Source of the DNA: Methanobacteriota archaeon
GTDB taxonomy: Archaea > Thermoplasmatota > Thermoplasmata > Methanomassiliicoccales > UBA472
DNA: 64,000 nucleotides
Direction: 5' to 3'
Assembly: GCA_012729095.1 (NCBI GenBank)
Contig: JAAYDU010000027.1
Span: 1,238 to 65,237 of the forward strand
The position numbers were made by a program, and so were the translations under genes. The notes below the pieces were generated by a model, which had not been told where the DNA came from, ran no database searches, and worked only from the letters and a program-made list of their open reading frames with translations. This document shows positions 1 to 64,000 of the stretch, piece by piece. Numbering within the stretch: position 1 is the first letter of the stretch; each line of letters opens with the position of its first letter.

Positions 1-1
1 C

Positions 2-286
2 GGTTACGTGGGGGGCCTGCACTACACCCATTTCTCGGGCGTGGAGCACGAGGGCGGCAATGAACGGAGGGTAACCCCGATCAAGAAGGGAGACCTGCGC
101 TTCGAGCCCATGGCCGAGTATTTGGCCGACGCCAACCTGAACGCTACGATCATATCCAGCTCGCCACTGCTGGAGCACGATGCCATGTACATGAAGGTCA
201 TCTACGAGAGGGTGATGACCAAGCGGGTGTCCAAGGACATCAAGGTCAAGAAGGGCAAGGGCGCCAAGGACGATGATGAGGAGTGA
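2..286 (+). CDS. C-terminal part of a xylose-isomerase-like TIM-barrel / AP-endonuclease-2 family protein (5' end outside window)
   Basis: The frame is open to the left edge. The tail HYTHFSGVEHEGGNERRVTPIKKGDLRFEPMAEYL resembles the C-terminal metal-binding strands of endonuclease-IV-like TIM barrels. The TGA stop at 284-286 overlaps the GTG start of the next gene (GTGA). Confidence 0.4.
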   Translation, partial: GYVGGLHYTHFSGVEHEGGNERRVTPIKKGDLRFEPMAEYLADANLNATIISSSPLLEHDAMYMKVIYERVMTKRVSKDIKVKKGKGAKDDDEE

Positions 287-822
287 AGGAGACCACGGCC
301 TACGTTCTTGAGGAGGTCAGGCGAACCATCGAGCGGGTGGACGAGTCCATCATCGATGAGATCGTCGAGATACTTGCCTCCGCTCCTAAGATATTCATTT
401 ACGGCGTCGGGCGCTCTGGCCTGGTGGGCGAGGCCCTGGCGGCCCGCCTGGTACAGCTGGGACTTAACGTTCACTTCGTGGGAGACACGACCACCCCCAT
501 CGTGGAGAGGTCGCATGTCGTGCTCATATTCTCCAACACCGGGGAGACCATGTCAGCGGTGCAGACCGCCAACATCGTTCGCCGGCTGGGAGCCGTCGTG
601 ATCAGCATAACAGGCAGTGCCCATTCCAAGCTGGGCATAGCCAGCAACATCGTCCTGGAGCTAGTGCAGCCCAGGGACGAGCGTAAGAAGAAGAACGCCC
701 CCCTGGGAACCATCTTCGAGCTGTCCAGCATGGTGATGATGGATTCCATGGTTCCGTTGCTCATGGCCAGGCTGGACCAGGACGAGGCCTCGCTTCGCCG
801 CCGGCACGCCATATGGGTATGA
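283..822 (+). CDS. SIS-domain sugar-phosphate isomerase, probably 6-phospho-3-hexuloisomerase (RuMP pathway)
   Basis: 179 aa. The string IFIYGVGRSGLVGEALAARLVQLG...LIFSNTGET...ISITG is the SIS phosphosugar-binding pattern, and the size is typical of PHI. GTG start coupled to the upstream gene. Confidence 0.7.
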   Translation: MKETTAYVLEEVRRTIERVDESIIDEIVEILASAPKIFIYGVGRSGLVGEALAARLVQLGLNVHFVGDTTTPIVERSHVVLIFSNTGETMSAVQTANIVRRLGAVVISITGSAHSKLGIASNIVLELVQPRDERKKKNAPLGTIFELSSMVMMDSMVPLLMARLDQDEASLRRRHAIWV

Positions 823-1401
823 TCACATCCTGATCTTCTTGGGCCGCACGCTCTCCCCATAATAGGGGTTCTGGAACTCGTCCCAATAGACCAGGAACTT
901 TCGGCGGAGGACCTCGCCGTCCGAGAGGCAGAAGGCGTCCATCTCCTTTCGCACGGGGTCCACCACCAAAGCGGTGTGGTATGGCCGGTCGAACATGCCC
1001 TTCTGAGTGGAGATGTCCGTGGAGGAGAGGAAGCAGCCGTGCCCGGGATGGGAGTGATACCATCCGACCAGCACGTAGCGGAACCTGGCGCACTCCAGGG
1101 AGGCGAACAGCGCCTCAAAGCCTTCCGGATCGAACCTAACGCTGACCGAGGTCGCCTCCAGATCGGTGGTGGCCACATCTCGCACCACGGTGTACTCCAC
1201 GCCCTGGTGGGTGAACACCTCACCGAGAAGGAAGCCCATGACCTCCAGGCCTTCCTTCACCTTGGAGAGGGCGTGATTGCGCACCTTCTCCTCGGCGGTC
1301 TTGAACAGGTACATCTCCGCCTTCTTGCCGGAATACATCGGCAAGGCCTCCTTGGGGAGCCATTTATGAGGCAGCGTCCTCTCCTGGGCCGGAGGGGACA
1401 T
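823..1401 (-). CDS. Rpn11/CSN5-like JAMM (MPN+) metalloisopeptidase of the ubiquitin-like cassette
   Basis: Carries EVMGFLLG (catalytic Glu) and VGWYHSHPGHGCFLSSTDISTQ, i.e. E...HxHx7Sx2D. The start is taken at the ATG at 1401 (MSPPAQ...), preceded by GGAGGTGGAGGAG. The longer track ORF to 1629 overlaps the E2 gene out of frame. Confidence 0.85.
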   Translation of the reverse strand: MSPPAQERTLPHKWLPKEALPMYSGKKAEMYLFKTAEEKVRNHALSKVKEGLEVMGFLLGEVFTHQGVEYTVVRDVATTDLEATSVSVRFDPEGFEALFASLECARFRYVLVGWYHSHPGHGCFLSSTDISTQKGMFDRPYHTALVVDPVRKEMDAFCLSDGEVLRRKFLVYWDEFQNPYYGESVRPKKIRM

Positions 1402-1445
1402 CTCCTCCACCTCCAGGTCCTTCCCTCCCAGGATGACCGGCCCCT

Positions 1446-1952
1446 TCAATGTTTCACCACCTTCGGGGCGGGGACCACGATCAGGGGAGGCATTCTCCTG
1501 GGGGAGGAATTGAAGTACTGGGCAGCGGCGGTGCAGGTGTCGGTACCGAACGGGCTGCTGCCGTTCGGGGATATGAGTAGGGATTCCAGCCCCTTGATGA
1601 ATGTGGACAGCGTGGAATTGAAGGACCATTCCGAAAGCAGCTTGATGCAGACATGCCCCCCGTCCTCTGGCATCATGATATTGGGATGGAATATAGGCGT
1701 CCTCCAGATCACCAGCGGCTTTTCGAACGGGTACTCCCGGCCGATGATCAGCTCCATCCTGTGGCTGTAACGATAGGATATGTTCCCGTTCTCCATTACC
1801 GGACCAGGGGTGCCTTCCAGGGATATCTCCACCTTGAGAGGGAACCTCGTCAGATGCTCTTCGCTGTGATCGAAGTCGGGAGGGAGGTTGTGACGGCAGG
1901 CCTCCAACTCGTTCCTCAACCTGATTAGAAGTATCTCCAGGGGCAGGGTCAT
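1446..1952 (-). CDS. UBC-fold ubiquitin-conjugating enzyme (E2)
   Basis: 168 aa. REYPFEKPLVIWRTPIFHPNIMMPEDGGHVCIKLLSEWSFNSTLSTFIKGLESLLISPNGSSP matches the UBC core (YPF.xP.V.F.T.I.HPNI...G.IC...L..W......LL..PN...P). HPN is at residues 89-91 and the candidate catalytic Cys is residue 102. The start overlaps the Ubl stop (ATGA). Confidence 0.85.
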   Translation of the reverse strand: MTLPLEILLIRLRNELEACRHNLPPDFDHSEEHLTRFPLKVEISLEGTPGPVMENGNISYRYSHRMELIIGREYPFEKPLVIWRTPIFHPNIMMPEDGGHVCIKLLSEWSFNSTLSTFIKGLESLLISPNGSSPFGTDTCTAAAQYFNSSPRRMPPLIVVPAPKVVKH

Positions 1953-2194
1953 ATCTTCCCGCCCTCAGGGTCGGGTATCAGCTCCAGCTCCTCGTTCGAC
2001 TGTATGTCCAGTTCCTGCACCTTTTGCTGCCCCCTCAGCAAGCGCCGGCCCTTGCGTATGACATAAGCCCCTGGGTCCTTCTCCCAATAGGCCGAAACGC
2101 CCTCGATTATCTCCTCCACGGTGTTCTCCATCTCCAGTTCCATGTCGACCGTGGCCCCGGTCTCTGCGTTCCTGACCCTTACCCTTACCACCAT
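1949..2194 (-). CDS. Ubiquitin-like beta-grasp modifier precursor (C-terminus ...EGG-KI)
   Basis: 81 aa. The pattern MVVRVRVRN / ATVDMELE / helix NTVEEIIEGVSAYW / AYVIRKG / ELELIP fits a beta-grasp. A di-glycine at residues 78-79 is followed by two extra residues. It sits between the E1 and E2 genes. Confidence 0.75.
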   Translation of the reverse strand: MVVRVRVRNAETGATVDMELEMENTVEEIIEGVSAYWEKDPGAYVIRKGRRLLRGQQKVQELDIQSNEELELIPDPEGGKI

Positions 2195-2224
2195 TTTATC
2201 GGACCGGGCAATCCCTGGGGAGCA

Positions 2225-2260
2225 AGTATAATCCTTTCCATTAGAGTCAGTATTATGATA
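2225..2260 (-). promoter_or_regulatory. A/T-rich island in the E1-Ubl spacer, a possible internal promoter for ubl-E2-JAMM
   Basis: The minus strand reads ...ctgattatcataatactgactctaatggaaaggattatacttgc... about 30-65 nt upstream of the Ubl ATG (2194). This is the only A/T-rich patch inside the cassette. Confidence 0.3.
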
Positions 2261-2261
2261 A

Positions 2262-3086
2262 TCAGACAGCGGGATGGTTGGGGCACCCCTGATCTATGTC
2301 CAGGGACAGTATGTCACTGGTCCCCGCCAGGCCGTCGTAGTGCATGACATGCTCCATGACCGGACGATGGGAAACGATCTTAACGGCCTCCCGCACCTGC
2401 ACCGCGGCTATGATGCTGGTCGTCGTTATCTCGGCGGCCATCTTCGGCCGGTAGAAGACGGTGTCCTGGCCGGTGCAGCTGAACCGGCGTTCCATGACCT
2501 TGAAGTGGCTGCGGTTCATACCGCATTGAAGGCAGGGGGTCAGAGGGGGCATCACCACCTGCACCCTTCCCCGGAACCCGTCGGTGCCCCCGTCCACGTA
2601 CGGCACTCCGGCGTGATAGGAATTGGCGTTCAGATGAAGCCTCGCCGCCACGTTGTCCAGGCACCCCAGTATCAGGTCGTAGCCCTGCATCTCAACAGGC
2701 CCCAAGGATTGAACCCTTTCCTCGATGGCCTGGACCTCCGCCTCCGGATACAGGTCCCGCGCCCTTTCCGCCACCAGCGAGGCCTTGCCCCTCCCGGACC
2801 GCTGGTCCCCCTCCCGGAACAGCACGCAGCGGTTGAGGTTGGAACGCACTACCGTGTCCATGTCAAGAACGTCCACTTTCCGGAAGCCGAACAGCATCAG
2901 GTCCTTGACCGCCTCGTTCCCCAGCGCTCCGGCGCCGACCACGAGGACCCGGGCCCTCTGCACGCCCTCCATGTCCACCCAGGAGATACGCCTGGTCCGG
3001 TCGTGGCGGTCATCGTCCCTTTCCCCCGGGCGTATGGATTGGGGCATGGGAAACGGACCGCGCCCTGAGTATAAAACGAACGACAT
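2262..3086 (-). CDS. ThiF/MoeB/UBA-family ubiquitin-like activating enzyme (E1), adenylation domain only
   Basis: Carries the Rossmann loop VLVVGAGALGNE, LDMDTVVRSNLNR, CLDNVAARL, PYVDGGTDGFRGRVQVVMP and CLQC...FSCTG...CPNH. An alternative start is the ATG at 3047, which lies about 26 nt downstream of a TTTTATA element (see 3068-3078) and would give a leaderless mRNA. Confidence 0.85.
   Translation of the reverse strand: MSFVLYSGRGPFPMPQSIRPGERDDDRHDRTRRISWVDMEGVQRARVLVVGAGALGNEAVKDLMLFGFRKVDVLDMDTVVRSNLNRCVLFREGDQRSGRGKASLVAERARDLYPEAEVQAIEERVQSLGPVEMQGYDLILGCLDNVAARLHLNANSYHAGVPYVDGGTDGFRGRVQVVMPPLTPCLQCGMNRSHFKVMERRFSCTGQDTVFYRPKMAAEITTTSIIAAVQVREAVKIVSHRPVMEHVMHYDGLAGTSDILSLDIDQGCPNHPAV
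3068..3078 (-). promoter_or_regulatory. Putative TATA box for the E1 operon
   Basis: The minus strand reads cgTTTTATActc. The spacing to the ATG at 3047 is about 26 nt, as expected for an archaeal leaderless transcript. It lies in the divergent region shared with ppk. Confidence 0.3.
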
Positions 3087-3172
3087 TGCCAGTGCGCGTT
3101 TTGATATTCACGGACCGATGGACTGGGCGGTAACCTCATATATACTGGAGGTCGGATGGGATATGGACGCAT

Positions 3173-5299
3173 ATGCCAGCCCGAAGGAGCAGCGCAGACC
3201 AGAGGAAAGGTGTTCGTGAACGGAGCTCAGTGAAGCGGCCCGCGGACACGCCCTTCATCAACCGGGAGATCAGTTGGATCAGGTTCCACCAGCGCATACT
3301 TGAGGAGGCGCAATGCACCGACCACCCCCTCTTGGAAAGGGTCAAGTTCCTGGCCATATGCGGCAGCAACCTGGACGAGTTCTTCATGGTGAGGGTGTCC
3401 GGCCTCAAGAGGCAGCTGAAGAAAGGTGCCTTGGAGACCCCGCCGGACGGCCTGACCCCCCTGGAGCAGATGGAGGTCGTCAACGAAGAGCTGCTGCCAC
3501 TGCTAGAGGCCCACGGCAAGCTGTGGTACGAGGACCTCCTGCCCAAGCTGGAAGCGGCGGGGATCACCATACATCGCGTGAAGGACCTGGACACGGGCAG
3601 GCGCCAGGGATTGCGCGATTACTTCGAGAGGATGATATTTCCAGCGCTCACGCCCTTGGCCCTGGACTTCAATCAGCCATTCCCGTTCATTTCCAATCTC
3701 AGCATAAACCTGGCGGTCAGCGTGAGACACCCCCAGCGAGGGGACCGCTATGCCCGGGTGAAGGTGCCCCTGGACCTGTTTCCCCGCTTCGTCCCCCTTC
3801 CGGGGAGCTCTCCGGGAAGGAAGCAGGAGTTCGTCCTGCTGGAGGACCTGGTGGCCGACAACCTGGACCTCCTGTTCCCTGGAATGAAGGTCAGGTACTC
3901 GCACATGTTCCGCATCACCCGAGACGCGGACATCGAGATAACCACCGATGAGGCGGAGGACCTGCTGACGGCCATAGAGGAGAGCGTGGAGACCAGGAGG
4001 ATAGGCTCGCCGATCCGCCTGGAGGTGGGCAAGGACATGCCGGACAAGCTCGTGGACCTTTTCGCCACCAAGCTTGGATTGCATCAGCTCATGGTTTTCC
4101 GTTCCCACGCCCCGCTGTCCATGGTCAGCTTCTGGGACCTTCTGTCGCTGCACCGCCCGGACCTCAAGGACCCGCCCTTCCTTCCGTTCGTCCCTGCGGA
4201 CCTGATGCCGGAGAAGTCCCTCATGACCGCGGTGGAGCATCGTGACAGGCTTTTCTATCACCCCTACGACAGCTTCGTGCCCCTGGTGAACTTCCTGAAG
4301 CAGGCGGCCAACGACCCGCAGGTACTGGCCATCAAGATCACTCTTTATCGCATAGACAAGCATTCCCCGGTCATCGACGCCCTCATGGAGGCGAGGGAGA
4401 ACGGCAAGGCGGTGGCCGCGGTGGTCGAGCTGAAGGCGCGCTTCGACGAGGAGAACAACATAGTATGGGCTAGGGCGTTGGAGAACGCCGGGGTGCACGT
4501 GGTGTACGGGCTGATGGACCTCAAGGTGCACGCCAAGCTGCTGCTGGTCGTTCGGAAGATGGGGGACAGGATAGTCCGCTACAGCCACATGAGCTCGGGG
4601 AACTACAACGCCCAGACATCCCGCATCTACGGCGACATAGGTTACCTCACGGCCGACCAGGACATAGGGGCTGACGTGGCCGACCTGTTCAATTTTTTGA
4701 CAGGCTATTCGTACAAGGACTCCTACCGGAAGCTGCTGGTCGCCCCGGTGACCCTGAAGGACGAGATGATCGCCAAGATAGACCGGGAGACCGCCCGGCA
4801 CCTGGAGCATGGAGATGGATACATAGCGTTCAAGCTGAACGGGCTTCTTGACCCGGACGTGATACAGGCGCTGTACCGGGCGTCCCAGGCGGGCGTTCGC
4901 GTGGACCTGAACGTGCGCGGCCTCTGCGCCCTGCGACCCGGCGTCAAGGGGCTGAGCGAGAACATCCGTGTGAACAGCATAGTCGGGCGCTTCCTGGAGC
5001 ACGCCCGCATCTACTATTTCCGAAACGGCGGGGAGGAGGAGGTGCTGCTGGGGAGCTCGGACATGATGCCCCGCAACCTGAAGAGAAGGGTGGAGGTGCT
5101 CTTCCCCGTCCTGGACGAGGGATACCGCCGCATGCTCGTGGACAGGATACTTCCCATCCACCTCATGGACAACACCAAGTCCAGGGACATGCTGCCCAAC
5201 GGGACCTATGTCATGAGGAAGAGGGGAAAAGGAGAGGAGAAGGTGGACTCCCAAGAATGGCTGATAGGGAACCGTGGTTACTGGCACGGGGAGGAGTAG
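3173..5299 (+). CDS. ppk: Polyphosphate kinase 1
   Basis: 708 aa. N-terminal FINREISWIRFHQRILEEA. The autophosphorylation-site context is LKVHAKLLLVVR. The C-terminal PLD-like repeats contain GRFLEHARIYYF. TAG stop. Confidence 0.9.
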   Translation: MPARRSSADQRKGVRERSSVKRPADTPFINREISWIRFHQRILEEAQCTDHPLLERVKFLAICGSNLDEFFMVRVSGLKRQLKKGALETPPDGLTPLEQMEVVNEELLPLLEAHGKLWYEDLLPKLEAAGITIHRVKDLDTGRRQGLRDYFERMIFPALTPLALDFNQPFPFISNLSINLAVSVRHPQRGDRYARVKVPLDLFPRFVPLPGSSPGRKQEFVLLEDLVADNLDLLFPGMKVRYSHMFRITRDADIEITTDEAEDLLTAIEESVETRRIGSPIRLEVGKDMPDKLVDLFATKLGLHQLMVFRSHAPLSMVSFWDLLSLHRPDLKDPPFLPFVPADLMPEKSLMTAVEHRDRLFYHPYDSFVPLVNFLKQAANDPQVLAIKITLYRIDKHSPVIDALMEARENGKAVAAVVELKARFDEENNIVWARALENAGVHVVYGLMDLKVHAKLLLVVRKMGDRIVRYSHMSSGNYNAQTSRIYGDIGYLTADQDIGADVADLFNFLTGYSYKDSYRKLLVAPVTLKDEMIAKIDRETARHLEHGDGYIAFKLNGLLDPDVIQALYRASQAGVRVDLNVRGLCALRPGVKGLSENIRVNSIVGRFLEHARIYYFRNGGEEEVLLGSSDMMPRNLKRRVEVLFPVLDEGYRRMLVDRILPIHLMDNTKSRDMLPNGTYVMRKRGKGEEKVDSQEWLIGNRGYWHGEE

Positions 5300-5304
5300 G
5301 GGCC

Positions 5305-7449
5305 ATGGAGGAACTGTGCGCATACGGGAGGACCATCATCGCCCAAAGGCTGGAGGCCCTCCTGGCCGAGGTCGACGGGGTGCGCAGGGGGGAAGACATC
5401 GAGTGCGTGCATCGCATGCGAGTGGCCTCCCGGCGTCTGCGATCGGCGCTTCGCCTGTTCGGGGATTGCTTCAAAGGGAAGAAGGCCAGGAGATGGCGGA
5501 AGGCGGTCAGGGAGGTCACCTCCTCGCTGGGAGAGGCGCGCGACCTGGACGTGCAGATCGATCTGCTCGGTAGCATCTCTGAGGACTGGGAGGGGGAGGA
5601 GGCGGTAGGACTCGCCCTCATCATGGAGATGCTGAAGTGCAGGAGGGCTTCCCTGCAACCGGGCGTAATCACGATGATGGACGCCATCGTCGCGGATGAC
5701 GCGTTCCAGGAGATGGGGTCCGATATCTCCGCGGTGAAGGAGATGGGAAAGGACCTGTCATCGCTGCACCCTTACGCTTTCGCCCATGCCGCGGTCGCGG
5801 TCGAGGAGATGATGGAGCACTCCCACTCCGTTCCCGTTTACGAGGACTGGCCGGGACATCACGCCCTGCGCATAGCGGGGAAGCATCTCCGCTATGCCCT
5901 GGAGGCCTTCCGGGAGGCCTATCCCGACAGGCTCAACGACGAGCTCAAGGTCCTCAAGGGACTGCAGGACGTGGTGGGAGAACTGCACGATTGCGACGTC
6001 TGGTTGCAGCGCTTGCCCGGACTGAGGGAGGAGGCCCCCCTGGCCATTGCGGCCATCGATCGCCTCCAATCGGTGTTCGAGGCTCGCCGGAGGGAGCTGC
6101 ACGTAAAGCTCGTGGAGCGCTGGTACTGTCTGATGCAAGAACGCTTCATGTACAGGCTATTGGACAAGCTGAAGGGGCGCCGGTCGGTGGAGACATGCCC
6201 GGTGAAGGTAGCCCTTATCTCCGACGTGCACGGGAACGCTTCAGCCCTCAAGGCGGTGATGGAAAGCGCCCGAAGCAGAGGTGCCACCGCCTTCCTGAAC
6301 GCCGGGGACTCGGTGGGCCTCCCAAGACCCGTGGAGTCCCTGCAGATGCTGAGGGAGCGGGACGTGCTAAGCGTCATCGGCAACATAGACCGGGCCGCGC
6401 TCAGGGCCGCCGCTGGAAAGAAGGTGCGGGACCGGCAGCTGGAGATGGCGGCGCAATCGATGGGGAAGGAGGACCTTGAATGGCTAGGCTCGTTGCCCGA
6501 GGAGCTGCGCCTGGACATATGCGGGCTGACCGTGCTGGTCACCCACGCCTCCCCCGGACAGGAGGCGGAGAAGCTTACCGTGCACACGCCCGATGCCCGG
6601 CTGCGCTTCCTGGCCGGAGAGAGCGGGGCGGACATAATCATCACCGGGCATTCCCATGCCCCCATGGCAAGGGATTGCGTCGGGACCCTTTTCATAAACC
6701 CGGGAAGCGTGGGGCGACCGCGCGAGGGGCCCGAGGCATCCTACGCCCTGTTGGACCTTCCTGCCCTGCGCGTCGAGCTGCTGAGGGTGGCATACGACTT
6801 TGAAGGCGTTGCCGGTGAGCTCCGGGCCCAGGGGTTCAAGGACCTGCCCAGGGAGCTGGAGGAAGGACGGACCAGGGACAAGGTGTTGGAGGCGGGAGCG
6901 TGGGCGGAACCGTTGCACGGTGACCGCCGGCACGCGGACCAGGTGAGGACCCTGGCCGCGCTCATCTTTGACGGTACCCGGGGATCGCATCGCCTGGACC
7001 CCAAGGACCGCGAGCTGCTTGAGATGGCGGCCATGGTGCATGACGTGGGTTTCGGAGAGGGCGCTGAAGGGCATCAGAGAAGGGCTCTGGACATCGTGAT
7101 GAAGACGGATATGGATCTCGACGAGGTCGAGCGGAGAATGCTGGCCTGCGTGGCCCGCTATCACGGCCTGCGCTCCCCGCGGCGGGGAGACCGGGTGTTC
7201 AAGGAACTGACCGAGTCGGAGCGGGAGAGGGTGGTCAAGCTATCGGCGATCCTGGCCCTGGCGGACGGCCTGGACCGAGGACATGCCTCCCTGGTCGGAG
7301 GCCTGGATGTGTCCATCGGGAAGGGTTCCGTGAACATCGTCATACAAGGCCAGGGAGACCTTTCCCTGGAGAGGGAGTGGGGGGCTCGCAAGGGACAGCG
7401 CCTCGCCAAAGCCCTCGACCGGGAGGTGATCGTCGTTGACCGAGAATGA
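5305..7449 (+). CDS. Fusion protein: CHAD domain + calcineurin-like metallophosphoesterase + Ppx/GppA C-terminal HD-like domain
   Basis: CHAD signatures: VHRMRVASRRLRSALRLF, LGEARDLDV, HALRIAGKHLRYALEAF. Metallophosphoesterase motifs: ISDVHG, AGDSVG, GNID, VTHA, GHSH. The C-terminal ~175 aa are paralogous to the C-terminus of the neighbouring Ppx (HADQV...AAMVHDVG...ARYH...LADGLDRGH). The ATG at 5305 follows GGGGAGGAG. The track ORF start at 5257 would overlap ppk. Confidence 0.8.
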   Translation: MEELCAYGRTIIAQRLEALLAEVDGVRRGEDIECVHRMRVASRRLRSALRLFGDCFKGKKARRWRKAVREVTSSLGEARDLDVQIDLLGSISEDWEGEEAVGLALIMEMLKCRRASLQPGVITMMDAIVADDAFQEMGSDISAVKEMGKDLSSLHPYAFAHAAVAVEEMMEHSHSVPVYEDWPGHHALRIAGKHLRYALEAFREAYPDRLNDELKVLKGLQDVVGELHDCDVWLQRLPGLREEAPLAIAAIDRLQSVFEARRRELHVKLVERWYCLMQERFMYRLLDKLKGRRSVETCPVKVALISDVHGNASALKAVMESARSRGATAFLNAGDSVGLPRPVESLQMLRERDVLSVIGNIDRAALRAAAGKKVRDRQLEMAAQSMGKEDLEWLGSLPEELRLDICGLTVLVTHASPGQEAEKLTVHTPDARLRFLAGESGADIIITGHSHAPMARDCVGTLFINPGSVGRPREGPEASYALLDLPALRVELLRVAYDFEGVAGELRAQGFKDLPRELEEGRTRDKVLEAGAWAEPLHGDRRHADQVRTLAALIFDGTRGSHRLDPKDRELLEMAAMVHDVGFGEGAEGHQRRALDIVMKTDMDLDEVERRMLACVARYHGLRSPRRGDRVFKELTESERERVVKLSAILALADGLDRGHASLVGGLDVSIGKGSVNIVIQGQGDLSLEREWGARKGQRLAKALDREVIVVDRE

Positions 7450-8995
7450 GAGGGGAAAGGTGGTGGCATTCCTGGACGTCGGCACGAACTCCGTGCGGCT
7501 GCTGGTGGTGCGCATTAACCCCAACCGTTCCTACACCATCATCAGCGAGCAGAAGGAGATGGTGAGGCTCGGCGAGCAGGAGTTCCGGAGCGGGGTCCTG
7601 CTGGAGAGCGCGATGGAAAGGTCGGTCAGGGTCCTGAAGAACTTCTGCGACCTTTCCCGGACCTACGGCGTGACCGAGTTCGTGGCCATGGCCACCTCGG
7701 CCACCAGGGAGGCCTCGAACCGAGCCGAGCTGGTCGATCGCGTGAAGGAGGCCACCGGGCTGGAGCTGCAGGTCATCTCGGGCAAGGAGGAGGCCAGGCT
7801 GATATACATGGGCGTTTCCACCGGCCATCACATCGGCCGCAAGAAGGCCATGTTCCTGGACATAGGAGGGGGGAGCACCGAGCTGGCCCTGGGCGACCAG
7901 AGCGAGCATTCATATCTGGAGAGCCTCAAGGTGGGGGCCGTCCGCCTAACCACCATGTTCGTGAAGAAGCCGGACGCGCCTGTACCGGATGCCGTGCTGG
8001 CCAAGATGCGCAAGTACGTGAAGAGCTCCCTGGTGCGGGCCAGAAAGGAAGTGCTGCAGGGCAAGGTATCCCTGGCCTTCGGCAGTTCCGGGACCATAGT
8101 TAACCTGGGCGAGATCCTGATGCGCCATGACAGCAGCTCGCACCCGGGCGTGATCAGGTACTCCCAGCTGAAGAAGCTGGTCCCGTACCTGGCCGGAATG
8201 GACCTGGCGGCCAGGCGCAAGGTGCAGGGCATGAACCCGGACAGGGCCGACATAATCGTGGCCGGGGCGATCATACTGGAAACGGCGATGGACGAGCTTA
8301 GGCTCAGCGAGATAGCCGTTAGCCAGCGTAGCATGAGGGACGGCATGCTCCAGGATTACCTGGGCGGCCTGGAGGAGTTCCCGGGCTTCCGGGAGCTTTC
8401 CGTGCGGGAAAGGAGCGTCATACAGCTGGGGCGCGCCTGCTCCATAGACGAGGAGCATGCCAGGCGGGTTACGGCCATCGCCCTGGAGCTGTTCGACAGC
8501 GCTGCCAAGAAGGGATTGCACACCATGGGAAAGAAGGAGAGGGAGATACTGCAGCACGCGGCCTTCCTGCATGACGTCGGCGATTTCATCTCCTTCAACG
8601 ACCATCACCTACACTCGCACTACATCATATGCCACGCCGAGCTGCTGGGGTTCTCCAACAGGGAGGTGCTGCTCATGGCCAACGTGGCAAAGCACCATCG
8701 GAAGCGAGCGCCGAAGCTCGGGGCGGTCGACCTGCGCGAACTGGACGCCAAGGACCAGCAGGCGCTCGTGCGCCTCTCCACGCTGCTTCGCATGGCGGAG
8801 AGCCTGGACCGCTCGCATTCCAACCTGGTGCAGAACGTTCGCTTCAGCAAGGTGACCAAGCGCGCGGTGAAGCTCATAGTCACCGCCAGCGGGGACCCTC
8901 AACTGGAGATGTGGCGCATGGAGGAGGACCGCAAGGCGTTCAAAAAAGCCTATGGAAGGGACCTTACGGTGGTTCTTAACAACATCGATGGATGA
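7436..8995 (+). CDS. ppx: Exopolyphosphatase (Ppx/GppA family)
   Basis: Carries VAFLDVGTNSVRLLV and LDIGGGSTELAL (actin-like ATPase phosphate loops) and a C-terminal HD-like domain (AAFLHDVGDFIS...HHLHSHY). The TTG start at 7436 overlaps the previous gene by 14 nt. A GTG at 7460 is an alternative start. Confidence 0.85.
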   Translation: MTENERGKVVAFLDVGTNSVRLLVVRINPNRSYTIISEQKEMVRLGEQEFRSGVLLESAMERSVRVLKNFCDLSRTYGVTEFVAMATSATREASNRAELVDRVKEATGLELQVISGKEEARLIYMGVSTGHHIGRKKAMFLDIGGGSTELALGDQSEHSYLESLKVGAVRLTTMFVKKPDAPVPDAVLAKMRKYVKSSLVRARKEVLQGKVSLAFGSSGTIVNLGEILMRHDSSSHPGVIRYSQLKKLVPYLAGMDLAARRKVQGMNPDRADIIVAGAIILETAMDELRLSEIAVSQRSMRDGMLQDYLGGLEEFPGFRELSVRERSVIQLGRACSIDEEHARRVTAIALELFDSAAKKGLHTMGKKEREILQHAAFLHDVGDFISFNDHHLHSHYIICHAELLGFSNREVLLMANVAKHHRKRAPKLGAVDLRELDAKDQQALVRLSTLLRMAESLDRSHSNLVQNVRFSKVTKRAVKLIVTASGDPQLEMWRMEEDRKAFKKAYGRDLTVVLNNIDG

Positions 8996-9044
8996 TACGA
9001 GGTGAAAGGGCCTTAAGAGGTTTTACCGGCTGTTAGAAAGGACC

Positions 9045-9269
9045 TTACTTGGTCTTCTTCATTATCTTCATCCAGCCGCCGGACTCGAACACCGCAAGAC
9101 CCCTCTTGCTGAGGGTCTTCTCGAACTCGTCCCAAGATACGATCTCCAGCCTCGCGTTGTTGCCCTTCGTGAATTGAACTCCGTTGGTGCCCTTTACGCG
9201 GCCCGGTTTGAGACCCTTCTTCTTCGCGATGTCCTTGGCCTTGTCTAAGCTGATCTTTTCCATCACCAT
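9045..9269 (-). CDS. Small basic protein of unknown function
   Basis: 74 aa from the ATG at 9269, preceded by GGAGGT. The sequence MVMEKISLDKAKDIAKKKGLKPGRVKGTNGVQFTKGNNARLEIVSWDEFEKTLSKRGLAVFESGGWMKIMKK looks like a real folded protein. No family was recognised. Confidence 0.5.
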   Translation of the reverse strand: MVMEKISLDKAKDIAKKKGLKPGRVKGTNGVQFTKGNNARLEIVSWDEFEKTLSKRGLAVFESGGWMKIMKKTK

Positions 9270-9524
9270 GGCATGACCTCCGCGATAATCGACCAATCTG
9301 GCCTGTTATCCAGTATGTAATGGATATGTTCAATATATAAAATTTATCGCATAAAGGACGAAGACCAGTAATTATTTCTCTTAAATAGTTTAGCCCGTTA
9401 ACCCTCCCGATCGTCCAGATTTTTATCCTTTCCGGGAGTATTCCGGAAACATGCTGGCCACATGACTGGCCATGTCTGGAAGGGCAGGGATTAAATGCCT
9501 TCGCAGGGATTACCTGAGGATAAC

Positions 9525-10820
9525 ATGGGGTTGTTCGGTTCCTCCGGCATACGCGGCCTGATAGGCAAGGACATCGACGCCGACCTTGGCGTGCGCATCG
9601 GCAGGGCGGTGGGCAGCCTCTCCCGCGCGGTAGTGATCGGAAAGGACCCCAGGACCAGCGGGGACCTGGTGGTGAGCGCGCTCGTGGCCGGGATCATCGA
9701 GGCGGGCGCTGAACCCTATCGCGCGGGCATGGTGCCCACGCCCACCTTGGCCTGCGCTGCCTCCCATTTCGATTGCGGCCTGATGGTGACCGCGTCCCAC
9801 AACCCCCCGGAGTACAACGGGGTAAAGATGTGGAACCCGGACGGCAGCGCCTTCGACGGGGAGCAGACGGAGAATGTGGAGAGGCTGATCGCCGAGGGCG
9901 GGAGAAGGGCCCCCTGGAACGAGATGATGCCCGAACGCCTTTGGGAAGGGGCCATCGACGAGCATGTCCATGCCATCCTGGAGGAGGTGGGGCCGGTGGA
10001 GCGTCGCCTGGTGATCGATTGCGGCTGCGGGGCCACCGGCCCGGTCAGCCCCCGCTTGTTCCGGGAACTGGGGTGTGACATAGTGACGCTGAACGCCAAT
10101 CCCGATGGACGTTTTCCCGGCCGGCCTTCGGAACCTTCCGAGGGGAACCTCGGTGACCTGATGGCCCTTTGCAGGGCCAAGGGCGTCATGGGAATCGCGC
10201 ACGACGGGGACGGGGACCGCATGGTGGCGGTGGACGAGGAAGGCCGCTACGTGAGCGGGGACCGTCTGTTGGCACTGTTCGCCTCGTTGATGAAGGTGAA
10301 AAACATGGCCGCCCCGGTGGACGCCTCCATGGTCCTGGACGACATAGTTGGCCGGTCGATCGAACGCACCAGGGTTGGGGACATGTTCGTCTCCGAGGCC
10401 CTTAAGAAAAAAGGGCTTCCCTTCGGCGGCGAGCCGTCCGGCACGTTCATATTCCCCTCCGTGAACTACTGTCCGGACGGCATGCTGGCCGGAGCGTGCC
10501 TCATTGAACTGCTGGACGGCCGATCCCTGAAGGACATGGTGGGCTCCCTTCCTGCCTACCCGTCCATGCGGGACTCGTTCTCCTTTGACCAATCGAGGAG
10601 GGAGGAGATAGGGGCAAGGCTGTCCGAGGAGATCTCCTCCATCGAGGGAGACCTTACCACCGTGGACGGTTACCGCGTCGATCTGGGCTATGGCTGGCTG
10701 CTCGTCCGGCTATCGGGAACGGAGCCCAAGGTTCGGCTGACCGCCGAAGCGCGCCAGCGGGAGGACCTGGAGAAGATAACGGACATGGCCAGGGTTAGGG
10801 TGCGCAAGGCATTGGACTGA
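9525..10820 (+). CDS. Alpha-D-phosphohexomutase (phosphoglucosamine / phosphomannomutase type)
   Basis: Carries the phosphoserine loop TASHNPPEYNGVK and the Mg loop AHDGDGDRM. The start is taken at MGLFGSSGIRG (ATG 9525). It lies upstream of a GlmU-like gene. Confidence 0.85.
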   Translation: MGLFGSSGIRGLIGKDIDADLGVRIGRAVGSLSRAVVIGKDPRTSGDLVVSALVAGIIEAGAEPYRAGMVPTPTLACAASHFDCGLMVTASHNPPEYNGVKMWNPDGSAFDGEQTENVERLIAEGGRRAPWNEMMPERLWEGAIDEHVHAILEEVGPVERRLVIDCGCGATGPVSPRLFRELGCDIVTLNANPDGRFPGRPSEPSEGNLGDLMALCRAKGVMGIAHDGDGDRMVAVDEEGRYVSGDRLLALFASLMKVKNMAAPVDASMVLDDIVGRSIERTRVGDMFVSEALKKKGLPFGGEPSGTFIFPSVNYCPDGMLAGACLIELLDGRSLKDMVGSLPAYPSMRDSFSFDQSRREEIGARLSEEISSIEGDLTTVDGYRVDLGYGWLLVRLSGTEPKVRLTAEARQREDLEKITDMARVRVRKALD

Positions 10821-10866
10821 ACAGTCATTTAATAGCTGACATCCATTTTCAACCGGAAGGATACCA

Positions 10867-12093
10867 ATGAAAGCACTAATCCTGGCCGCCGGGGAAGGCA
10901 CCCGTCTCAGACCGCTGACCAGCAACATACCCAAGCCGCTCCTGACCTTGGCCGGGCGGCCTTACCTGGCCCACCTTGTGCAGGCGTTGAGGGACGCCGG
11001 GGTGAAGGAGCAGGTCATACTGGTGGGATGGAAGGCCAACCGGGTCAAGGAGTTCTTCGGCGACGGGCGGCAGATGGGTGTGGACCTCAGCTACCTGGAG
11101 CAGAAGGAGCGCCTGGGCACCGCCAACGCAATAGGGGTGGCGGAAGATGTCATGGACGGGGACTTCGTGTGCGTGAACGGGGACGTGGTCATGTCCCCGG
11201 AGGCGGTGGCCGAGATGGTGTCCGCCTTCGAGAGGGACCGCGTCCCGTTCATGGGAGCGGTGGAGGTCCCGGACCCGCACAGGTTCGGAGTGGTCAAGCA
11301 GGACGGCGAGAAGCTGGTCAGCATCATCGAGAAGCCTTCCCGCCCCCCGTCCAACCTGATCAACGGCGGTTTCTTCGGCCTAGGCACCGAGGTATTCGAG
11401 CACATACGGAACACCGAGCGCTCCCCCCGCGGCGAGTACGAGTTCACCGATACCCTGAACATGATGGCCTCCCGGACGGACGTCCTGGTGCGCAGGATCA
11501 GGGGAGAATGGATGGACGTGGGCTATCCCTGGGAGCTGCTGCGGGCCAACGAGTTCCTCATGGGGCGGCTGGAACGCGACATAGGGGGGGAGGTGGAGGA
11601 GGGCGCCGTGCTCAAGGGCGCGGTCGTCGTCGAGGAGGGTGCCTTGGTCAGGAGCGGGAGCTATATCGAAGGCCCCGCCTACATCTCAAATGGCTGCGAT
11701 ATCGGCCCTAACTGCTACATCAGGCCGTTCACCTGCCTCGGAGAGGGCGTCCGTGTCGGCAGCTCGGTGGAGGTGAAGAACTCCATAGTGATGAGGGGGA
11801 CGCATATCCCCCATCACAATTACGTGGGGGACAGCGTGATCGGGGAGAGGTGCAACTTCGGCGCCGGGACCAAGGTCGCCAACCTGCGGTTCGACGATCG
11901 GACGGTCAGGGTCACCGCCAACGGGCGGACCATGAGCACCGGCCGGCGCAAGCTCGGGGTGGTCATGGGGGATGACGTTAAAACGGGCATCAACGCCATG
12001 ATCGAGCCTGGAACGGTCATATGGGAGAGGTCGGTCATCGGCATGGGTGCCAGGGCCCGGGGGAGCATCGGGCCCAGCAGCAGGTTCTTCTAA
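10867..12093 (+). CDS. Bifunctional sugar-1-phosphate nucleotidyltransferase / acetyltransferase (archaeal GlmU-like)
   Basis: N-terminal MKALILAAGEGTRLRPLTSNIPKPLL. The C-terminus has left-handed beta-helix hexapeptide repeats (IGPNCYIRPFTCLGEGVRVGSSVEVKNSIV...). Confidence 0.8.
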   Translation: MKALILAAGEGTRLRPLTSNIPKPLLTLAGRPYLAHLVQALRDAGVKEQVILVGWKANRVKEFFGDGRQMGVDLSYLEQKERLGTANAIGVAEDVMDGDFVCVNGDVVMSPEAVAEMVSAFERDRVPFMGAVEVPDPHRFGVVKQDGEKLVSIIEKPSRPPSNLINGGFFGLGTEVFEHIRNTERSPRGEYEFTDTLNMMASRTDVLVRRIRGEWMDVGYPWELLRANEFLMGRLERDIGGEVEEGAVLKGAVVVEEGALVRSGSYIEGPAYISNGCDIGPNCYIRPFTCLGEGVRVGSSVEVKNSIVMRGTHIPHHNYVGDSVIGERCNFGAGTKVANLRFDDRTVRVTANGRTMSTGRRKLGVVMGDDVKTGINAMIEPGTVIWERSVIGMGARARGSIGPSSRFF

Positions 12094-12467
12094 AGCTCGA
12101 CGACCGGCAGCTGCATGCGCCGCCCCCGACCGTCGTAGGCGCGCCAGCTCCCCTCGTCGAAGGGAAGGCATGTTATGACGTGGATGTAGCCGTACCGTCT
12201 AAAGAACTCCAGGTCCTCTCTGGACGGCCGGTTGCTGTAGCCGGGATGCGAGTGCACCGTGCCCACTATCGAAAAATCGACGGGCATCATGTGCAGCATG
12301 AGGGTGGCCGAGTCCTCTCCCTGCAATGTACCGGGCAGCAGGATGAGCTCCTGTATGACGCCCTCCTCCGCCCTGAGCATGGCCACGAACTCGTTGGGCA
12401 GCGAATCGCGCGCGGCCTCGTTTATCATTTCCAGGAGGGCGCGGTCTATGCCCCGCACCTTCAGCAT
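12090..12467 (-). CDS. Minimal stand-alone JAMM/MPN+ metalloprotease
   Basis: 125 aa. EFVAMLRAEEG plus VHSHPGYSNRPSREDL gives E...HxHx7Sx2D. Its start overlaps the nadK stop by 7 nt. Confidence 0.8.
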   Translation of the reverse strand: MLKVRGIDRALLEMINEAARDSLPNEFVAMLRAEEGVIQELILLPGTLQGEDSATLMLHMMPVDFSIVGTVHSHPGYSNRPSREDLEFFRRYGYIHVITCLPFDEGSWRAYDGRGRRMQLPVVEL

Positions 12468-13270
12468 AGCGTCCCCATCAGCTTCTCCCGGGTCCTGCCG
12501 TAGAAGCTCTTTCCGAAGCTGACGAAACGCGCCCGGTCAGGGGAGGCCTTGAACTCCACCGTCTCGTTGCCAGCCATCAACATCTCCTGCTGGCCGTCGA
12601 CCACCACCACGCATTCCTTGGGCCGCACGATCTGAACTGAGATACGGCTGCTGGCAGGGACAACCACCGGCCGGGCGGAGAACTTGAAAGGGGCCATGGG
12701 GGCTATCACCAGCGCCTCCACCCGGGGATCCACCAGGGGGGCGCCCAGGCTCATGGCGTAGCAGGTGGAGCCGGTCGGCGTCGCCACCACGATGCCGTCG
12801 GCCCTGACGTTCATGGCCATCTCCCCGTCCACGAACACCTGGAAGTGGCGTATCTTGGCCACGTGGGCGGTGTGCAGGACCGCCTCGTTCATGGCATCGA
12901 GCATGCGCGTCCCGCCCACGGTGGTCTGCAGCTTGATGCGCTCCTCCAGGTCGTAATGGCCCCGGAGGAGGTTCTCCACGCCCTCCTCCAGCTCCTCCTC
13001 GGAGACCACGGTCAGGAAACCGAGGTCCCCGGCGTTGATGCCGAATATGGGCGCCTTGTTGTGCTGCAGCGCCCTGAGTATGGTGCCGTCCCCTCCCACG
13101 GTGACCATGATGTCCACGTCCATGTCCTCCAGGAGCAGGCCATCGGTTCTGAACCGGGAGGCCATCCCTTTTTCCAGCAGCACCTCGTGCCCCTCGAGCA
13201 GCTCCAAGGTCCTCTTGGCCATGCGCGGGGCGTCGGGTATGTCCATGTTGACGCTCATCCCGAACCTCAT
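12461..13270 (-). CDS. nadK: NAD kinase
   Basis: Carries GGDGTILRA and GINAGDLGFLT. The start is taken at the ATG at 13270 (MRFGMSVNMD), which forms an ATGA overlap with the stop of the upstream IMPase gene. Confidence 0.85.
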   Translation of the reverse strand: MRFGMSVNMDIPDAPRMAKRTLELLEGHEVLLEKGMASRFRTDGLLLEDMDVDIMVTVGGDGTILRALQHNKAPIFGINAGDLGFLTVVSEEELEEGVENLLRGHYDLEERIKLQTTVGGTRMLDAMNEAVLHTAHVAKIRHFQVFVDGEMAMNVRADGIVVATPTGSTCYAMSLGAPLVDPRVEALVIAPMAPFKFSARPVVVPASSRISVQIVRPKECVVVVDGQQEMLMAGNETVEFKASPDRARFVSFGKSFYGRTREKLMGTLC

Positions 13271-14070
13271 CTCAACCACTCCAGCAGGTCCGGGTCGCCG
13301 GCGGCCAGGCAATTGGCGCGGTCCTCCAGGTCCAGGGCCATGTCCAGCGTGTTGCCCTCAAGGTCGTAAAGGTCCCCGCCCGCTTCCCTGAGCACAAGGG
13401 CGCTGGCGGCGATGTCCACCACCCGCAGCGCTCTCTGGTACACCTCGGAGTGCAGGTAGAACCCGTCGGCAAGACCCGCGGCGACAAGGCACATCTCCAG
13501 GGAAGAGCAGCCCATTGAACGGGTCCGCCGGGCCTTGCGCAGCACCCCGTTGGCGGAGGCCGCGGAGAACTTGCCGAGATACACGAACAGCACTGAGCTG
13601 TCCTTGTGGCACTTGCGGACGTGTATGGGCCTACCGTTCCAGGTGGCCCCCTTTCCCTTCTCGGCGTAGAACAGGTCCCCGGTGACCAGGTTCCTGACGA
13701 TGCCGTGGGTGGCGTCGTTCATGCTTTTGGTGCATACGGCCAGAGAGACGCTGTAGAAAGGTATGCCCATGAGAGCGTTGTACGTTCCGTCCACCGGGTC
13801 CATGACCAGCGTCCTTTCGTACCCCCTGTCCACGAACCCCGCCTCCTCGCTGAGAACGTTCAGGGGGACGCCCCTGTCGTCCATGAGCCGGAGCAGGAGG
13901 TCCTCGGCGGCCTGGTCGATGCGGCAGGTGGGCGTGCCGTCCGCCCCCATGCCCACCTCGGCGGACCTGTCGCTGAAGGCGCATTCCCGATCTATCCCTT
14001 CGGCCACCGAGGCGGCCAGCCATTCAAGCGTTTCCCTCATCCCCCTGGATATTGGCGTGGGGTTATTCAT
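13267..14070 (-). CDS. suhB: Inositol monophosphatase / FBPase family phosphatase
   Basis: Carries LSEEAG, MDPVDGTYNA and VDIAASALVLREAGG. The start is taken at the ATG at 14070 (MNNPTPISRG). Confidence 0.8.
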   Translation of the reverse strand: MNNPTPISRGMRETLEWLAASVAEGIDRECAFSDRSAEVGMGADGTPTCRIDQAAEDLLLRLMDDRGVPLNVLSEEAGFVDRGYERTLVMDPVDGTYNALMGIPFYSVSLAVCTKSMNDATHGIVRNLVTGDLFYAEKGKGATWNGRPIHVRKCHKDSSVLFVYLGKFSAASANGVLRKARRTRSMGCSSLEMCLVAAGLADGFYLHSEVYQRALRVVDIAASALVLREAGGDLYDLEGNTLDMALDLEDRANCLAAGDPDLLEWLR

Positions 14071-14141
14071 AATTGCGCCAGTAAAAACGGTAAATACGGA
14101 AGAAGACGTTCCCTTCACGCCCCAGGCGGCAGAGTGATCCA

Positions 14142-16760
14142 TTGGGAGAACGAATTATCTCGTTGGCGGAGAAGGGAGATATCGAGGAGATAGGTGGCAA
14201 GGCCCGCAACCTCATGGACCTGCTGGTGGCCGGATTTCCGGTTCCGGAGGGCTGGGTCGTGAGCACCATCGCCTATGATAACTTCCTGGACAGGAACGGA
14301 CTGAGAGAGCGCATCTCGAAGGCCCTGGGGGACCTGGACTACAGGGACGCCGTGAAGGTGGTACGCTGCGCGGAGACCATCCGAAGCTGGGTATTGGAGG
14401 CGGATATGGACCCCGACATCTCGACGCGGCTGCTGGAAGAGACCGAACCCTATGGGGGTTCGGGACTGTGGGCGGTGCGCTCCTCCGCCGTGGCCGAGGA
14501 CCTGGAGCAGGCATCTTTCGCCGGGCAGCAGGACACGTACCTCAACGTCACCAGGGAGAGGCTGGTGGACAGCGTGAGGAAATGCTGGGCCTCGTATTGG
14601 AACGACCGGGCCATGGAGTACCGCCATGACAAGGGCATTGGGCACCTGGACGCCGGCATGGCCGTGGTCGTGCAGCGCATGGTCAACGCCGATTCCTCGG
14701 GCATCATGTTCACCTCCGACCCCATAACCGGGGAGGAGAAGATAATCATAGAATCCAGCTGGGGGCTGGGAGAGTCCATCGCCTCCGGCCTGGTCACACC
14801 GGACCGCTTCGTCTGCGAGGCCTCCACCGGAGAGGTGAAGGAATCAAAGATCAGCAGCAAGGCCCAGGCCATATTCCTGTCATCGGAGGGGGAGAAGGTC
14901 ATGGACGTGCCCGAAGCGGAGAGGAACCGGCCGTCTTTGACCAGGGGAAAGGTGGAGCTGGTCGCCAAGCTGGGCATGAAGCTGCACCAGCACATGGGCG
15001 CCCCGCAGGACATAGAGTGGGCGGCGGAGGGGGACAAGATCTATTTGCTGCAGTCCCGGCCCATCACCACCATCGGCGGCGACCTCACGCTGTGGACGCG
15101 CGGTTACGGGGACGAGTACTGGGCGGACGTCACCTCGCCCCTGTTCTTCTCCATACTCGGCCCCTGGTTGACCAAGTACGTCAACTGGGAGGGCAGCGCG
15201 ATAATGGGCTACAAGGAGCTGACCAACAAGCCGCTGCTGAAGATACACAAGGGCCACGTCTACTTCAACGCCGAGGTGCTGGAAGGGATGCTCATGTACA
15301 ATCCCAAGTTCTCCCGCACCAAGGAACTGCTGAACTACTTTCCGGAAAGGGACCAGCAGCGCATAGCCAATGCCGACTTCCGCACGGGGAAGAGGGTCCT
15401 TGCCATGCTGCGCACGGCGGTGCTCGACTGGGACGGGAACATACTGCGCACGGACAAGGCCTACAAGAGATGGGCAGCCCGGTTCATGAGGTGGGCGGAG
15501 GAGTTCGACGCTCGCGACCTTTCCGCGATACCGGACGACAAGCTAGAGGATGTCATCTGGGAGATGGAGGACCAGCTGGTGAAGCATTACCGGCTCATCC
15601 GATACGGAATGGTCGGGCACTCCATAGGCATGAACATGATCATGAAGCGCTGGCTGCAGGACTGGATAGGTGATGACAAGGGCATACTCTACTCCAAGGT
15701 GATCAGCGGGCTGAAGGGCAACAAGACCATAGAGACGAACATAGCCCTGAACCTGCTGGCCGATCGCGCCCGTTCCGACGCCTACGTCCAGAGCAAGGTG
15801 CTGGGGCTCAGCTCGGAGGACGTTCTCGTCCAGATGCGCTCTGACGAGGGGATGTCCTCCTACGCCAGGGAATTCGATTCTTTCCTGAAGGAGTACGGGC
15901 ACCGCTCTCACACCCGCGAGATCTACTTCCCCCGCTGGGGGGAGGACCCCCGACTGGTGGCGGACATCGTTCGCTCGCTGCTGTCCTCCCCGCCGGTGGA
16001 CCTGGAGGACCTGGAAAGGCGCAAGATCAGGGAAAGGGAAGAGGTGGAGAAGGAGATACTGGTCAAGATAAAGGGGGTAAAGCGGGGATGGCTGAAGGCC
16101 CGCATGTTCAAGGTCATACTGGGCTTTGCCCAGACCTATCTCATGTTCAGGGAGAACCAGCGCTATTACCTGGACCACATACTGCACCGCCAGCGCCGGG
16201 TGTACGTGGAGTTCGCCCGCCGCTTCTTGGAAAAGGGGACGATAGAAAGGGAGGAGGACATCTTCTTCCTGTCCAAGGAGGAGATATTCGCCCTGGCCAA
16301 GGGCGAGGGCAAGGATGCCCTGGAGAAGGTCCCCGCGCGCCGCAAGGAGTTCGTGGACTGGAGGGGGGAGCTTCCGCCCAAGTTCCTGAAGGGCACGGTG
16401 GAGTTCGACGATACCGTAAAGGTCGTTGAGAACTCCGCACAGCTCACCGGGACCTCGGCCAGCCCGGGCGTGGCCACCGGCCCGGTGCGGGTCGTCGATT
16501 CCATAGAGCAGCTGTCGGAGGTGAGGGAGGGGGAGATACTCGTGACCTCCAACACCGACCCCGGCTGGACGGCCGTTTTCTCGAAGATCGCCGGCCTGGT
16601 CACGGAGACCGGCGGCATACTGTCGCACGGGGCGGTGGTCTCCCGGGAGTACGGCATTCCGGCGGTCACCGCGGTGAAGGGAGCAACGAAAATCTTCATA
16701 ACGGGTCAGAGGATAACCCTTGACGGCAACGAAGGCCTGATATACATCAGGGAAGGATGA
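14142..16760 (+). CDS. PEP-utilising phosphotransferase with PpsA-type ATP-grasp N-terminus and swivelling phosphohistidine C-terminus (rifampin-phosphotransferase-like architecture)
   Basis: 872 aa. N-terminal IGGKARNLMDLL...QDIEW...YLLQSRPIT. C-terminal TGGILSHGAVVSREYGIPAV. There is no PEP/pyruvate TIM-barrel domain; the ~450-aa middle region is unassigned. TTG start. Confidence 0.75.
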   Translation: MGERIISLAEKGDIEEIGGKARNLMDLLVAGFPVPEGWVVSTIAYDNFLDRNGLRERISKALGDLDYRDAVKVVRCAETIRSWVLEADMDPDISTRLLEETEPYGGSGLWAVRSSAVAEDLEQASFAGQQDTYLNVTRERLVDSVRKCWASYWNDRAMEYRHDKGIGHLDAGMAVVVQRMVNADSSGIMFTSDPITGEEKIIIESSWGLGESIASGLVTPDRFVCEASTGEVKESKISSKAQAIFLSSEGEKVMDVPEAERNRPSLTRGKVELVAKLGMKLHQHMGAPQDIEWAAEGDKIYLLQSRPITTIGGDLTLWTRGYGDEYWADVTSPLFFSILGPWLTKYVNWEGSAIMGYKELTNKPLLKIHKGHVYFNAEVLEGMLMYNPKFSRTKELLNYFPERDQQRIANADFRTGKRVLAMLRTAVLDWDGNILRTDKAYKRWAARFMRWAEEFDARDLSAIPDDKLEDVIWEMEDQLVKHYRLIRYGMVGHSIGMNMIMKRWLQDWIGDDKGILYSKVISGLKGNKTIETNIALNLLADRARSDAYVQSKVLGLSSEDVLVQMRSDEGMSSYAREFDSFLKEYGHRSHTREIYFPRWGEDPRLVADIVRSLLSSPPVDLEDLERRKIREREEVEKEILVKIKGVKRGWLKARMFKVILGFAQTYLMFRENQRYYLDHILHRQRRVYVEFARRFLEKGTIEREEDIFFLSKEEIFALAKGEGKDALEKVPARRKEFVDWRGELPPKFLKGTVEFDDTVKVVENSAQLTGTSASPGVATGPVRVVDSIEQLSEVREGEILVTSNTDPGWTAVFSKIAGLVTETGGILSHGAVVSREYGIPAVTAVKGATKIFITGQRITLDGNEGLIYIREG

Positions 16761-17677
16761 TTCCAGTGGAAACCGACATTATTCACGAACATGGCGAGCA
16801 GAAGAACTGGAACGAGAGTTTCTATTTCAGCTTCTATGACCGCGGAAACGACATCTGCGGATTCCTGCGCCTAGGCCTGAAACCCAACAAGAACGAGAAG
16901 ATGCTGTTCTGCTTCTTCATGATGCCCGACGGTTCCTTGGTAGGCACCAAGGAGAGCGTGGAGTTCGACGAGGCGACCCTGAGCATGAAGGGGGTCACCT
17001 TTACCAAGGTGGAGGACGAGAAGGTCTGGAACCTGGCGTTCGACGGAGAGCTCCCGGTGCACAACAAGGGAGAGGACAGCGTGGCCAAGGTCAAGTTCGA
17101 CCTGCGCTTCGAGGGAACGAACCCGATGTTCAACTACCGCGAGTGCGTGACCTCCGACAAGGAAGCGTTGGCGGCGGCAGTGGCCTCCGAGCACATGGAG
17201 CAGATGGGCAAGGTGCTGGGCAACTTGAAGGTCGACGATCGCGAGTACTACATCAAGGCGCTCGGAGAGAGGGACCATTCCTGGGGAGAGCGCGATTGGA
17301 CCGCCCCAAGGGCCTGGGTATGGCTCACCTGCCAGGTCAGCGAGGACTTCGGGTTCAACGTCACCAAGCTGTACATGGACAAGGGGGACATCGACGCTGG
17401 CTTCATCTACGTGGACGGGGAGAACATTCCCCTGGTGAAGATCGACATGGTGACCGAGTACGACGCTGACGGCAGCCCGAACACCCTGTTCATGGCCATG
17501 TACGACAAGGACGGCGTGGTGTACGGCGTGAAGGGAGAGGTGAAGAAGAAGGCCATCATGGAGTTCAAGGGCGAGAACGACCGCGGCTCCATCATGTTCG
17601 AGACCTTGGCCAAGTACCGCATCGATGACGGCGAGGATGCTGGCTACGGCATAGCCGAGTACCTGCTCAGGAAGTGA
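16757..17677 (+). CDS. Uncharacterised protein translationally coupled to the PEP-utilising phosphotransferase
   Basis: 306 aa with an ATGA overlap to the upstream gene. The sequence is beta-rich (NWNESFYFSFYD..., GERDHSWGERDW). No family was confidently recognised. Confidence 0.5.
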   Translation: MIPVETDIIHEHGEQKNWNESFYFSFYDRGNDICGFLRLGLKPNKNEKMLFCFFMMPDGSLVGTKESVEFDEATLSMKGVTFTKVEDEKVWNLAFDGELPVHNKGEDSVAKVKFDLRFEGTNPMFNYRECVTSDKEALAAAVASEHMEQMGKVLGNLKVDDREYYIKALGERDHSWGERDWTAPRAWVWLTCQVSEDFGFNVTKLYMDKGDIDAGFIYVDGENIPLVKIDMVTEYDADGSPNTLFMAMYDKDGVVYGVKGEVKKKAIMEFKGENDRGSIMFETLAKYRIDDGEDAGYGIAEYLLRK

Positions 17678-17936
17678 ACGGGCGCATCCCCCTGATCATC
17701 CCGGTCAGGGAGATGCTGGAGCAGTACATGTCCGCCAGCTTCCTGGCCTCGGGGACGGGCACCCCGTCCCTTACCAGGGCGAGGTAGAACCTTTTCCCCT
17801 CCGCCCGGGCCCTGCGGCGCATGCGCAGGTAGGCGATGCCCAGGCCGAACAGCAGCCCGGGAACGGCCGCGGCGATGTAGATGATCGCCTGGCCATCTTC
17901 CTTTTGCTTCTGGGTCCTGACCATGCCATCCCTCAA
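17667..17936 (-). CDS. Small single-pass membrane protein
   Basis: 89 aa with one hydrophobic span (AIIYIAAAVPGLLFGLGIAYL) followed by RMRRRARAE. 4-nt overlap with the upstream ORF. Confidence 0.4.
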   Translation of the reverse strand: MRDGMVRTQKQKEDGQAIIYIAAAVPGLLFGLGIAYLRMRRRARAEGKRFYLALVRDGVPVPEARKLADMYCSSISLTGMIRGMRPFTS

Positions 17937-18214
17937 TCCTCTTTCTTGCTCGCTCCGCTAACTATGTTCTTGAGCATGCCGCCCAGGCTCAGGTTGGACA
18001 TGTAGTCCTTGGTGAGCTCGAATGCCTGCTCGTTGCTCATGCCCGCGTCCCTCAGGGCCTTGTAGAAGGCCGCCACGGATTCCCCGAACTTGGTTCCCTC
18101 CTGCGCCCCGTACAGCACCTTGGTGATATTGTCCAGCAGCTTCGGCACCTGCTCGGAGAGCACGGTGAACATCTGTCTCAACTGTTCCGGGTCCGGCATA
18201 TCGTTGTCGCTCAT
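17933..18214 (-). CDS. Small acidic helical protein of unknown function
   Basis: 93 aa (MSDNDMPDPEQLRQMFTVLSEQVPKLLDNITKVLYG...), preceded by GAGGTGAGGA. Coupled to the downstream membrane protein. Confidence 0.45.
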   Translation of the reverse strand: MSDNDMPDPEQLRQMFTVLSEQVPKLLDNITKVLYGAQEGTKFGESVAAFYKALRDAGMSNEQAFELTKDYMSNLSLGGMLKNIVSGASKKED

Positions 18215-18319
18215 GTCCTCACCTCGTCATCAGGGTATTTCGCACCTGCCCCTGCACCTCGATATTCAGCAACTTCCACGTTCCACATTTTGCCATGCAC
18301 CTTCCTATGCCCGGTCACC

Positions 18320-18775
18320 CTACTTGGTGAGACCGAGCACCTGTGACCACCTCTTGACCAGGTCCTCCGACAGTCGGTAGGACCTCTCGTTCCGTCCGGC
18401 CTCCTCGACCAGTAGCCCTGCTTTCGCAAGCTCGCCCAGCTTGTCGCGGACTATGCGGCGGGAGGAGCTGCCTCGCCTTCCCTTGAGCTCGTCGGTGAGC
18501 TGTGATATGTTCAGCCCGGGTCGGTCCAGCAGTATTCGCAGAATGTCCTTGGAGATGGGGTCCTTGACCTCCGGGACTATGGTGTCGACGGACACCACCC
18601 CGTACCTCTGGTAGAGGTCCATCAGCCGGAAGTACTTGCCCACCGTCTCCTGGAACGTGGCCAGCTGGGATACCAGCTGGGAATAGGGGACGGAGACCTG
18701 GCGTATGGTCTCCTCAAGCTGAGCGATGCGCTCGGTCAGCTCCTGGATGCGCTTGGCATCGTCCGTCCCCGCCAC
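18320..18775 (-). CDS. Coiled-coil + winged-helix DNA-binding protein
   Basis: 151 aa. An N-terminal heptad-like helix (RIQELTERIAQLEETIRQ) is followed by a C-terminal wHTH (ISKDILRILLDRPGLNISQLTDELK...IVRDKLGELAKAGLLVEE). Confidence 0.5.
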   Translation of the reverse strand: MAGTDDAKRIQELTERIAQLEETIRQVSVPYSQLVSQLATFQETVGKYFRLMDLYQRYGVVSVDTIVPEVKDPISKDILRILLDRPGLNISQLTDELKGRRGSSSRRIVRDKLGELAKAGLLVEEAGRNERSYRLSEDLVKRWSQVLGLTK

Positions 18776-18828
18776 GGGTCATCATACCCCGGTGAAACGA
18801 TTAATATTTTATCGCATATGGAGAGGCC

Positions 18829-19500
18829 ATGGGCGAGGCGAAACTGCGAGTGGAGACGACCGCTTTCCCGGGGGTGTTCCGGTCCGGGAACATGGTCCTG
18901 ACAAGGAACCTCGCCCCTGGCAAGCGCGTGTACGGCGAGAGGCTTTTCTCTCAGGACGGAGAGGAGTACCGGGAATGGGTGCCGGACCGCAGCAAGCTGT
19001 GCGCCTACATCAGGAAGGGCGGTTCCGCCTTCCCCTTCCGGCCGGATTCCCACGTGCTATACCTGGGTGCATCCAGCGGGACCACCCCCAGCCACGTCTC
19101 CGACATCGTACCGCAGGGCAGGGTGTACGCGGTGGAGATATCCCCCCGCATGTTCCGGGACCTGGTCGGGGTCTGCGAGGACCGCCCGAACATGATGCCC
19201 ATACTAGGCGACGCCACCAAGCCGGACGATCTGTCCTTTCTGGTGGAGAGGGCGGACGTGGTCTACCAGGACGTGGCGCAGAAGAACCAGGCCGGAATGT
19301 TCGCCAAGGCCATGAAGCGCTTCTCCGCGCCCTGCGGGATGCTCGCGGTCAAGGCCCGGTCGGAGGATGTGTCCCGGGACCCGCGGCATGTGTTCCAGGA
19401 ATCGGCCGCCTACCTGAGGAAGGAGGGTTTCAAAGTGTTGGAGATAACAGACCTGGAGCCTTTCGAAAAGGACCACGCCATGATCGTTGTGGAGAGCTAG
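18829..19500 (+). CDS. flpA: Fibrillarin-like rRNA/tRNA 2'-O-methyltransferase
   Basis: Carries NLAPGKRVYGERLF...EYREWVPDRSKLCAYI...YLGASSGTTPSHVSDIV...VYAVEISPRMFRDL. Confidence 0.9.
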   Translation: MGEAKLRVETTAFPGVFRSGNMVLTRNLAPGKRVYGERLFSQDGEEYREWVPDRSKLCAYIRKGGSAFPFRPDSHVLYLGASSGTTPSHVSDIVPQGRVYAVEISPRMFRDLVGVCEDRPNMMPILGDATKPDDLSFLVERADVVYQDVAQKNQAGMFAKAMKRFSAPCGMLAVKARSEDVSRDPRHVFQESAAYLRKEGFKVLEITDLEPFEKDHAMIVVES

Positions 19501-19502
19501 CG

Positions 19503-20033
19503 TCACAGCCCCTTCTCGAGGCAAACCCCCCAGTCCTTTACATCCTTGCGCCCGGTGCAGGGAACCTTGACGTACCCTAGCGAGGCGTACAGGGCTATGG
19601 CCCCCGATTGCAGGTAACCGGTATCCACCATCACCCGCCGGTAGCCGAGCTCGCCGGCCTTGGCCTCCAGCTCCCTCATGAGTTGGCGGGCTATGCCCTT
19701 CCTCCTCCAAGCGGGGGAGACGTACAGGCGCTTGATGATCCCCGTCACCTCGTCCCATGGCCTGAGGCCGCCGCAGGCTACGGGGGCACCGCCCGAACGC
19801 GCCACCAGGAAGGCCGCCCGGGGCACGGTGAACTCCTCCTGAGGAGGGGGGGAGGTGGTCACCTCTCCGTACATGCTGTCGATCTCCCTGCGCATCTCCC
19901 AGAGCATCTCGATCGCCTCCGGGAGAAAGGGGTCCGCAGCGCCGATGACCACTGAACCGACCCCCGGAACGGGCGTGCCATCGTCCTCGTTTCCCATGAC
20001 CTGTGCAGGAACGGGAATCAGATAAATAGCCAT
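19503..20033 (-). CDS. GNAT family N-acetyltransferase
   Basis: Acetyl-CoA motif LYVSPAWRRKGIARQLMRELEAKAGELGY. Confidence 0.75.
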   Translation of the reverse strand: MAIYLIPVPAQVMGNEDDGTPVPGVGSVVIGAADPFLPEAIEMLWEMRREIDSMYGEVTTSPPPQEEFTVPRAAFLVARSGGAPVACGGLRPWDEVTGIIKRLYVSPAWRRKGIARQLMRELEAKAGELGYRRVMVDTGYLQSGAIALYASLGYVKVPCTGRKDVKDWGVCLEKGL

Positions 20034-20116
20034 AGCCCCTCTAGGGCCGTTCGTGATGGAGCGATGATCGTCTGCCCAATGTCTACGCCATAGGATTCCA
20101 AGGGGACCGCTTTCTC

Positions 20117-20440
20117 ATGGTGTACAATCCCAGACGCGGAGGCTGGGAGATGCCCGGAGGCAAGCTGGAGGAGTTCGAGACGCCGCTGGAGGGAATAGTC
20201 CGGGAGTACCGCGAGGAGTGCGGCTTCGAACTGGGCGTCCTGGACTGCCGCCCCATGGGAGAGGTGGTGGTCTTCGCAGGGGTCCTGAAGGACCGCCGGG
20301 GAGAGGCGGAGATGGGCTGGGAACTGATGGACGACCTCCCGCATGACCTGGCCTTCCCGGAATGCGAGTACCGGGAGCAGATCGCCTGGGCCAGGGAGGC
20401 CGTGCGCAACAGGCTGGGAAAGTGTCTAACCATTAAATAG
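20117..20440 (+). CDS. Nudix hydrolase (short)
   Basis: A complete Nudix box GGKLEEFETPLEGIVREYREECGF (Gx5Ex7REUxEExGU). The frame upstream of the ATG also encodes a plausible first beta-strand but has no start codon there. Confidence 0.7.
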   Translation: MVYNPRRGGWEMPGGKLEEFETPLEGIVREYREECGFELGVLDCRPMGEVVVFAGVLKDRRGEAEMGWELMDDLPHDLAFPECEYREQIAWAREAVRNRLGKCLTIK

Positions 20441-20518
20441 TAGGAGTGAAATAGACGGTCACTTCGCCGCCACCAACGAAGTAAACGATTTACGATATCA
20501 ACACAGGATGATGTTCAC

Positions 20519-20977
20519 ATGGCAAGAATGCACGCCAGGAGAAGGGGTTCCTCCCGTTCCAGGAGGCCCCTGCTGACCGAGAACCCCGAGTGGGTCCCGC
20601 TGTCAAACGAAGAGGTAGTAGAAATGGTGGTCAAGCTGGGAAAGGAAGGCATGACCAGCTCCAAGATAGGCGTGGTCCTGAGGGACCAGCATGCCGTGCC
20701 CAGCGTGAAGCTGGCCACCGGCAAGAGCATCATGGAGATACTGAACGAGAACGACCTTTCCCCCAAGCTCCCCGAGGACCTGATGGCCCTCATGAGGAAG
20801 GCCATAAACCTGAACGTTCATGTTCAGAGGGGCAACCGCGGCGACATATCCAACCGCCGGGGGCTGCAGCTCGTGGAGTCCAAGATCAGGCGCTTGGTGA
20901 AGTACTACAAGGGCAAGGACGTACTGCCTTCGGACTGGAACTACTCCCTGAAGAACGCCGAACTGCTCATCGAGTGA
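20519..20977 (+). CDS. rps15: Ribosomal protein uS15
   Basis: 152 aa. MARMHARRRGSSRSRRP... with the archaeal/eukaryotic S13e-type N-terminal extension and the S15 core (RRGLQLVESKIRRLVKYY). Confidence 0.9.
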   Translation: MARMHARRRGSSRSRRPLLTENPEWVPLSNEEVVEMVVKLGKEGMTSSKIGVVLRDQHAVPSVKLATGKSIMEILNENDLSPKLPEDLMALMRKAINLNVHVQRGNRGDISNRRGLQLVESKIRRLVKYYKGKDVLPSDWNYSLKNAELLIE

Positions 20978-20984
20978 GTGGGAC

Positions 20985-22343
20985 ATGGACGCCAGCGTCC
21001 TTCCGGAAAACCTCTTAGATCGCTTTTCCTTAGCCGCGGCCGCTGTGCGCGCCTGCACCGAGGCCCGGGTTTTTTCACACAACGATGCGGACGGCATTGG
21101 CGCCGCCAGCGTTCTGACCTCCATGCTGGCTCGGGCCGGCAAGGGATCGCAGGCCACCATGCTCAAGGGCTTCGACCTTCCGACCATACAGGGCGGCTTG
21201 GTGCAGGGGATCGACCTGCTCATAGTGGCCGACATGGGGTCCAGCGACCTCACCGCCCTGGAAGGGCTGGGCGTCAAGACCATCGTGCTGGACCATCACC
21301 GGCCTGAGAAGGACTCGGAGGTAGTGATGCACCTGAACCCCTCCGTGCTCAAGGTCGATGGCGCTCGTTACGCCTGCGCGAGCACCCTGTCGATGCTGCT
21401 GGCAGTGACGGTCGATGATAACAACTGGGACCTGCTGCCCATGGCCTTCGCGGGAATGGTCGGCGACCGCCAGCACATGCAGGGGCTGAGCGGGGTGAAC
21501 GCCCACCTTTTCATCGAGGGGAGCAAGAAAGACCTGGTCCAGGAGAGGAAGGGGTCCCTGCTCCCTCCGGGACCGGTTGGGGACGGTCTCTTGAGGAGCG
21601 CACACCCCTTCATAAGGGGGGTGAGCGGCGACACCCAGGGAATGGCCAGGCTGCTGCAGGAAGCGAACATCAGGGCAGAGAGCACCTGGGATGGACTGGA
21701 CGAGGCGGGAAGAAGGCGGCTGTCATCCCTGATATCGTTGCGCTTGCTTGAACAGGGATGCTCCCTGGGCAGCCTCGAGGATGAGCTGGCCCCCGATTAC
21801 TTCTTCCCGAAGGACAGTTCACGGGCATACCACCTCACCCGCCTGGTCAACGCCTGCGGGCGGGTCGACGAGACCGCGCTTGGATTGGCCGCGCTCCTGG
21901 GCGAGAAGGAGGCCAGGGAAAGGGCTGAATCCCTGGTCAAGGACTATGATGACATGCTGCTCGACGCCGCCAAACGCACGGCGGAGCGGGGAATTTCCAA
22001 GGAGACCGCCATCCAGCATTTCGAATCACCGCACAGGGAGGTCTCCAGCGAGCTGTGCGGGCTGGTGATGCAATGGATCGGCGACCAGGACAAGGCGACC
22101 ATCTGCCTCACGCGCATGGACAAGGACATCAAGGTCTCCTCGCGGGGGAACCGGAAACTTGTGGACAAGGATGGACTGGACCTGTCGGTGGCCATGAAGG
22201 AGGCCGCCGCCTCCGTGGGCGGAGTCGGCGGCGGTCACAACATAGCCAGCGGAGCGACGATACCGCTTGGCAAGAGCATTGACTTCATTCAGGCCCTGGA
22301 CGAGATCGTCGCGAGACAGACGGGACGGGTCAGCGCCAAGTGA
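20985..22343 (+). CDS. DHH/DHHA1 family RecJ-like phosphoesterase
   Basis: Carries FSHNDADGIGAASVL, VLDHHRP and a GGGH motif near the C-terminus (GGVGGGHNIASGA). It lies directly downstream of rps15, a common archaeal arrangement for RecJ/Cdc45-like genes. Confidence 0.7.
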   Translation: MDASVLPENLLDRFSLAAAAVRACTEARVFSHNDADGIGAASVLTSMLARAGKGSQATMLKGFDLPTIQGGLVQGIDLLIVADMGSSDLTALEGLGVKTIVLDHHRPEKDSEVVMHLNPSVLKVDGARYACASTLSMLLAVTVDDNNWDLLPMAFAGMVGDRQHMQGLSGVNAHLFIEGSKKDLVQERKGSLLPPGPVGDGLLRSAHPFIRGVSGDTQGMARLLQEANIRAESTWDGLDEAGRRRLSSLISLRLLEQGCSLGSLEDELAPDYFFPKDSSRAYHLTRLVNACGRVDETALGLAALLGEKEARERAESLVKDYDDMLLDAAKRTAERGISKETAIQHFESPHREVSSELCGLVMQWIGDQDKATICLTRMDKDIKVSSRGNRKLVDKDGLDLSVAMKEAAASVGGVGGGHNIASGATIPLGKSIDFIQALDEIVARQTGRVSAK

Positions 22344-23310
22344 CCTCCACCTGATCGGTGCGGAAGCGCTGGTCGACCGTGGTCGTTTCCAAGGGGTGCT
22401 CTATTCCGGCCTTGTGCATGACGAGCCCGGTCCAGGCGATCATGGCCCCGTTGTCCATGCACAGCGTTCGGTCGGGAACGAACATGCGGGCGCCCCTCGC
22501 TTCGGCCATGTCCTGGACCATGCGCTGCAGGCGCTTGTTCTGGACCACGCCGCCGCCCAGCAGCACCTCCTCCTTCTCCACGTGGGCCATGGCGCGCTCG
22601 GTGACCTCGGTTAGCATGGAGAAGCATGTCTCCTGCACGCTGAAGCATATGTCCTCCACGCGCTCCCCCTTGTTGCGGTGGGCGACCGCGGCGGTGAGTA
22701 TGCCGGAGAAGGCCATGTCCATGCCTTTGACCGAGTACGGAAGGTCCAGAAGCTTGCCGCCCTGGGCTGCGGCCTTCTCTATCTTGGGCCCGGCGTAGTA
22801 GCCGAGGCCGATCTCCCTGCCGAGCTTGTCCAGCATGTTGCCGATGCCGATGTCGAGCGTCTCACCGAATATGCGGTAGCGGCCGTTGGCGAAGGCTATG
22901 ACCTGGGTGTTCCCTCCTGACGCGTACAGAAGGACGGGGTCCCGGGCCGCGGTCTTGATCCTTCCTATCTCCAGATGGGATATGCAGTGGTTGACGCCTA
23001 TGATGGGGACGCCCAGGCTCAGCGACAGCGCGCGGGCGCCGGTGGCCACCGTGCGCAGGCAGGGCCCCAGTCCCGGCCCCTTGGAAAAGCATACCAGGCC
23101 GATGTCCTTGAACTTCAGTCCCGAACCCTCCATGGCCTGGCGGACCAGGGGGACCAGGCGCTCGGCGTGATGGTTAGCGGCCTCGCGGGGATGTATTCCG
23201 CCCTCAGCGGGGCGGTACATGTCCATCTCGTTGGCAAGGACGTTGCCTTTATCGTCGACTATGCCCACGCCCACGGTGTGGGCGGTCCCCTCTATGCCTA
23301 TGCAGTACAT
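22330..23310 (-). CDS. kae1: tRNA N6-adenosine threonylcarbamoyltransferase Kae1
   Basis: Carries MYCIGIEGTAHTVGVGIV, the metal site NHCISHLE, and GGVVQNKRL. Not fused to Bud32. Confidence 0.9.
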   Translation of the reverse strand: MYCIGIEGTAHTVGVGIVDDKGNVLANEMDMYRPAEGGIHPREAANHHAERLVPLVRQAMEGSGLKFKDIGLVCFSKGPGLGPCLRTVATGARALSLSLGVPIIGVNHCISHLEIGRIKTAARDPVLLYASGGNTQVIAFANGRYRIFGETLDIGIGNMLDKLGREIGLGYYAGPKIEKAAAQGGKLLDLPYSVKGMDMAFSGILTAAVAHRNKGERVEDICFSVQETCFSMLTEVTERAMAHVEKEEVLLGGGVVQNKRLQRMVQDMAEARGARMFVPDRTLCMDNGAMIAWTGLVMHKAGIEHPLETTTVDQRFRTDQVEVTWR

Positions 23311-23321
23311 TGCCCTTGGAC

Positions 23322-23552
23322 TCAGGCCAGCTCCTTCAACTTGTTTATGATGATTATGGCCCCCTCGTACACCACGTCATCCACCACCAGTATGGGCAGG
23401 TTCTTGTTGAGCAGTTCGTAATAGGCAGCCTCGGCCAGCCCGTCGGCCTCGGAGGTGTTCACGATGCGGGGGCTTACCCCCTCGGGCATGTGGCACTTGA
23501 CATAATCGCACTTCTGGCAGTCAGGCTTGGTGAAGAGGATGATCTCGGTCAT
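23322..23552 (-). CDS. Small glutaredoxin/NrdH-like thioredoxin-fold protein
   Basis: 76 aa. ILFTKPDCQKCDYVK (CxxC after beta-1) and ...LPILVVDD. Confidence 0.6.
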   Translation of the reverse strand: MTEIILFTKPDCQKCDYVKCHMPEGVSPRIVNTSEADGLAEAAYYELLNKNLPILVVDDVVYEGAIIIINKLKELA

Positions 23553-23682
23553 TTAGCTCATCGGATGCAAGAAAGAGCTAGTAATAAAAATTTGCCTGAG
23601 AAACAGAGATACCAGACTATGGATGCTGGACGCCTGTGCGACGAAAGGCATATCAATTAGAACAACTTACGCCCAATTCCAA

Positions 23683-23755
23683 GGGCTCATGGTCTAGCGG
23701 TTATGACGTCTCCCTGACACGGAGGAGGTCTCCGGTTCAAATCCGGATGAGCCCA
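23683..23755 (+). tRNA. tRNA-Val (anticodon GAC)
   Basis: Hand-folded cloverleaf: acceptor GGGCTCA/TGAGCCC; D arm GTC-TAGCGGTTAT-GAC; anticodon stem TCTCC/GGAGG with loop CTGACAC; T arm TCCGG-TTCAAAT-CCGGA; discriminator A. No encoded CCA and no intron. Confidence 0.9.
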
Positions 23756-23850
23756 CTTACGATCACAAGCGATCGAGCTTCTTTCGATCGGACAGGGATT
23801 TTCGTTCGATCGTCCATATTCGGTCTTTCGTTCTCGTCCAGCGGCGTGAG

Positions 23851-23934
23851 GGGATTGTGCTCAACCTCCCACGGATGTCCATCAGGGTCCTGGAAATGGA
23901 TATGATAGCCGCCCCAGAAGGCCTTGAAGGAGCT
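23851..23934 (-). pseudogene. C-terminal remnant of a glyoxalase/VOC-family gene
   Basis: The minus-strand translation is SSFKAFWGGYHIHFQDPDGHPWEVEHNP, the typical last strand and turn of VOC proteins. The frame is closed by a stop immediately upstream (23935-23937). No N-terminal part is found in any frame. Confidence 0.5.
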
Positions 23935-24196
23935 TCAGGCAAGGTTCGGCCCGCGCGCCATGCGCATCGACAGCGGGGGAACCCTATCGTCCATGATGCT
24001 CAAGGAAGGATCGATCGACGAGATCAGCGTCATGCTCGGTCCGTGCATCGTTGGAGGTTCGAACCGCGTCCACTTCATCGATCCCGCCATGTCGGAACTG
24101 CCCAGCGCCATTGCGCTCAGGCTCAGGCAAGTGGAGGGACTGGAGAATAATATGATCTGGCCTAATTATGATGTAGTGAAGAGAAGAACGAGGTGA
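23909..24196 (+). pseudogene. C-terminal remnant of a RibD_C / dihydrofolate-reductase-like reductase gene
   Basis: ...RIDSGGTLSSMMLKEGSIDEISVMLGPCIVGGSNRVHF... matches only the last third or so of RibD C-terminal-domain reductases. The frame opens at 23909, and the track ORF uses a TTG at 23924. Confidence 0.5.
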
Positions 24197-24205
24197 GCGC
24201 CCCGC

Positions 24206-24868
24206 TCAGAGGGACGGCTCGATCACGTACTTGCACATGTTGAAGCCGACGCCGAAGGTGTCCTTCTCCACCACCCGCAGGGGCATCTGCAGCCTCTCCT
24301 CGAATATGGACTCCAGTATCCCCTCGTTCAGCAGGCAGAGCGTCTTTCCCACGTCCGGGGCCTTGGAGCAATCGTACTCGTCCCTGATGATCAGGGTCAC
24401 CGGGTGCAGAGAGAAGACGACCAGCTCGCCCATGTCGTGCATCATGTAGAAGTCCTTGATCTCCTTGATCAGCCCTTCCACGTCGTTCGATTTCATCCGG
24501 GTGGATATCTCCGCGCCCATCTGCCGGCCGATGTCCTTGAGCACGGGGTCCATGTTGAAACCGATGGCTTCCATGCCTATCACGATGGAGCGTATGGTCC
24601 CCTTCAGGAAGGTGCTGGGGTTCCCGATAGACCTGCCTATGGTGCTGCACACCGCCTTCTTCAGGTCCTCCCTGGGAACTACCGAGCTTCCCACCGGGCG
24701 GGATATGACATAGAATATCTTGCGGCGATTGTCATCAGGGTCGTCCCGATATCCGATCAGGCCCTCCTTCACCATCTTGTCAAGATGTACCGATAGAGTG
24801 CTTTGCGCCTTGCCAGTGAGCACGGCGATCTCGGATAGGCTGAGGTCCCTCCTCTGCAGCTCGCTCAA
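24206..24868 (-). CDS. Transcriptional regulator: ArsR/TrmB-like wHTH + V4R (4-vinyl reductase) sensor domain
   Basis: wHTH: LSLSEIAVLTGKAQSTLSVHLDKMVKEGLIGY. C-terminal V4R-like: IRDEYDCSKAPDVGKTLCLLNEGILESIFEE. The HTH helix 1 (ISNPVRQKIL) is encoded upstream of the TTG at 24868. Confidence 0.6.
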   Translation of the reverse strand: MSELQRRDLSLSEIAVLTGKAQSTLSVHLDKMVKEGLIGYRDDPDDNRRKIFYVISRPVGSSVVPREDLKKAVCSTIGRSIGNPSTFLKGTIRSIVIGMEAIGFNMDPVLKDIGRQMGAEISTRMKSNDVEGLIKEIKDFYMMHDMGELVVFSLHPVTLIIRDEYDCSKAPDVGKTLCLLNEGILESIFEERLQMPLRVVEKDTFGVGFNMCKYVIEPSL

Positions 24869-25068
24869 TATCTTCTGTCGGACAGGGTTGGAGATCTGTC
24901 TCAGTCCGGTGGTCGTTGAATAAACGTCGAAGTCCGTGGTCCTGCTGGGCAGAGGTATCGCCGGATTACTGATTATGGCTCGGTCTAATTAAATGTATCG
25001 TAAGGTTACGAACTATCGCCCCCGGCATAACTTAATTAGATTGCCGACCCTCCCGTGAACGAGAGAAG

Positions 25069-26079
25069 ATGAAGATAAGGATCGACGGCAAGGTCAGCGA
25101 CATCAGGGCGGTCTGGTGCGATGAAGGCGTGGTTCGCATGTTGGACCAGAGGATGCTCCCTCACCGGGTCGAGGTGCGGGGTTTCCGAGACCATCACCAG
25201 GTGACCGAGGCTATAAGGGACATGACCGTGCGGGGAGCCCCGGCCATAGGCGTGGCCGCAGCCTACGGGATGATGCTGGCCGCAAACAACGGCGAGGACC
25301 TGGACAAGGCCGCCAAGGAGCTGAAAAGCGCCAGGCCCACCGCCTTCGACCTGTTCTTCGCCGTGGACCGCATGCTTGAGCGCGTTCGGAACGGCGACGG
25401 CCCGACGGAGGCGGCGGAGGAGTACGCCGCGACCATCGTGGAAAGGTGCCGTCTGATCGGCGAGCATGGCGAACGGCTGATCAAGGACGGGGACCGCATA
25501 ATGACGCACTGCAACGCCGGCGCCTTGGCGACCGTGGACTGGGGCACGGCCTTGGCACCGATAAGGGCGGCCTGGCGCAACGGAAAGGATATCTTCGTCT
25601 ACGTGTCCGAGACCCGCCCCAGATTGCAGGGCATGAAGCTCACGGCGTTCGAGCTGCTGAACGAGGGCATACCGCATGCCATCATCCCGGACGGCGCTTC
25701 CGGGCACTTCCTCAGGGAAGGCGTGGACATGATCATAGTGGGAGCGGACCGCATAGCCGCCAACGGGGATTTCGCCAACAAGATCGGCACCTTCGAGAAG
25801 GCGGTGCTGGCCAAGGAGCTTGGTGTTCCTTTCTACACCGCCGCCCCGCTGTCGACGTTCGACCTTGGCATCGAGAGAGGGGAGGACATACCCATAGAGT
25901 ACCGGGGAGAGGAGGAGGTCACCGTGGTGGACGGCGTTCGCATCGCTCCGCAGGGCTGCAAGGCTCTGAACCCCGGCTTCGATGTCACCCCGGCAAGATA
26001 TCTCAAGGGCATAATCACCGAGAGTGGCGTTATTAGGCCGGAGGACGTCGCGCGCAAATTGAAGGGGGCCAGGCTGTGA
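25069..26079 (+). CDS. eIF-2B-related sugar-phosphate isomerase (methylthioribose-1-P / 5-deoxyribose-1-P / ribose-1,5-bisP isomerase family)
   Basis: Carries VRMLDQRMLPHRVEV...IRDMTVRGAPAIGVAAAYGM...THCNAGALATV...ETRPRLQG...GADRIAANGDFANKIGT. Confidence 0.8.
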   Translation: MKIRIDGKVSDIRAVWCDEGVVRMLDQRMLPHRVEVRGFRDHHQVTEAIRDMTVRGAPAIGVAAAYGMMLAANNGEDLDKAAKELKSARPTAFDLFFAVDRMLERVRNGDGPTEAAEEYAATIVERCRLIGEHGERLIKDGDRIMTHCNAGALATVDWGTALAPIRAAWRNGKDIFVYVSETRPRLQGMKLTAFELLNEGIPHAIIPDGASGHFLREGVDMIIVGADRIAANGDFANKIGTFEKAVLAKELGVPFYTAAPLSTFDLGIERGEDIPIEYRGEEEVTVVDGVRIAPQGCKALNPGFDVTPARYLKGIITESGVIRPEDVARKLKGARL

Positions 26080-26687
26080 AGCGGGCGGGCATGGACGTCG
26101 TTCGTTACGGAAGGCTGCTCTACGAGAGGGGGCTCACCAGCGGCACCGGTGGCAATATCAGCGCTCGCGTCGGCGATCTTATGGTCATCACCCCGTCGGG
26201 GTCCTGCAAGGGCATGCTGGACCTGACCGAACTGGTGACGGTCGATATAGCCACCGGCGAGGCCGTCAGCGGCCGGCCGTCCATGGAGACCCCTTTCCAC
26301 CTGACCGTCTACCGCAAGAGGCCGGACGTGATGGGAGTGGTGCACGTGCATGCCCGATTCTGCACCGCGATGGCCTGCGCCGGGCTCCCGGTGGACCCGG
26401 CCCTGACGCCCGAGGGACTGATGGTGTTGGGAAGAAGGGTTCCCCTGATACCCTACGCCACCCCGGGGACGGACGACCTGGCAGTGATGCTGGGAAGGGA
26501 AGTGGAGGGTTCGAACTCCTTCCTGCTGGAGAACCACGGAGCGATCTCCGTGGGGAAAGACCTCAAGGACGCTTTCCATCGCATGGAGACGCTTGAGGCG
26601 CATGCCGAGCTCCAGTACAGGCTGGCACTGCTGGGGAAGGGAAGGTCCCTGCCGGAGGACGAGGTCCGGCGCATACTGAGGGAGTGA
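26076..26687 (+). CDS. Class II aldolase/adducin-family protein (FucA/MtnB-like)
   Basis: Carries SGTGGNISARV, PSMETPFHLTVY, VVHVHA and ENHGAISVG. A GTGA overlap with the isomerase gene; an ATG at 26091 is an alternative start. Confidence 0.75.
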   Translation: MKRAGMDVVRYGRLLYERGLTSGTGGNISARVGDLMVITPSGSCKGMLDLTELVTVDIATGEAVSGRPSMETPFHLTVYRKRPDVMGVVHVHARFCTAMACAGLPVDPALTPEGLMVLGRRVPLIPYATPGTDDLAVMLGREVEGSNSFLLENHGAISVGKDLKDAFHRMETLEAHAELQYRLALLGKGRSLPEDEVRRILRE

Positions 26688-26691
26688 TCCA

Positions 26692-27780
26692 ATGATACTT
26701 GTTACCAAATGGTTCGGGGTGTTCCTGTGCGAGGGCGAGGAGGTCCGCCGGTTCAAGCTGTTCGAGAAGGAGCCGAAACTGGTCGCCCGGAAGCTGGCTG
26801 CCGTCCAGCGCGGGGAGATCCTCCCGGAGGAGAGGGAGCTGGCCGTCAAGCGTATGAAGGTGGCCGACGCCAGATTGAAGCCCCTGGGAAAACCCATGGT
26901 ATTCGATTCGTCCTTCATAAGACCGGAGAACTACGGGCTGACCCCGGACCTGATGCAGAAGGTGATGCTGGAGCTCGGCAAGATCAGGGTCAGGGAACCC
27001 CTGAGCGAGGACCGCTCCATCGCCCAGGCGATACGCGCGACGGACGATCTCATCGAGGAGATAAACCTGCTCAGCGAAAGGCTGCACGAGTGGTACGGGG
27101 TGTACTTCCCGGAGCTCGGGGACTTCGCGGTGGACGCGGAGTACGCCCGCCTGGTCTCCGAGATGGGGGACCGCCAGGTGATAATGGACCATCTGGGGGT
27201 GTCCCTGGAATCGGTCGGAACCGACCTGGTGGAAAGGGACCTGGAGGTCATACGCGGGCTTGGCGGAACGCTGTACGAGCTTTACAGGAGGAAGGAGGCC
27301 TTGGACGCCTTCATCCTGGAGGGAATGGACAGGGTCGCTCCCAACATGTCGGCGCTGCTGAACCCCAACCTGGCCGCCCGGTTGATATCCCTGGCCGGGG
27401 GACTGCAGCGCTTGGCGAAGCTGCCATCGTCCACCGTTCAGCTTCTAGGCGCCGAGAAGGCATTGTTCCTGCACCTGCGATCGGGCAAGCGCCCGCCCAA
27501 GCACGGTGTGATATTCCAGCATCCCTGGGTGAACCGGTCGCCGTACTGGCAGCGGGGAAAGGTGGCGCGCAGCCTGGGAGGGAAGATCAGCATAGCCGCC
27601 AAGGTTGACGCCTACCGCGGGGAGTTCATCGCCGACAAGCTGAAGGAGCAGATGGAGAGGCGCGTCGCCGAAATAAAGGAGAAGTACCCCGACCCGCCGC
27701 GCCGGGAGCAACGCCAGCAAGGTCGACCGCAGCAGAGGAAGGGGAAGGGCCACAGATATTACGAGAACCACCGCCGATGA
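26692..27780 (+). CDS. nop5: C/D box sRNP core protein Nop5 (Nop56/58)
   Basis: Nop domain GAEKALFLHLRSGKRPPKHGVIFQHPWV, with coiled-coil and NOSIC regions and a basic C-terminal tail. Confidence 0.9.
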   Translation: MILVTKWFGVFLCEGEEVRRFKLFEKEPKLVARKLAAVQRGEILPEERELAVKRMKVADARLKPLGKPMVFDSSFIRPENYGLTPDLMQKVMLELGKIRVREPLSEDRSIAQAIRATDDLIEEINLLSERLHEWYGVYFPELGDFAVDAEYARLVSEMGDRQVIMDHLGVSLESVGTDLVERDLEVIRGLGGTLYELYRRKEALDAFILEGMDRVAPNMSALLNPNLAARLISLAGGLQRLAKLPSSTVQLLGAEKALFLHLRSGKRPPKHGVIFQHPWVNRSPYWQRGKVARSLGGKISIAAKVDAYRGEFIADKLKEQMERRVAEIKEKYPDPPRREQRQQGRPQQRKGKGHRYYENHRR

Positions 27781-27822
27781 TAAATTATATAAACGTACCG
27801 TTGGTTCCCTCCAGAGGTAGCT

Positions 27823-28209
27823 ATGTCGTGGACTCAACAGGAAGTCAGGGAGCTCAAGGAAGGCAGATACATGCTCATAGACGGGGAGCCCTGCAAGATC
27901 ATCAATATATCCACCTCCAAGCCTGGGAAGCATGGAGAAGCGAAATCTAACATCGATGCCGTGGGCATCTTTGACAACCGCAAGCGCAGCATCGTGCATC
28001 CGGTGAAACACAAGGTGCAGGTGCCCATGATAGACAAGCGCAAGGCACAGGTGCTTTCCATCACCGGGGATGAGGTGCAGCTAATGGACCTGGAGACCTA
28101 CGAAACTTTCCAGTTGCCCATACCTGAGGAGTACAAGGGCCAGCTCAACTCGGGGGAGGAGATCATGTACATGATCGCCATGGACCGCCGCAAGATCACC
28201 AAGGTGTGA
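27823..28209 (+). CDS. Translation initiation factor 5A
   Basis: 128 aa with the hypusine loop [12 protein letters not shown]. Confidence 0.9.
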
Positions 28210-28224
28210 TCGGTCCCACCGCTC

Positions 28225-29073
28225 ATGGCCCGCAGCGACTCGTTCGCACTGGCCAATTCCACCTTTGAGGAGGCGGAGTTCGTCATCATCGGGGTGCCTT
28301 ACGATGGCACCACCCGCCTCCGCTCCGGCACCCGCAAGGCCCCCAACGCGATACGCAAGGCTTCCCGGATCTTCGACCCTTATCTTTTCGAGCATGATCT
28401 GGACATGTCCTCGGTCATGGTGCATGACGCGGGCGATCTGGACTGCGGCTCGTCCTGCGAGGACATGTTCGAGGCCGTGGAGAGGGAAGCGTCGAAAGTG
28501 GTCAAGGCAGGAAAGTTCCCCATCATAATGGGAGGGGAGCGCAGCATCACCTACCCGTTCGTCAAGGCGTACCGGAAGGTCGGCGTCATATCCATAGACG
28601 CGCACCTAGACTTCCACGTTCAAGGCGACCGCAAGTTCGACCATTCCTGCACCATGCGCAAGGTGGCCGACGTGGTCGGCATAGAGAACGTGGTGCCGTT
28701 CGGCGTCCGTTCCATATCCAGGCAGGAGCTTGACCAGGTGCTCCCTAACTACGTTGACGCCTACCAGATACAGGAGGGAGGGGTCATGGACTCCTGGAAG
28801 AAGGTGCTGAACATGATGAGGAGGGAGAGCGTGCTCCTCAGCCTGGACATGGACGGCATCGACCCTGGTTTCGCCCCGGGGACCTCGCGCCCGGAGCCGT
28901 TCGGCCTCACCGGTTACGAGGTCAAGCGCTGCATCGACATGCTGGGCGGCCGAATGGTCGGTTTCGACGTCTCTGAAGTGCTTCCGTCGCACGACCCAGG
29001 GGCCACGGCCGCTCTGGCGGCTCGCATGATCATGGAAGTGGTGGCCATCGTGCACACCAGAAATGGTGAGTGA
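28225..29073 (+). CDS. speB: Agmatinase (arginase family)
   Basis: Carries GVPYDGTT..RSGTRKAPNAIR, IDAHLDF and SLDMDGIDPGFAPG (Mn ligand motifs). Confidence 0.85.
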   Translation: MARSDSFALANSTFEEAEFVIIGVPYDGTTRLRSGTRKAPNAIRKASRIFDPYLFEHDLDMSSVMVHDAGDLDCGSSCEDMFEAVEREASKVVKAGKFPIIMGGERSITYPFVKAYRKVGVISIDAHLDFHVQGDRKFDHSCTMRKVADVVGIENVVPFGVRSISRQELDQVLPNYVDAYQIQEGGVMDSWKKVLNMMRRESVLLSLDMDGIDPGFAPGTSRPEPFGLTGYEVKRCIDMLGGRMVGFDVSEVLPSHDPGATAALAARMIMEVVAIVHTRNGE

Positions 29074-29639
29074 CGATGGACCTGGGGCCGCTCGTGTCCT
29101 CTTTCATACTTATATCACTGACCGAGCTGGGCGACAAGACGATGATAGCGGTCATCACGCTGTCCTCCAAGCGCTCCAAGCTGGAGGTGTTCGCGGGAGC
29201 CATGCTGGCGCTGATAGCCCTTACGGCCATGGGAGTGGTCGTGGGAGAGATCCTGTTCCAGACCGTGCCGTCATGGGTCGTAGGTTTGGCCGCGGGGATC
29301 GTTTTCATCCTGTTCGGAGCGCTCACCCTCTCGCGCCCGGAGAAGGAGGAGGCGAAGCGGGAAACCTATCGCTGGGGAGGTTTTCTTGCCTCCTTCGGAC
29401 TGGTGGCCCTGATGGAGCTGGGGGACCGCAGCCAGATCTCGGTGGTGACCCTTGCCGCTGAGTCCGGGGAAGCCCTGCTGGTGTTCGCCGGCGCCGTGCT
29501 GGGGTTCCTGTGGCTGACCGCCCTCGGAGCGTATTTTGGCAGGGCCGTGGGGGAGAGGGTGCCGAAGCGATACGTCCGCATAGGCAGCGGCCTGGTGTTC
29601 CTGGTCTTCGGCGCGTTGTTCCTGCTGAGGCTGCTTTGA
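29070..29639 (+). CDS. GDT1/TMEM165 (UPF0016) family cation transporter
   Basis: Two copies of the E-x-G-D-[KR]-[TS] motif (TELGDKT, MELGDRS) in a roughly 6-TM protein. Confidence 0.8.
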   Translation: MTMDLGPLVSSFILISLTELGDKTMIAVITLSSKRSKLEVFAGAMLALIALTAMGVVVGEILFQTVPSWVVGLAAGIVFILFGALTLSRPEKEEAKRETYRWGGFLASFGLVALMELGDRSQISVVTLAAESGEALLVFAGAVLGFLWLTALGAYFGRAVGERVPKRYVRIGSGLVFLVFGALFLLRLL

Positions 29640-29642
29640 GCG

Positions 29643-31001
29643 TTACTCTTCCAGCAGTTCCCTGAGCACCTTCTCGCACTCGTCCCCGCAGCGCTTGGCG
29701 ATGTCCTCGTCCTTACCCTCGGAGAACACCCTGAATATTGGCTCCGTTCCCGAGGGGCGCACCAGGCTCCACCCTCCGTCGAAGAACACCTTTACGCCGT
29801 CGGTGACGTCCGTTCGCTGGTCGGCGAAGTAGGCCTCCACCTGCTCGAGCACCCATTCCTTCTTGTCCTCAGGACAGGCCAGCTTCCTCTTGTCCAGGCA
29901 GTACATGGGAACCTCTTCCAGAAGCTGGGACAGGGGGCCTTTGGTGGCGATTATCTCCAGCATCTTGGCCATGGCCATGGCCGCGTCCCGGCAGTGCTGG
30001 TGCTGCGGGAAGATGAGCCCGCCGTTCTCCTCGCCTCCGAAAACCGCCTGCACCTCCATCATTCGCCTGGCTACGATGGGAGCGCCCACCTTGGTGTAAA
30101 GGACCTGCCCGTTGTGGCTGCGGACCACCTCCTCCAGGCAGGAGGACGTGCTCACTGGCGTCACCACTATGCCGCCCCCGTTCTCCTGCACCATGTGGGA
30201 CGCGACAACGGTCAGTGACCGGTCACCGTACACGTAATTTCCTTGGTCGTCCACGAAGATGGTGCGGTCAGCGTCTCCGTCGTGGGCTATGCCCAGGTCG
30301 GCGCCGGTGGCCTTGACCACTGCCACCAGGTCCCTTAGGTTGTCCGGGGTGGGCTCGCTGGGATGCCCCGGAAATGTCCCCTGCGGGTTGCCGTTGAGGG
30401 TTATGGCGCGAACGCCCAACGAGTCCAAAAGACCGGGGGATGTGACGGCCCCCGCGCCGTTGGCGCAGTCCAGCACCACGTTCAGCTTGGCCTCTTCTAT
30501 CTTGAACCGGTCCACCGCGCGACGTATGGCGTTGGCGTAGGATGACGCCACGCCGTCCAGGCGTGTCATGCGGCCCACGTCCTTCCAGACCGGGGTGGCG
30601 AACTCCCTGTCCCCGTAAATGCGCTCTATGACCTCCTCCTTACGCCGGGGCATTTCCGTGCCGTCATGGTCCACGCACTTGATGCCGTTGAACTCCGGGG
30701 GGTTATGGGAGGCGGTGATCATGACCCCTCCCTTGACCCCCGAGTTCTTGACGTAATACTGAAGGGCCGGGGTGGGCAGCATGCCGAGGTCCACCACGCT
30801 GGACCCGGCGGATGTCATTCCGCCGGACACCAAAGCCCGGAGCATGTCGCCGGAGGTGCGCGTGTCGGTGGCTATGGCCACCCTTCCCTGCATGAAGGTT
30901 CCTATCGCCCTGCCGACATCCAGCGCCAGGTCGGCGCTCATGTCCTGATTTATTATCCCTCGAACTCCGTTGGTACCGAACAGCTTGGTCATCACGTTCA
31001 C
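29643..31001 (-). CDS. Alpha-D-phosphohexomutase (second paralogue)
   Basis: Carries FGTNGVRG, TASHNPPEFNGIK and AHDGDADRT. Confidence 0.85.
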   Translation of the reverse strand: MNVMTKLFGTNGVRGIINQDMSADLALDVGRAIGTFMQGRVAIATDTRTSGDMLRALVSGGMTSAGSSVVDLGMLPTPALQYYVKNSGVKGGVMITASHNPPEFNGIKCVDHDGTEMPRRKEEVIERIYGDREFATPVWKDVGRMTRLDGVASSYANAIRRAVDRFKIEEAKLNVVLDCANGAGAVTSPGLLDSLGVRAITLNGNPQGTFPGHPSEPTPDNLRDLVAVVKATGADLGIAHDGDADRTIFVDDQGNYVYGDRSLTVVASHMVQENGGGIVVTPVSTSSCLEEVVRSHNGQVLYTKVGAPIVARRMMEVQAVFGGEENGGLIFPQHQHCRDAAMAMAKMLEIIATKGPLSQLLEEVPMYCLDKRKLACPEDKKEWVLEQVEAYFADQRTDVTDGVKVFFDGGWSLVRPSGTEPIFRVFSEGKDEDIAKRCGDECEKVLRELLEE

Positions 31002-31684
31002 CTGGGTCGGTCGCGCTGGGACACGATGAGGATGTGAATGATGTCAGCGGAGTCCTTGAAGTTGTCGGCGGAGTTCTCCACGCCGTGCAGAAGGTCGCGC
31101 ATGAGGTATATAGCTCGAGCGTCCAGGTCGGAGAGGAAGAACTCCTTCTTCATGGAGAAGTACATCTCGTCCATGGTGTGCTCGGATTCCTCGATCTCCT
31201 TGCGGGTGCGCAGCACCAGGTCGTTGTTCGACCCCAGGTTGTCCACGCAGACCTTCAGCGCCTTGGCCATGCGCTCAAGCTCCTTGGTCATCAGGTTGAA
31301 CTTCTTCCACAGGTAGACGGGGACGGGGATGCCGAGCTCCAGTACAAGCTGCAGGTTCATCCCGGCCTCCTTGCACCAGTCCGCCGCGTAGTCCATGCGG
31401 CGCACCAGGTGCAGCAGGTCCTCCCGGTTCTTCTCCTCCAGGTCGCCCCGGGAGAGTTCCTCGGAAAGGGACTGCTCTCGGGCGTCGGCGGCCTTCTCGG
31501 CCAGGAAGGAGCGCTTGAGGGCGTCCAAGGACTGCTCCTTCTCCCCGCGGCATAGCATGCCCAGGGCTCGGTTGAACTCGATTATGGTGTCGCCCACGTC
31601 CTGGGCGTGACCTCGCATGTCACGGGATACCACAGACTCCCTGCGCGAATAGAACCATTCCAATAACGATGTCCTCTCACTCAA
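30998..31684 (-). CDS. DUF47 / PhoU-like helical protein
   Basis: 228 aa, all-helical. The strings ...RRMDYAADWCKEA... and ...LLHGVENSADNFKDSADIIHILIV are typical of the YkaA/TIGR00153 PhoU-related family. It overlaps both neighbours (8 nt and 4 nt). Confidence 0.65.
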   Translation of the reverse strand: MSERTSLLEWFYSRRESVVSRDMRGHAQDVGDTIIEFNRALGMLCRGEKEQSLDALKRSFLAEKAADAREQSLSEELSRGDLEEKNREDLLHLVRRMDYAADWCKEAGMNLQLVLELGIPVPVYLWKKFNLMTKELERMAKALKVCVDNLGSNNDLVLRTRKEIEESEHTMDEMYFSMKKEFFLSDLDARAIYLMRDLLHGVENSADNFKDSADIIHILIVSQRDRPR

Positions 31685-32765
31685 GTTTGATCGCCTCTTG
31701 CACTCCGTCGTTCGGTCTGGGATACAGCACCGCGGTTTTGGGGTTCACCGCTAAATACACTTCCTTTCCGATAGTTAAAAGGTTTTCGTCTAGGGTGGCC
31801 GTGTCGAAGCCGACCTCCTCTTCGTCCTCCGTGTTGGCGGTGACCCTCCAGTACGTCCCCATGTAGGTTATGGATGTCACCGTGGCCCTCATGCCCTCGT
31901 CCGCCGGGAACATGAACTCCGGGCGGACGGATATGACCACGGCGTCCCCCACCGGGCGGTCGGCCTGGTTCACCTTCACCTTCCCCCCGTTCCTGAGCTC
32001 TATCACCGAGACCCCGTCCTTTATCTCCAGCACCCAGCCATCCAGCAGGTTCGTCTCGCCAATGAAATTGGCCGTGAATATCCTCTTCGGGCGGGTGTAC
32101 AGTTCCTCGGGCGTTCCCGTCTCGACCACGGTGCCGGCTCGCATCAGCACGATGCGGTCGGAGACGGACTGCGCCTCCTCCTGATCGTGGGTCACGTGTA
32201 TTGTGGTCAGGCCCAGCTCCTTCGCCAGTCGGCGAAGCTCGTATCTAAGGTCCACCCTTACCCGGGAGTCAAGGGCGGAGAGCGGCTCATCGAGAAGCAG
32301 CAGCTTGGAACCTGAGGACAGGGCCCTCGCCAAGGACGCCTTCTGCTGTTCCCCGCCGCACAGCTCGCCGGGCAGCATGCCCATCTTGTCCAGGAGCTTT
32401 ACCATATCCAAGAAGCGCTTGGATATGCGCATCTGGTCCTCGCGCGGCATGTCCCGGGCCCTCGGCCCGTAGGACACGTTGTCCTGGACCGTCAAATGCG
32501 GGAACAGCGCGATGTTCTGGAAGACGTAACCGATGTAACGGTCCTCGATCGGCACCCCGGTCATGTCCTTTCCGTCGATGAACACCTTCCCTTCAGTGGG
32601 TTCAATGATACCTGCTATCATGCGGATGAGCGTCGTCTTGCCGCATCCGGACGGGCCGAGTATCGTCACGTACTCCTTGTCGCGGACGGTCAGGTCCACC
32701 TTGTGCACCGCCGTCACCGGGCCGTAACGCTTGCCCAGACCCACCAGCTTGACCTCGACCATCAT
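31677..32765 (-). CDS. ABC transporter ATP-binding protein (variant signature motif) with C-terminal TOBE-like domain
   Basis: Walker A GPSGCGKTT, Walker B LLLLDEPLSALD, H-loop HVTHDQ. The signature reads LCGGEQQK instead of LSGGQ. The start is taken at the ATG at 32765 (MMVEVKL), an ATGA overlap with the upstream ATPase. Confidence 0.85.
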   Translation of the reverse strand: MMVEVKLVGLGKRYGPVTAVHKVDLTVRDKEYVTILGPSGCGKTTLIRMIAGIIEPTEGKVFIDGKDMTGVPIEDRYIGYVFQNIALFPHLTVQDNVSYGPRARDMPREDQMRISKRFLDMVKLLDKMGMLPGELCGGEQQKASLARALSSGSKLLLLDEPLSALDSRVRVDLRYELRRLAKELGLTTIHVTHDQEEAQSVSDRIVLMRAGTVVETGTPEELYTRPKRIFTANFIGETNLLDGWVLEIKDGVSVIELRNGGKVKVNQADRPVGDAVVISVRPEFMFPADEGMRATVTSITYMGTYWRVTANTEDEEEVGFDTATLDENLLTIGKEVYLAVNPKTAVLYPRPNDGVQEAIKLE

Positions 32766-33853
32766 TCCACCTTCAGCTCGTTCTCCAGGCCGCTCGGCGG
32801 CATGGGGAAAACCGTTCCCTTGGATTCCTCCCAGTATATTTCCACCATGTCCCCGGCTACGATCTTTCCCTTGCGCCAGGACGGGACCTTGGAGGATATC
32901 CTCTGTCCGCTGTCCATCACCATGTCCACGTGCAGATTGCGGCCTTCGAATATTATGCGTTCCACCCTGGCCTTCAGGTACCCCTTCCTCTCCTTGGTGA
33001 GTTCGGTGTTGCCAATCTTGACCCCGAGCACGGCGCTCGTCCCCTGCGGAAGATCGGACGGGCGGCCCTTCAGCACCGTTCCCTCCGGCGTTCGCAGCAG
33101 CGTTAACGGGCTTGACTGCAGCACCTCCCCGGTGAAGAAGTTGGACTGCCCGACGAAGTTGGCCACGAAGGGGGTGGCCGGCTCGTCCCACACCTCCTTC
33201 GGCGTGCCGATCTGAAGTATGCGCCCGTCCCGTATCACCGCCACCCTGTCGGCCATGACCAGCGCTTCATCTTGGTCGTGGGTGACGTGTATGGCGGTCA
33301 TGTTGAGGGTCTTCGCCAGAGAGCGTAGCTCGGTTCGCAGCGAGATGCGCAGCCGGGCGTCCAATGCCCTGAGCGGCTCGTCCAACAGCAGCAGGTCGGC
33401 GCCGGACGCCAGCGCCCTGGCCAGGGCGGTCCTCTGCTGCATGCCCCCGCTCAGCTCCCGGGGGAAGGCGTCCGAGCGCCCGGAAAGGCGCACCAGGTCC
33501 AGCATGCTGATGAGCACCTGCTCCTTCGTTCTCTCGTCGGCCCCCCTTATGTCCAGGCCGAACAGTATGTTCTCCTCGACAGTGAGCTGCGGGAACAGCG
33601 CGTAGGTCTGGGACAGCAGGGCGGCCTTGCGCTCCTCTATCTCCTTACCTGTGTAGTCCTTGCCGTTGAAGAATATCTTGCCCTTGTCCGGGGCCAGAAG
33701 CCCGGATATCATTCGCAGCAGGGTGGTCTTGCCCGCACCGGTCGGTCCCAGCACGCAGAGGTACTCCCCGTCCTTCACCTCCAGGTCCAGGTTGTCGGCG
33801 GCCTTGATGTCCCCGTAAGATTTGCTGAGCTTGACCAGCTTGACCGTGGGCAT
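32762..33853 (-). CDS. ABC transporter ATP-binding protein (canonical) with C-terminal TOBE-like domain
   Basis: Walker A GPTGAGKTT, signature LSGGMQQR, Walker B LLLLDEPLRALD, H-loop HVTHDQ. Confidence 0.85.
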   Translation of the reverse strand: MPTVKLVKLSKSYGDIKAADNLDLEVKDGEYLCVLGPTGAGKTTLLRMISGLLAPDKGKIFFNGKDYTGKEIEERKAALLSQTYALFPQLTVEENILFGLDIRGADERTKEQVLISMLDLVRLSGRSDAFPRELSGGMQQRTALARALASGADLLLLDEPLRALDARLRISLRTELRSLAKTLNMTAIHVTHDQDEALVMADRVAVIRDGRILQIGTPKEVWDEPATPFVANFVGQSNFFTGEVLQSSPLTLLRTPEGTVLKGRPSDLPQGTSAVLGVKIGNTELTKERKGYLKARVERIIFEGRNLHVDMVMDSGQRISSKVPSWRKGKIVAGDMVEIYWEESKGTVFPMPPSGLENELKVE

Positions 33854-35427
33854 CAGCGGGACCTCCTGCCGTTGGTCACGTAGCGCAGGGCGAGCATGGC
33901 CACGTATGACACGATTATCAGCACGATGCAGGCCAGACCGGCGGTGTAGAAGGCCTCGCTCTTGATGAGCTTCACGATGTACACCGGCGCGGTCACGGCG
34001 CTGGCCACCACCGCCTGGGTGGCCCCGGTCTCCCCCAGGCTCCTGGTGAACGCCATTATAGCCCCGGCCAGTATGGAGCCCTTGATCATGGGGAACAGCA
34101 CCCGGCGGAAGGCCTGCACCGGCTTGGCACCGAGTGTCCGGGCGGTCTCCTCGTAGGAAGGGTCCACCTCCTCAACTGCCCCGGCCACGTTACGCACCAC
34201 CAGGGGATAGGTGAAGGCCACGTGGGCCAGTATGATGAGCAGCGCATCGAATGTGGGAATTATGTTCTGACCGGTCCAGAACACGCCGAGCGAGTATCCC
34301 AGGGCGGCGGTGGGCACGATCAGGGGAACGTTCACCAGGACGTCCAGTACCTCGGGCAGCTTGCCCTTGCGGTTCTTTGCTATGTAGAGCGCCAGAGGAA
34401 CCCCCAAGGAAATGTCTATGACAGTGACCACGGCGGCTATGACGAAGGAATAGAACAGGCTGTCCATGAAAGGGCCGTAATCGAAGGACACCGGGGTGGC
34501 GGAGGCCACGTAGGTGAAGATGAAGAAAGACGGAAGGAGCACGAACACCACCAGGAACAGCACGGCCAGGCCATCCTTGGTCTTCGGGAACCAGCCCCTG
34601 GAGAACAGCCTCTCCGGCCGCGGCCAGATGCGGCCCATGGGAAGGTGTACCTTCATTATGACGATCTTGAGCACGACCAGCAGCAGCAGGGAGAGTATTA
34701 TGAGCAGGATGCTGACGAAGGCCAGGGGCGCGGCCAGGTCCGGGTTGGAGTCCAGGTCATGCTTCCAGTCCCCGATGAGCGTCGGGCCGGTGGCGAAGTT
34801 TCCGGGATTGGCCATGGTGGCCAGGGCTATCATCGTGCCCCCGGTCTCGCTAAGGCTGCGGGCGAAGCAGAGTATGATCCCGGTCACCAGGCCGGCCCTG
34901 AAAAGGGGCAGGGTGATGGTCCTGGCCGCCGAAAGCGCGCTGGCGCCGAGCGTTCTCCCGGCGGTCTCGTACGTTTGGTCGATCTGCACCAGTATGGCCG
35001 ATAACGAGCGCACCATGTAGGGGTAGGAGAACACCACGTGGAGCAGTATTATGAGAAGGTACGGCGAGGTCACTGCGTTGAGGGCGAAGGAGGGCGCCGC
35101 CAGGCTTTCCGGGGTAACGGCGAAGAATATGGCGCTGGAGAATCCCAGGGCTGCCGTGGGAACCGCCAGCGGCATGTCGATGAGGGTGTCCAGGAACCGC
35201 TTCCCGCGGAACTCCTTGCGCACCAGTATCCAGGCCATCGGAAGCCCGGCAAGTATGTCGATCACCGTTACGATGCCCGCTATCTGGAAAGAGGCGCTGA
35301 TGGCGTTCAGGATGAGGTCCAGCATGGCAGGGTCGTCGAGAACGTGCTGCTCGATGGCCCCCCAATCGGTGATCGCGTAGCTCAGTATGTAGATGGTAGG
35401 CAGTATGACGAAGAACAGGAAGAACAC
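33853..35427 (-). CDS. Fused two-domain ABC importer permease (FbpB/ThiP-like, ~12 TM)
   Basis: 524 aa with two EAA-type loops (ETAGRTLGASALSAARTITLPL and EETARTLGAKPVQAFRRVLFPM). Confidence 0.8.
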   Translation of the reverse strand: MFFLFFVILPTIYILSYAITDWGAIEQHVLDDPAMLDLILNAISASFQIAGIVTVIDILAGLPMAWILVRKEFRGKRFLDTLIDMPLAVPTAALGFSSAIFFAVTPESLAAPSFALNAVTSPYLLIILLHVVFSYPYMVRSLSAILVQIDQTYETAGRTLGASALSAARTITLPLFRAGLVTGIILCFARSLSETGGTMIALATMANPGNFATGPTLIGDWKHDLDSNPDLAAPLAFVSILLIILSLLLLVVLKIVIMKVHLPMGRIWPRPERLFSRGWFPKTKDGLAVLFLVVFVLLPSFFIFTYVASATPVSFDYGPFMDSLFYSFVIAAVVTVIDISLGVPLALYIAKNRKGKLPEVLDVLVNVPLIVPTAALGYSLGVFWTGQNIIPTFDALLIILAHVAFTYPLVVRNVAGAVEEVDPSYEETARTLGAKPVQAFRRVLFPMIKGSILAGAIMAFTRSLGETGATQAVVASAVTAPVYIVKLIKSEAFYTAGLACIVLIIVSYVAMLALRYVTNGRRSR

Positions 35428-35577
35428 GATGATGAAAGCGGTCCAGCCGGTACGGAACCGCTTCCGGCTGATCGCCGTTATAAGGGAATCCCATTTGCTT
35501 CCTGCCAGACGTTCACCCCGGGGCCGTTTGGAGAAAAGGTTGGTGACATATATACCTAGTGCAGAAGGTCCCTGATA

Positions 35578-36540
35578 TCACTGAAGCTCGGCCAGGACCC
35601 TGCCCTGAACCGACTCTCCGTCTCCCACCGAGGCGCCTGGGCCCAGCAGGCAATCCCTGACCACGCACCCCTTGCCCACAGAGGCGCCCTGCATGAGGAC
35701 CGAGCGCTCCACCAGGGACCCTTCCGACACGCTGGAACCGGGCAGGGCGCAGACATGCGGACCGATGACGCACCCGCTGAGGTTCGCCCCGTCCAGATAG
35801 TTAGGCCCGATCACCTTCGACCCCTCCATCCTGGTCGCCCTTGTTGAGGAGCGGCCGTGCTCCAGAAGCTCGGACTGCGCCCGGAGGTAGCTCTCCGGGG
35901 TCCCGCAGTCCACCCAGTAGCCATGGAAGCGGTAACCGTGCAGGCCTTTTTCCAGGACCTTCGGGAATACCTGCCTCTCCAGGGAGACCACGCCGGGCGG
36001 GATGTGGTCCAGCAGTTCCGGCTGGAATACGTAGACGCCAGCGTTGATCAGGTCGGATATGGCCGTTCCGGGGGCGGGCTTCTCCTGGAAATCTATGATC
36101 TGGTCACCGTCCAGGCCGACCACCCCGAAGGCCGCTGGGTCAGGCACGCGCCAAAGGGACAGGGTACCTATCCCCCCGTGCCTGCGGTGGAAAGACAGCA
36201 GGTCTCGCAGGTCCAGCGAGCTAACTATGTCCCCGTTGAAGCACAGGAACGTATCGTCCAAATGCTGGCGCACGTTCCTGATCGCCCCCCCGGTGCCCAG
36301 CGGTTCCTCCTCGTTGACCAGCACCACGCGCCGACCGCAATCGTGATCGCGGAAGTGGTCTTCGAGAAGGTCCTTCATGTAGCTTACCGCCAGCACGACC
36401 GTGTCCACCTCATCGGGAAGGGAATCGATTATGTGCATGACCATGGGACGGTCGAGAAGGGGCAGTAAAGGCTTGGGCGTTGAAAAGGTCAGAGGCCTCA
36501 GCCGGGTGCCCATGCCCCCGGCCAGGATCAGCGCTTTCAT
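35578..36540 (-). CDS. Sugar-1-phosphate nucleotidyltransferase (mannose-1-P guanylyl / glucose-1-P thymidylyl type) with short LbH tail
   Basis: MKALILAGGMGTRLRPLTFSTPKPLLPL, with C-terminal hexapeptide-like repeats. Confidence 0.8.
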   Translation of the reverse strand: MKALILAGGMGTRLRPLTFSTPKPLLPLLDRPMVMHIIDSLPDEVDTVVLAVSYMKDLLEDHFRDHDCGRRVVLVNEEEPLGTGGAIRNVRQHLDDTFLCFNGDIVSSLDLRDLLSFHRRHGGIGTLSLWRVPDPAAFGVVGLDGDQIIDFQEKPAPGTAISDLINAGVYVFQPELLDHIPPGVVSLERQVFPKVLEKGLHGYRFHGYWVDCGTPESYLRAQSELLEHGRSSTRATRMEGSKVIGPNYLDGANLSGCVIGPHVCALPGSSVSEGSLVERSVLMQGASVGKGCVVRDCLLGPGASVGDGESVQGRVLAELQ

Positions 36541-36547
36541 GATAGGT

Positions 36548-36763
36548 TCAGAACGGCGCTATGCTCACCACGTTGTTGCCGCGGAGTATGACCGTGCCCA
36601 GTCGGCGGGTCTGTTCCGCGGTGCGCTCCTCCGTCTCCTCCAGCACCATGTTCATGTACTCGTCGTAGCCGGTGAGCTTGCCTTCCAGGACGCGGTTGTC
36701 CTTGAGCAGGAGGGAGACCTTCTTGTTCAGTGTCTTCTCCATGAGCGCGAGGGGCATTACCAT
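36548..36763 (-). CDS. Sm-like archaeal protein (SmAP/LSm)
   Basis: Sm1/Sm2 motifs: VSLLLKDNRVLEGKLTGYDEYMNMVLEE...LGTVILRGNNVVSI. The start is taken at an internal ATG (36763 or 36757). Confidence 0.8.
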   Translation of the reverse strand: MVMPLALMEKTLNKKVSLLLKDNRVLEGKLTGYDEYMNMVLEETEERTAEQTRRLGTVILRGNNVVSIAPF

Positions 36764-37002
36764 TTTATCACTCTGGTAGGCATTGAACGGTTGCATTTAA
36801 ACCTTTTCGCCTGGATAGGTCCCTCAAAGCTTCAGGGCCGACGTCCAGTCGTTGGTGACGGGGTTCCGTCCGCAACGCACAAGGTCCTCATGCAGTACCA
36901 CGTCGCTCACGGCCACCAGGGCCATGGGGCCGTGGCGGCCTTGCCAGCATGTGGACATGCCCGGGGGGATGCGGGTGATGGCCCATCCGTTCAGGGCCTC
37001 GC

Positions 37003-37491
37003 TTACTGCTTCTGCTTCGATTCCATCCACTCCTTGATCTCTTCCTTCTTGGTTCCCAGTCCGAACTTCTCGGAGAACTCCCTGGTGGTGCTGAGCAGCA
37101 AGGACTGTCCTACGTGCTTGCCGGTTACCAGCCCCATCTGCCTGAGCGTTCTGACCCTTTCGTAGACGCCGGACCCCAGGAGCTTGGCCAGGTCGCTCTG
37201 CATTATGGGCTGGTTGTAGGCGATGATGGAGGCGGTCTTGAGCACCTCCGGGGACATCTCCATGTCCGCGAAAGGCAGGGCGTACTGGTTGTACTCCTGG
37301 CGCAATTGAAGCGAGTACCTCTGCCCGATCTTGGCGATCTCGTAGGCGGTGCCGCGCTCCTCGTATTCCTTGTCCAGTAGCCTGATCTCCTTGCGCACGG
37401 CATCCGGGCTCACCCCGCATATGTCGGCTATGTCCGCCGCCCGCAGGGGCTGGGACGCCGCGAACAGCACCGCCTCCACCGCCCGCCCCAC
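37003..37491 (-). CDS. scpB: Segregation and condensation protein B
   Basis: VEAVLFAASQPLRAADIADICG, a tandem wHTH, and operon position after scpA. Confidence 0.8.
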   Translation of the reverse strand: MGRAVEAVLFAASQPLRAADIADICGVSPDAVRKEIRLLDKEYEERGTAYEIAKIGQRYSLQLRQEYNQYALPFADMEMSPEVLKTASIIAYNQPIMQSDLAKLLGSGVYERVRTLRQMGLVTGKHVGQSLLLSTTREFSEKFGLGTKKEEIKEWMESKQKQ

Positions 37492-37492
37492 C

Positions 37493-38401
37493 TCACATCA
37501 CCATCTTCGCCTGTATGGCCATGGCTTCGGCCTGCGCCCCGTCCACCAGCTGGGCGATCTCCCAGGGCAGCTTGATCTCCAGGTATACCTGGCCGTAGGG
37601 GAGCTCGTCCTGCCACAGAGATATCTTGCCGCTGCGCGCCAGGAACAGCAGCGATATGAACACCTTGATGCGGTCCTCCTTGTCATCCTCGAACAGGTCC
37701 TCCAGGGCTATCGGTCCCGAGCCGCAGCGCTCGATGCGCTGCCATGTCTCGGCCACATCCTTCTCCTGGTCGTCACTGTGCGACTTGCCGTCGAACCTCT
37801 CCTGGGCCTTGATCAGCCGCTCCCTTACGCGCTGGCGATTGAGGGCGATCTCCACCTCCTGCTGAGCGGTATCGAACGCGTCCAACAGGTCAACGAGCGA
37901 GACGGGGCGGGTGCAGCGGTGGCGCACCACCTCCGTGAGCTCCACGCACTCCGGGACGTCGAGTTCGATCTCCGGCAGGGAACCCTCCGCGTACATGTCC
38001 ATGGCACATGTGTCCCAGTCCTCGAAGTACAGCTCCTCCCTCCTTTCGTTGAGGGAGAGCACCTCCCGGGACTGCATGTGCAGTATGCTCCAGGCCATGT
38101 GCATGAGCTTACCGGCAACGATGAAGTCGACCTCTTCGTGGCGCATCCTCTGCCCGTAGAGCTTGGCGAACTTCATGAGGTCCACGTCCCAGGGGTCCAG
38201 GTCGCTGCTGAGAACCAGCTCGAACACCAGCTGAAGCGAGCGGTCCAACGGCTCGCGCCCGGCGATCTGCTTCTCCTCCTCGGCGGATCGCAGCAGCCCC
38301 AGGTAGCGGTCGATCTTCTCCGCACCGCGTCCCTCGTCGATCAATGCCTTGTGGAACATCAGGTGTCCCAGCACGTTGTCCAAGCTCCCAGACTCTATCA
38401 T
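37493..38401 (-). CDS. scpA: Segregation and condensation protein A (kleisin)
   Basis: Carries LDPWDVDLMKFAKLY and C-terminal FISLLFLARSGKISLWQDE. 4-nt overlap with smc. Confidence 0.75.
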   Translation of the reverse strand: MIESGSLDNVLGHLMFHKALIDEGRGAEKIDRYLGLLRSAEEEKQIAGREPLDRSLQLVFELVLSSDLDPWDVDLMKFAKLYGQRMRHEEVDFIVAGKLMHMAWSILHMQSREVLSLNERREELYFEDWDTCAMDMYAEGSLPEIELDVPECVELTEVVRHRCTRPVSLVDLLDAFDTAQQEVEIALNRQRVRERLIKAQERFDGKSHSDDQEKDVAETWQRIERCGSGPIALEDLFEDDKEDRIKVFISLLFLARSGKISLWQDELPYGQVYLEIKLPWEIAQLVDGAQAEAMAIQAKMVM

Positions 38402-41400
38402 TCCCCATCCCTCCTGGCCTTTTCCTCAGGCAGACCTATCTCCTTCTCCAGCTCGCTGAAGTCGCCGATGTTCGGCTTGAATATGACGTTGGATATGCCC
38501 CCCGCGGGCTTGGTGACCCCGATTATGTGGTCCGCCTTGTTCAGGGTGACCTTTCTCAGGGATATCTGCACGAACTGGGCGGTGGCGCTGCTCTTCTTCA
38601 CCCGGTTCGCCACCATCTCCGCATTCACGGCGTCCAGGAACATGTCCACCTCGTCAAGCAGGTAGAACGGCGATGGCTGCCATTCCTGCAGGGCGAATAT
38701 GAACGCCAGAGCCGTCAGTGACTTCTCTCCCCCGCTCAGCGCCTCCAGCCTCAGCACCTTGCCGTTGCGCGGCCTGGCCTTGATCACCAGTCCGCCCTGG
38801 AAAGGTTCCTGCGGGTTCTCCAGGAGCAGCTCGGCCTCCCCGCCCCCGGACAGCTCGGCGTACACCCGGCGGAAGTTGGCGTTGACCGTGTCGAAAACCT
38901 TCACCAGGTTCACCTTCTTCCTCTCGTTGAGCTGGTCGGTTAGCGCCACCAGCTGGTCCCTCTGGTCCTCCAGCCTCTTGGTCTCGGCGCGAAGCTCAAC
39001 ATGCCTTGCCTTCTTCTCGTCGTAATCCTCTATGGCCCTCAGGTTCACCGCACCCATTCCGCTGAGGGCGTTCTCGCAAAGGACCATCTCCGAGCGGATA
39101 TCGTCCAGCGGAGGGAGCGGGTAGCTGACCTCCAGGTTCTGCTGGGCGATCTCCTGTATGATCTCCTTCAGCCTCTCCTCGGCCATGGCCTTCTTGGTCC
39201 CCAGCCCTATCAGGAAGTCGTTGGAGGTCTCCAGCTTGACCAGTACCTTCTCGCGATCGGCCTGGGCCTGCCCCTTCTGCCCCAGCAGCCTCTCCTTCTC
39301 GTCCCGCAGGGATGTGATCTCCTTGCCCATGGAGTCCTCGATCCTCTTGAGGGCGGCCAGCTCGATCCGTAGCCGGGATTCCTTTTCCGCGGCGGCCTGC
39401 CCCTGGGATTCCAGCTGTCGCAGCCTTTCCTGCTGCTGGCCTTCCGTGGCTGCCATCTCGTTCAAGCGCCTTTCGCGCTCTACCGCCTGCAGCCTCATGG
39501 CCTCGTGCTCCCCGCGCTTCTCGGAGAGCTTCTGAGAACACCCTACGATCGACGATTGCACGTCCCTCAGCCTCTGGGAGAGCTCGGCTGGCGCTATTTC
39601 CAGCAGCCGATGGGAGTTGAACTCCCGCTCCTCCTTCAGCTTATTGAGCTCGTCGTCATACCTGGTTACCGTGAGCCCGAGCTCCGCCGCCTGGGACACC
39701 GCCCTCTCCCGCTCGGCCTGTTTGGCCGCGGCGGAATCGGTGGCCCTCTTCAGCTTGGCCTTCTGCTCCACCAGCTGCTTCTGCAGGCCCTCCAGCTCTA
39801 TGCCCTTTCCACGATCGGCCCCGCTTATCTCGCGTATCCGGGAATCGATATCGGCGATCTCCTGCCTGATGGCCACGAGCTCCGCGGAGACCTTGTCCGC
39901 CTGCTCGGTGGCCTTTCGAAGCTCCTCGGCTATCTCGTCGGCCTTTCCCTTCCCGGCGCCGAAGCGGACCTTGCTTCCCTCCACGGTCCCGCCGACCATG
40001 GCCCCGGAGGCCTCGATGAGCTCCCCGTTCACCGTTACCAGGCGAACCCCGCCCATCAACCGGCGGGCCTCCTGCAGTGTGTTCACCACTACGGTGTCCC
40101 CGAACACGTACCAGAAAGCTGCCCGGTACTTAGCGTCAAAACTGATGAGGTCGATGGCGAAACCGGCGGCCTCCCTCTCGGCCATCATCGCCTTTCCGCG
40201 CGGTCTGCCGTCGAGCATCTTGTTCAGGGGAAGGAAGGTCGCCCTGCCTAGCTCTCGGCCCTTCAGGAACTGTATGGCGTCCGACGCCACTTGGTCGTCG
40301 TCGACGACGATCGATTGCATGCGCCCCCCGGCGGCTATGTTCAGGGCAACCTCGTACTTGGGGTCGACGTCGGCCAGCTCGGCAATGGTGCCGTGAATGC
40401 CCTTCATCTCCCCGCGGTCCCTCGCCTCCAGCAGGGCCCTCACAGCCCGGTTGTAGCCGCGGGCGACGTTGACCGCCGCCTCCTCTTCCGCCTTGAGGTG
40501 GTTGTACTCGCGCGTAAGATTGCGCACGGCCTGCTCCAGCTCGTTGGCCATCCTGGCCAGCTGGCCCTCGCGGTTCTTCTTGGAATGGAACTGCTCCTGC
40601 AAAGATTTCATGGAGCCGCTGGTGTCCCTGCCCTCCTTTCCCATCTCCCTGACCCGCCAGTCCAGGTCCTTGACCTCGAACTCCGCGGATTCCTTCTCCT
40701 GGCGGATCCCTTCCAGTTCGGACAGCAGGTCCTGGGCCAGACGCTCCAGCTTTTCCTTCTCCAGGCGCTTGGCGTGCAGGGCCTCGGTACTTCCCCGTAT
40801 CCTCTGGTCCTGCTCCTTGATCTTCTTTTCCAGTGAGGATAGCTCGCTGTCGTACGAGCTGAGCTCGTCCTTGAGCTTGGCCTCGTCGTTCAGCAGCCTC
40901 TTGACCTTGTCCTCCAGGTCCTTGAGCTCGGTTCCCGCGGAGCGGAGGGCCGATCCCTGCGCCTCTTTGGCCTTCAGTATCTCGTCGCGCTCCTCGAGCA
41001 GGGCCTTCAGGCCCTCCTTGAGCTCGGCCGCCTGGTCGGAGGAGCGCTCCTTCTGGTCCGCGGACCTGGCGACCTCCACCCGCAGGCCGTCCATCTTCTC
41101 CTTGAGCTCGGCGAACTCCGCCCCGCCCTTGGCCTGCAGCTCGGCCTCCTTCTTGAGGTAAAGGTCCTCTATCGATCGTATCTGCGCCTCAAGCTCGCCG
41201 CGGCGGACCTTCAGGGCCTCGATGTCCTTGGAATAGGAGGCTATCTGCTCCCCTATCCCCTTGATCTCCGCCTCCGTGCCTTCCTTGCGCTTGTGGGCCA
41301 TGCGTGCCTTCGCTAGCGCGAGGCGGTCCCTCATCTCCAGGTACTTGAGGGCGGCGCCCCTCTCCTGCTCAAGCTGACGGATCTGCTTGTCCAGCTCCCC

Positions 41401-42000
41401 CAAGATTATTGCTATTCGGTCGATGTTGTCCTGGGCTGAACGCTTCTCGCCCTCTGCCTTGATTATCTCCTCGTCGAACTTGGCGATGCCGGAGATCTCG
41501 TCAAGCACCCTCCGGCGGTCCAAGGTGGACATCTCCACGATGCGGGTCACGTCGCCCTGCTGGACAAGGTTATAGCCGTCCGCACTGATGCGGGCGCTGG
41601 CCAGCAGGTAATCGAACTCGGACAGCGTGGACTTGCGGTCGTTGACGTAGAAATAGGAATTGTAACCCTCGCCTGAATCGGACAGCTTGACATACCTGGT
41701 CAGCTTCACTATGTTCTCATCGAGCGGGATGGTCCGGTCGGCGTTGTCGAACACCAGGGAGACCCGGGTGTGGTTGGCCGGGGATTTGGAATTGCCCCCG
41801 TTGAATATGAGATCGGTCAGCTTGCCGGCCCTGATGGCTTTGGAGCTCTTCGGCCCCAGGACGAAAAGTATGGCGTCGGATATGTTGGACTTGCCTGACC
41901 CGTTGGGCCCGGTGACGGCAGTGAACCCGCTGAGCATGGGGATGGTCAGCTTCTTGCCGAAGGACTTGAAGTTCTCTACCTCTATCTGCTTTAAGTACAT
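38398..42000 (-). CDS. smc: SMC chromosome condensation ATPase
   Basis: 1200 aa. Walker A GPNGSGKSN, long coiled coils, a hinge (GTIAELADVDPKYEVALNIAAGGRMQSIVV), signature LSGGEKSLTALAF and Walker B FYLLDEVD. Confidence 0.95.
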   Translation of the reverse strand: MYLKQIEVENFKSFGKKLTIPMLSGFTAVTGPNGSGKSNISDAILFVLGPKSSKAIRAGKLTDLIFNGGNSKSPANHTRVSLVFDNADRTIPLDENIVKLTRYVKLSDSGEGYNSYFYVNDRKSTLSEFDYLLASARISADGYNLVQQGDVTRIVEMSTLDRRRVLDEISGIAKFDEEIIKAEGEKRSAQDNIDRIAIILGELDKQIRQLEQERGAALKYLEMRDRLALAKARMAHKRKEGTEAEIKGIGEQIASYSKDIEALKVRRGELEAQIRSIEDLYLKKEAELQAKGGAEFAELKEKMDGLRVEVARSADQKERSSDQAAELKEGLKALLEERDEILKAKEAQGSALRSAGTELKDLEDKVKRLLNDEAKLKDELSSYDSELSSLEKKIKEQDQRIRGSTEALHAKRLEKEKLERLAQDLLSELEGIRQEKESAEFEVKDLDWRVREMGKEGRDTSGSMKSLQEQFHSKKNREGQLARMANELEQAVRNLTREYNHLKAEEEAAVNVARGYNRAVRALLEARDRGEMKGIHGTIAELADVDPKYEVALNIAAGGRMQSIVVDDDQVASDAIQFLKGRELGRATFLPLNKMLDGRPRGKAMMAEREAAGFAIDLISFDAKYRAAFWYVFGDTVVVNTLQEARRLMGGVRLVTVNGELIEASGAMVGGTVEGSKVRFGAGKGKADEIAEELRKATEQADKVSAELVAIRQEIADIDSRIREISGADRGKGIELEGLQKQLVEQKAKLKRATDSAAAKQAERERAVSQAAELGLTVTRYDDELNKLKEEREFNSHRLLEIAPAELSQRLRDVQSSIVGCSQKLSEKRGEHEAMRLQAVERERRLNEMAATEGQQQERLRQLESQGQAAAEKESRLRIELAALKRIEDSMGKEITSLRDEKERLLGQKGQAQADREKVLVKLETSNDFLIGLGTKKAMAEERLKEIIQEIAQQNLEVSYPLPPLDDIRSEMVLCENALSGMGAVNLRAIEDYDEKKARHVELRAETKRLEDQRDQLVALTDQLNERKKVNLVKVFDTVNANFRRVYAELSGGGEAELLLENPQEPFQGGLVIKARPRNGKVLRLEALSGGEKSLTALAFIFALQEWQPSPFYLLDEVDMFLDAVNAEMVANRVKKSSATAQFVQISLRKVTLNKADHIIGVTKPAGGISNVIFKPNIGDFSELEKEIGLPEEKARRDGE

Positions 42001-42276
42001 GCCACACTACCTGAAGGGTGCGAAGGTGCTCTATCCCACTCGCCTTCGCTCGAGTGCATCCCATCCCGAGTCCGACAGCTGTCGGACGTTTAATGTATAT
42101 TATGCTGCGTATATATAATTTGTTCCCGCAATAATGATGTCCAGTGAACAATAATCCAAGTCACGGCAGTGCCTCTTGGAGCACCATTGCACAGCTATCC
42201 CGGCACCGGAAGGAATGGTCCAGGCCAGGGACGGCATTCCATCCTTCTGTGTGACGTATCGTCTGACAGAATCCTT

Positions 42277-43167
42277 CTATCGCCCGCCGAACCATGACCG
42301 GGCCACGGCGTAGAGTCGCTCCTCGCGGAAGTACTTGCGGACCTCGGCGTCGTCTATCCTCTCCTCCCGGCCCACGAAGGCCCGGAAGAAGCCCAGGGGA
42401 AGCGCCAGCCCTTGGTAGTGCGGCCTGAAGCGAAGTCCGAAATAGACGGCCACGCTCAGTACCAGTAGCGGATGGTAGTCCAGGCGATACATGCCCCGGC
42501 CCCACTGGAAGTAGCCGCTCCACGCGCCCTCCTTGCTGAAGCCCAGCCTCCCCTCCTTGTAGCCGGTGGACGTCACCACCCTCTGCCTCCATCCTGCCTT
42601 GTGGGACCTCACCAGGAGCACCGTGTCCGGGGAAATGCTCACGGGGTACCCTCCCTGACCGACCAGGAACTCGCGCCTGTACACGCGGTTGTCGTTGAAG
42701 CCGATTATCTCGTCCCCTGACGGTTGCACGGGCACCCCTTTTCCCTTCGCGCCGGCGAAGGTCTCCACTCCGCACACAAGCGACAGCCCATCGTCCGAGT
42801 CCAGCTCCTCGGTCAGTTTTCGGAAGTAATCGGCATCCAGGTCCACTGTGGCGTCGATCTTGGACAAGTACTGGAATGGCCGGTCACCCTCCACCTCCAT
42901 TATCCTCTTCAGGCCATCGTTGACGCCCCGGGCGAAGTTCATATGCCCGTGCCCTGGGAAGTAGCTGGTCTGCGGAACCACCTCCACCCAGTCCAGGCCG
43001 GAGAAGGTTTCCTGGGCGGCCTCCAGGCTGCCGTCATCGCTGCGACCGACCACGATCACCCACAGGTCCGGACGCGTTTCCTGGCGCATGACCGTGTCCC
43101 GAAGAGGCGCCAGCTGGTCCCGCTCGTTGCGGATCGGAGTGATAAGCGCAAGCCTCCTTCCGCTCAT
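42277..43167 (-). CDS. Glycosyltransferase-like protein (GT-A fold, family 2-like)
   Basis: LALITPIRNERDQLAPLRDTVMRQ...LWVIVVGRSDDGSLE...SKIDATVDLDADYF resembles a GT2 N-terminal half with a DxD-like motif. Confidence 0.55.
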   Translation of the reverse strand: MSGRRLALITPIRNERDQLAPLRDTVMRQETRPDLWVIVVGRSDDGSLEAAQETFSGLDWVEVVPQTSYFPGHGHMNFARGVNDGLKRIMEVEGDRPFQYLSKIDATVDLDADYFRKLTEELDSDDGLSLVCGVETFAGAKGKGVPVQPSGDEIIGFNDNRVYRREFLVGQGGYPVSISPDTVLLVRSHKAGWRQRVVTSTGYKEGRLGFSKEGAWSGYFQWGRGMYRLDYHPLLVLSVAVYFGLRFRPHYQGLALPLGFFRAFVGREERIDDAEVRKYFREERLYAVARSWFGGR

Positions 43168-43254
43168 TTTACACCGCGCTTCCGATTGACCGCCTGGGTG
43201 ATATAGTTGTCGAGGCCAGGGAACCTTTATACCCTACAGGCGAATAAAGGTTGG

Positions 43255-44052
43255 ATGCTTGTATCCATTGTCCTCAAGGTCAGGAACGAGGAGGACAACA
43301 TATCCGACGCATTGGATTCCCTGGTCGTGCAAGAGGCCCCCGTCGAGATAATCATCGTGGACGGTTTCAGCACCGATCGCACGCAGGAGATCGTGAAGGA
43401 GTACGCGGCCAGGTACCCGTTCGTGCACCTTTATTCGGCGGGGGGCACCCGCGGGGACAGCCTGAACTTCGGCCTGCAGCAGGCCAAGGCGGACATAATC
43501 GCATTGACCGACGGGGATTGCATAGCCAACCCCAACTGGATCAAGGAGATCAGACGCTGCATAGTTGAGATGGGGGTGGACATGGTGGCCGGCAGGTCCA
43601 TCAACATCGGTCTCAACGCCTGGGAGAAGCTGGACCGGGTCGAGCTTTACAACAAGGGCTTCGATTGCACCTGGCCCGGCTGCAATCTCGCTTTCCGCAG
43701 GAAGGTGTTCGAGACCGTGGGCGGCGTGGACCCCTGGTTCGTGACCGCTGAGGACATAGACTTCAATCTGCGGGCCACCGACGCCGGGTACAACCTGGTG
43801 CACAACCCTCGCGCCATCGTATACAACCGCACCCGCGGCACATTTTACGGCTTCTGCCACCAGGCGTTCTGGAACGGGGCGGGAAGGAAGCAGCTGACCA
43901 TGAAGCACGGTGTGCTGTGGGAGCGGTACGATCCCCTGAGGATGTTCCGCCAGCGGATGACCTTCTGGGCAATGGTCAGGCTCGGCTTCGCCTGGCTGGG
44001 CTACTTCGGATACAAGTTCTTTGGGGAGAGGCCTGCGTCTCAGGCCCCCTGA
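43255..44052 (+). CDS. Glycosyltransferase family 2
   Basis: Carries VSIVLKVRNEEDNI...IIIVDGFSTDRT...ALTDGDCI. The start is taken at the ATG at 43255; the track uses a TTG at 43207. Confidence 0.75.
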   Translation: MLVSIVLKVRNEEDNISDALDSLVVQEAPVEIIIVDGFSTDRTQEIVKEYAARYPFVHLYSAGGTRGDSLNFGLQQAKADIIALTDGDCIANPNWIKEIRRCIVEMGVDMVAGRSINIGLNAWEKLDRVELYNKGFDCTWPGCNLAFRRKVFETVGGVDPWFVTAEDIDFNLRATDAGYNLVHNPRAIVYNRTRGTFYGFCHQAFWNGAGRKQLTMKHGVLWERYDPLRMFRQRMTFWAMVRLGFAWLGYFGYKFFGERPASQAP

Positions 44053-44096
44053 AAGCATTATTAGCCAGGTCTGTCTATTACCTCGGAGGCGGGAAC

Positions 44097-44771
44097 TTGC
44101 AGCTGAGCGTCATCATCCCCACCATGAACGAAGAGGAGTCCATTGGCCAGGTCATAGACAGCGTGCACCAGGCCCTGCATGGCTGGGACTACGAGATCTT
44201 GGTGGTGGACACCAACTCCAAGGACCGTACTAAGGAGATAGCCGCCGAGAAGGGAGCGGTGGTGATAGAGGAACCGCGCCGCGGCTACGGACGGGCCTAC
44301 AAGACCGGGTTCGAGAGGTCCAAGGGGGACGTCATAGCCACGTTGGACGCGGATTGCACCTACCCGGCAGAGGATATCCCGGCCCTGCACGGCATGCTGA
44401 TGGACCAGGACCTGGAGTTCATAACCACCAACCGCTTCGCTCGCCTGGAGGATGGCGCCATGACCGCCAAGCACCGCCTGGGCAACTTCGCCCTGACCTT
44501 CACCTCCAACCTGTTCTTTGGGGTGCGGATAAAGGACTCGCAGAGCGGGATGTGGGTGTTCCGCCGCAGCATACTGGACCGGCTGGTCCTCAGCGATGAC
44601 GGCATGCCGTTGTCCGAGGAGATCAAGATCGAGGCGTTCCGCAAGGTCCGCAGTTCGGAGGTTCCCATCACCTACCGCCGGAGGGTGGGAGATGTCAAGC
44701 TGTCCAGCTGGAAGGACGGCTGGAAGAACATGAAGTTCCTTTTCAAGAAGCGCTTCCGGCGTCAGAGGTAG
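44097..44771 (+). CDS. Glycosyltransferase family 2, dolichyl-phosphate mannosyl/glucosyl-transferase-like
   Basis: Carries LSVIIPTMNEEESIGQVI...ILVVDTNSKDRT...TLDADCTYP. A TTG start at 44097 is preceded by GGAGGCGGGA. The upstream part of the track ORF overlaps the previous gene. Confidence 0.8.
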   Translation: MQLSVIIPTMNEEESIGQVIDSVHQALHGWDYEILVVDTNSKDRTKEIAAEKGAVVIEEPRRGYGRAYKTGFERSKGDVIATLDADCTYPAEDIPALHGMLMDQDLEFITTNRFARLEDGAMTAKHRLGNFALTFTSNLFFGVRIKDSQSGMWVFRRSILDRLVLSDDGMPLSEEIKIEAFRKVRSSEVPITYRRRVGDVKLSSWKDGWKNMKFLFKKRFRRQR

Positions 44772-45289
44772 GACGCTGCCATTTTCAGGGCGTTCCTGAG
44801 CACGTCCTTGGCCGCCGGGCGGTATATGCAGGCCGAGGGATGATATGTCACCACTATCGTTACGTTCCCGTGACCAAGGTCGGCCTGCACCGGCCGGTTG
44901 CAGACTTCCTTCATGACCATCTTCTTGCCGAGCAGGTCCTCGGCGGCGCTCAAACCCAGGGCCAGTATGAAACGCTTACCCTTGAGCTCCTCCTGCAGGA
45001 AGGGGCGGCAGGCGGCCATCTCCTCCGCCTTGGGCCGCCGGTTCCCGGGCGGACGGCATTTCACGGTGTTGGTTATCATCACCTTGCCCCTGTCCAGCCC
45101 GGCCTCCGCCATCAGCCCGTTCAGGATCTTTCCGGCCCTTCCCACGAAGGGGACGCCCTCGAGGTCCTCCTTGGCGCCAGGGGCCTCCCCCACCAAGACC
45201 ACGTACGAATCCAGATGACCGCAGGGAAGGACTATGTTGTTGCGCCCGTCCCCCAGCCGGCAGCGACGGCAGTCCTCATCGGGAGGCAT
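44762..45289 (-). CDS. Uracil-DNA glycosylase, family 4
   Basis: Carries CRRCRL...VLVGEAPGAKEDLEGVPFVGRAGKIL...HPS. Confidence 0.85.
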   Translation of the reverse strand: MPPDEDCRRCRLGDGRNNIVLPCGHLDSYVVLVGEAPGAKEDLEGVPFVGRAGKILNGLMAEAGLDRGKVMITNTVKCRPPGNRRPKAEEMAACRPFLQEELKGKRFILALGLSAAEDLLGKKMVMKEVCNRPVQADLGHGNVTIVVTYHPSACIYRPAAKDVLRNALKMAASYL

Positions 45290-45814
45290 TCATCTCCCCA
45301 GTATCCTGCTGGCGGATATGAGCGCCCTCATCTCCACGTCCAGCTCGCGCAGGGCCTCCCTGCCGCCCTCCTCCCGGTCCACCACGGACATGACCGTTCC
45401 GACGTCGGCTCCGGCATGCCGTAGCGTTTCCACCGCGTAAACGGCAGAGCCGGCGGAGGTTATGACGTCCTCCACCACCAGCACCTTTTCCCCAGGGTTC
45501 AGCTGCCCCTCGATCAGCTTGCCAGTGCCATGGTCCTTCTTCTCCTTGCGCACCATGACGAAAGGTATGCCAGTGCGCAGGGAGAGGGCCACCGCCAAAG
45601 GGACCGAGCCGAGCGCGACCCCGGCCACTCGCTGGAAGCCTTCCCCCTCTATCTCCTTGGCCATCTGATCGGCGATGAGCCCTAGCACCTTGGGGTCCGT
45701 CGTGGCGCGCTTTATGTCCACGTAGTATTCGCTCTTCTTGCCCGAGGCCAGGGTGAAGTCCCCGTGGAGGATCGCGCCGCATCCTTCCAGCACCTTCTTC
45801 AGTTCGTCGCTCAT
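45290..45814 (-). CDS. pyrE: Orotate phosphoribosyltransferase
   Basis: Carries FTLASGKKSEYYVD and the PRPP loop VLVVEDVITSAGS. Confidence 0.9.
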   Translation of the reverse strand: MSDELKKVLEGCGAILHGDFTLASGKKSEYYVDIKRATTDPKVLGLIADQMAKEIEGEGFQRVAGVALGSVPLAVALSLRTGIPFVMVRKEKKDHGTGKLIEGQLNPGEKVLVVEDVITSAGSAVYAVETLRHAGADVGTVMSVVDREEGGREALRELDVEMRALISASRILGR

Positions 45815-45818
45815 GTGA

Positions 45819-46382
45819 TCACCAGGGGACCTTCTTCAGTCCCATCTTGTACCCGATTATGTTCACCCCGCGGTGGATCATGGGGGTCATTATCAGCACC
45901 GCCAGCAAGGACACCCAACCGTCCCCGTTCCAGAAGTTGCCGAAGAACCAGTCCGGGAAGAACAGTATGGCAAGCAGGAAGGAGGTCAGCAGGAAGCCGT
46001 ACTGGTCCATCATTGGCGCCTTGCCACCCCTTCCTATCTCCAGCCGGCGTTTGATGAAGGAGCCTATCATGTCCCCCAGCAGGGAACCGACGGCCAGCAC
46101 CACTATCACTCCCAGGTTCTCGGGGAACCCGCCGAAGCCGAAGTAGTCCAGGCGGTCGAAGGGGAACGCCACGTACAGCTGTACTATGCCCAGGGATATC
46201 CCGGCGCTTATTCCCCCTATGAGACCGCGCCAGGTCTTGCCGTCGCCCAGCACGCGCTTTCCGTTCCAGGAACGCCCGAGGTCCACTGGCGTTCCCCCGC
46301 CGAATATGGTGGCGGCCGAGTTCGGGACCATCGATGGGATGACCAGCCAGAATCCCACGAGGACCAGCAGGGGGACGTCCAT
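45819..46382 (-). CDS. carS: CDP-archaeol synthase
   Basis: 187-aa polytopic membrane protein. PVDLGRSWNGKRVLGDGKTWRGLIGG is typical of the CarS (DUF46) family. Confidence 0.8.
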   Translation of the reverse strand: MDVPLLVLVGFWLVIPSMVPNSAATIFGGGTPVDLGRSWNGKRVLGDGKTWRGLIGGISAGISLGIVQLYVAFPFDRLDYFGFGGFPENLGVIVVLAVGSLLGDMIGSFIKRRLEIGRGGKAPMMDQYGFLLTSFLLAILFFPDWFFGNFWNGDGWVSLLAVLIMTPMIHRGVNIIGYKMGLKKVPW

Positions 46383-46416
46383 GGGCGCGAATCCCTATGG
46401 CCGGTTATGAACCTTT

Positions 46417-48315
46417 CTACCTCCCTCGCTCGCGGAAGAAGGCCTGGATGTCCTGCAAGGGATGTTCGGTCCGCACCAGGTCCAACCGGTCTGCGAACTG
46501 TGTGACGCGCCGGTCTAGCACCAGCGCCGCGCCCACATCCTCCTCCGTCCTGATGAGGCGGCCTATGGACTGCTGCAGCTTGCGTATGGCCGGTCCCTTG
46601 ACCGTGTAGTCCCAGCCCTTGCGGAACTTCAGTTCGAAATAGTGCATGAGGGCGCGCTGCTTGGCGGTCGGCCGGGGGTACGGTATACCTATCACAACGG
46701 CCAGTTCCAGCTCCTGGTCCGGGAAGTCTATCCCCTCGCTGATGCGCCCGCCCATCACCGCGAACAGCACCTGGCCGTCATCCACCGACCTTTTGAATTG
46801 GGTCACCACGTCCATCAGCTCGAGCTGGGCCATGCCCCTCTCCTCCAGGTACACCTTGCGGGAGATGCGCCTTGAAACACCGTCGTCCAGGAAGCGGTCC
46901 ATCAGCGCGTAGGAGGGGAAGAACACGACGGTGTTCCGTTTGACCCCGTTGCACACCTGGACCACGTGGTCCTCCATCACCCCCACCATGTCCGGGGAGG
47001 ACTGCATCTCCTCGTACTTGGTGGAGACGTCCTCCACATAGAACACCTTCCGGTTCTCTTTGGGGAAGGGGGAGGGGAAGGTCACCGTGGCCGTCCCGTA
47101 CGGCAGCCCTATGGAATCCCTGTACTCGTTCAGGGGCACCAAGGTGCCGGACATGTGCACGCTGCCGCCGCAGTTCAGCAGGACGGAGGTGGTCACCACC
47201 GGGTCGATGCAGTAGGCCTTCAGGCAGGGATTCTCCCCGCCGACCACCAGCTTGACGAAGCACTCCTCGTCCAGGGTAGACCAGTAAGACAGGAAGGCCC
47301 CCAGGGAGAACGTGTACGAACGGGGAAGGCGCCCCTGGGCGAATCGCGATTCACGGATGATCTCCCCCTGCTCCATGATCAGCTTGGCCATGGCCTGCAG
47401 GGAACGGGAGCTGCAGGTGAAGGCGGACATGAGCCCCTCCTCCACGAAAGAGGGGGGGATGAGGCCGTCCTCGTCGATCAGGTAATCGCTCAGGGCCTCC
47501 TCGAGCAGCTTGGAGCACTCCCCCCGCACGTCGTTCAGGCTGACCCCCTTCTCCACCTCCGGGTCCCCGTACTCCTCGACCTCCTTGAGCACCGCCTCCA
47601 GTATGTAGCGGGAGAGCTGGAAGCTCTCGATCTCCCTCGTGTAATCGGGGAGGTTGTGCGCCTCGTCCACGATGAGCAACACGTCCTCAAGCGGACAGTC
47701 CATCCAGTCCAGCAGCGAGTTGCGGATGTAGGGTACGAAGAAGTAGGCATAGGGGGCCGCCACCACCCTGGCCTCTCGCGCAAGCTCCTTCATCACCTCG
47801 TGGGGGCATATGTTCAGGGAGTCGCAGTGATCGATGAGCTCCTCGGCCGTGGGAAGCGTGCGCTTGCAGTGGTCGATGAACTGGTCCATGTCCAGGTCCC
47901 GAAGCCCCTTGAAAAAACGGCAACCTCCCGGGCGGTCCTCCAAAACCCTGCGGCGCTTGTCCCGGCATATCTTGGAAAGCTCCTCGGGTGTCCCGGCGCT
48001 CATTTCCTTGTCCCTCCGGACCAGGGGGCAGGTGCCCCGCCTGCCCTGCAGCGCCACGCCGAACACCGGTGTCTTTTCGTTGATCCTTCTGAGCTCCAGG
48101 ATGACCTGCTTCTCCTGGGAGTTGGTGCGGGTGAGATAAAGGACCTTCTTGCCCGTGGCCAAGGCGGCCTCCAAAGCTCCTGAGAGGGCGCAGACCGTCT
48201 TGCCGCTCCCCGTGCCGCTCTCCAGCACCAGGTGCCCCCTGTCGCGCATCGTGCCTTCGACGATGCGCACGAAATCCATCTGATTGGGGCGGGGGGGATA
48301 GGGGAAGAGCTCCAC
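46417..48315 (-). CDS. xpd: XPD/Rad3-type Fe-S DNA helicase
   Basis: Carries Walker A ESGTGSGKT, DEAH VDEAHNL, four Cys of the Fe-S domain (GTCPLV, KICRD, GGCRFF, NICPHE) and helicase motifs V/VI. Confidence 0.85.
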   Translation of the reverse strand: MELFPYPPRPNQMDFVRIVEGTMRDRGHLVLESGTGSGKTVCALSGALEAALATGKKVLYLTRTNSQEKQVILELRRINEKTPVFGVALQGRRGTCPLVRRDKEMSAGTPEELSKICRDKRRRVLEDRPGGCRFFKGLRDLDMDQFIDHCKRTLPTAEELIDHCDSLNICPHEVMKELAREARVVAAPYAYFFVPYIRNSLLDWMDCPLEDVLLIVDEAHNLPDYTREIESFQLSRYILEAVLKEVEEYGDPEVEKGVSLNDVRGECSKLLEEALSDYLIDEDGLIPPSFVEEGLMSAFTCSSRSLQAMAKLIMEQGEIIRESRFAQGRLPRSYTFSLGAFLSYWSTLDEECFVKLVVGGENPCLKAYCIDPVVTTSVLLNCGGSVHMSGTLVPLNEYRDSIGLPYGTATVTFPSPFPKENRKVFYVEDVSTKYEEMQSSPDMVGVMEDHVVQVCNGVKRNTVVFFPSYALMDRFLDDGVSRRISRKVYLEERGMAQLELMDVVTQFKRSVDDGQVLFAVMGGRISEGIDFPDQELELAVVIGIPYPRPTAKQRALMHYFELKFRKGWDYTVKGPAIRKLQQSIGRLIRTEEDVGAALVLDRRVTQFADRLDLVRTEHPLQDIQAFFRERGR

Positions 48316-48386
48316 GACTTGTCAGAACTGAACGCCAATAAAAATTGTTGCCTTGGGCCCGTTGAAAGTGGGGCCCTGCGCGCGGA

Positions 48387-48935
48387 TCAGTTCGATCTCT
48401 GCCAGGCCGTTGGATCGGCGTAGCAGTCGTACGCGTCCATCTCGCAGCTGCCCTCGCTGCCGTAGCTGTTTATCAGCTGGTATATGCGTTCCTTGCGGAA
48501 AAGCCAGTAATGAATGCGCCACTCCCTGCCGTCGTACAGGGTGGTCTCCTCGCGCTCGGTGGTCAGTATGCCGGTGTCCTCCAGCTGATAGAAGGCGTCC
48601 CGGTCCTCTGGCTCCAGAATGTTGTCGATTATCCTTTCGCTGTAACCGAAGAAGTTCATGACGTGCTGGGCCATCCTTCTGGCCTGCTCGTCCGGAAGAC
48701 CGTCCCGGTCGATGCCGTTCTTGATTGCCTGGGTAAGGTCATCCACGGTCAAGGTCGTACATTTTCCATCAAAACATATCTCAAAAGAAGCTTCCACACC
48801 CTTTCCCCCGTTTCCTCCCAAACCATCCAAACCGTTGGAGCTCACCTCTTCGATGATTGCATAGGGAACGGACTTTCTTGCCCCCTTGACCTCCAATGGA
48901 AAAGATCGAGATTTATCCTTGTTGACGCTCTTCAT
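48387..48935 (-). CDS. Hypothetical protein
   Basis: 182 aa with plausible codon structure (…TTLYDGREWRIHYWLFRKERIYQLI…). Its 5' third is visibly more A/T-rich than the surroundings. No family was recognised. Confidence 0.5.
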   Translation of the reverse strand: MKSVNKDKSRSFPLEVKGARKSVPYAIIEEVSSNGLDGLGGNGGKGVEASFEICFDGKCTTLTVDDLTQAIKNGIDRDGLPDEQARRMAQHVMNFFGYSERIIDNILEPEDRDAFYQLEDTGILTTEREETTLYDGREWRIHYWLFRKERIYQLINSYGSEGSCEMDAYDCYADPTAWQRSN

Positions 48936-49138
48936 TCAGAAATCCCTCATTGTATGCAAGATAGAATGCAATTAGACTTTTCTCACTCTTTACACCCTAT
49001 TTATACTTATTGAAATCTGCTCAATTTCGGAAAATGAATGGCACGCGCCCTGGAATTTAATAATTATTTCATGATATATAATTCATGGAGGATAAAGTAC
49101 TTGACCCAGGAGATCGAATTCGAAGAAGGGTGTGTTGA

Positions 49139-49432
49139 TTGATCGCAGAGTTCTCGATCGTACCGGTGGGCGAGGGGCTGAGCCTCGGCCGTTTTGTGGC
49201 GGAATGCCTCAGGATCGTGGAGGGAAGCGGGCTGAAGCATCAGCTGACACCGATGGGCACCATACTCGAGGGGGACGGGGAGAAGGTCATGGCCACCATC
49301 ATGGCCTGCCATTCGCGTGTGCTGCAGATGGGCGAGAGGGTGGTGACAAGCATAAAGATCGATGACCGTAGGGACCGGCCGGCGGATATGGACCGCAAGG
49401 TGCGTAGCGTTGAGGAGAGATTAAGAAAGTAA
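49139..49432 (+). CDS. MTH1187/YkoF-family (DUF77) small ligand-binding protein
   Basis: 97 aa. MIAEFSIVPVGEG...LKHQLTPMGTILEGD...SIKIDDRRD. TTG start. Confidence 0.75.
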   Translation: MIAEFSIVPVGEGLSLGRFVAECLRIVEGSGLKHQLTPMGTILEGDGEKVMATIMACHSRVLQMGERVVTSIKIDDRRDRPADMDRKVRSVEERLRK

Positions 49433-49454
49433 AAAGAGAAGGCGTTTCCCGGGC

Positions 49455-51062
49455 TCAGATGTTCATGTACTCCCGGGTGCGCATGTGGCTCAGCACTATG
49501 GAGCGGGCGTCGTGGAAGTTCGGCAGCGCGCGGAACTCCGCCACAACCGCCTTCCCGACATCCTGGTCCACGGAGATGAGCATGAGGGCGTCGCCTCCCT
49601 TGTCGGCCCGTCCCACGCCCATGCGGGCGATGTTGATGTCCCTCTTGCCGAGCAAGGTCCCGATCTTCCCGATCATGCCTGGCATGTCATGGTGCTTGGT
49701 GAGCAGGAAGTCGCCCTCCAAAGGCATGTCCAGATCGAACTCGTCGACCCCTATGATGCGGAACTGGTCGGACGGGTACACCGTGCCCCTGACCTCGGCC
49801 TTGTGCTTGTCGGATGAGATACGGAGCACCAGCATGTTGGTGTAATGGCTGCTCTCGTCCACCTTGGTCTCCACTATCTGGATGCCCTTCTCGCGGGCTA
49901 TGCTGCTGGCGTTGATGATGTTGGTGTTCTGCCCGACCATTATGGAGAGCACGCCGACTATGGCGGAGACGGTCACCATGCGGGTGTCCAGGTTGGCTAT
50001 CTCGCCGTGGCACTCCACCTCGATCTTCTTGACCGGCCCGTCGGACAGCTGAACGCAGAAGGCGCCCAGTCGCTCGGCCAGCCCGATGAACGGGGCGACC
50101 TTGGGGTCGACGCGGCTGATCGGAACGTTGACGGCGTTGGTGATCTTGTTGTCCACCAGGAACATCTTCACGTGCTCGGCCATCTCGATGGAGACCTTCT
50201 CCTGGGCCTCCTTGGTGGAAGCGCCCAGGTGCGGCGTGGCCACCAGGTTGTCGAGGGTCAGCAGGTTGGAGCCCTTGGGCGGCTCGCTCTCGAACACGTC
50301 AAGGGCGGCCCCGGCTATGCTCCTCTCCTTCAGCGCCTCGTACAGGGCGTCCTCGTCGATTATGCCGCCGCGGGCGCAGTTGACTATGAGGGCGGAAGGT
50401 TTCAGCATGGCCAGCTGCTCCTTTCCGATGAGATGATGGGTGGTCGGCGTCAACGGGGTGTGTATGGTTATGAAGTCTGCCTCCTTCAGGACCTCGTCCA
50501 AAGGCAGTATCCTAACGCCCAGCTTCACGGCCAGCTCCTGGGAGATGTAAGGGTCGTAACCTACCAGTTTCATCTGGAAGGACTTGGCCCTCTTGGCCAC
50601 CTCGCCTCCCACTCGGCCTATGCCCACTATGCCCAGGGTCTTGCCCATCAGCTCCACGCCGGTGAACTTGCTCCTCTCCCACTTCCCCGACTTGACTGAG
50701 GCGTCGGCGCGGGGAATGTTCCTTGCCAGCGTCAACATCATGGCCATGGTGTGCTCCGCCGCGGAGATTATGTTCGCGGAGGGCGTGTTCATGACCAGCA
50801 CGCCGCGGCGGGTGGCGGCGTCCACGTCAACGTTGTCCACGCCGACGCCGGCCCTGCCGACCACGCGCAGCCTCTTCCCGGCCTCGATCACATCGGCGGT
50901 GACCTTGGTGCCGCTGCGGACAATAAGCCCCTCGTACTCCCCTATGATCTTGAGAAGATCCTCGTGAGGGATCTTCGGCTTCACGTCGACCTGGACCCCT
51001 GAGTCCCTGGTCAGCATCTCCAGGCCTTCCTGGGACAGTTCATCGGTTACCAAGAGCTTCAT
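49455..51062 (-). CDS. serA: D-3-phosphoglycerate dehydrogenase (with ACT domain)
   Basis: 535 aa. NAD loop GIVGIGRVGGEVA, catalytic region NCARGGIIDE...TPHLGAST, and a C-terminal ACT domain. Confidence 0.9.
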   Translation of the reverse strand: MKLLVTDELSQEGLEMLTRDSGVQVDVKPKIPHEDLLKIIGEYEGLIVRSGTKVTADVIEAGKRLRVVGRAGVGVDNVDVDAATRRGVLVMNTPSANIISAAEHTMAMMLTLARNIPRADASVKSGKWERSKFTGVELMGKTLGIVGIGRVGGEVAKRAKSFQMKLVGYDPYISQELAVKLGVRILPLDEVLKEADFITIHTPLTPTTHHLIGKEQLAMLKPSALIVNCARGGIIDEDALYEALKERSIAGAALDVFESEPPKGSNLLTLDNLVATPHLGASTKEAQEKVSIEMAEHVKMFLVDNKITNAVNVPISRVDPKVAPFIGLAERLGAFCVQLSDGPVKKIEVECHGEIANLDTRMVTVSAIVGVLSIMVGQNTNIINASSIAREKGIQIVETKVDESSHYTNMLVLRISSDKHKAEVRGTVYPSDQFRIIGVDEFDLDMPLEGDFLLTKHHDMPGMIGKIGTLLGKRDINIARMGVGRADKGGDALMLISVDQDVGKAVVAEFRALPNFHDARSIVLSHMRTREYMNI

Positions 51063-52123
51063 TTCATCTCCTCCATAGTTTCGTCCATGACGTCCAACAG
51101 GTCCTTGATGTCCTTCTCGGTCAGATCGCCCATGTGGCCGATCCGGAACGTCTCGTCCTTAACGCTTCCATATCCGGGCGAGACCTCAAATCCCTTTTCC
51201 CTCAGGCGCTTGTCGAACTCCTTGAAGTTCATGCCGTTCAGCTTGATCACGCTGATGGTGTTCGAACGGAAACCTTCCTCGGCGTAAAGGCCAAGACTCT
51301 TCATCGCCCAGCTGCGCACCATTTCGGCCATGCGCCGATGACGTTCGTAACGCTGCTGAACGCCCTCCTTGAGCATCTTATCCAGCTGATAGTCCAGGCC
51401 GTACATGAGGGACACCGCGGGGGTGGTGAGCGGCAGGTCCTTGTCAGCCATTTTCTTGTACTGCACGAGGTCCAGGTAGTAGCCGCGGTTCTTGACCTTG
51501 AGCGCCTTCTCCATCAGGCGCGGCGACACGCAGACCACCGCCAGGCCCGGGGGCAATGCCAGGGCCTTCTGGCTTCCGAAGACCAGGGCGTCCAGGTCAA
51601 GCTTCCTCAGCTTGAGGTCCACTGCTCCCACGGACGTCACGCCGTCCACCATCACCAGGGCGTCGCTCTGCTTCCGTATGGCCTCCACGATCTCCTCGAC
51701 CGGGTTGAGCACGCCGGTGGACGACTCGTTGGAAACGAAGGTCACCGCCTCCACGTCCTTGTCCAGTTTTCCGTCCAGATGAGAAGCCCTCAGCGCCTTG
51801 CCCCATTCGCCGTTTATCTTTTGAACCAGCTTTCCGTTCTCCTGGCCGATGAGCTGCCATCGATCACCGAAGGACCCGTTGGAAAGACCGGCCATCTTGA
51901 CCTCCACGGCGCTGCGGGCGCAGCCCTCCAGGAACCCGGAGGCGGAAGCGGGGGCGATGTAGACCTCGCTGTCGATGTCCAGCACCTTCCTTATCTTCTC
52001 AACGACACCGCGCTGCAGGTCCTGGTAGTCCTTGCCCCGGTGCACCATCATTCCCCTGTTCATGGAGCTAAGCGTGTCCGGAAAAACCTCCACCGGACCG
52101 ACCGTGAAAAGCCTTCTGCTCAA
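51059..52123 (-). CDS. Class V aminotransferase (phosphoserine / serine-glyoxylate type)
   Basis: PLP-Lys context FGSQKALALPPG. 4-nt overlap with serA. Confidence 0.8.
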   Translation of the reverse strand: MSRRLFTVGPVEVFPDTLSSMNRGMMVHRGKDYQDLQRGVVEKIRKVLDIDSEVYIAPASASGFLEGCARSAVEVKMAGLSNGSFGDRWQLIGQENGKLVQKINGEWGKALRASHLDGKLDKDVEAVTFVSNESSTGVLNPVEEIVEAIRKQSDALVMVDGVTSVGAVDLKLRKLDLDALVFGSQKALALPPGLAVVCVSPRLMEKALKVKNRGYYLDLVQYKKMADKDLPLTTPAVSLMYGLDYQLDKMLKEGVQQRYERHRRMAEMVRSWAMKSLGLYAEEGFRSNTISVIKLNGMNFKEFDKRLREKGFEVSPGYGSVKDETFRIGHMGDLTEKDIKDLLDVMDETMEEMK

Positions 52124-52161
52124 ATTGATCCCTCATTGTGAATGCGCGTCACCTGATATGA

Positions 52162-52225
52162 TTTATCTGCCCTCGCACCGGCAGACCTTCCGGTCCTCGG
52201 TTTCGCGGCCTGAGAGGGTAGATAA
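52162..52225. promoter_or_regulatory. Intergenic 13-nt inverted repeat flanking a GC-rich core
   Basis: TTTATCTGCCCTC (52162-52174) and GAGGGTAGATAAA (52213-52225) are reverse complements with one G/T position. The inner segment contains ACCGG...CCGGT. It lies between the ltaE stop and the start of the serC-like gene. Confidence 0.3.
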
Positions 52226-52251
52226 ACACAGGTGAAATAGGTTTCCATGGA

Positions 52252-53286
52252 CTAGCGTTCCAACAGCCGGCGCAGGCGGGCCAAGGCGTCGTCCACGTCC
52301 TGCTCGTCTATGCCGTAATGGGTCACGAAGCGGGCCTTGGTGGCGCCGAACTCGAACACCTGGACCCCTATCTTGCAGGCCCTGTTGACGAAATAGTCAA
52401 CGTCCCAGCCGGTGCCTGTGATGTCCGCCAGGACGATGTTTGTCTGCACCGTGTCCAGGTCAACGCTGATCCCAGGTATGTCGTTGAGACCCTCGGCCAT
52501 CCTGCGGGCGTTCCTGTGGTCCTCCTTCAACCTGCCTATCATGTTCTGCAGGGCGACCACCCCGGGAGCGGCGACCACGCCTGCCTGCCTCATTCCCCCT
52601 CCCACCATCTTCCTGGCCCTGGTCACGCCCTCGATGAACTCGGAATTGCCCACCACCACCGAGCCGATGGGGCAGGAGAGGCCTTTGGACAGGCAGAACG
52701 TTATGCTGTCCAGGTGCCTCATGTACTCTTTGACGTCCACGTCCAGGGCCACCGCGGCATTGAATATCCTTGCCCCGTCGCAATGCACCTTGAGACCGTG
52801 GTCATGGGCCACCTTCGAGACCTCCTCGACCTCCCGGGGGGTCCACACGGTGCCCCCGGCCCGGTTGTGGGTGTTCTCTATGCACACCAGGCTGGGAATG
52901 GGGTAATGGAGGTCCTGATGCCTTATGCTGGCCTCCAGCTGCTCCGGGGAGAACTTGCCCCCGTTCCCTTTTATAAGGCGGGGGATGGCCCCGACCAGGG
53001 CGGACACGCCGCCAAGCTCGTAGTAGTAGATGTGCGCTTCCGACTCCAGGAACACCTCGTCGCCCCTGCGGCAATGCGTCATGAGGGAGACCAGGTTGCC
53101 CATTGTCCCGCTTGTGACCAGCAGCGCGCCCTCGGCCCCGAACATGTCCGCGGACATTTCCTGCAGCTGATTGACCGTGGGGTCCTCCTTTTCCACGTCG
53201 TCCCCCAGCTCCGCCGACTGAATGCTGTCCATCATTTCCTTCGTGGGCAGGGTGAACGTGTCGCTCCTGAGGTCTATTAGGCGCAA
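52252..53286 (-). CDS. ltaE: Low-specificity L-threonine aldolase
   Basis: Carries IDLRSDTFTLPT and the PLP-Lys context FCLSKGLSCPIGS. The start is taken at the TTG at 53286 (M-RLIDLRSDT). The upstream part of the track ORF overlaps the Trm112 gene. Confidence 0.8.
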   Translation of the reverse strand: MRLIDLRSDTFTLPTKEMMDSIQSAELGDDVEKEDPTVNQLQEMSADMFGAEGALLVTSGTMGNLVSLMTHCRRGDEVFLESEAHIYYYELGGVSALVGAIPRLIKGNGGKFSPEQLEASIRHQDLHYPIPSLVCIENTHNRAGGTVWTPREVEEVSKVAHDHGLKVHCDGARIFNAAVALDVDVKEYMRHLDSITFCLSKGLSCPIGSVVVGNSEFIEGVTRARKMVGGGMRQAGVVAAPGVVALQNMIGRLKEDHRNARRMAEGLNDIPGISVDLDTVQTNIVLADITGTGWDVDYFVNRACKIGVQVFEFGATKARFVTHYGIDEQDVDDALARLRRLLER

Positions 53287-53383
53287 GTGAATCTCTCCGG
53301 GGCGCTCGATGCGGAAAATCGCATAAATAGTTAGCGACCTGACCATGATGAAAGGTTGATATTGGCACCCGTCCTTGTCGTGG

Positions 53384-53563
53384 ATGATGAGGAAGGACCT
53401 GGTGGCAATACTGGCCTGCCCGGCGTGCAAGCACCATCCCCTGGAACTGCAGGTGGAGAGGGAGGAGGCCGGCGACGTGATGGAGGGGCGGCTGCTCTGT
53501 CCTGGATGCAAGGCCGTCTACATAATAGAGGACGGGATTCCGAACCTGCTGCCGCCGGAGTGA
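53384..53563 (+). CDS. Trm112-family small zinc-ribbon protein
   Basis: LVAILACPACKHHPL...LLCPGCKAVYIIEDGIPNLLP. Confidence 0.7.
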   Translation: MMRKDLVAILACPACKHHPLELQVEREEAGDVMEGRLLCPGCKAVYIIEDGIPNLLPPE

Positions 53564-54718
53564 TCAGAGGCTGCCCAGGGCGTCCTTGATCCTGGCCATG
53601 CCTTCCTTTATGTTCTCCCGGCTGGCGGCGTAGGAGAGGCGGAAGCGCCCCTCTCCCGCCGGTCCGAAGGCCGAGCCCGGCGTCACGGCGACATGCGCCT
53701 CCTTGAGCAGGTACGATGCCATGTCCTCCGAGCTCATGTCGAGGTCGTAGGAAGGCATCATGTAGAAGGCGCCGCTGGGCAACGGGCAGTCAAGGCTGGG
53801 GATGTCGTCCATCAGGGAACGCACCAGGTCCCGGCGGGCCCTGAACTCCTCCTTCATCATGGACACGGACGCCTGTGGCCCGCGCAGGGCCTCCAGGCAG
53901 GCCTCCTGCACGAATGATGTGACGCAGGTTATGGATTGGGTCTGCAGCTTGTTGAGCTCCTTGAATATGGGTTTCGGGGCCACGGCCCAGCCGGCCCTCC
54001 AGCCGGTCATCGCGTACGACTTGGAGAAACCGTCCACGGTGATCGTGCGATCGAACATGCCGTCCAGGGAAGATATGGACGTGTGCTCGCCCTCGAACAC
54101 CAGCTGATTGTATATCTCGTCGGCCAGCACGTACAGGTCATGGTCCACGGCCAGGTCCGCTATCCCCTGAACGTCGTCCCGGGTCAGCACCGAGCCGCAG
54201 GGGTTGGAGGGGGAGTTGAGCACGATCATCTTGGTGCGCTTGGATATCCTTTCGGAGACCAGGTCGGGGGTCATCCGGAAGCCGTTGTCCGCGGACAGGT
54301 TGGCGTATCGCACCTTGCCCCCGGCAAGCCTGGCGCATGCTTCGAACGTTCCCCATGCCAGGTCGGGGACTATCACCTCGTCCCCGTCATCGACCATGGC
54401 CAGCATGGTCATGAATATGGCCTGCTTGGTCGGCGTGACCAGCACGTTGGATGCCTCGCAGGGTATGCCGTTCAGCTGACGGCATCTCTCGGCCACTGCT
54501 TTGCGCAGCTCGGGTATGCCCGCGGACGGCGTGTAATAGGTGAAATCGTTTGAAAGGGAGCGTACGCAGGCTTCCTTGATGTTCTCAGGCGTGTGGAAGT
54601 CCGGCTCTCCCATGGAGAAGGATATGATGTCCACTCCCTCCCCCTTGAGCTTGCTGACCAGGTTGGCGATCTTGACCGTTCCCGATTCGGGGACGCTCCC
54701 CATCCTCTTGGCGAACAT
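53564..54718 (-). CDS. Class I/II (aspartate) aminotransferase
   Basis: Carries ISFSMGEPDF, NPSNPCG and the PLP-Lys context GFSKSYAMTGWRAG. The start is taken at the ATG at 54718 (MFAKRMGSV). Confidence 0.85.
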   Translation of the reverse strand: MFAKRMGSVPESGTVKIANLVSKLKGEGVDIISFSMGEPDFHTPENIKEACVRSLSNDFTYYTPSAGIPELRKAVAERCRQLNGIPCEASNVLVTPTKQAIFMTMLAMVDDGDEVIVPDLAWGTFEACARLAGGKVRYANLSADNGFRMTPDLVSERISKRTKMIVLNSPSNPCGSVLTRDDVQGIADLAVDHDLYVLADEIYNQLVFEGEHTSISSLDGMFDRTITVDGFSKSYAMTGWRAGWAVAPKPIFKELNKLQTQSITCVTSFVQEACLEALRGPQASVSMMKEEFRARRDLVRSLMDDIPSLDCPLPSGAFYMMPSYDLDMSSEDMASYLLKEAHVAVTPGSAFGPAGEGRFRLSYAASRENIKEGMARIKDALGSL

Positions 54719-54840
54719 CGAGGCGACAAACGAGCCCAATGGCTTTATGCTTTTTGTCAAGGGCTTGCAGGGGTTCTGCTGGGGAGGGTCGGGAAAAGTG
54801 ATAAATAACGCCCTGCAGGTAAGCCGGTTTGGTGAGATAA

Positions 54841-55749
54841 ATGACATTCAAGTTGGACCTATCCGGACTGCGCCACGGCACCGAGCTGGTCAAGCGCGGG
54901 TTCGCCAAGATGCAGCAGGGCGGGGTGGTCATGGACGTCACCAACGCCGAGCAGGCCAAGATCGCTGAGGAAGCTGGCGCGGTGGCCGTCATGGCCCTGG
55001 AACGGGTCCCGGCGGACATCAGGGCCCAGGGCGGGGTGGCCAGGATGGCCGACCCGGTCAAGGTGCTGGAGATAATGGACTCGGTAACGATCCCGGTCAT
55101 GGCCAAGTGCCGCATCGGACATTTCGTGGAGGCGCAGGTGCTGGAGTCCTTGGGCGTGGACATGATAGACGAGTCCGAGGTGCTCACGCCGGCCGATCCC
55201 TTCATGCATGTGGTCAAACAGGGGTTCACCGTGCCATTCGTCTGCGGGGCCAGGGACCTGGGCGAGGCGCTCCGGCGCATCGACGAGGGGGCGGCCATGG
55301 TCAGGACCAAGGGGGAACCCGGTACTGGCAACATCATAGAGGCCGTGCGGCATCAGAGGATGATCATGGGCAAGGTGCGCGAGCTGAAGGGCAAGGACGA
55401 TGCCGAGCTGGCCGTGATCGCAAGGCAGATCGAGGCGCCCTTTTACCTGGTCAAGGAGGTCGCCGGGATGCAGCGTCTGCCGGTCATCAACTTCGCCGCT
55501 GGCGGAGTGGCTACCCCGGCCGACGCGGCCCTCATGATGCAGCTCGGTTCTGACGGCGTCTTCGTCGGCTCGGGCATATTCAAGAGCAACGATCCGGAGG
55601 TCAGGGCCAAGGCCATAGTGGAGGCGGTCACCCATTACGACGATCCGAAGGTCATCGCCGAGGTGTCCCGGGGATTGGGCGAGGCGATGCACGGCATTGA
55701 GATCTCCACCCTGACCAAGGAACAGCGTATGCAGGAACGCGGCTGGTAA
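54841..55749 (+). CDS. pdxS: Pyridoxal 5'-phosphate synthase lyase subunit
   Basis: [35 protein letters not shown]...[14 protein letters not shown]...[19 protein letters not shown]. Confidence 0.95.
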
Positions 55750-55763
55750 TTCTTTAATTGCAT

Positions 55764-55783
55764 GGCCGGGGGCGGCCCCGGCC
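55764..55783. terminator. GC-only hairpin between convergent pdxS and purP
   Basis: GGCCGGGG-GCGG-CCCCGGCC is a perfect 8-bp stem with a 4-nt loop. On the + strand it is followed by TTCGTCATTCCATTTC. Confidence 0.35.
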
Positions 55784-55801
55784 CTGTTCGTCATTCCATT
55801 T

Positions 55802-56872
55802 CTAAGAGATGACCTTGTCCAGGCTGTCGGTCAGCACCGCGTTCTTGATCTCCCTGGATATGCGGCGACCGGTGCTCATGTTCTCCTCGGTGAGGTCGGA
55901 GTACGGGGATCCGGATATGAACGGGTTGGAGCCTGCCACTATCCGGGAGGATATCTCGAACACCTTGAACTCCAGCTTATCGGTGACTATGCCTTCCAGG
56001 CAGAACGGCCCGATCATCCCGCCGAACAGCTCGTAGGAGCGCTTGACCACCTCCTCTCCCATGTCGAAAACCTTGGGCAGGAGGCTTTCCCGAATGACGA
56101 CTGGAACGTTGCCGGTCACCACGAACGAGGGGAACAGGCCTAGCTTCTTCAGCTCCTCGGACGCTCCTAGCTTGTACAGTTCGTCTATGTTGCTCTCGTC
56201 ACGGCGGTCCATGGACATCAGCTCAAGGGAGCCGTCGCCCACCCTGAACCCGTCCTTCTTTATCGGGGAGTAGAAGTAGTGCAGGTAGTACCTGGTGCCC
56301 AGTATGTACTCCTGTATGGTGTAGTCCTGCTCCAGGTCCAGACCCATTTTGAACTCCGGGTAGTCCTTGGCGATGAAGAAACCGCGGCCGCCCTTGGCCC
56401 CGTTGTACTTCACCAGCACCGGCCGGTCGATGTTCTTGGGGTCCTCGATGACCGTGGGCATGACGATGCCGGCGGTCTCCAGCCACTCCCTCATCTTGTC
56501 CCGGTTGGACTCCCATCTCAGCACGTTCCTGTTGCCGAACGTGGGCACGGGCATCTTCTCGAACTTGTCGGTGCCCATGTATTCCACGAAGGAACCGTGC
56601 GGAACTACGATTATATTGCGGGCCAGCAGCTCGTCCGTGTTGTCCAGCAGGTCGGCGTAGCTGTTGAGTTTCATGAACTCGTCGGGCCTGCCGAGGGGAA
56701 AGGCGTCGTAATAGCGGAAGTTGTCCTTCACGGTGAGGCCGAGTGTGCGGAACCCTTCCTTCTTGGCCCCGTTGAAGATCTGCAGCGATGAATGGGAACA
56801 GAGAGTGGCCACGGTGAGCTTGTTCTTGTCGTACTCGTCGAGGATCTTGAGTATCTTGTTCTTCGGGACCAT
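55802..56872 (-). CDS. purP: 5-formaminoimidazole-4-carboxamide ribotide (FAICAR) synthetase PurP
   Basis: 356 aa. TVATLCSHSSLQIFNGAKKEGFRTLGL, with an ATP-grasp C-terminal half. Confidence 0.9.
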   Translation of the reverse strand: MVPKNKILKILDEYDKNKLTVATLCSHSSLQIFNGAKKEGFRTLGLTVKDNFRYYDAFPLGRPDEFMKLNSYADLLDNTDELLARNIIVVPHGSFVEYMGTDKFEKMPVPTFGNRNVLRWESNRDKMREWLETAGIVMPTVIEDPKNIDRPVLVKYNGAKGGRGFFIAKDYPEFKMGLDLEQDYTIQEYILGTRYYLHYFYSPIKKDGFRVGDGSLELMSMDRRDESNIDELYKLGASEELKKLGLFPSFVVTGNVPVVIRESLLPKVFDMGEEVVKRSYELFGGMIGPFCLEGIVTDKLEFKVFEISSRIVAGSNPFISGSPYSDLTEENMSTGRRISREIKNAVLTDSLDKVIS

Positions 56873-56914
56873 TACCTCAAAATTTTCCTGAAGGATATAA
56901 ACCTTTCTAAGACC

Positions 56915-57427
56915 CTAGAATATGTCCCAACCTAGCTCTGTGACCACATAATACACTATGGCGGCCCTGGTGATCCCTGCGGCCAGGTTGGTGATGGCGA
57001 AGTTCCGGAGGTCCTTGGCCTGGCGTTCCTTCCTGAATATGGAGAACAGGTAGACCGGGACTGTGTCCACCATTATCGGGATGCTGAGAATGATGTATAG
57101 GCCGACATACCCCAGCTTGTCCACGAGCCAGTTGCTGAACTTGACCACCATCCGGAAGAAGCCCCACTTCCTGGTCAGCGTGTTTATCGGCCTCTCCACG
57201 TTCATTCCGATGTAGAAGACTATGACGCTGCCCACCGCCTTTCCGACCCCCAGCAGTATGGCCTTTAAAATGAAGGGCGTGGCCGGGCTCAGAAATAGCA
57301 TCAGCTCCACCGGAACGGGCAGAAATAGGGTGGCCGCGATTATGTAGATGAAGAAGACGATCGAATAGACAAATGGGTCGCCCTGAACCTGCTCTAGAAA
57401 GGAGGTCAGGCCACCGACTATGTCCAT
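56915..57427 (-). CDS. DedA/VTT-domain-like membrane protein
   Basis: 170 aa with about 4 TM segments. The pattern FFIYIIAATLFLPVPVELMLFL...GKAVGSVIVFYIG is characteristic of SNARE-associated/DedA proteins. Confidence 0.6.
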   Translation of the reverse strand: MDIVGGLTSFLEQVQGDPFVYSIVFFIYIIAATLFLPVPVELMLFLSPATPFILKAILLGVGKAVGSVIVFYIGMNVERPINTLTRKWGFFRMVVKFSNWLVDKLGYVGLYIILSIPIMVDTVPVYLFSIFRKERQAKDLRNFAITNLAAGITRAAIVYYVVTELGWDIF

Positions 57428-57527
57428 CGGACGGTTTATGGACTTCCATTAGAAAAGCTTATCTTGGCATGGCCGAAAGCCCAATAAGCTGGGTTATTAT
57501 CTGAATGAGATATCTTTTTATGGTTGT

Positions 57528-58178
57528 ATGGCAATTATGCCAGAGGAGACTCCAATGGTTCCAGAAAAAAAGGTGAGTAAGGCTAAGGACGAAGATTGGT
57601 TCGCCAAGCTGGATGCCGAGCTTTCAGCCCGTACCGATGCCATCTCCAAGGACAAGGAAGAGATCAACTTCCAGAAGACCACGATCAACCGCACCATCAT
57701 CGGAGATTTCTGGAACGTTCTGAATAGGTTCTCCCGGATCAATGTGCAGCTTAACATGGAACCCACCTACAGCGAGTTCGCACAGTTCGAGGAGTTCCCT
57801 GTCAAGTGGAGGTTCAAGAACGAGTACGACTTCGAGGCTGTCAGCAAGGTCCAGCTGGTAGACAGGACCCAGACCCAGGGGCGAATGGGCGACTCCCTGA
57901 AGGTCATGTACTACGCCGTTGACTCCACTCCGTGCGTTCGCATGGTGTTCGATTACTGCGAGGGCGAGCATTACTACAAGTACGCTGGATGGAAGCGGAT
58001 ATTCGGACAGTTCGTCGTCTATGATTCACCGCTGTCCAAGTTCGACATGGACCGCTTCCACGAGAAGTTGGCGGATGTGGTTCTCGCATGGTACGAGTCG
58101 CACCTGCGCAACAACCGAGACATATTGATCTCCCACCTGAAGGAGAAGTACGAGCGCGGCGAGACATTTACCGAGTGA
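57528..58178 (+). CDS. Hypothetical protein
   Basis: 216 aa. A charged N-terminal helix is followed by an aromatic-rich globular part (...MVFDYCEGEHYYKYAGWKRIFGQFVVYD...). No family was recognised. It is visibly less GC-rich than the flanking genes. Confidence 0.5.
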   Translation: MAIMPEETPMVPEKKVSKAKDEDWFAKLDAELSARTDAISKDKEEINFQKTTINRTIIGDFWNVLNRFSRINVQLNMEPTYSEFAQFEEFPVKWRFKNEYDFEAVSKVQLVDRTQTQGRMGDSLKVMYYAVDSTPCVRMVFDYCEGEHYYKYAGWKRIFGQFVVYDSPLSKFDMDRFHEKLADVVLAWYESHLRNNRDILISHLKEKYERGETFTE

Positions 58179-58330
58179 GCCATTTTCAACGGCTCCCGGC
58201 ATAAACTCTTTTAACTGGCACCTTCGGTTTTATTCTGGTCGGTGGTCCATTTTCAATTTGCAGTGAATAATGCTATTAAACGAAACGGGCATAATGGGCT
58301 GCCTTATTAGCTAAGGAACGGAGGCATGAA

Positions 58331-59650
58331 ATGGACAGAGAAGAGCTCGCACCCCATGCGGATGAGCTTGCCAGGGTGCTCGGGGAAAAAGTCGACAAGA
58401 ACAAGATAATGGACGACCTGGACAAGTATGTGAACCTCTACCGGGTCTCGTTGGAATGGGCCAAGAGGGACATACTGAAGAAGATGGGCGGGGATCCCGA
58501 CTCGGTCGGCGATGGATCGGAGCGCAAGAATGTGGCCGAACTCACCGGTGCCGAGCAATCGGTCGATCTTCTGGTCAAGGTGCTGACCGTCAATCCCAAG
58601 ACGATCGAGGTTGGCGGAGTGAGCAAGAACATCGTCTACGGGTACGTGGCCGACGAGTCGGGGCGCGTTCCGTACACCATCTGGGAGACGGAGAGCGTTC
58701 AGATGAAGGAAGGTTCAACCGTCATCGTTCGGAACGCCTACACCAAGGAGTACAAGGGAAACCCCCAGCTGAACCTGGGGAACCGGGCGTCGGTGGAGGA
58801 GTCCGATGAGGTCCTTGACGTGGCCGACATGCCCTCCGGGGGCTCGGCCGAGGTCAAGATCGCGGAGCTGACGGATGGGATGAACTATGTCATCGTGTCC
58901 GGCAAGATCGGCAGACCGGAGCAGCGGGAGATCACAGTATCGGGCGAGAAGAAGATGATCGTCACCGGGATACTGAGCGACGAGACCGGGAGCGCGGAGT
59001 TCACCGTGTGGAAGGAAATGGAGCTGAATGACGGTGACGAGGTGCGCGTGATCGGTGCGTATGTCAAGAGCTGGAGGGGGATGCCCAAGCTGAACCTGGG
59101 GGACAAGGCCGAGGTCCAGGTGCTGGAAAGGGGCACGCTGGGGGATATCTCGGGAAGCGTTCCCAAGCCCAGGACCCTGGAGGACGTGGAGCTCGCCGGC
59201 GGGGCCATGGACGTTGTCGTGCACGGCACCTTGGTGGACGTGCGCGAGGGAAGCGGCCTGGTAATGCGCTGCCCTGATTGCCGCAGGGTGCTGCAGAAAA
59301 GCACCTGCCGGGTGCATGGCAAGGTCAAAGGAATAGATGACCTGAGGATAAAGGCGATCCTGGACGATGGAACTTCCTCCATGAGCGTGATCTTCGGCAA
59401 GGAGCTCACTGAGCAGATGCTCAACATAAGCATTGACGAGGCGGTGAAGATGACCACCGAGGAGAGGAACCCGGACGCGGTGAAGGAAATGGCCGAGGAG
59501 AAGCTTTTCGCCCGCCCCCTGGAGGTGCGGGGGATGGTCCGCTCCGATGATTACGGCCCCATGCTCATCGCCAGGGAGGCCCGGTTCATGGAGATCGATG
59601 TCAGGGAGGAGGGTGCCAAGCTCCTTACGGAACTGGAGGGGTTCAATTGA
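58331..59650 (+). CDS. Replication protein A (multi-OB-fold ssDNA-binding protein with zinc finger)
   Basis: Repeated OB-fold modules (...VPYTIWE...VIVRNAYTKEYKGNPQLNLG...; ...AEFTVWK...VRVIGAYVKSWRGMPKLNLG...) and the zinc finger CPDCRRVLQKSTCRVHG. Confidence 0.8.
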   Translation: MDREELAPHADELARVLGEKVDKNKIMDDLDKYVNLYRVSLEWAKRDILKKMGGDPDSVGDGSERKNVAELTGAEQSVDLLVKVLTVNPKTIEVGGVSKNIVYGYVADESGRVPYTIWETESVQMKEGSTVIVRNAYTKEYKGNPQLNLGNRASVEESDEVLDVADMPSGGSAEVKIAELTDGMNYVIVSGKIGRPEQREITVSGEKKMIVTGILSDETGSAEFTVWKEMELNDGDEVRVIGAYVKSWRGMPKLNLGDKAEVQVLERGTLGDISGSVPKPRTLEDVELAGGAMDVVVHGTLVDVREGSGLVMRCPDCRRVLQKSTCRVHGKVKGIDDLRIKAILDDGTSSMSVIFGKELTEQMLNISIDEAVKMTTEERNPDAVKEMAEEKLFARPLEVRGMVRSDDYGPMLIAREARFMEIDVREEGAKLLTELEGFN

Positions 59651-60531
59651 TGTCCCGGGAGGTGGCCTGGAGGGTCTTCGCCGCGGAGTTCAACTCCTCC
59701 AGCTTGGAGATGAAGGGAGAGGGAGAGAAGACCCCTTCCTACCTGATATCCCCATTGGGAGCGAAGATGAACCGCATCTTCGTGGTGGGCGTGCTCACCG
59801 ACAACGAGAACGTGGGGAATGAGAACGAGCCGGTATGGCGGGCCAAGATCACCGACCCCACAGGAACGTTCTACATGACCGCCGGGCAGTACCAGCCGGA
59901 GGCGGCCATGGTCCTGGCCAAGCTGCAGCCGCCCTGCTTCGTGGCCGTGGTCGGAAAGTTCCGCACCTATTCTCCGGAGGAAGGGAAGCTGTACGTCTCC
60001 ATTCGCCCGGAGCGTGTCGGCAAGGTCGAGGCCTCAGTGCGCGACGGCTGGGTACTGGAGACGTGCAAGGCCACCGTGGACCGCATCTCGGCCATGGAGG
60101 AAGCAATGAAGCTCGGCGAGCCCACAGTGGAGAAGCTGATCCAGATAGGGTCCTCCAGACCATTGGCCGAGGGGGTTGTGCACAGCATGCAACACTACAG
60201 CCCTGAGGACCTGTCCCGTTACAAGGGAATGGTGTCCGATGCCCTCAAGTTCCTGCTCCCGGAATATCAGACCGGCCCAGACCTTCCCGTTGAGCATGAC
60301 ATTCCGGAGGAGATCGAGGACGATGACGAGCCTGACGACGTGGACAAGGAGGCCTTGGTGCTCTCCATGATCGAAGGCCTTGATTCCGGCAAGGGAGCGG
60401 CCTGGGACGAGGTGGTGCAGAAGGCCCGGTCCCAAGGGATAGAGCGAGAGGAACTGGACGCGATAGCCAACTCGCTGCTGGACAAGGGCTTCGTCTACGA
60501 GCCGGTGCTCGGCAGGATGAGAAAAATATAA
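59647..60531 (+). CDS. RPA-associated OB-fold protein (COG3390-like) with acidic linker and C-terminal wHTH-like domain
   Basis: ATGA overlap with the RPA gene. N-terminal AWRVFAAEFNSS...RIFVVGVLTD...WRAKITDPTGTFYMTAGQYQPEA, then the acidic stretch EEIEDDDEPDDVD. Confidence 0.6.
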   Translation: MMSREVAWRVFAAEFNSSSLEMKGEGEKTPSYLISPLGAKMNRIFVVGVLTDNENVGNENEPVWRAKITDPTGTFYMTAGQYQPEAAMVLAKLQPPCFVAVVGKFRTYSPEEGKLYVSIRPERVGKVEASVRDGWVLETCKATVDRISAMEEAMKLGEPTVEKLIQIGSSRPLAEGVVHSMQHYSPEDLSRYKGMVSDALKFLLPEYQTGPDLPVEHDIPEEIEDDDEPDDVDKEALVLSMIEGLDSGKGAAWDEVVQKARSQGIEREELDAIANSLLDKGFVYEPVLGRMRKI

Positions 60532-60562
60532 GAAAACGGGGAAGAGGTTTCTTTCCCAAACC

Positions 60563-60578
60563 TTTTTTTCTTTTCTTC
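60563..60578 (+). terminator. Oligo-T tract downstream of the RPA operon
   Basis: TTTTTTTCTTTTCTTC begins 32 nt after the stop codon. Archaeal termination typically occurs at such T runs. Confidence 0.4.
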
Positions 60579-61587
60579 ACCGGAGCTGCGCCATCAGCTG
60601 GTCCTCGAACTGCCACTGCGCGGTGAAGTGGTCGTTGAGGTCCTTGATGATGAAGTAGTACCAGATGAACACGACTATACCCAGGAGCAGGGTCAGTATG
60701 AGCAGCAGGATGTTGGGCCTCTCCTTTATGGTGCTCCAAGAGGGGGTCATAATGTTGATCCCCAGCTTCTGGCAGGCAGCCTGTGTGTACTGGGTGAAGG
60801 CGTGCCAGCGCTTGTCGTGGTCGAACGGGTACTCGGACAGGAAGAACATCACTACGTAGTTAAGGAGCGGGAGCAGGCTGATGATGGTCCACAGGACCGG
60901 CGTCCTCTCCTTCTCCTTGTACATGGCCTCCTGGTTGATGCTCTCCAGCGCGGAAACCTCGTTGGCTATGAGCTGGGCCCTGCCGGTCTCAGCACCCTTG
61001 TCCTTGAGATACGAGATTATGGCCATGCGCAGGGCCATCTCGCGCTTGCGGTGCTCGTCCATCCGCTTGAGGAGCTTGTAGTTGAGCAATGCGTACAGGA
61101 CTATGCCGATGGGGAAGGCGATAACAAAGCCCCACCCGCCTATGAGTATCATCAGCACCGTGCCGATGATCGCGGCGATGACGATGGATATTATTGGCCA
61201 AATGATCCAGATCCCGCTCATGATCTCGTCGGTCATGTTGCGGTTCTGTATGGCTCCGGCTATCTGCCCCTTGGCCCCCCCGTAAGATTGCCCGTACGGT
61301 TGTCCGGGCGCTCCATAGGCCGGCGCACCGTAAGCGGGAGCGGGCTGCTGCCATCCACCCTGCTGAGGCTGCTGGTAGTTCTGAGGAGGCTGTTGATAGC
61401 CCTGCTGAGGCGGTTGCTGCTGGTAGTTCTGAGGAGGCTGTTGATAGCCCTGCTGAGGCGGTTGCTCAGCGGACTGCGGGGGGGAGCTGATGCTCCTTCC
61501 GCAGCCCTGACAGAACTGGGCGTCGGCGTTTGCCAACTTCCCACAATAAGGACACGTCTTTGTTCCGTCCATGTGATTATCTCCCAT
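60577..61587 (-). CDS. Zinc-ribbon + Q/P/Y-rich low-complexity linker + polytopic membrane domain protein
   Basis: N-terminal CPYCG...CQGCG. A linker follows (QQGYQQPPQNYQQQPPQQGYQQPPQNYQQPQQGGWQQPAPAYGAPAYGAPGQPYGQSYGG), then about 4 TM segments. Confidence 0.6.
   Translation of the reverse strand: MGDNHMDGTKTCPYCGKLANADAQFCQGCGRSISSPPQSAEQPPQQGYQQPPQNYQQQPPQQGYQQPPQNYQQPQQGGWQQPAPAYGAPAYGAPGQPYGQSYGGAKGQIAGAIQNRNMTDEIMSGIWIIWPIISIVIAAIIGTVLMILIGGWGFVIAFPIGIVLYALLNYKLLKRMDEHRKREMALRMAIISYLKDKGAETGRAQLIANEVSALESINQEAMYKEKERTPVLWTIISLLPLLNYVVMFFLSEYPFDHDKRWHAFTQYTQAACQKLGINIMTPSWSTIKERPNILLLILTLLLGIVVFIWYYFIIKDLNDHFTAQWQFEDQLMAQLR
61371..61466. repeat. Perfect 48-bp tandem duplication (2 copies) inside the Q/P/Y-rich linker coding region
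   Basis: 61371-61418 and 61419-61466 are identical: gctggtagttctgaggaggctgttgatagccctgctgaggcggttgct. Confidence 0.9.
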
Positions 61588-61636
61588 CTGATGTTCCCCT
61601 GAGGGGGTTCATGCGTATATGCCGTTTCATATATAT

Positions 61637-62476
61637 TTATAACATCGAGGTCGCGCCGTCTCTTTCCACGACCGCAGCTGCGTAACCGACCACGTCGTCC
61701 ATAGGTCTCACGTCGCCCGAGTTGCCGTAATGCAGTAGCCTTGCCTTGCTGCCTCCGCAGGCCATGATCATCGTCGCCACCGGCCCGTAGCCGCACATGC
61801 TGATATCGTTGCGTTGGACGACGTCCACCACGCCTTCGGCGTCCAGCATCATTATTCGTTCCAGCACCATCCAGTCCTTCTCCCGCGCCACTTCCGCAGG
61901 AAGGTAATGGGACAGGTCGGAGGACGCCAGGAACACGACGTCCTTGCCCGCGCAGGCCTCCTTCAGCACCTTGGCCGCCTCCCTTGCCATGACCATATCC
62001 TGATGCCCCATGACTATGGGGACCACCTTCACCTCCGGATCAAGGTACTGCAGAAAGGGAAGCTGCACCTCCAGGCTGTGCTCGTAGAGATGCGCGGAAC
62101 GGTCTATCTCCACAACGCCCTTCAGCCGGGATATTATGTCCCGGTCGGAACGGACCGTCCCGAGCGGGGTCTGGAAGTCCTCGCTGCTGGCCGAGACCGC
62201 TTTGCCGTAACCGGTGTGATTGGGACCGATTATGACCGCCGTTTCCGGCATCCCGTCGGCGGCCATCGCCGCGTACACGTGCGCCGCCACCGGGCCGGAG
62301 AACATCAGGCCTGCGTGGGGAACTACCGCTCCGGCGATCTTTCTAGGACCGTTCTTGACCACAGCCGGCAGCTTGCCTGGACCCAGGGGGGAAAGGAAGC
62401 ATCGCTCAAGCTCCTTGATCAAACCGTTCCTGGATGATGAGTAGAACTGACCGGCGACCGCTGCCCGGCGAACCAT
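61637..62476 (-). CDS. MEMO1-family protein (AmmeMemoRadiSam system protein B)
   Basis: Carries AAVAGQFY, VVPHAGLMFSG, IIGPNHTG and SSDLSHY. Confidence 0.85.
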   Translation of the reverse strand: MVRRAAVAGQFYSSSRNGLIKELERCFLSPLGPGKLPAVVKNGPRKIAGAVVPHAGLMFSGPVAAHVYAAMAADGMPETAVIIGPNHTGYGKAVSASSEDFQTPLGTVRSDRDIISRLKGVVEIDRSAHLYEHSLEVQLPFLQYLDPEVKVVPIVMGHQDMVMAREAAKVLKEACAGKDVVFLASSDLSHYLPAEVAREKDWMVLERIMMLDAEGVVDVVQRNDISMCGYGPVATMIMACGGSKARLLHYGNSGDVRPMDDVVGYAAAVVERDGATSML

Positions 62477-62515
62477 GTGTCAAAATAAGGAAAGGGAAGT
62501 TAAAAGGGTTGGGGT

Positions 62516-63127
62516 TCAAAGGCTGGCTTCGAAGTCGTCGATGCTCAGCTTGAAGTCCTCGTCCCTGGTCAGCTTGCCCTGTTCCTTGAGAACCTCGCGG
62601 GTGAGCAGCCAGTAGACGCAGGCCAGGGAGCGCCGCCCCTTGTTGTTGGTCGGGATGACCAGGTCGACGTTCCTCGTCTCGTTGTTGGCGTCGCAAAGGG
62701 CCACGATCGGTATCCCCACGTTCAACGCCTCGGCCACTGCCTGCTGGTCGGCGGCGGGGTCGGTGACCACGATCACGTCCGGCTCGATGTAGCGGTTCAG
62801 CACCGGGTTGGTCAGGGAGCCGGGTATGAGCCTTTCCCCGAAGTACATGGCACCGATGGCCTTGGACATGATCCTGACCGGTTTCTGCCCGTACTGCCTG
62901 GCGGACACGACCAGTATCCTGTCGGACCTGAACCGGGAAAGGAACTTGGCCGCCGCCCTTATGCGGACGTCGGTCTGCTTGACGTCCATGACGTACAGGC
63001 CGTCGGTCCTGACCTTGAAGATGAAATCCTTCATGTCAGCACTCTTCTGCTGGGTGCCAATGTGGACACCGGAGGTCAGGTATACGTCCTCCGGTACGAG
63101 AAGCTCGGACTTGGACTCGTCGCTCAT
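62516..63127 (-). CDS. rps2: Ribosomal protein uS2
   Basis: [33 protein letters not shown]...[15 protein letters not shown]. Confidence 0.9.
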
Positions 63128-63136
63128 TTTATAACC

Positions 63137-63310
63137 TCATATATCGCGCTTTACAGTTATCGGGATAGTTCCCTTGTCGAACTCCAACTGAGAGATGGTG
63201 ATCGGATCTATCATCCCTTCGGGGATCTCGAGAAGCACAGGCGCGCCTAGGGATATCTGCAGTGCCCTGGCACCGATTATGCGCGCCTTCTCAAATCTAG
63301 TATACTTCAT
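63137..63310 (-). CDS. rpoK: DNA-directed RNA polymerase subunit K (Rpo6)
   Basis: 57-aa ORF found by hand; it is below the length cutoff of the ORF track. [57 protein letters not shown] is the classical RpoK/Rpb6 core. It lies just upstream of rps2. Confidence 0.85.
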
Positions 63311-63469
63311 GAATTCACCATAAGGGGGAGTGTCCCCATATTCACGAGGGGCTTATAAATTTTTTCACGACCTGCACGGGGCATGCCAGACATCCTTTTC
63401 AGGTGTTTTCGGGCGACTTCTGGAACGTCCTTGTGCTCACCCAATCGTTGCCCTAATATATACCTTGCC

Positions 63470-63952
63470 CTAGCGGAACCTCTTGGCGGAGTGTGCCACC
63501 AGCCCCCCCTCCCTGAGTATCTCCAATAGGAAATCGGGCAGCGGCACGAACTTTCCAGTGCGCCCGTTGGTCTCGTTGATCAATACCCCTTTCTCCAGGT
63601 TGATCAGCGCCACGTCCCCGTTCTCGAACATATCCGCGGCGTTGAACTCCACCACCGGAAGCCCAATGTTTATGGCGTTGCGGTAGAATATGCGGGCGAA
63701 GCTTGAGGCTACCACCGCTCCAACGCCAGCATGCTTGAGCGCGAGGGGCGCCTGTTCCCGGCTGGAGCCGCACCCGAAGTTGCGCCCTGCCACGATGATG
63801 TCGCCGTAAGCAACGTCCTTGGCGAACCGGGGGTCCAGGTCCTCCATCGCATGCCTGGCCATGTTCTTGACGTCGTAGTCGTCCAGGTACCTGCCTGGTA
63901 TGATGACGTCGGTGTTCACGTGGTCCCCGTACTTCCATACCTTTCCTTTCAT
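63470..63952 (-). CDS. 3-isopropylmalate / homoaconitate dehydratase small subunit
   Basis: [23 protein letters not shown]...[14 protein letters not shown]. The start at ATG 63952 or GTG 63955 overlaps the stop of the large-subunit gene. Confidence 0.85.
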
Positions 63953-64000
63953 CACAGCACCTCCCGGGGATCTGCGATCTGCCCCTTGAGCGCGGAGGCG
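63952..64000 (-). CDS. C-terminal end of the aconitase-family dehydratase large subunit (partial, runs off the window)
   Basis: The minus frame is open to the right edge and ends ...[15 protein letters not shown]-stop directly before the small-subunit gene. Assigned by position only. Confidence 0.45.

Follow-up and report, generated by a model that had tools for sequence, protein, structure and literature searches.

The question raised by this locus is why a small ubiquitin-like protein (Ubl) should carry two further residues behind its di-glycine, i.e., whether these residues are a propeptide, a piece that stays on the protein, or a by-product of the way in which the genes are arranged. The Ubl gene lies on the minus strand (1949..2194) of the window, by which we mean the whole stretch of 64,000 nucleotides that was analysed, from a methane-producing archaeon of the Methanomassiliicoccales (contig JAAYDU010000027.1). 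The open reading frame 2194..1949 encodes 81 amino acids plus a stop, MVVRVRVRNAETGATVDMELEMENTVEEIIEGVSAYWEKDPGAYVIRKGRRLLRGQQKVQELDIQSNEELELIPDPEGGKI, with a core of residues 1–74, an arm from E71 to G79 and the tail K80–I81. Its C-terminus reads ELIPDPEGG-KI-stop, the minus-strand codons being GGC for G78 (1963..1961) and GGG for G79 (1960..1958), AAG for K80 (1957..1955) and ATA for I81 (1954..1952), which together make up the tail (1952..1957), and TGA for the stop (1951..1949); the predicted scissile bond is that between Gly79 and Lys80. The preliminary description of this DNA had held that the Ubl is encoded as a precursor, GG followed by KI, and that its stop overlaps the start of the E2 gene as ATGA; the former is borne out by the translation of 2194..1949, where K80 and I81 stand before the TGA, and the latter by the ORF coordinates. 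It had also placed a co-encoded JAMM protease in what it took to be a self-contained cassette, and the four genes E1–Ubl–E2–JAMM are indeed found there, the JAMM having an intact motif and being closest to Rpn11.

The Ubl reading frame is a real gene and a chance ORF is excluded; 157 homologues were found, with a best E-value of 6e-42. Source annotations still call such small Ubl genes “hypothetical protein”. An AlphaFold2 model of the product (mean pLDDT 92.9, pTM 0.82, with low confidence only at the extreme C-terminus) shows a β-grasp topology in the order strand-strand-helix-strand-strand-strand, and the best matches of this model in Foldseek were ubiquitin variants, SUMO1, Hub1 and the Caldiarchaeum ubiquitin (CsUb), with TM scores of 0.80–0.86 and E-values of about 1e-7. 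The identity to ubiquitin in the structural alignments is low (about 14–21%), and the match to the Pfam ubiquitin family PF00240 (17.8 bits, E 0.0028) falls under the gathering score of 25.4. A phmmer search against the PDB aligned residues 11–79 with residues 8–76 of ubiquitin, which places G78–G79 on G75–G76 of the latter. Judged by its sequence, the protein is a divergent Ubl and not ubiquitin proper.

The E2 conjugating enzyme (1446..1952, minus strand, 168 amino acids) is of the canonical UBC type, with H89-P-N91 and the catalytic Cys102. It matched Pfam UQ_con (PF00179) at 1.6e-14 (54.1 bits, cut-off 27), its PDB matches were eukaryotic E2s, down to 1.3e-9 and with an alignment that spans HPN...C, and the HPN and the Cys were conserved in at least 95% of 74 sequences. 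The Rpn11-like JAMM/MPN+ metalloprotease (823..1449, minus strand, 208 amino acids) has the zinc motif E69 ... H132-S-H134-PGHGCFL-S142-ST-D145, the residues of which were conserved in at least 95% of 68 sequences. It scored above threshold with Pfam JAB (7.3e-14; Prok-JAB, 2.6e-7), the best of its PDB matches was yeast Rpn11 (3.1e-16), followed by CSN5 (1.2e-13) and the Caldiarchaeum Rpn11 homologue (5.5e-11), and the alignment with yeast Rpn11 includes the counterpart of the Ins-1 segment. In the window its gene starts with TTG (1449), a codon that shares bases with the E2 stop (TTGA) and stands where relatives have ATG, and the N-terminus is therefore uncertain; an alternative ATG is located at 1401.

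The E1-like activating enzyme (2262..3086, minus strand, 274 amino acids) consists of a single ThiF-type adenylation domain (Pfam ThiF, 1.4e-46), and its best relatives in the PDB were the SUMO E1 UBA2 (3.6e-26) and the NEDD8 E1 UBA3 (1.7e-25), with MoeB/ThiF at about 4e-15. The motifs GxGxxGNE, DMD, NLxRC and GCLD and the zinc site C185xxC188...C268xxH271 are kept across 68 aligned relatives, and Cys204, in the motif R-[FHY]-S-C204-T-G of a crossover loop of only about 25 residues, is present in 67 of them. The protein terminates 3 residues past the CxxH zinc ligand (relatives have about 260–281 amino acids), and it has neither a separate CYS domain nor a C-terminal ubiquitin-fold (UFD) domain. 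Such a short, ThiF/MoeB-like architecture, with a zinc site and no CYS or UFD domain, taken with the Pfam match of the Ubl under the gathering score, could be thought to indicate a sulfur carrier or some other non-conjugated β-grasp protein of the MoaD/ThiS/SAMP kind, the tail of which would be irrelevant or handled as it is in those proteins. To our knowledge, however, no E2 takes part in sulfur-carrier pathways, and in this cassette a canonical HPN/Cys E2 belongs to the same translationally overlapping unit in all loci. The E1 also scores far higher against UBA2/UBA3 than against MoeB/ThiF, the JAMM is Rpn11-like, the fold matches of the Ubl are ubiquitin, SUMO and CsUb, and the annotated neighbours (SIS, AP-endonuclease, polyphosphate module) include no genes for molybdopterin or thiamine, all of which makes a sulfur carrier very improbable.

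The short E1, the Ubl, the E2 and the JAMM are the sole genes between the flanking SIS and PPK genes. Relatives are encoded in at least 224 species-level genomes, and 80 loci were fetched for comparison, all of them from Methanomassiliicoccales/Thermoplasmata. Ubl, E2 and JAMM are adjacent and in constant order in each locus that extends far enough, with the E2 present in 80/80; in several loci the E1 is displaced, and the other three genes stay joined. Within the window's clade, identities are 90–99% for the Ubl, 78–89% for the E2 and 78–90% for the JAMM, and the whole cassette is under purifying selection there. SIS and AP-endonuclease genes adjoin the cassette in 63–68 of the 80 loci, a polyphosphate module is also near, and the surroundings, which keep their synteny across the class, look like those of housekeeping genes and not like a defence island. 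The spacer of 67 nt between E1 and Ubl (2195..2261, minus strand) holds a BRE/TATA-like element, GGAAAGGATTATAC (2239..2226, minus strand), which precedes the Ubl ATG by about 35 nt, and farther upstream another motif that is conserved and non-coding. When the upstream regions of the 80 loci were compared, the conserved motif proved to have a variable spacing that a rigid IUPAC pattern failed to capture; the spacer is probably a separate promoter for Ubl–E2–JAMM. No ORF of at least 40 amino acids in the 64-kb window fitted the RING-type Cys/His pattern of a crude regular expression, nor did the cassette contain a RING E3, although an E3 may be encoded elsewhere in the genome.

The preliminary description had raised the conservation of “GG plus a short tail” among homologues, and only the first half of this pairing stood: every homologue that extends to the C-terminus has both G78 and G79 unchanged, whereas the tail is absent in 35 of the 80 species-level loci (44%) and in 48 of 118 protein clusters, where the Ubl ends exactly at the GG. 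The whole of ELIPDPEGG is (near-)invariant, as seen in an alignment of 37 diverse homologues, in 118 of 120 protein clusters (the other two being sequences that stop short of the C-terminal motif) and in 80/80 loci. The tails of the remaining 45 loci comprise 1–15 unconserved residues, with one residue in 21 loci, two in 14, five to six in nine and 15 in a single locus, and on a tree of E2 plus JAMM they require at least five gains or losses and at least nine changes in length. An invariant GG followed by a tail that is free in length and sequence is what would be expected if Gly79 were the functional C-terminus and any extra residues were removed. The same contrast between invariant GG and variable terminal residues speaks against a tail that stays on, the Ubl then being inactive or else activated in its tailed form, and so does the purifying selection on the whole cassette; all E1 chemistry known to us so far proceeds by adenylation of a terminal glycine carboxylate. 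Since uncut CsUb is, moreover, refractory to its E1 (PMC5654768, PMC6043591), retention of the tail is extremely improbable.

The origin of the tail is suggested by the junction with the E2 gene. In the window, the Ubl TGA overlaps the E2 ATG (1952..1950), and in 76 of the 80 loci the tblastn alignments of the relatives' E2 begin at residue 1–3 of the window ORF. In 64 of 76 loci, 2–8 nt separate the GG codons from the E2 start, and the tail is thus whatever precedes the first in-frame stop: a junction of the type ATGA goes with a tail of two residues, TGATG with one, and an overlap of 17 nt with six, these six being the N-terminal codons of the E2 read out of frame. The M. luminyensis-type Ubl of another locus of the comparison (L081, 2760–3017) has the tail AHAPSR. 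As the A of the E2 ATG doubles as the last base of the second codon of a two-residue tail, this codon can only be NNA. The overlap with the region in which E2 translation starts dictates the length of KI and, in part, its sequence, and a by-product of gene overlap that the cell tolerates is a better reading of this tail than a conserved propeptide; we propose that the constant presence of a GG-specific peptidase is what makes it tolerable. An assembly error or a pseudogene as the source of the tail was rejected, since all members of the window's clade share the same junction geometry, with a 2-residue tail (NR, SR, NK) and ATGA in 14 of the 14 fetched loci.

This stability of tail length within clades could also be taken to mean that selection for regulation has kept the tail as a functional propeptide, i.e., that activation of the Ubl is gated by the JAMM and that no conjugation takes place in a cell without an active deconjugase; it would make sense as a safeguard to let charging depend on JAMM activity. 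The length is, however, fully explained by the geometry of the junction, down to the out-of-frame E2 codons in the 6-residue tails, and the sequence is unconserved even among near-identical Ubls: in one locus of the comparison (L001), the Ubl is 99% identical to that of the window over residues 1–79, yet its tail is NR instead of KI, with both residues differing. A propeptide under selection is also at odds with its absence in 44% of species and its repeated gain or loss, and is quite unlikely compared with the by-product of gene overlap. The spacing of 2–8 nt is in addition suggestive of the GG codons doubling as the Shine–Dalgarno sequence of the E2, a role that is unproven, and termination–reinitiation coupling is an equally good reading of it. 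The first Gly codon is almost always GGC, which gives GGCGG, with GGAGG in only 2 of the 80 loci, and those loci with a spacer of 20–21 nt have a GGAG or GGGGG element of their own; an Rfam scan of the window returned tRNA-Val only, and thus no rRNA with an anti-Shine–Dalgarno sequence for comparison.

If the tail is removed, the question becomes by which peptidase. The presence of the JAMM in the cassette is by itself no evidence of a maturation role, as it is kept in the 35 loci in which the Ubl already ends at the GG, and maturation cannot be the reason for which it is conserved. Loci with and without a tail alike have the JAMM, so that deconjugation is most likely the role for which it is kept, and the ability to trim would be a consequence of the same specificity. 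The equal retention in tail-less loci could be turned into an argument that the cassette JAMM is an isopeptidase only, with the tail being removed by a general carboxypeptidase or by a JAMM from elsewhere in the genome, the more so as most tails, at one or two residues, are in the reach of an exopeptidase and KI could be lost to a general carboxypeptidase. Tails of 5–15 residues exist, however, on which an exopeptidase would have to halt precisely at the GG, and neither the cassette nor its conserved neighbours showed another candidate. As both of the characterised relatives carry out the two reactions with the JAMM of the cassette (PMC6043591, PMC10557695), removal by a different peptidase seems unlikely. 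In Caldiarchaeum, CsRpn11 cuts the 9-residue propeptide from CsUb exactly after the GG (PMC5654768, PMC6043591), and the preliminary description had this trimming by an Rpn11 homologue right. In the bacterial Bil system, BilC trims BilA, homologues of which have up to nine extra residues, and this JAB peptidase both pre-processes a Ubl with one to a few residues past the reactive Gly and deconjugates it (PMC10557695). From the comparison of loci and from these two precedents, we infer that the cassette JAMM would cleave the tail of the Ubl as well. Being acidic and rich in proline, the PDPEGG arm differs from LRLRGG and from the TVGG of CsUb, and the solved complexes are therefore no simple guide to its recognition.

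The reading that we favour, with a probability of roughly 0.7, takes the 81-residue product for the precursor form of a ubiquitin-type modifier that is trimmed by the JAMM after Gly79, conjugated by the E1 and E2 and deconjugated by the JAMM, with the tail as a by-product of overlap. Translation of Ubl and E2 would be physically coupled via ATGA, and that of E2 and JAMM via TTGA, the three genes probably being transcribed from their own promoter. Lys80–Ile81 would block the carboxylate of Gly79 until the JAMM, bound to the extended and invariant arm ELIPDPEGG, cleaves the peptide bond between Gly79 and Lys80. The short, homodimer-type E1, which should discriminate against the tailed form, would then adenylate Gly79, with the thioester probably formed on Cys204 of the crossover loop, and the Ubl would be handed to Cys102 of the E2. 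The latter may modify lysines without a dedicated E3, an assumption made solely because the 64-kb window and the cassette yielded no RING-like ORF. Finally, the JAMM would also undo conjugation by cutting the Gly79–Lys isopeptide bond.

The cassette is an uncharacterised representative of a known type of ubiquitin-like system. The Caldiarchaeum subterraneum operon contains CsUb, E1, E2, an srfp/RING E3 and CsRpn11 (PMC5654768, PMC6043591). Like it, the present cassette is archaeal and co-encodes a Ubl having residues past the GG with an E1 and a canonical UBC-type E2; in Foldseek, the best structural matches of the window Ubl include CsUb (TM 0.85–0.86), and the free-standing Rpn11-like JAMM, which in Caldiarchaeum matures the precursor and cleaves conjugates (PMC6043591), is predicted to do so here. 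In contrast to Caldiarchaeum, neither the cassette nor the 64-kb window has a match to the RING E3 (srfp), and the 274-residue E1 has no distinct Cys-bearing insertion or domain and no C-terminal ubiquitin-like domain. The JAMM gene lies in the operon, co-directional and overlapping the E2, whereas in Caldiarchaeum it is juxtaposed and divergent; the arm is IPDPEGG versus ...TVGG in CsUb; and the tail has 0–15 residues, with none in 44% of species, versus a 9-residue propeptide. The hosts differ as well, being Thermoplasmata here and Aigarchaeota/Asgard for Caldiarchaeum-type operons. With the antiphage Bil system (BilABCD), the cassette shares the four genes Ubl/E2/JAB/E1 without an E3 and the variable Ubl tails, of up to nine residues in Bil homologues (PMC10557695). 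The E2, however, is Pfam UQ_con with HPN and not of the Bil type, neither the inactive adenylation domain nor the helical CYS domain is found in the single-domain E1, and the neighbourhood with its SIS and AP-endonuclease genes is housekeeping-like and not a defence island. An identity as a defence system (Bil or CBASS Cap2/Cap3) was rejected, as PADLOC gave generic E1 and JAB similarity only: there was no BilA, BilB or BilC match and none for the Ubl or E2, the JAMM matched only generic JAB (E ≥1e-3), and the E1 matched BilD weakly (1.1e-5) and over the adenylation core only.

The eukaryotic precursors of ubiquitin, NEDD8 and SUMO likewise consist of a β-grasp modifier with a GG that is exposed after C-terminal trimming (as predicted here), and the E1 is nearest to UBA2/UBA3, the E2 has HPN-Cys and the JAMM is nearest to Rpn11/CSN5. 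In contrast to eukaryotes, there are no poly-ubiquitin or ribosomal-protein fusions, the E1 has a single domain, no E3 is present, and maturation is predicted to depend on a JAMM instead of a cysteine protease of the DUB/ULP kind. Archaeal sampylation (SAMP/UbaA/JAMM1) is similar in its β-grasp modifier with a C-terminal GG and its ThiF-type E1 of similar size; its JAMM removes conjugates and can trim precursors. Sampylation has no E2, however, whereas here a canonical E2, the gene of which overlaps those of the Ubl and JAMM, is obligatory and present in 80/80 loci, and the JAMM fits the eukaryote-type Pfam JAB (7e-14) over Prok-JAB (3e-7), with Rpn11 closest.

The only mention of the Thermoplasmata cassette found in the literature is that of an Rpn11-like JAMM in M. 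luminyensis (PMC4453063), and the available part of Hennell James et al., which describes archaeal clusters I–III, does not name the Thermoplasmata taxa with the cassette. A wider proposal, which we put forward tentatively and with more doubt than conviction, is that of a vertically inherited, housekeeping, E3-independent ubiquitylation system of the Thermoplasmata (at least 224 species-level genomes), with E1, E2 and JAMM nearer to their eukaryotic counterparts and a tail that is a JAMM-trimmed by-product of overlap; the three enzymes do score better against UBA2/UBA3, UBC and Rpn11 of eukaryotes than against the corresponding bacterial or SAMP-type proteins. For annotation, the lesson is that short tails past the GG of prokaryotic Ubls can come simply from gene overlap and may well be unconserved. 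If the proposal is true, the labile tail would persist only because an Rpn11-like JAMM trims anything past the GG, and Methanomassiliicoccales and other Thermoplasmata would have a four-protein, E3-less ubiquitylation module with eukaryote-like parts. This would give a minimal E1–E2–DUB system in a cultivable archaeon, Methanomassiliicoccus luminyensis, and a tractable model for how a lone Rpn11-type JAMM acts and how an E2 chooses its targets without an E3. Eukaryote-type ubiquitin machinery would then extend beyond Aigarchaeota and Asgard, and the origin of the eukaryotic ubiquitin system could be debated on a broader phylogenetic base.

The gene for the ubiquitin-like protein (Ubl; 81 codons, window 2194..1949 on the minus strand) ends in ELIPDPEGGKI followed by TGA, with the Gly78-Gly79 codons occupying 1963..1958, those for Lys80-Ile81 1957..1952 and the stop codon 1951..1949, and an ATGA is common to this end and to the start of the E2 gene (ATG at 1952..1950). 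Translation of the ORF and the codon coordinates bore out every element of the preliminary description, namely the di-glycine, the Lys-Ile tail behind it and the overlap of the Ubl and E2 genes. In a protein search the Ubl had 157 homologues (E-values down to 6e-42; source annotation “hypothetical protein”), assigned, where the source names an organism, to metagenome-assembled genomes of Methanomassiliicoccales or Thermoplasmata. The same groups were the origin of all 80 related loci fetched, and when one genome per species was scanned, at least 224 encoded a relative. The AlphaFold2 model, built on a 37-sequence alignment, has the beta-grasp order of secondary structure (mean pLDDT 92.9, pTM 0.82), with low confidence only in the last residues, and Foldseek matched it in the PDB to ubiquitin variants, SUMO1, Hub1 and Caldiarchaeum ubiquitin (TM 0.80–0.86). 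Using phmmer against PDB sequences, ubiquitin 8–76 was aligned to Ubl residues 11–79, which makes G78-G79 equivalent to G75-G76 of ubiquitin, and the Pfam ubiquitin model stayed below threshold (17.8 vs 25.4 bits). The gene is genuine and codes for a ubiquitin-fold protein with a GG end, a divergent ubiquitin-like protein distinct from ubiquitin proper.

The Ubl gene is the second of four co-directional genes on the minus strand, the others encoding an E1 (3086..2262; Pfam ThiF, 1.4e-46), an E2 (1952..1446; UQ_con, 1.6e-14, above the gathering score) and a JAMM metalloprotease (about 1449..823; JAB, 7.3e-14, against 2.6e-7 for Prok-JAB). Among solved structures, the JAMM was closest to yeast Rpn11 (3.1e-16), human Rpn11 and CSN5, with the Caldiarchaeum Rpn11 homologue at 5.5e-11; canonical eukaryotic E2s aligned across the HPN-Cys core of the E2; and the E1 matched the SUMO E1 UBA2 (3.6e-26) and the NEDD8 E1 UBA3 better than MoeB/ThiF (about 4e-15). 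Alignment of the related loci showed conservation of GxGxxGNE, DMD and GCLD in the E1, of its zinc ligands C185xxC188/C268xxH271 and of its crossover loop R-[FHY]-S-C204-T-G (Cys204 in 67 of 68), as well as of the catalytic residues H89-P-N91 and C102 in the E2 and E69, H132-S-H134, S142 and D145 in the JAMM. The E1 is short (274 aa), having neither a separate Cys domain nor a C-terminal ubiquitin-fold domain, and a search of the cassette and the 64-kb window for RING-like ORFs found none. The apparent start of the JAMM is a TTG (1447–1449, minus strand) that overlaps the E2 stop as TTGA, where close relatives have ATG (ATGA), so that the three downstream genes are tightly packed; the next in-frame ATG lies at 1401, and the predicted N-terminus is uncertain between the two.

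Of the 118 protein clusters of Ubl homologues that reach the C-terminus, 48 end exactly in GG and 70 continue for another 1–10 residues, unrelated in sequence (NR, SR, A, C, KR, KW, CHVPAC, YRAPPQ and ALFAIPQHMI among them), all behind an essentially invariant ELIPDPEGG arm. L001, the nearest relative, shares 99% identity with the window's Ubl over residues 1–79, yet its tail is NR instead of KI. At species level, 21 of the 80 loci have a tail of one residue, 14 of two, nine of 5–6 and one of 15; the short tail noted in the preliminary description is absent from the remaining 35 and is not conserved, whereas the GG is. On a neighbour-joining tree of E2 and JAMM, presence or absence of a tail changed at least five times and its length at least nine times. 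With the arm fixed and the tails variable, GG is the conserved functional end, and whatever follows it can vary freely.

The origin of the tail can be read from the Ubl/E2 junction, and this is the most useful new point. The second Gly codon lies 2–8 nt from the E2 start in 64 of 76 loci, so the tail is simply the Ubl frame read up to the first stop in the junction: GGN GGN TGA/TAG nn ATG gives no tail, GGN GGN NNC TGATG one residue, GGN GGN NNN NNA TGA (the ATGA overlap) two, and an E2 start at +4, with the Ubl frame running 17 nt into E2, six. In two-residue tails the overlap forces the final codon to end in A (AAG ATA TGA in the window), hence R, K or I at the last position. Loci with a spacer of 20–21 nt have their own GGAG/GGGGG element ahead of the E2 start. 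Since junction geometry sets the tail, the Lys-Ile dipeptide is a side effect of the overlapping genes rather than a conserved propeptide. In many relatives the Ubl stop is TAG, right after GG or after one tail residue (L018, L020, L049, L051, L055–L066, L068–L070, L072, L075–L079). UAG is decoded as pyrrolysine in some Methanomassiliicoccales genes, and read-through, a speculative idea, would add or lengthen a tail as far as the next stop in frame, close to the E2 start. In the window the Ubl stop is TGA, and TAG is the stop of 14 of 54 crude ORFs.

It is established that E1 enzymes adenylate the carboxylate of a terminal Gly, as shown for an archaeal case (PMC5654768); with so many tailed orthologues, a trimming activity must be generally available in these organisms. 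In Caldiarchaeum, the Rpn11 homologue cuts the ubiquitin precursor exactly after GG, removing nine residues, and cleaves conjugates too, and the uncut precursor is refractory to E1 (PMC5654768, PMC6043591); in the bacterial Bil system, the peptidase BilC cleaves BilA just before its last residue, and up to nine extra residues occur in homologues of BilA (PMC10557695). The Ubl is a precursor and, by analogy, the co-encoded JAMM is its likely trimming enzyme, as the preliminary description had proposed; removal of a tail of one or two residues by another peptidase is less likely. The tail is nevertheless not the reason for the JAMM's presence. The adjacent order Ubl-E2-JAMM was found in every locus extending far enough, including the 35 with tail-less Ubls, and the conserved role of the JAMM must therefore be other than maturation, with deconjugation as the obvious candidate. 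A JAMM that cuts after PEGG in an isopeptide linkage would also cut the peptide bond after GG, and a dual role in trimming and deconjugation is, on these precedents, the best-supported mechanism.

The 67-nt spacer between E1 and Ubl holds a BRE/TATA-like element, GGAAAGGATTATAC (2226–2239, minus strand), some 35 nt ahead of the Ubl start codon, which recurs as cGAAA-n3-TTTAA/TTATA at the equivalent position in most of loci L001–L080. The element suggests a putative separate promoter for Ubl-E2-JAMM, in agreement with the displacement of E1 by 1–4 kb in L035, L050, L051, L053, L056 and L058–L060, while Ubl-E2-JAMM are never separated. Directly upstream of it, just past the E1 stop, lies a second conserved non-coding motif (~TTATCA-n5/6-yTRAyTnTRAT, about 2240–2262, minus strand), also present in L001–L047 and missed by a rigid pattern search because of its variable spacing; a regulator could bind there. 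A SIS-domain gene (283–822, plus strand; Pfam SIS, 5e-16) converges on the JAMM and adjoins the cassette in 68 of 80 loci. The gene before it, cut by the window start (1–286, plus strand), is AP_endonuc_2/xylose-isomerase-like in L081 and L082 and has been retained in 63 of 80. The shared gene order holds at loci whose cassette proteins are about 40–60% identical to those of the window, and the neighbourhood looks housekeeping rather than island-like. A polyphosphate module (3173–8995, plus strand), divergent from E1, comprises PPK1 (3173–5299), a fusion of CHAD, calcineurin-like phosphoesterase and Ppx/GppA domain III that overlaps its end (5257–7449), and Ppx/GppA (7436–8995); it adjoins the cassette in the 13 closest loci and in no others. 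A tRNA-Val (GAC; 23683–23756, plus strand) was the sole Rfam or ARAGORN match in the 64-kb window, which gave no rRNA.

The cassette would work like the eukaryote-like systems of Caldiarchaeum and Asgard archaea, with parts from the same families, but lacks their RING E3 and the UFD or Cys domain of their E1. A Bil system was rejected, the E2 and E1 being of different types and the PADLOC defence models giving neither a Bil nor a CBASS identity; a SAMP system was rejected because the cassette has an E2. Fuchs et al. noted that prokaryotic JAMMs nearer Rpn11 share operons with homologues of Ub, E1 and E2, and Fort et al. (2015; PMC4453063) picked out two Rpn11-like proteins in archaea, one of them a JAMM of Methanomassiliicoccus luminyensis; the E2 of that organism is annotated “ubiquitin-conjugating enzyme E2” at NCBI. 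A literature search found no paper on the Ubl of Thermoplasmata, on the invariant PDPEGG arm or on the tails. Locus L081, with IS605 OrfB/Cas12f-like TnpB and DDE transposase genes on its flanks, encodes an E2 identical to that of the M. luminyensis entry at NCBI, and its Ubl (L081:2760–3017) ends in ELIPDPEGG-AHAPSR, a six-residue tail with a 17-nt overlap into E2, so the cultured organism very likely makes a tailed precursor. The cassette is an uncharacterised, newly recognised example of a known system type; the mechanism itself holds little surprise, but the family combines a wide distribution with a minimal, eukaryote-like set of parts, and a cultured archaeon gives access to it.

Follow-up and report, generated by a model that had tools for sequence, protein, structure and literature searches.

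A single-domain E1-like protein heads a four-gene ubiquitin-type cassette in a Methanomassiliicoccales archaeon

We found an E1-like protein made up of one adenylation domain, whose gene heads a four-gene cassette that encodes, all on the same strand, this E1, a ubiquitin-like protein (Ubl), an E2 and an Rpn11-like JAB protease (Table 1). The protein is probably the activator of a stripped-down, eukaryote-like system of the ubiquitin type, for which we propose a mechanism below. Canonical E1s recruit their E2 through a ubiquitin-fold domain (UFD) at the C-terminus and carry the thioester cysteine in an inserted domain; the E1 described here contains neither. The stretch of DNA that we analyzed, hereafter the window, is 64 kb long and comes from a Methanomassiliicoccales archaeon.

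Table 1. Coordinates of the E1 gene, its predicted functional sites and the other cassette genes within the window
Feature	Position	Strand	Description
E1-like gene	2262..3086	(-)	274-aa ORF; one ThiF/E1 adenylation domain; PF00899 1.4e-46
ATP-binding P-loop G51-A-G-A-L-G56	2919..2936	(-)	Invariant in close homologues and in 35-49%-identical relatives
C185-x2-C188	2523..2534	(-)	First half of predicted structural Zn site, start of crossover loop; invariant
Crossover segment, residues 192-217 (26 aa)	2436..2513	(-)	Site of the inserted catalytic-Cys domain of canonical E1s
Cys204, motif R-x-S-C-T-G	2475..2477	(-)	Predicted thioester-forming catalytic cysteine; invariant in three alignments
C268-x2-H271	2274..2285	(-)	Second half of predicted Zn site; invariant; nearly invariant C..H in ~400-aa relatives
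Ubl	1949..2194	(-)	81 aa, ending ...PDPEGG-KI; Pfam ubiquitin 0.0028; ubiquitin matches
E2 (UBC fold)	1446..1952	(-)	168 aa; HPN 89-91, catalytic Cys102; UQ_con 1.6e-14
JAB/MPN metalloprotease, Rpn11-like	823..1401	(-)	JAMM motif HSHPGHGCFLSSTD; JAB PF01398 1.2e-13

Domain content and architecture of the E1

The only Pfam domain family in the E1 is ThiF (PF00899), which covers residues 37-262 of 274 and, with a score of 159 bits (cut-off 28.1; E = 1.4e-46), is far beyond chance; a match to AlaDh_PNT_C falls below its cut-off on the same Rossmann segment. Residues are numbered throughout from M1 of the 274-aa ORF, but since the N-termini of homologues match M14 (MPQSIRPGERDDDRHDR; position 3047), the true protein probably starts there and comprises 261 aa (2262..3047). 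The original prediction of 262-274 aa was hence right for the long form, while the short form is one residue shorter than it had supposed. Conservation was read from an alignment of 25 close homologues, together with alignments of relatives down to 35% identity. All adenylation motifs are present and invariant among the homologues, as had been predicted: besides the P-loop, these comprise D75/D77, N83/R86, K101, D144 and an N-terminal D26-R27..R30. Among these, G51/G53/G56, D75, N83, K101 and D144 are invariant in both the close homologues and the more distant E1 relatives, and R86 is invariant in the former and nearly so in the latter. In phmmer searches of the PDB, UBA2 (3.6e-26) and UBA3 (1.7e-25) scored best, ahead of MoeB (3.6e-15) and of weak matches to UBA5 (7e-10) and SAE1 (1e-7).

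The absence of both a UFD and a catalytic-Cys domain, which the original prediction had put forward for a protein of MoeB/ThiF size, was borne out by the Pfam and PDB alignments, by an AlphaFold (AF2) model and by the position of the stop codon. The model is a single domain (pLDDT 80.8) whose final strand lies at residues 256-260, and it shows no extra C-terminal fold. In Foldseek comparisons (probability 1.00 for MoeB, ThiF and UBA3; TMt range 0.82-0.85) it superposed on MoeB (0.82) and ThiF (0.84) over their whole length, whereas UBA3 was covered in its adenylation part alone. The protein ends three residues after H271, and in 80 of 80 family ORFs the stop falls at most 237 aa past the P-loop. 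We rejected a hidden UFD or a split gene, given that only 67 nt separate the E1 stop from the Ubl gene, that all 80 orthologous ORFs share the end point and that the AF2 model lacks any additional fold. The gap between the CxxC motif and the next core helix measures 26 aa, compared to 86 in UBA3, 222 in UBA2 and ~65 in the E1 of Caldiarchaeum, and alignments against these three proteins revealed no catalytic-Cys domain inserted at the crossover, where AF2 places a loop only (residues 201-216, disordered, pLDDT <50). An inactive adenylation domain was likewise absent from the E1 according to Pfam, and the 64-kb window contains no second E1-like ORF.

The cysteines and the histidine singled out by the original prediction, namely C185 and C188 (PCLQCG), C204 (RRFSCTGQD) and C268-P-N-H271, occur exactly at the positions given there; the translation also contains C87 and C142. 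Cys204 follows the CxxC by 16 residues, within the crossover segment, in the place that had been likened to the crossover-loop Cys of ThiF/MoeB-type enzymes, and a Cys is found at this position in all 80 loci. Together with the CxxC and CxxH ligands, it is invariant across the 25 close homologues and the further relatives, from 84% down to 35% identity. Its C-T dipeptide also occurs at the catalytic cysteine in an alignment of eukaryotic UBA3 orthologues (PMC5654768 Suppl. Fig. 2). From these alignments, we infer that Cys204 is the site of an E1~Ubl thioester. Its reach to the active site is assumed, as the crossover loop was modeled at low confidence.

The C185-x2-C188 pair aligns with C-Y-E-C at chain residues 158-161 of UBA2 and with C-I-E-C at chain residues 192-195 of UBA3, and CxxC pairs of this type are Zn ligands in the SUMO and NEDD8 E1s and in BilD (PMC10557695). 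All four candidate ligands of the predicted Zn site (C185, C188, C268 and H271) are invariant, and the fourth is, unusually, a His instead of a Cys.

The cassette and its genomic setting

The partner genes are those expected of a ubiquitin-type pathway. The PDP[EQT]GG end of the Ubl is conserved and 34 of 62 homologues terminate exactly in GG; in the window, two residues (KI) follow the diglycine, so trimming would be needed. The Ubl and E2 genes share 4 nt at the Ubl stop and the E2 start, and the E2 matches eukaryotic E2s at 1e-9. An adjacent, co-oriented HPN-Cys E2 was found in 62 loci (HPN..C in 62/62), and the E2 ends in a short conserved tail, ..PAPKVVKH. The JAB protein is closest to Rpn11 (2.8e-16), followed by CSN5 (1e-13) and the Rpn11-like protein of Caldiarchaeum (4.9e-11), and is predicted to both process the Ubl and deconjugate it.

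The four-gene cassette recurs in ~60 of the 80 loci fetched, which come from Thermoplasmatota and Micrarchaeota. In ~16 marine Thermoplasmatota loci, the E1 stands without an adjacent Ubl, E2 or JAB, indicating either that the partners are unlinked there or that the enzyme has another role. The genes around the cassette have housekeeping functions (PPK, PGM, NAD kinase, PEP synthase and Kae1). Synteny with an SIS gene extends to 48 of the 80 loci and sequence identity is lower between more distant taxa, the pattern that vertical inheritance would give. The cassette is also present in cultivable methanogens associated with the human gut.

Proposed mechanism and competing readings

We propose the following sequence of events. 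JAB would remove the two residues past the PDPEGG end of the Ubl, upon which the E1, with ATP and Ubl bound, would adenylate the terminal Gly. Cys204, carried on its short flexible crossover loop, would then attack the adenylate to yield E1~Ubl. The E2 (HPN, Cys102) would dock directly on the adenylation domain, next to the predicted Zn knot of C185, C188, C268 and H271, as on BilD, possibly assisted by its conserved basic-hydrophobic tail, and the Ubl would move to it by transthioesterification; a direct contact of the E1 with helix 1 of the E2, suggested by the original prediction, is hypothetical. Finally, the E2 would modify lysines on its targets, probably without a dedicated E3, and JAB would reverse the modification. 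Because all active-site motifs and the N-terminal DRxxR arginine motif are retained in a MoeB/ThiF-like fold and no inactive partner domain is present, the E1 most likely works as a homodimer.

A broader reading of the same data, which we hold to be possible but doubtful, is that the system provides E3-independent, vertically inherited housekeeping ubiquitylation common to Thermoplasmatota and Micrarchaeota, with an E1 in an ancestral or convergent state and with UFD-free recruitment of the E2. Its E1 would retain, or would have reached by convergence, the form that eukaryote-type E1s had before they gained the Cys domain and the UFD. The E2 would be recruited by the Zn-knotted adenylation domain and possibly through its own basic-hydrophobic tail, in a manner reciprocal to the UBA5-UFC1 mode, and the pair would constitute the smallest complete E1-E2 cascade of the Ub type.

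The thioester step could also be missing altogether. If the E1 only adenylated the Ubl, Cys102 of the E2 would attack the adenylate directly and Cys204 would serve a structural, regulatory or redox-sensing function. MoeB indeed makes no covalent intermediate (PMC1779556), the Bub systems illustrate that chemistry at the E1 step can diverge (PMC11601596), and the 26-aa loop around Cys204 is very short and poorly modeled. The invariance of Cys204 down to 35% identity in an otherwise variable loop, however, argues for a catalytic role, as do the segment and the C-T dipeptide that it shares with the catalytic Cys of UBA3 orthologues and the fact that all known E1s except BubCD possess a conserved Cys on the crossover loop or in an insertion (PMC11601596). 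We thus regard an adenylation-only enzyme as unlikely.

A comparably low probability attaches to an activator of the MoeB/ThiF/UbaA-SAMP/Urm1 type that serves a sulfur carrier or has a dual function. Its main product would be a Ubl thiocarboxylate for use in cofactor or tRNA thiolation, and Cys204 would be an acyl-persulfide site, like Cys184 of ThiF. Size and whole-chain fold match MoeB/ThiF, and in some marine relatives no E2 or JAB lies next to the gene. The archaeal UbaA, moreover, performs both sulfur transfer and conjugation. Against this, the NCBIfam scores stay so far under the equivalog cut-offs (ThiF 110 vs 275; MoeB 94 vs 449 and 73 vs 377; UbaA 74 vs 450) that we rejected membership in these families, and the protein lies nearer to UBA2/UBA3 than to MoeB and has no rhodanese domain. 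Tight linkage joins its gene to a canonical HPN-Cys E2, an Rpn11-like deubiquitinase and a GG-type Ubl that is ubiquitin-like rather than MoaD/ThiS-like, and not to MoaD/ThiS, rhodanese or cofactor genes.

Canonical SUMO and NEDD8 E1s are built from two different subunits, the partner having a gene of its own, and this precedent, along with the weak SAE1 match (1e-7), would suit an E1 that is minimal only in cis and depends on an unlinked inactive adenylation-like subunit or an E2-recruiting adaptor; the 64-kb window is, in addition, all of the genome in view. We consider such a dependence improbable, given the lack of a second E1-like ORF in the window, the retention of the arginine motif and of every active-site residue as in the homodimeric MoeB and ThiF, and the compactness of a cassette that comprises four genes only in ~60 loci.

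We rejected, as very unlikely, an antiviral role on a defense island in the manner of the Bil, Bub and CBASS-Cap2 conjugation systems: although the gene content equals that of BilABCD (E1, E2, Ubl and JAB) and the PADLOC E1-E2 and BilD models match the adenylation core at 1.6e-15 to 1e-5, these matches are limited to the Rossmann core of much longer models (BilD, 1.1e-5 across 113 residues only), the Ubl and E2 have no match, the E2 motif is the canonical HPN instead of CEHH, BilD's IAD and CYS domains are missing from the E1, the neighborhood is one of housekeeping genes, and the SIS synteny and identity pattern fit vertical inheritance.

Relation to known E1 systems

If the proposed mechanism is true, the cassette encodes a ubiquitin-type cascade of four proteins, and its E1, of ~260 aa, is nearer in sequence to the SUMO and NEDD8 E1s than to MoeB. 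Its small size and SUMO/NEDD8-like E1 would make it a convenient model for how an E1 that has neither a UFD nor a mobile Cys domain passes its Ubl on to a canonical E2, and for the order in which these two domains arose in evolution. Eukaryote-like ubiquitylation, known from Aigarchaeota and Asgard archaea, would also reach Thermoplasmatota and Micrarchaeota, among them methanogen lineages that live in association with hosts. In the literature searched, which did not extend to the genomes in Supplementary Fig. 1 of PMC5654768, we found no description of a ubiquitin system in Methanomassiliicoccales, Thermoplasmatota or Micrarchaeota, the only related report being that of an Rpn11-like MPN protein in M. 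luminyensis (Fort et al. 2015).

MoeB and ThiF resemble the window E1 in size, in whole-chain fold and in the succession of a CxxC and a crossover-loop Cys, but they belong to sulfur-carrier pathways without an E2 or deubiquitinase and are less similar to it in sequence than UBA2 and UBA3 are. Among archaeal ubiquitin cassettes, the functionally reconstituted system of Caldiarchaeum subterraneum (Hennell James et al. 2017, PMC5654768) offers a close comparison: its E1, CSUB_C1476 of 'Cluster I', is 35% identical to residues 27-188 (pairwise E = 2e-28) and has a eukaryote-like adenylation domain in which the CxxC is followed by a crossover Cys, and its cassette likewise includes a Ubl whose C-terminus has to be trimmed, an HPN E2 (30% identical) and an Rpn11-like JAB. 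The Caldiarchaeum E1, however, carries an insertion of ~65 aa past the catalytic Cys, a second CxxC as its Zn pair where the window E1 has His as fourth ligand, and a C-terminal UBL/UFD, and its operon includes a RING E3 that is absent from the window cassette. Archaeal 'Cluster III' E1s without a C-terminal UBL were noted in the same study (Hennell James et al., PMC5654768).

The closest full-length relatives outside the family are E1s of ~380-420 aa from Prok-RING clusters (35-42% identity; e.g., P0145, locus L081). Their alignment is continuous over residues 24-271, and they likewise have no Cys-domain insertion and share C185, C188, C204, C268 and H271, with the C268..H271 pair nearly invariant. 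Where a UFD would lie, their chain continues into an additional C-terminal domain of ~125 aa that is modeled with confidence, encloses a Zn ribbon and is absent from the window family. Foldseek alignments to UBA3 extend over the full length, but with a TMq of only ~0.5, so that this domain is at most a candidate UFD. They lie in Ubl-E1-JAB-(Prok-RING)-E2 clusters, whereas the window family has no Prok-RING protein.

UBA5, the minimal homodimeric E1 of UFM1, is a single adenylation domain without Cys domain or UFD, and its catalytic Cys resides on the crossover loop (PMC11601596), where Cys204, of predicted catalytic function, is likewise placed. The E1 model matches the fold of UBA5 over the whole chain (6h78, Foldseek TMq ~0.70), but sequence similarity is weak, and the C-terminal peptide motifs with which UBA5 recruits UFC1 and UFM1 are absent, as the window protein ends at the Zn site; its partner is a canonical HPN UBC and not a UFC1-like E2. 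The bacterial systems differ in other ways. BilD, Cap2 and BubCD are also E1s without a UFD, in operons that also contain a JAB and a Ubl, and in BilD the E2 binds the AAD beside a Zn site composed of the crossover CxxC together with a pair at the C-terminus (PMC10557695), while BubCD and Cap2 form homodimers and have their nucleophile on the crossover loop (PMC11601596). Unlike the single-domain window E1, BilD consists of IAD, AAD and a CYS domain of 80 aa, Cap2 is an E2-E1 fusion and BubCD a JAB-E1 fusion, and Bub operates via oxyesters; all three are sporadic defense systems with non-canonical E2s, whereas the window E2 is canonical. As UBA5, Cap2 and BubCD do without both the UFD and the Cys domain and BilD without the UFD (PMC11601596, PMC10557695), a minimal UFD-less E1 is not unprecedented, and the window E1 is apparently an undescribed archaeal variant of these known minimal E1s.

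Minimal architecture of the window E1

We found that the E1-like protein encoded in the window has no ubiquitin-fold domain (UFD) at its C-terminus, no catalytic-Cys (Cys) domain inserted in its crossover loop, and no inactive adenylation domain. Its single Pfam domain family was the adenylation ThiF/E1 family (residues 37-262, E = 1.4e-46, 159 bits, with a cut-off of 28.1 bits), a sub-threshold AlaDh_PNT_C match overlapping the same Rossmann segment. The best PDB sequence matches were UBA2 and UBA3, the catalytic subunits of the SUMO and NEDD8 E1s (3.6e-26 and 1.7e-25; 38% identity to UBA2 by Foldseek), well ahead of MoeB (3.6e-15), ThiF (6e-15) and UBA5 (7e-10). All these alignments broke right behind the CxxC and restarted at the helix AEITTTSIIAAVQVRE, with window E1 190 to 218 corresponding to UBA2 163 to 386, and 191 to 218 to UBA3 196 to 283. 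Hence, canonical E1s hold a Cys domain of 222 (UBA2) or 86 (UBA3) residues where the window E1 has 26.

AlphaFold2 modeling from an alignment of 25 sequences yielded one domain (pLDDT 80.8, pTM 0.80) that ended in strands 247-251 and 256-260, the sole internal low-confidence stretch being 201-216, around Cys204. By Foldseek, this model superposed on MoeB (TMt 0.82) and ThiF (0.84) over nearly their full length, while its superposition on UBA3 was limited to the adenylation part. A UFD was found neither by Pfam, nor in the model, nor in 80 orthologous ORFs, and because the ORF ends at most 237 residues past the P-loop in all 80 orthologous loci (species-representative genomes), an assembly accident was ruled out as the cause of its absence. 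Domain search, alignment gap, superposition and ORF ends thus agree with the original prediction of an adenylation domain only, as does the model, structure prediction having been proposed there as a way to reveal a UFD-like fold. As to the predicted length of 262-274 aa depending on the start, the 274-aa ORF stands, while the shorter form is probably 261 aa (2262..3047), since homologues start at M14.

Conservation and longer relatives

Methanomassiliicoccales MAGs supplied the closest proteins, which reach 84% identity, and a shorter gene call is 100% identical. Among 25 homologues of 52-84% identity, the adenylation motifs (P-loop, D75/D77, N83/R86, K101 and D144) were invariant, as were an N-terminal D26-R27..R30 motif and C185, C188, Cys204 (in S-C-T-G), C268 and H271; these Cys/His features all lie in the translated ORF where they had been placed. 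An exhaustive representative search added short relatives (253-270 aa, 40-49% identity) and a large set of long ones (380-420 aa, 35-42%), which align unbroken over window E1 residues 24-271 and then continue for ~130 residues more. The same five Cys/His residues were invariant throughout both groups; when 63 long-form sequences were aligned, the three N-terminal Cys of the five were invariant and the C..H pair nearly so. Such strict invariance of Cys204 argues against a purely adenylating E1 whose Ubl adenylate is attacked directly by the E2, which we consider improbable.

In P0145, a ~400-aa relative, the last 125 residues were modeled with high confidence (pLDDT above 94) as a beta-rich domain with one long helix; they embed a CxxC..CxxC predicted Zn ribbon and occupy the position of a UFD. 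With this domain, the Foldseek alignment to UBA3 spanned the whole chain and the TM-score was not raised. As the long relatives share the core and carry an extra C-terminal domain, the window family is the version of its E1 lineage without that domain, and neither form has an inserted Cys domain.

The cassette, its neighbors and its distribution

The E1 gene is the first in a co-oriented cluster of E1, ubiquitin-like protein (Ubl), E2 and JAB genes, in which the E2 start overlaps the Ubl stop. Against solved structures, the Ubl weakly matched ubiquitin, the E2 matched eukaryotic UBCs (about 1e-9), and the JAB protein matched Rpn11 (2.8e-16), CSN5 and the Caldiarchaeum Rpn11-like protein (4.9e-11). 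The basic-hydrophobic E2 tail recurs at other loci as PKVV, PRVV, PKILG or RIRIVG; the motif lay within the last 16 residues of 27 of 63 E2s (shuffle mean 0.4), about 13 further E2s carried the RIRIVG form, and it is retained from Methanomassiliicoccales to Micrarchaeota. We speculate that this tail may be a docking peptide, either for the E1 or for proteasome/Cdc48 machinery.

Features of the window and of the P0145 cluster
Feature	Position	Strand	Details
SIS-domain gene	283..822	+	179 aa, convergent with JAB gene
JAB/MPN protease	823..1401	-	Pfam JAB 1.2e-13
E2	1446..1952	-	Pfam UQ_con 1.6e-14; HPN at 89-91; Cys102
E2 C-terminal tail	1446..1490	-	PAPKVVKH, short, behind UBC core
Ubl	1949..2194	-	81 aa, C-terminus PDPEGG-KI
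E1 gene	2262..3086	-	ORF 274 aa
C185-x2-C188	window E1	-	PCLQCG, translated ORF
Cys204	window E1	-	lone Cys within RRFSCTGQD, translated ORF
C268-P-N-H271	window E1	-	stop three residues further on
Polyphosphate module	3173..8995	+	divergent from E1 gene
PPK1	3173..5299	+	polyphosphate module
CHAD + metallophosphoesterase + Ppx-GppA domain III/HD fusion	5257..7449	+	730 aa
Putative Ppx/GppA-like ORF	7436..8995	+	519 aa, judged from its sequence
Second, stand-alone JAB gene	12093..12536	-	prokaryotic type, PF14464 7.2e-11, 148 aa
P0145 cluster	L081 3712..8441		Ubl, E1, 507-aa JAB, one further gene, Prok-RING_1 protein, UQ_con E2, FHA protein

The flanking genes are housekeeping genes (PPK1, CHAD-phosphoesterase fusion, Ppx/GppA, SIS-domain, phosphoglucomutase, NAD kinase, PEP synthase and Kae1), the PPK neighbor being retained only in the closest relatives (L001-L004). 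The stand-alone JAB, possibly a desampylase of the SAMP type, is distinct from the cassette's Rpn11-like JAB. No second E1-like ORF was found within the 64-kb window; that the window E1 works with an unlinked partner subunit or adaptor seems unlikely to us.

Scanning one genome per species, we obtained at least 573 related stretches, the best 80 of which came from Methanomassiliicoccales, other Thermoplasmatota (including Ca. Sysuiplasma) and Micrarchaeota. In 60-62 of these 80 loci, the E1 is accompanied by genes for the Ubl, the E2 and the JAB protein. Most Thermoplasmatota keep the order E1-Ubl-E2-JAB, usually followed by a convergent SIS gene, which adjoins the cassette or lies within about 1.3 kb in 48 loci across the phylum, and the Micrarchaeota hold the cassette genes within a few kb in looser order. 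The Ubl C-termini read PDP[EQT]GG, with an exact GG end in 34 of 62 and 1-9 additional residues in the others, and HPN followed by Cys was present in all 62 E2s.

In about 16 of the 80 loci, mostly of marine or uncultured Thermoplasmatota, the E1 stands alone (among them L021, L022, L024, L032, L034, L039-L042, L045, L053, L055, L062 and L067): no Ubl, E2 or JAB was found in flanks of at most 5 kb, less on some short contigs, and the minimal E1 keeps SCTG and CxxH intact. Next to the E1 at L042 lie membrane proteins along with an endonuclease III-like gene and a PHP-like phosphoesterase. Because of these stand-alone E1s, a UbaA/SAMP-like function, sulfur-carrier or dual, retains some small probability; NCBIfam scores far below cut-offs speak against it, as do the ubiquitin-like Ubl and the linkage of the E1 gene to E2 and DUB genes.

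Because identity drops with taxonomic distance while local synteny is kept, the cassette fits a vertically inherited housekeeping system and not a mobile defence island. PADLOC matches were only partial, pairing the Rossmann core with E1-E2 and BilD models that are much longer, and the genomic context makes an antiviral system very improbable. Five contigs that carry the archaeal E1-Ubl-E2-JAB-SIS cassette (L054, L060, L063, L070 and L071) are filed in bacterial bins of one gut study (Anaerovoracaceae, Eggerthellaceae, Bacteroides salyersiae and Acutalibacteraceae); they most likely belong to Methanomethylophilaceae and were mis-binned.

Proposed mechanism and comparison with known E1s

We propose that the Ubl precursor would be trimmed by the JAB protease, in the way that Caldiarchaeum Rpn11 (PMC5654768) and BilC (PMC10557695) have been shown to act, that the E1, most likely as a homodimer, would adenylate the terminal Gly of the Ubl, and that a Ubl thioester would form on Cys204 in the flexible crossover loop. 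The thioester Cys250 of UBA5 is arranged in the way proposed for Cys204, and the catalytic Cys opening the Cys domain of eukaryotic UBA3 orthologues occupies the same position and, like Cys204, has Thr next to it (PMC5654768 Suppl. Fig. 2). The E2 would then dock straight onto the adenylation domain beside the predicted Zn knot, by analogy with BilD, which likewise lacks a UFD and whose active adenylation domain has a C-terminal segment, rigidified by Zn, that binds the E2 (PMC10557695). Conjugation to lysines would follow, possibly without an E3, because RING genes, present in the Caldiarchaeum and P0145-type clusters, are missing from the cassette. The catalytic and E2-recruitment parts of the original prediction appear reasonable and consistent with precedent, and its architectural interpretation is supported.

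The comparison with other archaeal cassette E1s that it had suggested set the window E1 apart from that of Caldiarchaeum, which has a CxxC followed by ASEC(184), about 65 inserted residues ahead of PKMPALQS that the window E1 does not have, and a second CxxC plus C-terminal UBL (PMC5654768 Suppl. Fig. 2); BLASTP aligned the two at 35% identity, with the match limited to residues 27-188 of the window E1. Archaeal "Cluster III" E1s and bacterial relatives without a C-terminal UBL were already stated by Hennell James et al. (PMC5654768), so a UFD-less archaeal E1 is not new in principle. In the literature searched, we found no description of the Thermoplasmatota/Micrarchaeota cassette or its E1, the sole related mention being that of an M. 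luminyensis MPN protein resembling Rpn11 (Fort et al. 2015). Membership in MoeB, ThiF or UbaA was rejected, the scores lying below the NCBIfam equivalog thresholds. By sequence, the window E1 belongs in the eukaryote-like/Caldiarchaeum-like E1 branch; it lacks two features that define canonical E1s, a UFD and a Cys domain; by its proposed working mode, it belongs with the minimal non-canonical E1s, namely UBA5, the Cap2 E1 domain and BubCD.

Follow-up and report, generated by a model that had tools for sequence, protein, structure and literature searches.

Genes and features of the locus

The window, the whole 64,000-nucleotide stretch of archaeal DNA that was analysed, carries a gene, here called X (5305..7449, + strand), between the genes for polyphosphate (polyP) synthesis and degradation, ppk1 and ppx. 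X is a stop-free ORF of 714 amino acids that combines a CHAD domain, a metallophosphoesterase (MPE) domain and a Ppx-type domain III/IV. The upstream gene ppk1 (3173..5299, + strand) encodes a four-domain polyphosphate kinase 1 (Pfam PP_kinase_N, middle, C_1 and C_2, E 1e-35 to 7e-71), which scores 821 bits on TIGR03705 (cut-off 466). Its stop codon is the TAG at 5297-5299, leaving 5 nt to the start of X. A Shine-Dalgarno-like GGAGGAG, read from the sequence (5290..5296, + strand), is located within the end of ppk1, 9-15 nt upstream of the ATG at 5305. The downstream gene ppx (7436..8995, + strand; Pfam Ppx-GppA E 1.4e-65, Ppx-GppA_III E 1.6e-32) encodes a Ppx/GppA exopolyphosphatase with domains I+II, domain III and a short C-terminal subdomain. 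Its translation could start at a TTG at 7436, inside the end of X, or at a GTG at 7460/7463. The 5-nt gap and the overlapping or abutting junction of X and ppx fit a single transcription unit of ppk1, X and ppx. Scanning the window for unusual composition, tRNAs and Rfam families gave no sign of a mobile element or an RNA feature near the operon.

An alternative ATG at 5257 gives a 730-aa form of X, which is the version called in public data. The 16 extra N-terminal residues of this form show no conservation among homologues. The residue ranges of Pfam matches to X given below are numbered on the 730-aa form.

A sequence-only reading of the locus had described X as one ORF with three parts wedged between ppk1 and ppx. 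This description proved correct, as the translation is free of stops and is matched by Pfam CHAD, Metallophos_2 and Ppx-GppA_III. The same modules occur as separate genes in many bacteria, which might suggest that the fusion is a product of frameshift or mis-assembly. On the other hand, at least 4 independent metagenome assemblies, with 7 contigs between them, encode the identical 730-aa product in an uninterrupted ORF and in the same gene context. All three Pfam domains are found in 117 of the 120 best homologue clusters, and AlphaFold returned a continuous high-confidence model for the whole protein. The contigs and the 117 clusters of like architecture rule out an artefact, for which we see practically no chance.

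Domains of X and their conservation

The CHAD match (5335..6015, + strand; Pfam PF05235, E 6.3e-45) covers residues 27-253 and profile positions 2-227 of 228, with 154.4 bits against a cut-off of 25.6. In the AlphaFold model, the all-helical structural domain comprises approximately residues 1-289 (DNA 5305-6171). The class features are present, namely the two four-helix-bundle halves and the conserved histidine and basic residues of the polyP-binding surface, and the two motifs quoted earlier for these halves, VHRMRVASRRLRSALRLF and HALRIAGKHLRYALEAF, were both found. H36, R39, S42 and R43 as well as H186, R189, K193, R196 and Y197 are invariant among 102 family members. By Foldseek, the domain resembles the CHAD-polyP complex of Chlorobium tepidum (6qva) with a target TM-score (TMt) of 0.75. 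Specific binding of polyP is an established property of CHAD domains (PMC6537752).

The second domain is a binuclear MPE of the YfcE/Metallophos_2 type with a helical insert (6205..6759, + strand; Pfam PF12850, E 1.9e-27). Residues 317-501 match with 96.6 bits (cut-off 27), so that, like CHAD, the phosphoesterase lies far above its threshold, and the structural domain extends to approximately 6864. NCBIfam TIGR00040, the YfcE subfamily, matches with 61.5 bits (cut-off 56.25). The motifs DVHG, GDSVG, GNID, THA and GHSH, which had been taken as a complete calcineurin-like set, are all present, and the set is complete at the level of the family as well. By motif (DxH, GD, GNxD, H, GHxH), the seven metal ligands are D307, H309, D335, N360, H414, H449 and H451. 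These residues, together with N311 and D362, are invariant in 102 sequences. Foldseek neighbours of the domain include 3rqz, SapH (3qfm/3qfn), 1nnw and 2gju (TMt 0.71-0.80). The closest characterised structural neighbour is SapH/Spr1479 (TMt 0.75-0.79), an Ap4A hydrolase and phosphodiesterase. Since Ap4A hydrolysis is a P-O-P cleavage, the closest characterised relative of the MPE already cuts the type of bond found in polyP.

This kinship also allows X to be read as a hydrolase of the nucleotide type, with CHAD and domain III doing no more than placing it at polyP granules. The MPE would then act on dinucleoside polyphosphates, nucleoside tetraphosphates, ATP/ADP or a phosphodiester that arises in the vicinity of PPK1/PPK2. 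In addition to SapH, the PDB descriptions of YfcE (1su1) and MJ0936 (1s3l) as phosphoesterase and phosphodiesterase point in this direction. A point against polyP as the substrate of X is that, to our knowledge, the YfcE-family enzymes characterised so far use diesters or nucleotides, not polyP, as substrates. One database entry of the family is automatically named bis(5'-nucleosyl)-tetraphosphatase, but a name of this kind carries no evidential weight.

The tail of X consists of a helical Ppx/GppA-type domain III of the HD superfamily (6913..7281, + strand; Pfam PF21447, E 1.1e-13; residues 553-675, 51.8 bits, cut-off 27.3) and a small beta-beta-alpha-beta subdomain that is domain IV-like (7294..7440, + strand; AlphaFold, BLASTP, Foldseek). 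AlphaFold places the secondary structure of the subdomain at residues 664-712 with pLDDT >90. The tail had been called a paralogue of the C-terminal HD-like domain of the Ppx next to it, and BLASTP confirmed this, with 31% identity over 177 aa (E 1e-21) up to the ends of both proteins. As the alignment spans this region, the C-terminal subdomain is the counterpart of the extreme C-terminus of Ppx. Foldseek matched the tail to a C-terminal fragment of Yersinia pestis PPX (3rf0) with a TMt of 0.71 over approximately 202 columns. The C-terminal domain of E. coli PPX serves as a polyP-binding probe (PMC6537752). Of the two putative polyP-binding modules proposed from the sequence, the CHAD domain was confirmed as such by profile and fold, and domain III, whose HD-type set is intact (H543 / H579-D580 / H590 / H620 / D657), may be more than a second binding module.

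This set raises the question of catalysis by domain III itself. It is kept in 62-64 of 64 X-type domains and in 46-49 of 49 domains of the neighbouring Ppx type. Orthologous stand-alone domain III ORFs exceed the cut-off of the Pfam HD model (43.6 and 32.8 bits vs 22), and separate proteins that consist only of domain III (214-224 aa) adjoin PPK2. Domain III could thus be the main or a second catalytic centre, with X and the neighbouring Ppx each having an unrecognised HD phosphohydrolase activity. X itself, however, stays below the HD cut-off (19.3 vs 22 bits), and solved PPX enzymes carry HE at the HD position, with the first histidine replaced by Q in E. coli and A. baumannii. Moreover, a profile search of domain III against the PDB matched only PPX/GppA C-termini (8jgo, 9e-30) and no other HD enzyme convincingly (best non-PPX E 0.03-0.6). 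We know of no catalytic Ppx domain III, and none emerged from the literature examined. We regard an HD phosphohydrolase activity as rather unlikely.

Across the 102 family members (32-74% identity), the MPE ligands, the basic residues of CHAD and the H/HD/H/D residues of domain III show no variation or are conserved to at least 90%. At the sequence level, this invariance indicates purifying selection on an active enzyme. The combination of CHAD, MPE and domain III had been regarded as uncharacterised, and literature searches indeed found nothing on this fusion or on a prokaryotic MPE polyphosphatase. It is neither rare nor unannotated, however, as it occurs in hundreds of clusters that are automatically named 'YfcE family phosphodiesterase'.

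Predicted structure and charge

The AlphaFold model of the whole protein reached a pLDDT of 93.4 and a pTM of 0.66, with the placement of CHAD being less certain. For MPE and domain III alone, the values were 96.0 and 0.92. The difference in pTM suggests that X consists of a rigid catalytic core of MPE and domain III, as predicted, and a mobile CHAD domain. The predicted boundary of this core agrees with the commonest gene split in the family, CHAD / MPE-domain III. The predicted rigid packing of the MPE on a Ppx-type polyP-handling domain argues against a nucleotide-type hydrolase that is only localised at polyP. No solved structure with the two-domain arrangement of MPE and domain III was found, the best query TM-score (TMq) being 0.49 for single-domain matches.

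The median net charge in the family is +2 for CHAD, -6.5 for the MPE and +7.5 for domain III/IV; in the X of the window, the corresponding values are -6, -4 and -1. The negative median of the MPE is naively unexpected for a surface that binds a polyanion and in this sense speaks against polyP as a ligand. As a clue to polyP binding, the net charge of the domains is uninformative.

Evolutionary origin of X

X has no match to PF02541, the actin-like/ASKHA domains I + II, whereas the adjacent gene scores 222 bits. The sequence-only reading had explained X as a Ppx whose actin-like half was replaced by an MPE. This found no support. X-type and Ppx-type domains III fall into two clades with a 98% clean split, and in 109 of 113 cases the nearest neighbour is of the same class; judged by these comparisons, the X-type domain III is an old clade separate from the Ppx type. 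CHAD, MPE and domain III also exist as separate adjacent genes. Given both observations, X looks like a fusion of operon neighbours. A recent local duplication of the Ppx tail as the origin of X is excluded by the same two lines of evidence.

Conservation of the operon

X is found in many anaerobic archaea and bacteria, and its placement in the window is shared by phyla of both domains: the order ppk1-X-ppx was seen in Methanomassiliicoccales, Bathyarchaeia, Methanolliviera, Methanomicrobiales, Synergistota, Chloroflexota and Planctomycetota. Carriers include the genera Methanoculleus, Methanospirillum and Methanocalculus, of which cultures exist, and one locus belongs to a strain in culture, Methanocalculus taiwanensis P2F9704a. 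Among 57 species-level genome loci, ppk1 lies within 6 kb of the MPE module in 40, ppx in 42 and both in 34. Loci differ in which modules are fused and which are split, but the order CHAD > MPE > domain III > ppx stays the same. Five two-domain MPE-domain III proteins were selected without reference to CHAD. Their clusters contain ppk1 in 5/5 cases and ppx in 4/5, with PPK2 nearby in 3/5, and in 4/5 loci a CHAD gene with overlapping ends is found directly upstream. This conserved synteny makes the link of X to polyP, as far as gene order can tell, much stronger.

The gene neighbourhoods bear on the nucleotide-type reading in both directions. Some clusters contain PPK2 and a guanylate kinase, which would be in line with nucleotide substrates. 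Most loci, however, tie the MPE to CHAD, ppk1 and ppx and not to genes of nucleotide metabolism. We consider a nucleotide-type hydrolase an unlikely explanation.

In some lineages, the same operon slot is occupied by CHAD alone or, in Methanoregula loci, by CHAD-domain III lacking the MPE. The MPE is therefore dispensable for the core role of the slot, which counts against X as a polyP hydrolase. X might accordingly be a mainly non-catalytic, phosin-like granule adaptor that recruits or regulates Ppx or PPK1, for instance if domain III/IV of X pairs with its paralogue in Ppx. In that case the MPE would serve as a sensor or be a fold without activity, as in Vps29, which is also among its structural neighbours in Foldseek. 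Such a role would be compatible with PPX enzymes, which dimerise and whose C-terminal domains touch the catalytic half and affect its activity (PMC11234463). On the other hand, an inert fold would not be expected to keep all seven metal ligands as well as the GHxH and NPGSVGRP motifs unchanged among family members that share 32-74% identity, as is the case here. An adaptor function of X thus appears improbable.

Proposed function

In our assessment, X may well be a polyP-targeted binuclear metallophosphoesterase in a conserved ppk1-X-ppx operon for polyP turnover, although the case is evenly balanced. Our inferences on substrate, cleavage mode and metal are as follows. The N-terminal CHAD domain would bind polyP, in long chains or in granules, and so act as a flexible tether. 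Packed together, the MPE and the Ppx-type domain III/IV would form one rigid unit with a two-metal site, the metal probably being Mn2+, Co2+ or Ni2+, as in YfcE and MJ0936. This site would hydrolyse phosphoanhydride bonds of polyP. X may cut internally, or act on granule-bound or short chains, and may in this way create ends, or finish products, which the processive Ppx handles poorly. As X is found nearly always beside a canonical Ppx and not in its place, its activity is probably complementary to that of Ppx.

Polyphosphate breakdown in prokaryotes has been credited almost wholly to Ppx/GppA enzymes and to reversal of the kinases. A survey of archaeal genomes reported no endopolyphosphatase homologue (PMC6864096), and a Mn2+/Co2+-dependent polyP-degrading activity, with the enzyme not named, was described in an archaeon without Ppx (PMC13318637). 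As a conserved, operon-embedded MPE family with two polyP-handling modules, X is a concrete candidate, amenable to cloning, for a second polyphosphatase class in prokaryotes. A more far-reaching and doubtful possibility is that CHAD, MPE and domain III represent the endopolyphosphatase system that has been missing in prokaryotes. A rigid hydrolase with two centres, the binuclear MPE and the intact HD-type site, would be delivered to polyP granules by CHAD and would remodel polyP together with PPK1 and Ppx, the products of a three-enzyme operon in anaerobic archaea and bacteria. If so, related enzymes could explain Mn2+/Co2+-dependent polyP degradation in archaea for which no gene has been assigned. 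Confirmation of the proposed function of X would change models of polyP turnover in methanogens, Bathyarchaeia and anaerobic bacteria, would have a bearing on phosphorus cycling in sediments, peat and digesters, and would provide new tools to cut or probe polyP.

Comparison with known systems

E. coli YgiF, a TTM/CYTH-CHAD tripolyphosphatase, resembles X as a metal-dependent phosphoanhydride hydrolase fused to CHAD (PMC4641920, PMC6973038), the hydrolase activity being putative in the case of X. The catalytic fold of YgiF, however, is a triphosphate tunnel and that of X a binuclear MPE; Pfam gave no match to a CYTH/TTM tunnel domain in X. In YgiF, CHAD is C-terminal, a Ppx-type domain III is lacking and the gene does not lie between ppk1 and ppx, all of which is the opposite in X.

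Cleavage of polyP by the MPE superfamily has precedents in the yeast endopolyphosphatases PPN1 (calcineurin-like) and PPN2 (a metallophosphatase) and in human ACP5 (PMC6973038). As proposed for X, these enzymes work beside a separate exopolyphosphatase. In contrast to X, they are eukaryotic and vacuolar, belong to other MPE subfamilies and carry neither CHAD nor the Ppx domain III. Orthology of X with Ppn1, Ppn2 or ACP5 is unlikely, since its sequence assigns X to YfcE/Metallophos_2.

With Ppx/GppA enzymes such as E. coli PPX and D. radiodurans PPX (8jgo), X has domain III and the small terminal subdomain in common, but it entirely lacks their actin-like catalytic domains I and II. Proteins of the YfcE/MJ0936/SapH type (1su1, 1s3l, 3qfm, 3rqz, 1nnw) have the same MPE fold and seven metal ligands, and the helical insert of the X MPE corresponds to the subgroup of approximately 250 aa that comprises 3rqz, SapH and 1nnw (TMt 0.71-0.80). 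Unlike X, they are single-domain proteins without polyP-binding modules. Finally, phosins, the CHAD-only proteins of polyP granules, share with X the CHAD domain and the genomic linkage to ppk/ppx (PMC10892726, PMC6973038). Phosins have no enzymatic domain, whereas X has the added core of MPE and domain III.

Domain organization and genomic context of X

The open reading frame at 5305–7449 (+) lies between ppk1 and ppx and comprises 714 codons with no interrupting stop. Its product, here termed X, had been described in the sequence-only reading as a fusion of a CHAD domain, a phosphoesterase and a Ppx-type tail. Every motif cited there was found in X, and the three-domain assignment is borne out by Pfam matches well over the curated cut-offs: CHAD at residues 27–253 (E 6.3e-45), Metallophos_2 at 317–501 (E 1.9e-27) and Ppx-GppA domain III (dIII) at 553–675 (E 1.1e-13), with these residue numbers referring to a 730-aa form. 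The middle domain, a binuclear metallophosphoesterase (MPE), is of the YfcE subfamily according to NCBIfam, scoring 61.5 bits where 56.25 is required. The proposed paralogy of the tail with that of the adjacent Ppx also holds: the two tails are 31% identical across 177 aligned residues (E 1e-21), and the alignment extends to both C-termini.

The ppk1 gene (3173–5299) encodes a PPK1 with all four domains, and ppx (7436–8995) encodes a Ppx/GppA protein with domains I+II and III. A GGAGGAG sequence (5290–5296) and the ppk1 stop (5297–5299) precede the ATG of X at 5305, and the stop of X (7447–7449) touches or overlaps the ppx start. This spacing is operon-like. An alternative start, ATG 5257, is chosen by public gene calls and gives 16 extra, non-conserved residues.

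Upstream of ppk1, we observed genes for a SIS-domain protein (283–822, +), a JAB/MPN protease (823–1629, −) and a ThiF-family E1-like enzyme (2262–3086, −). The latter two were read as an archaeal SAMP-type pair; ThiF and ppk1 are divergent with an 86-bp gap. Downstream, ppx is followed by a phosphoglucomutase/phosphomannomutase gene (PGM; 9495–10820, +) and a sugar-1-phosphate nucleotidyltransferase gene with hexapeptide repeats (10867–12093, +), as is also the case in six Methanomassiliicoccales loci (L003, L005, L009, L012, L025, L039; L numbers denote loci and contigs from other assemblies). In locus L071, two PGM genes sit between MPE and ppx. A small basic ORF (9045–9296, −) of 83 aa (74 aa in public contigs) lies in the 500 bp that separate ppx from PGM; it has no Pfam match and is also present in the identical contigs L080–L082. 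About 3.5 kb past ppx, a NAD kinase gene (12461–13312, −) overlaps an inositol-monophosphatase-family gene (13267–14142, −). Since polyphosphate (polyP) is the phosphoryl donor for some NAD kinases, this closeness to ppx may be meaningful. The only RNA gene found within the window is tRNA-Val(GAC) (23683–23756, +).

Distribution of the fusion

An identical X product is encoded on seven contigs from at least four metagenome assemblies, all with the same context (ThiF / ppk1-X-ppx-small ORF-PGM). A search of 5.8 billion proteins returned 559 relatives at E ≤1e-5, and all three Pfam domains were present in 117 of the best 120 clusters. Given this recurrence of the ORF and of its architecture, a frameshift or assembly artefact can be ruled out with near certainty. 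The best 120 relatives come from Methanomassiliicoccales (54–100% identity), Bathyarchaeia (about 32–37%) and a few bacteria; relatives are named only ‘YfcE family phosphodiesterase’ or ‘putative phosphoesterase’. The nearest genome locus (L001, uncultured Methanomassiliicoccus) shows identities of 74% for X, 87% for PPK1 and 87% for Ppx, so that Methanomassiliicoccales are the most probable source of the window. For the MPE-dIII part, exhaustive HMMER searching of 1.84 billion representatives gave 146 clusters (50% identity) at E ≤1e-30, which fall roughly into CHAD-fused proteins of 700–800 aa and two-domain proteins of 430–500 aa. When clustered at 90% identity, the two-domain form by itself accounts for no fewer than 417 clusters. 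Almost all family members are from uncultured organisms.

Predicted structure and conserved residues

The AlphaFold2 model of whole X, built from a 102-member alignment, has a pLDDT of 93.4 and a pTM of 0.66. It consists of an all-helical CHAD (residues 1–289), a short linker of lower confidence, an alpha/beta MPE with a helical insert (about 298–520), a helical domain III (540–655) and a small beta-beta-alpha-beta terminal subdomain (664–712). Residues 295–714 modelled alone reach a pLDDT of 96.0 and a pTM of 0.92. We read the MPE and domain III/IV as a rigid core in the predicted structure, with the CHAD position less certain; CHAD is probably a flexible tether.

In Foldseek searches against the PDB, each domain was matched separately, and no solved structure spanning the MPE-dIII pair was found (best query TM-score 0.49). 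CHAD matched the Chlorobium tepidum CHAD-polyP complex 6qva (target TM-score 0.75), and the tail matched 3rf0, a C-terminal fragment of Yersinia pestis PPX (0.71), as well as further PPX/GppA structures. MPE matched 3rqz, SapH/Spr1479, 1nnw and 2gju (target TM-scores 0.71–0.80) and, more remotely, YfcE, MJ0936 and Vps29. SapH/Spr1479 is labelled ‘asymmetric Ap4A hydrolase and phosphodiesterase’ and is the nearest characterised neighbour of MPE, which speaks for X being a polyP-localised hydrolase of nucleotides or ApnA; we regard this as fairly unlikely.

Conservation was assessed in 102 full-length X members (32–74% identity), counting residues that are invariant or conserved in at least 90%. 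CHAD conserves the basic/His residues H36, R39, S42, R43, R44 and R46 and H185, H186, R189, K193, R196 and Y197. All seven canonical MPE metal ligands (D307, H309, D335, N360, H414, H449, H451) are conserved, as are N311, D362 and an NPGSVGRP motif. Domain III conserves an HD-type set (H543, H579-D580, H590, H620, D657). Such conservation would be expected if purifying selection maintained a functional active site together with a functional polyP-binding surface. A mainly scaffolding or regulatory X is quite unlikely, as the MPE metal ligands are invariant.

Gene order and module splits

Scanning a single genome for each species gave 79 loci, onto which the window PPK1, X and Ppx were mapped. 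The order ppk1-X-ppx was found in Methanomassiliicoccales, Bathyarchaeia, Methanolliviera, Thermoplasmatales, Methanomicrobiales, Synergistota and one Limnocylindrales bacterium; in Planctomycetota it is X-ppx-ppk1. Within 6 kb of the MPE module, ppk1 was present at 40 of 57 loci, ppx at 42, both at 34 and at least one at 48, several of the remaining nine being short contigs.

The module order is always CHAD, MPE, domain III, ppx; the joins differ, and the split products are borne out by Pfam. Most archaea have a single CHAD-MPE-dIII protein. CHAD-MPE followed by dIII occurs in Methanoculleus (L024), Methanospirillum (L029) and L023, L028 and L036, CHAD followed by MPE-dIII in Planctomycetota, Synergistota and unclassified bacteria, and three separate genes in L065, L075 and L077. 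CHAD-dIII without MPE is found at Methanoregula loci (L066, L072, L074, L079) and in L057 and L078, CHAD-MPE without dIII in the cultured Methanocalculus taiwanensis (L037), and CHAD only, ahead of ppx, in L067 and L070.

Because the 79 loci had been found via CHAD patterns, five two-domain MPE-dIII proteins were chosen independently as a check. The cluster held ppk1 in 5/5 cases and ppx in 4/5, PPK2 was nearby in 3/5, and a CHAD gene with overlapping ends lay directly upstream in 4/5. Two Planctomycetota-type clusters (L087 1973–11140, L088 3114–11171) read PPK2, stand-alone dIII/HD protein (214–224 aa), CHAD, MPE-dIII, ppx, ppk1, with a guanylate kinase between stand-alone dIII and CHAD in L087 only.

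Several loci show further variations. An uncultured archaeon (GCA_902386135.1; L084 192–12064) has ppx, a 165-aa ORF, ppk1, CHAD and MPE-dIII, then a 637-aa protein without Pfam match, a PPDK_N/PEP-utilizer protein and PPK2 on the opposite strand. In the methanogen M. taiwanensis P2F9704a (L037 1847–9548), two tandem ppk1 genes are followed by CHAD-MPE and then by ppx; this strain could be an experimental system. In Aminiphilus sp. (L021 6901–7200), the CHAD and MPE-dIII ORFs are in-frame with one stop codon between them (‘...VTEEV*GPLKVALFADIHGN’), an arrangement that resembles either a split or fusion of very recent date or a site of read-through. Two CHAD-MPE-dIII copies lie within about 8 kb in some Bathyarchaeia and one Limnocylindrales (L007, L011, L028, L032). 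In another cluster with CHAD, MPE-dIII and ppx, the gene immediately preceding ppk1 encodes a second, stand-alone Metallophos protein of 267 aa (L085 1830–2633).

Origin of domain III and its HD-type site

Domain III sequences from the compared loci form two clades, X-type and Ppx-type, with a 98% clean split; for 109 of 113, the nearest neighbour is in the same class. Judged by these comparisons, the duplication is old and X-type dIII is its own orthologous group. The sequence-only reading had proposed a Ppx whose actin-like catalytic half was replaced. The two old clades and the gene-fission patterns speak against this and argue for an origin of X by fusion of operon neighbours.

The H..HD..H..H..D residues are present in 62–64 of 64 X-type and 46–49 of 49 Ppx-type domains, and the window ppx dIII (8440–8995) carries the complete set. 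The solved PPX enzymes of E. coli, A. baumannii and D. radiodurans have HE in place of HD, and the first His is Q in E. coli and A. baumannii. In the Ppx enzymes compared here, the majority of which derive from uncultured archaea and bacteria, dIII may have kept the ability to bind a metal. Stand-alone dIII ORFs exceed the Pfam HD cut-off, and dIII of the window X scores slightly under it (19.3 against 22). In the PDB, the X-type profile matched PPX/GppA tails only. Catalysis at this HD-type site, which is compatible with the other readings, seems unlikely.

Proposed function and comparison with known systems

CHAD domains bind polyP specifically, coat its granules and are themselves without enzymatic activity (PMC6537752, PMC6973038). 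The C-terminal region of E. coli PPX binds polyP and serves as a probe (PMC6537752), and it influences activity (PMC11234463). Cleavage of polyP by members of the MPE superfamily is exemplified by PPN1 and PPN2 of yeast and by ACP5 of humans (PMC6973038). Our alignments and locus comparisons show that the predicted catalytic and binding residues of X are intact and that linkage to ppk1, ppx and ppk2 is conserved. In the reading we favour, CHAD would tether X to polyP, and the MPE-dIII core would hydrolyse the phosphoanhydride bonds of polyP. Since X is found alongside Ppx rather than in its place, a complementary activity is expected, e.g. cleavage within chains, or action on chains that are short or bound to granules. 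We give about even odds to X being such a CHAD-tethered polyP hydrolase complementary to Ppx.

No endopolyphosphatase homologue was found in a survey of archaea (PMC6864096), and the activity is said to span archaea to mammals and to be absent from bacteria (PMC12210182). A roughly 45-kDa Mn2+/Co2+-dependent polyP-degrading enzyme was described from Haloferax volcanii in 2026, its gene not assigned (PMC13318637); we claim no kinship with the X family. This context raises the value of X. Full-text literature searches brought up no study of a CHAD-MPE-dIII fusion, nor one of an MPE polyphosphatase from any prokaryote, in agreement with the sequence-only reading, which did not recognise the combination as a characterised enzyme. 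We rate X as a putative polyP-targeted phosphohydrolase made of known modules in a widely conserved yet uncharacterised arrangement. Unlike Ppx/GppA enzymes, X lacks actin-like domains and is not a member of that family. YgiF is an earlier example of a hydrolase-CHAD fusion (PMC4641920), but it carries a CYTH domain, which X lacks, so X is not a YgiF-type enzyme. X belongs to the YfcE/Metallophos_2 subfamily and has, in addition, a genuine CHAD domain and a domain III of the Ppx type.
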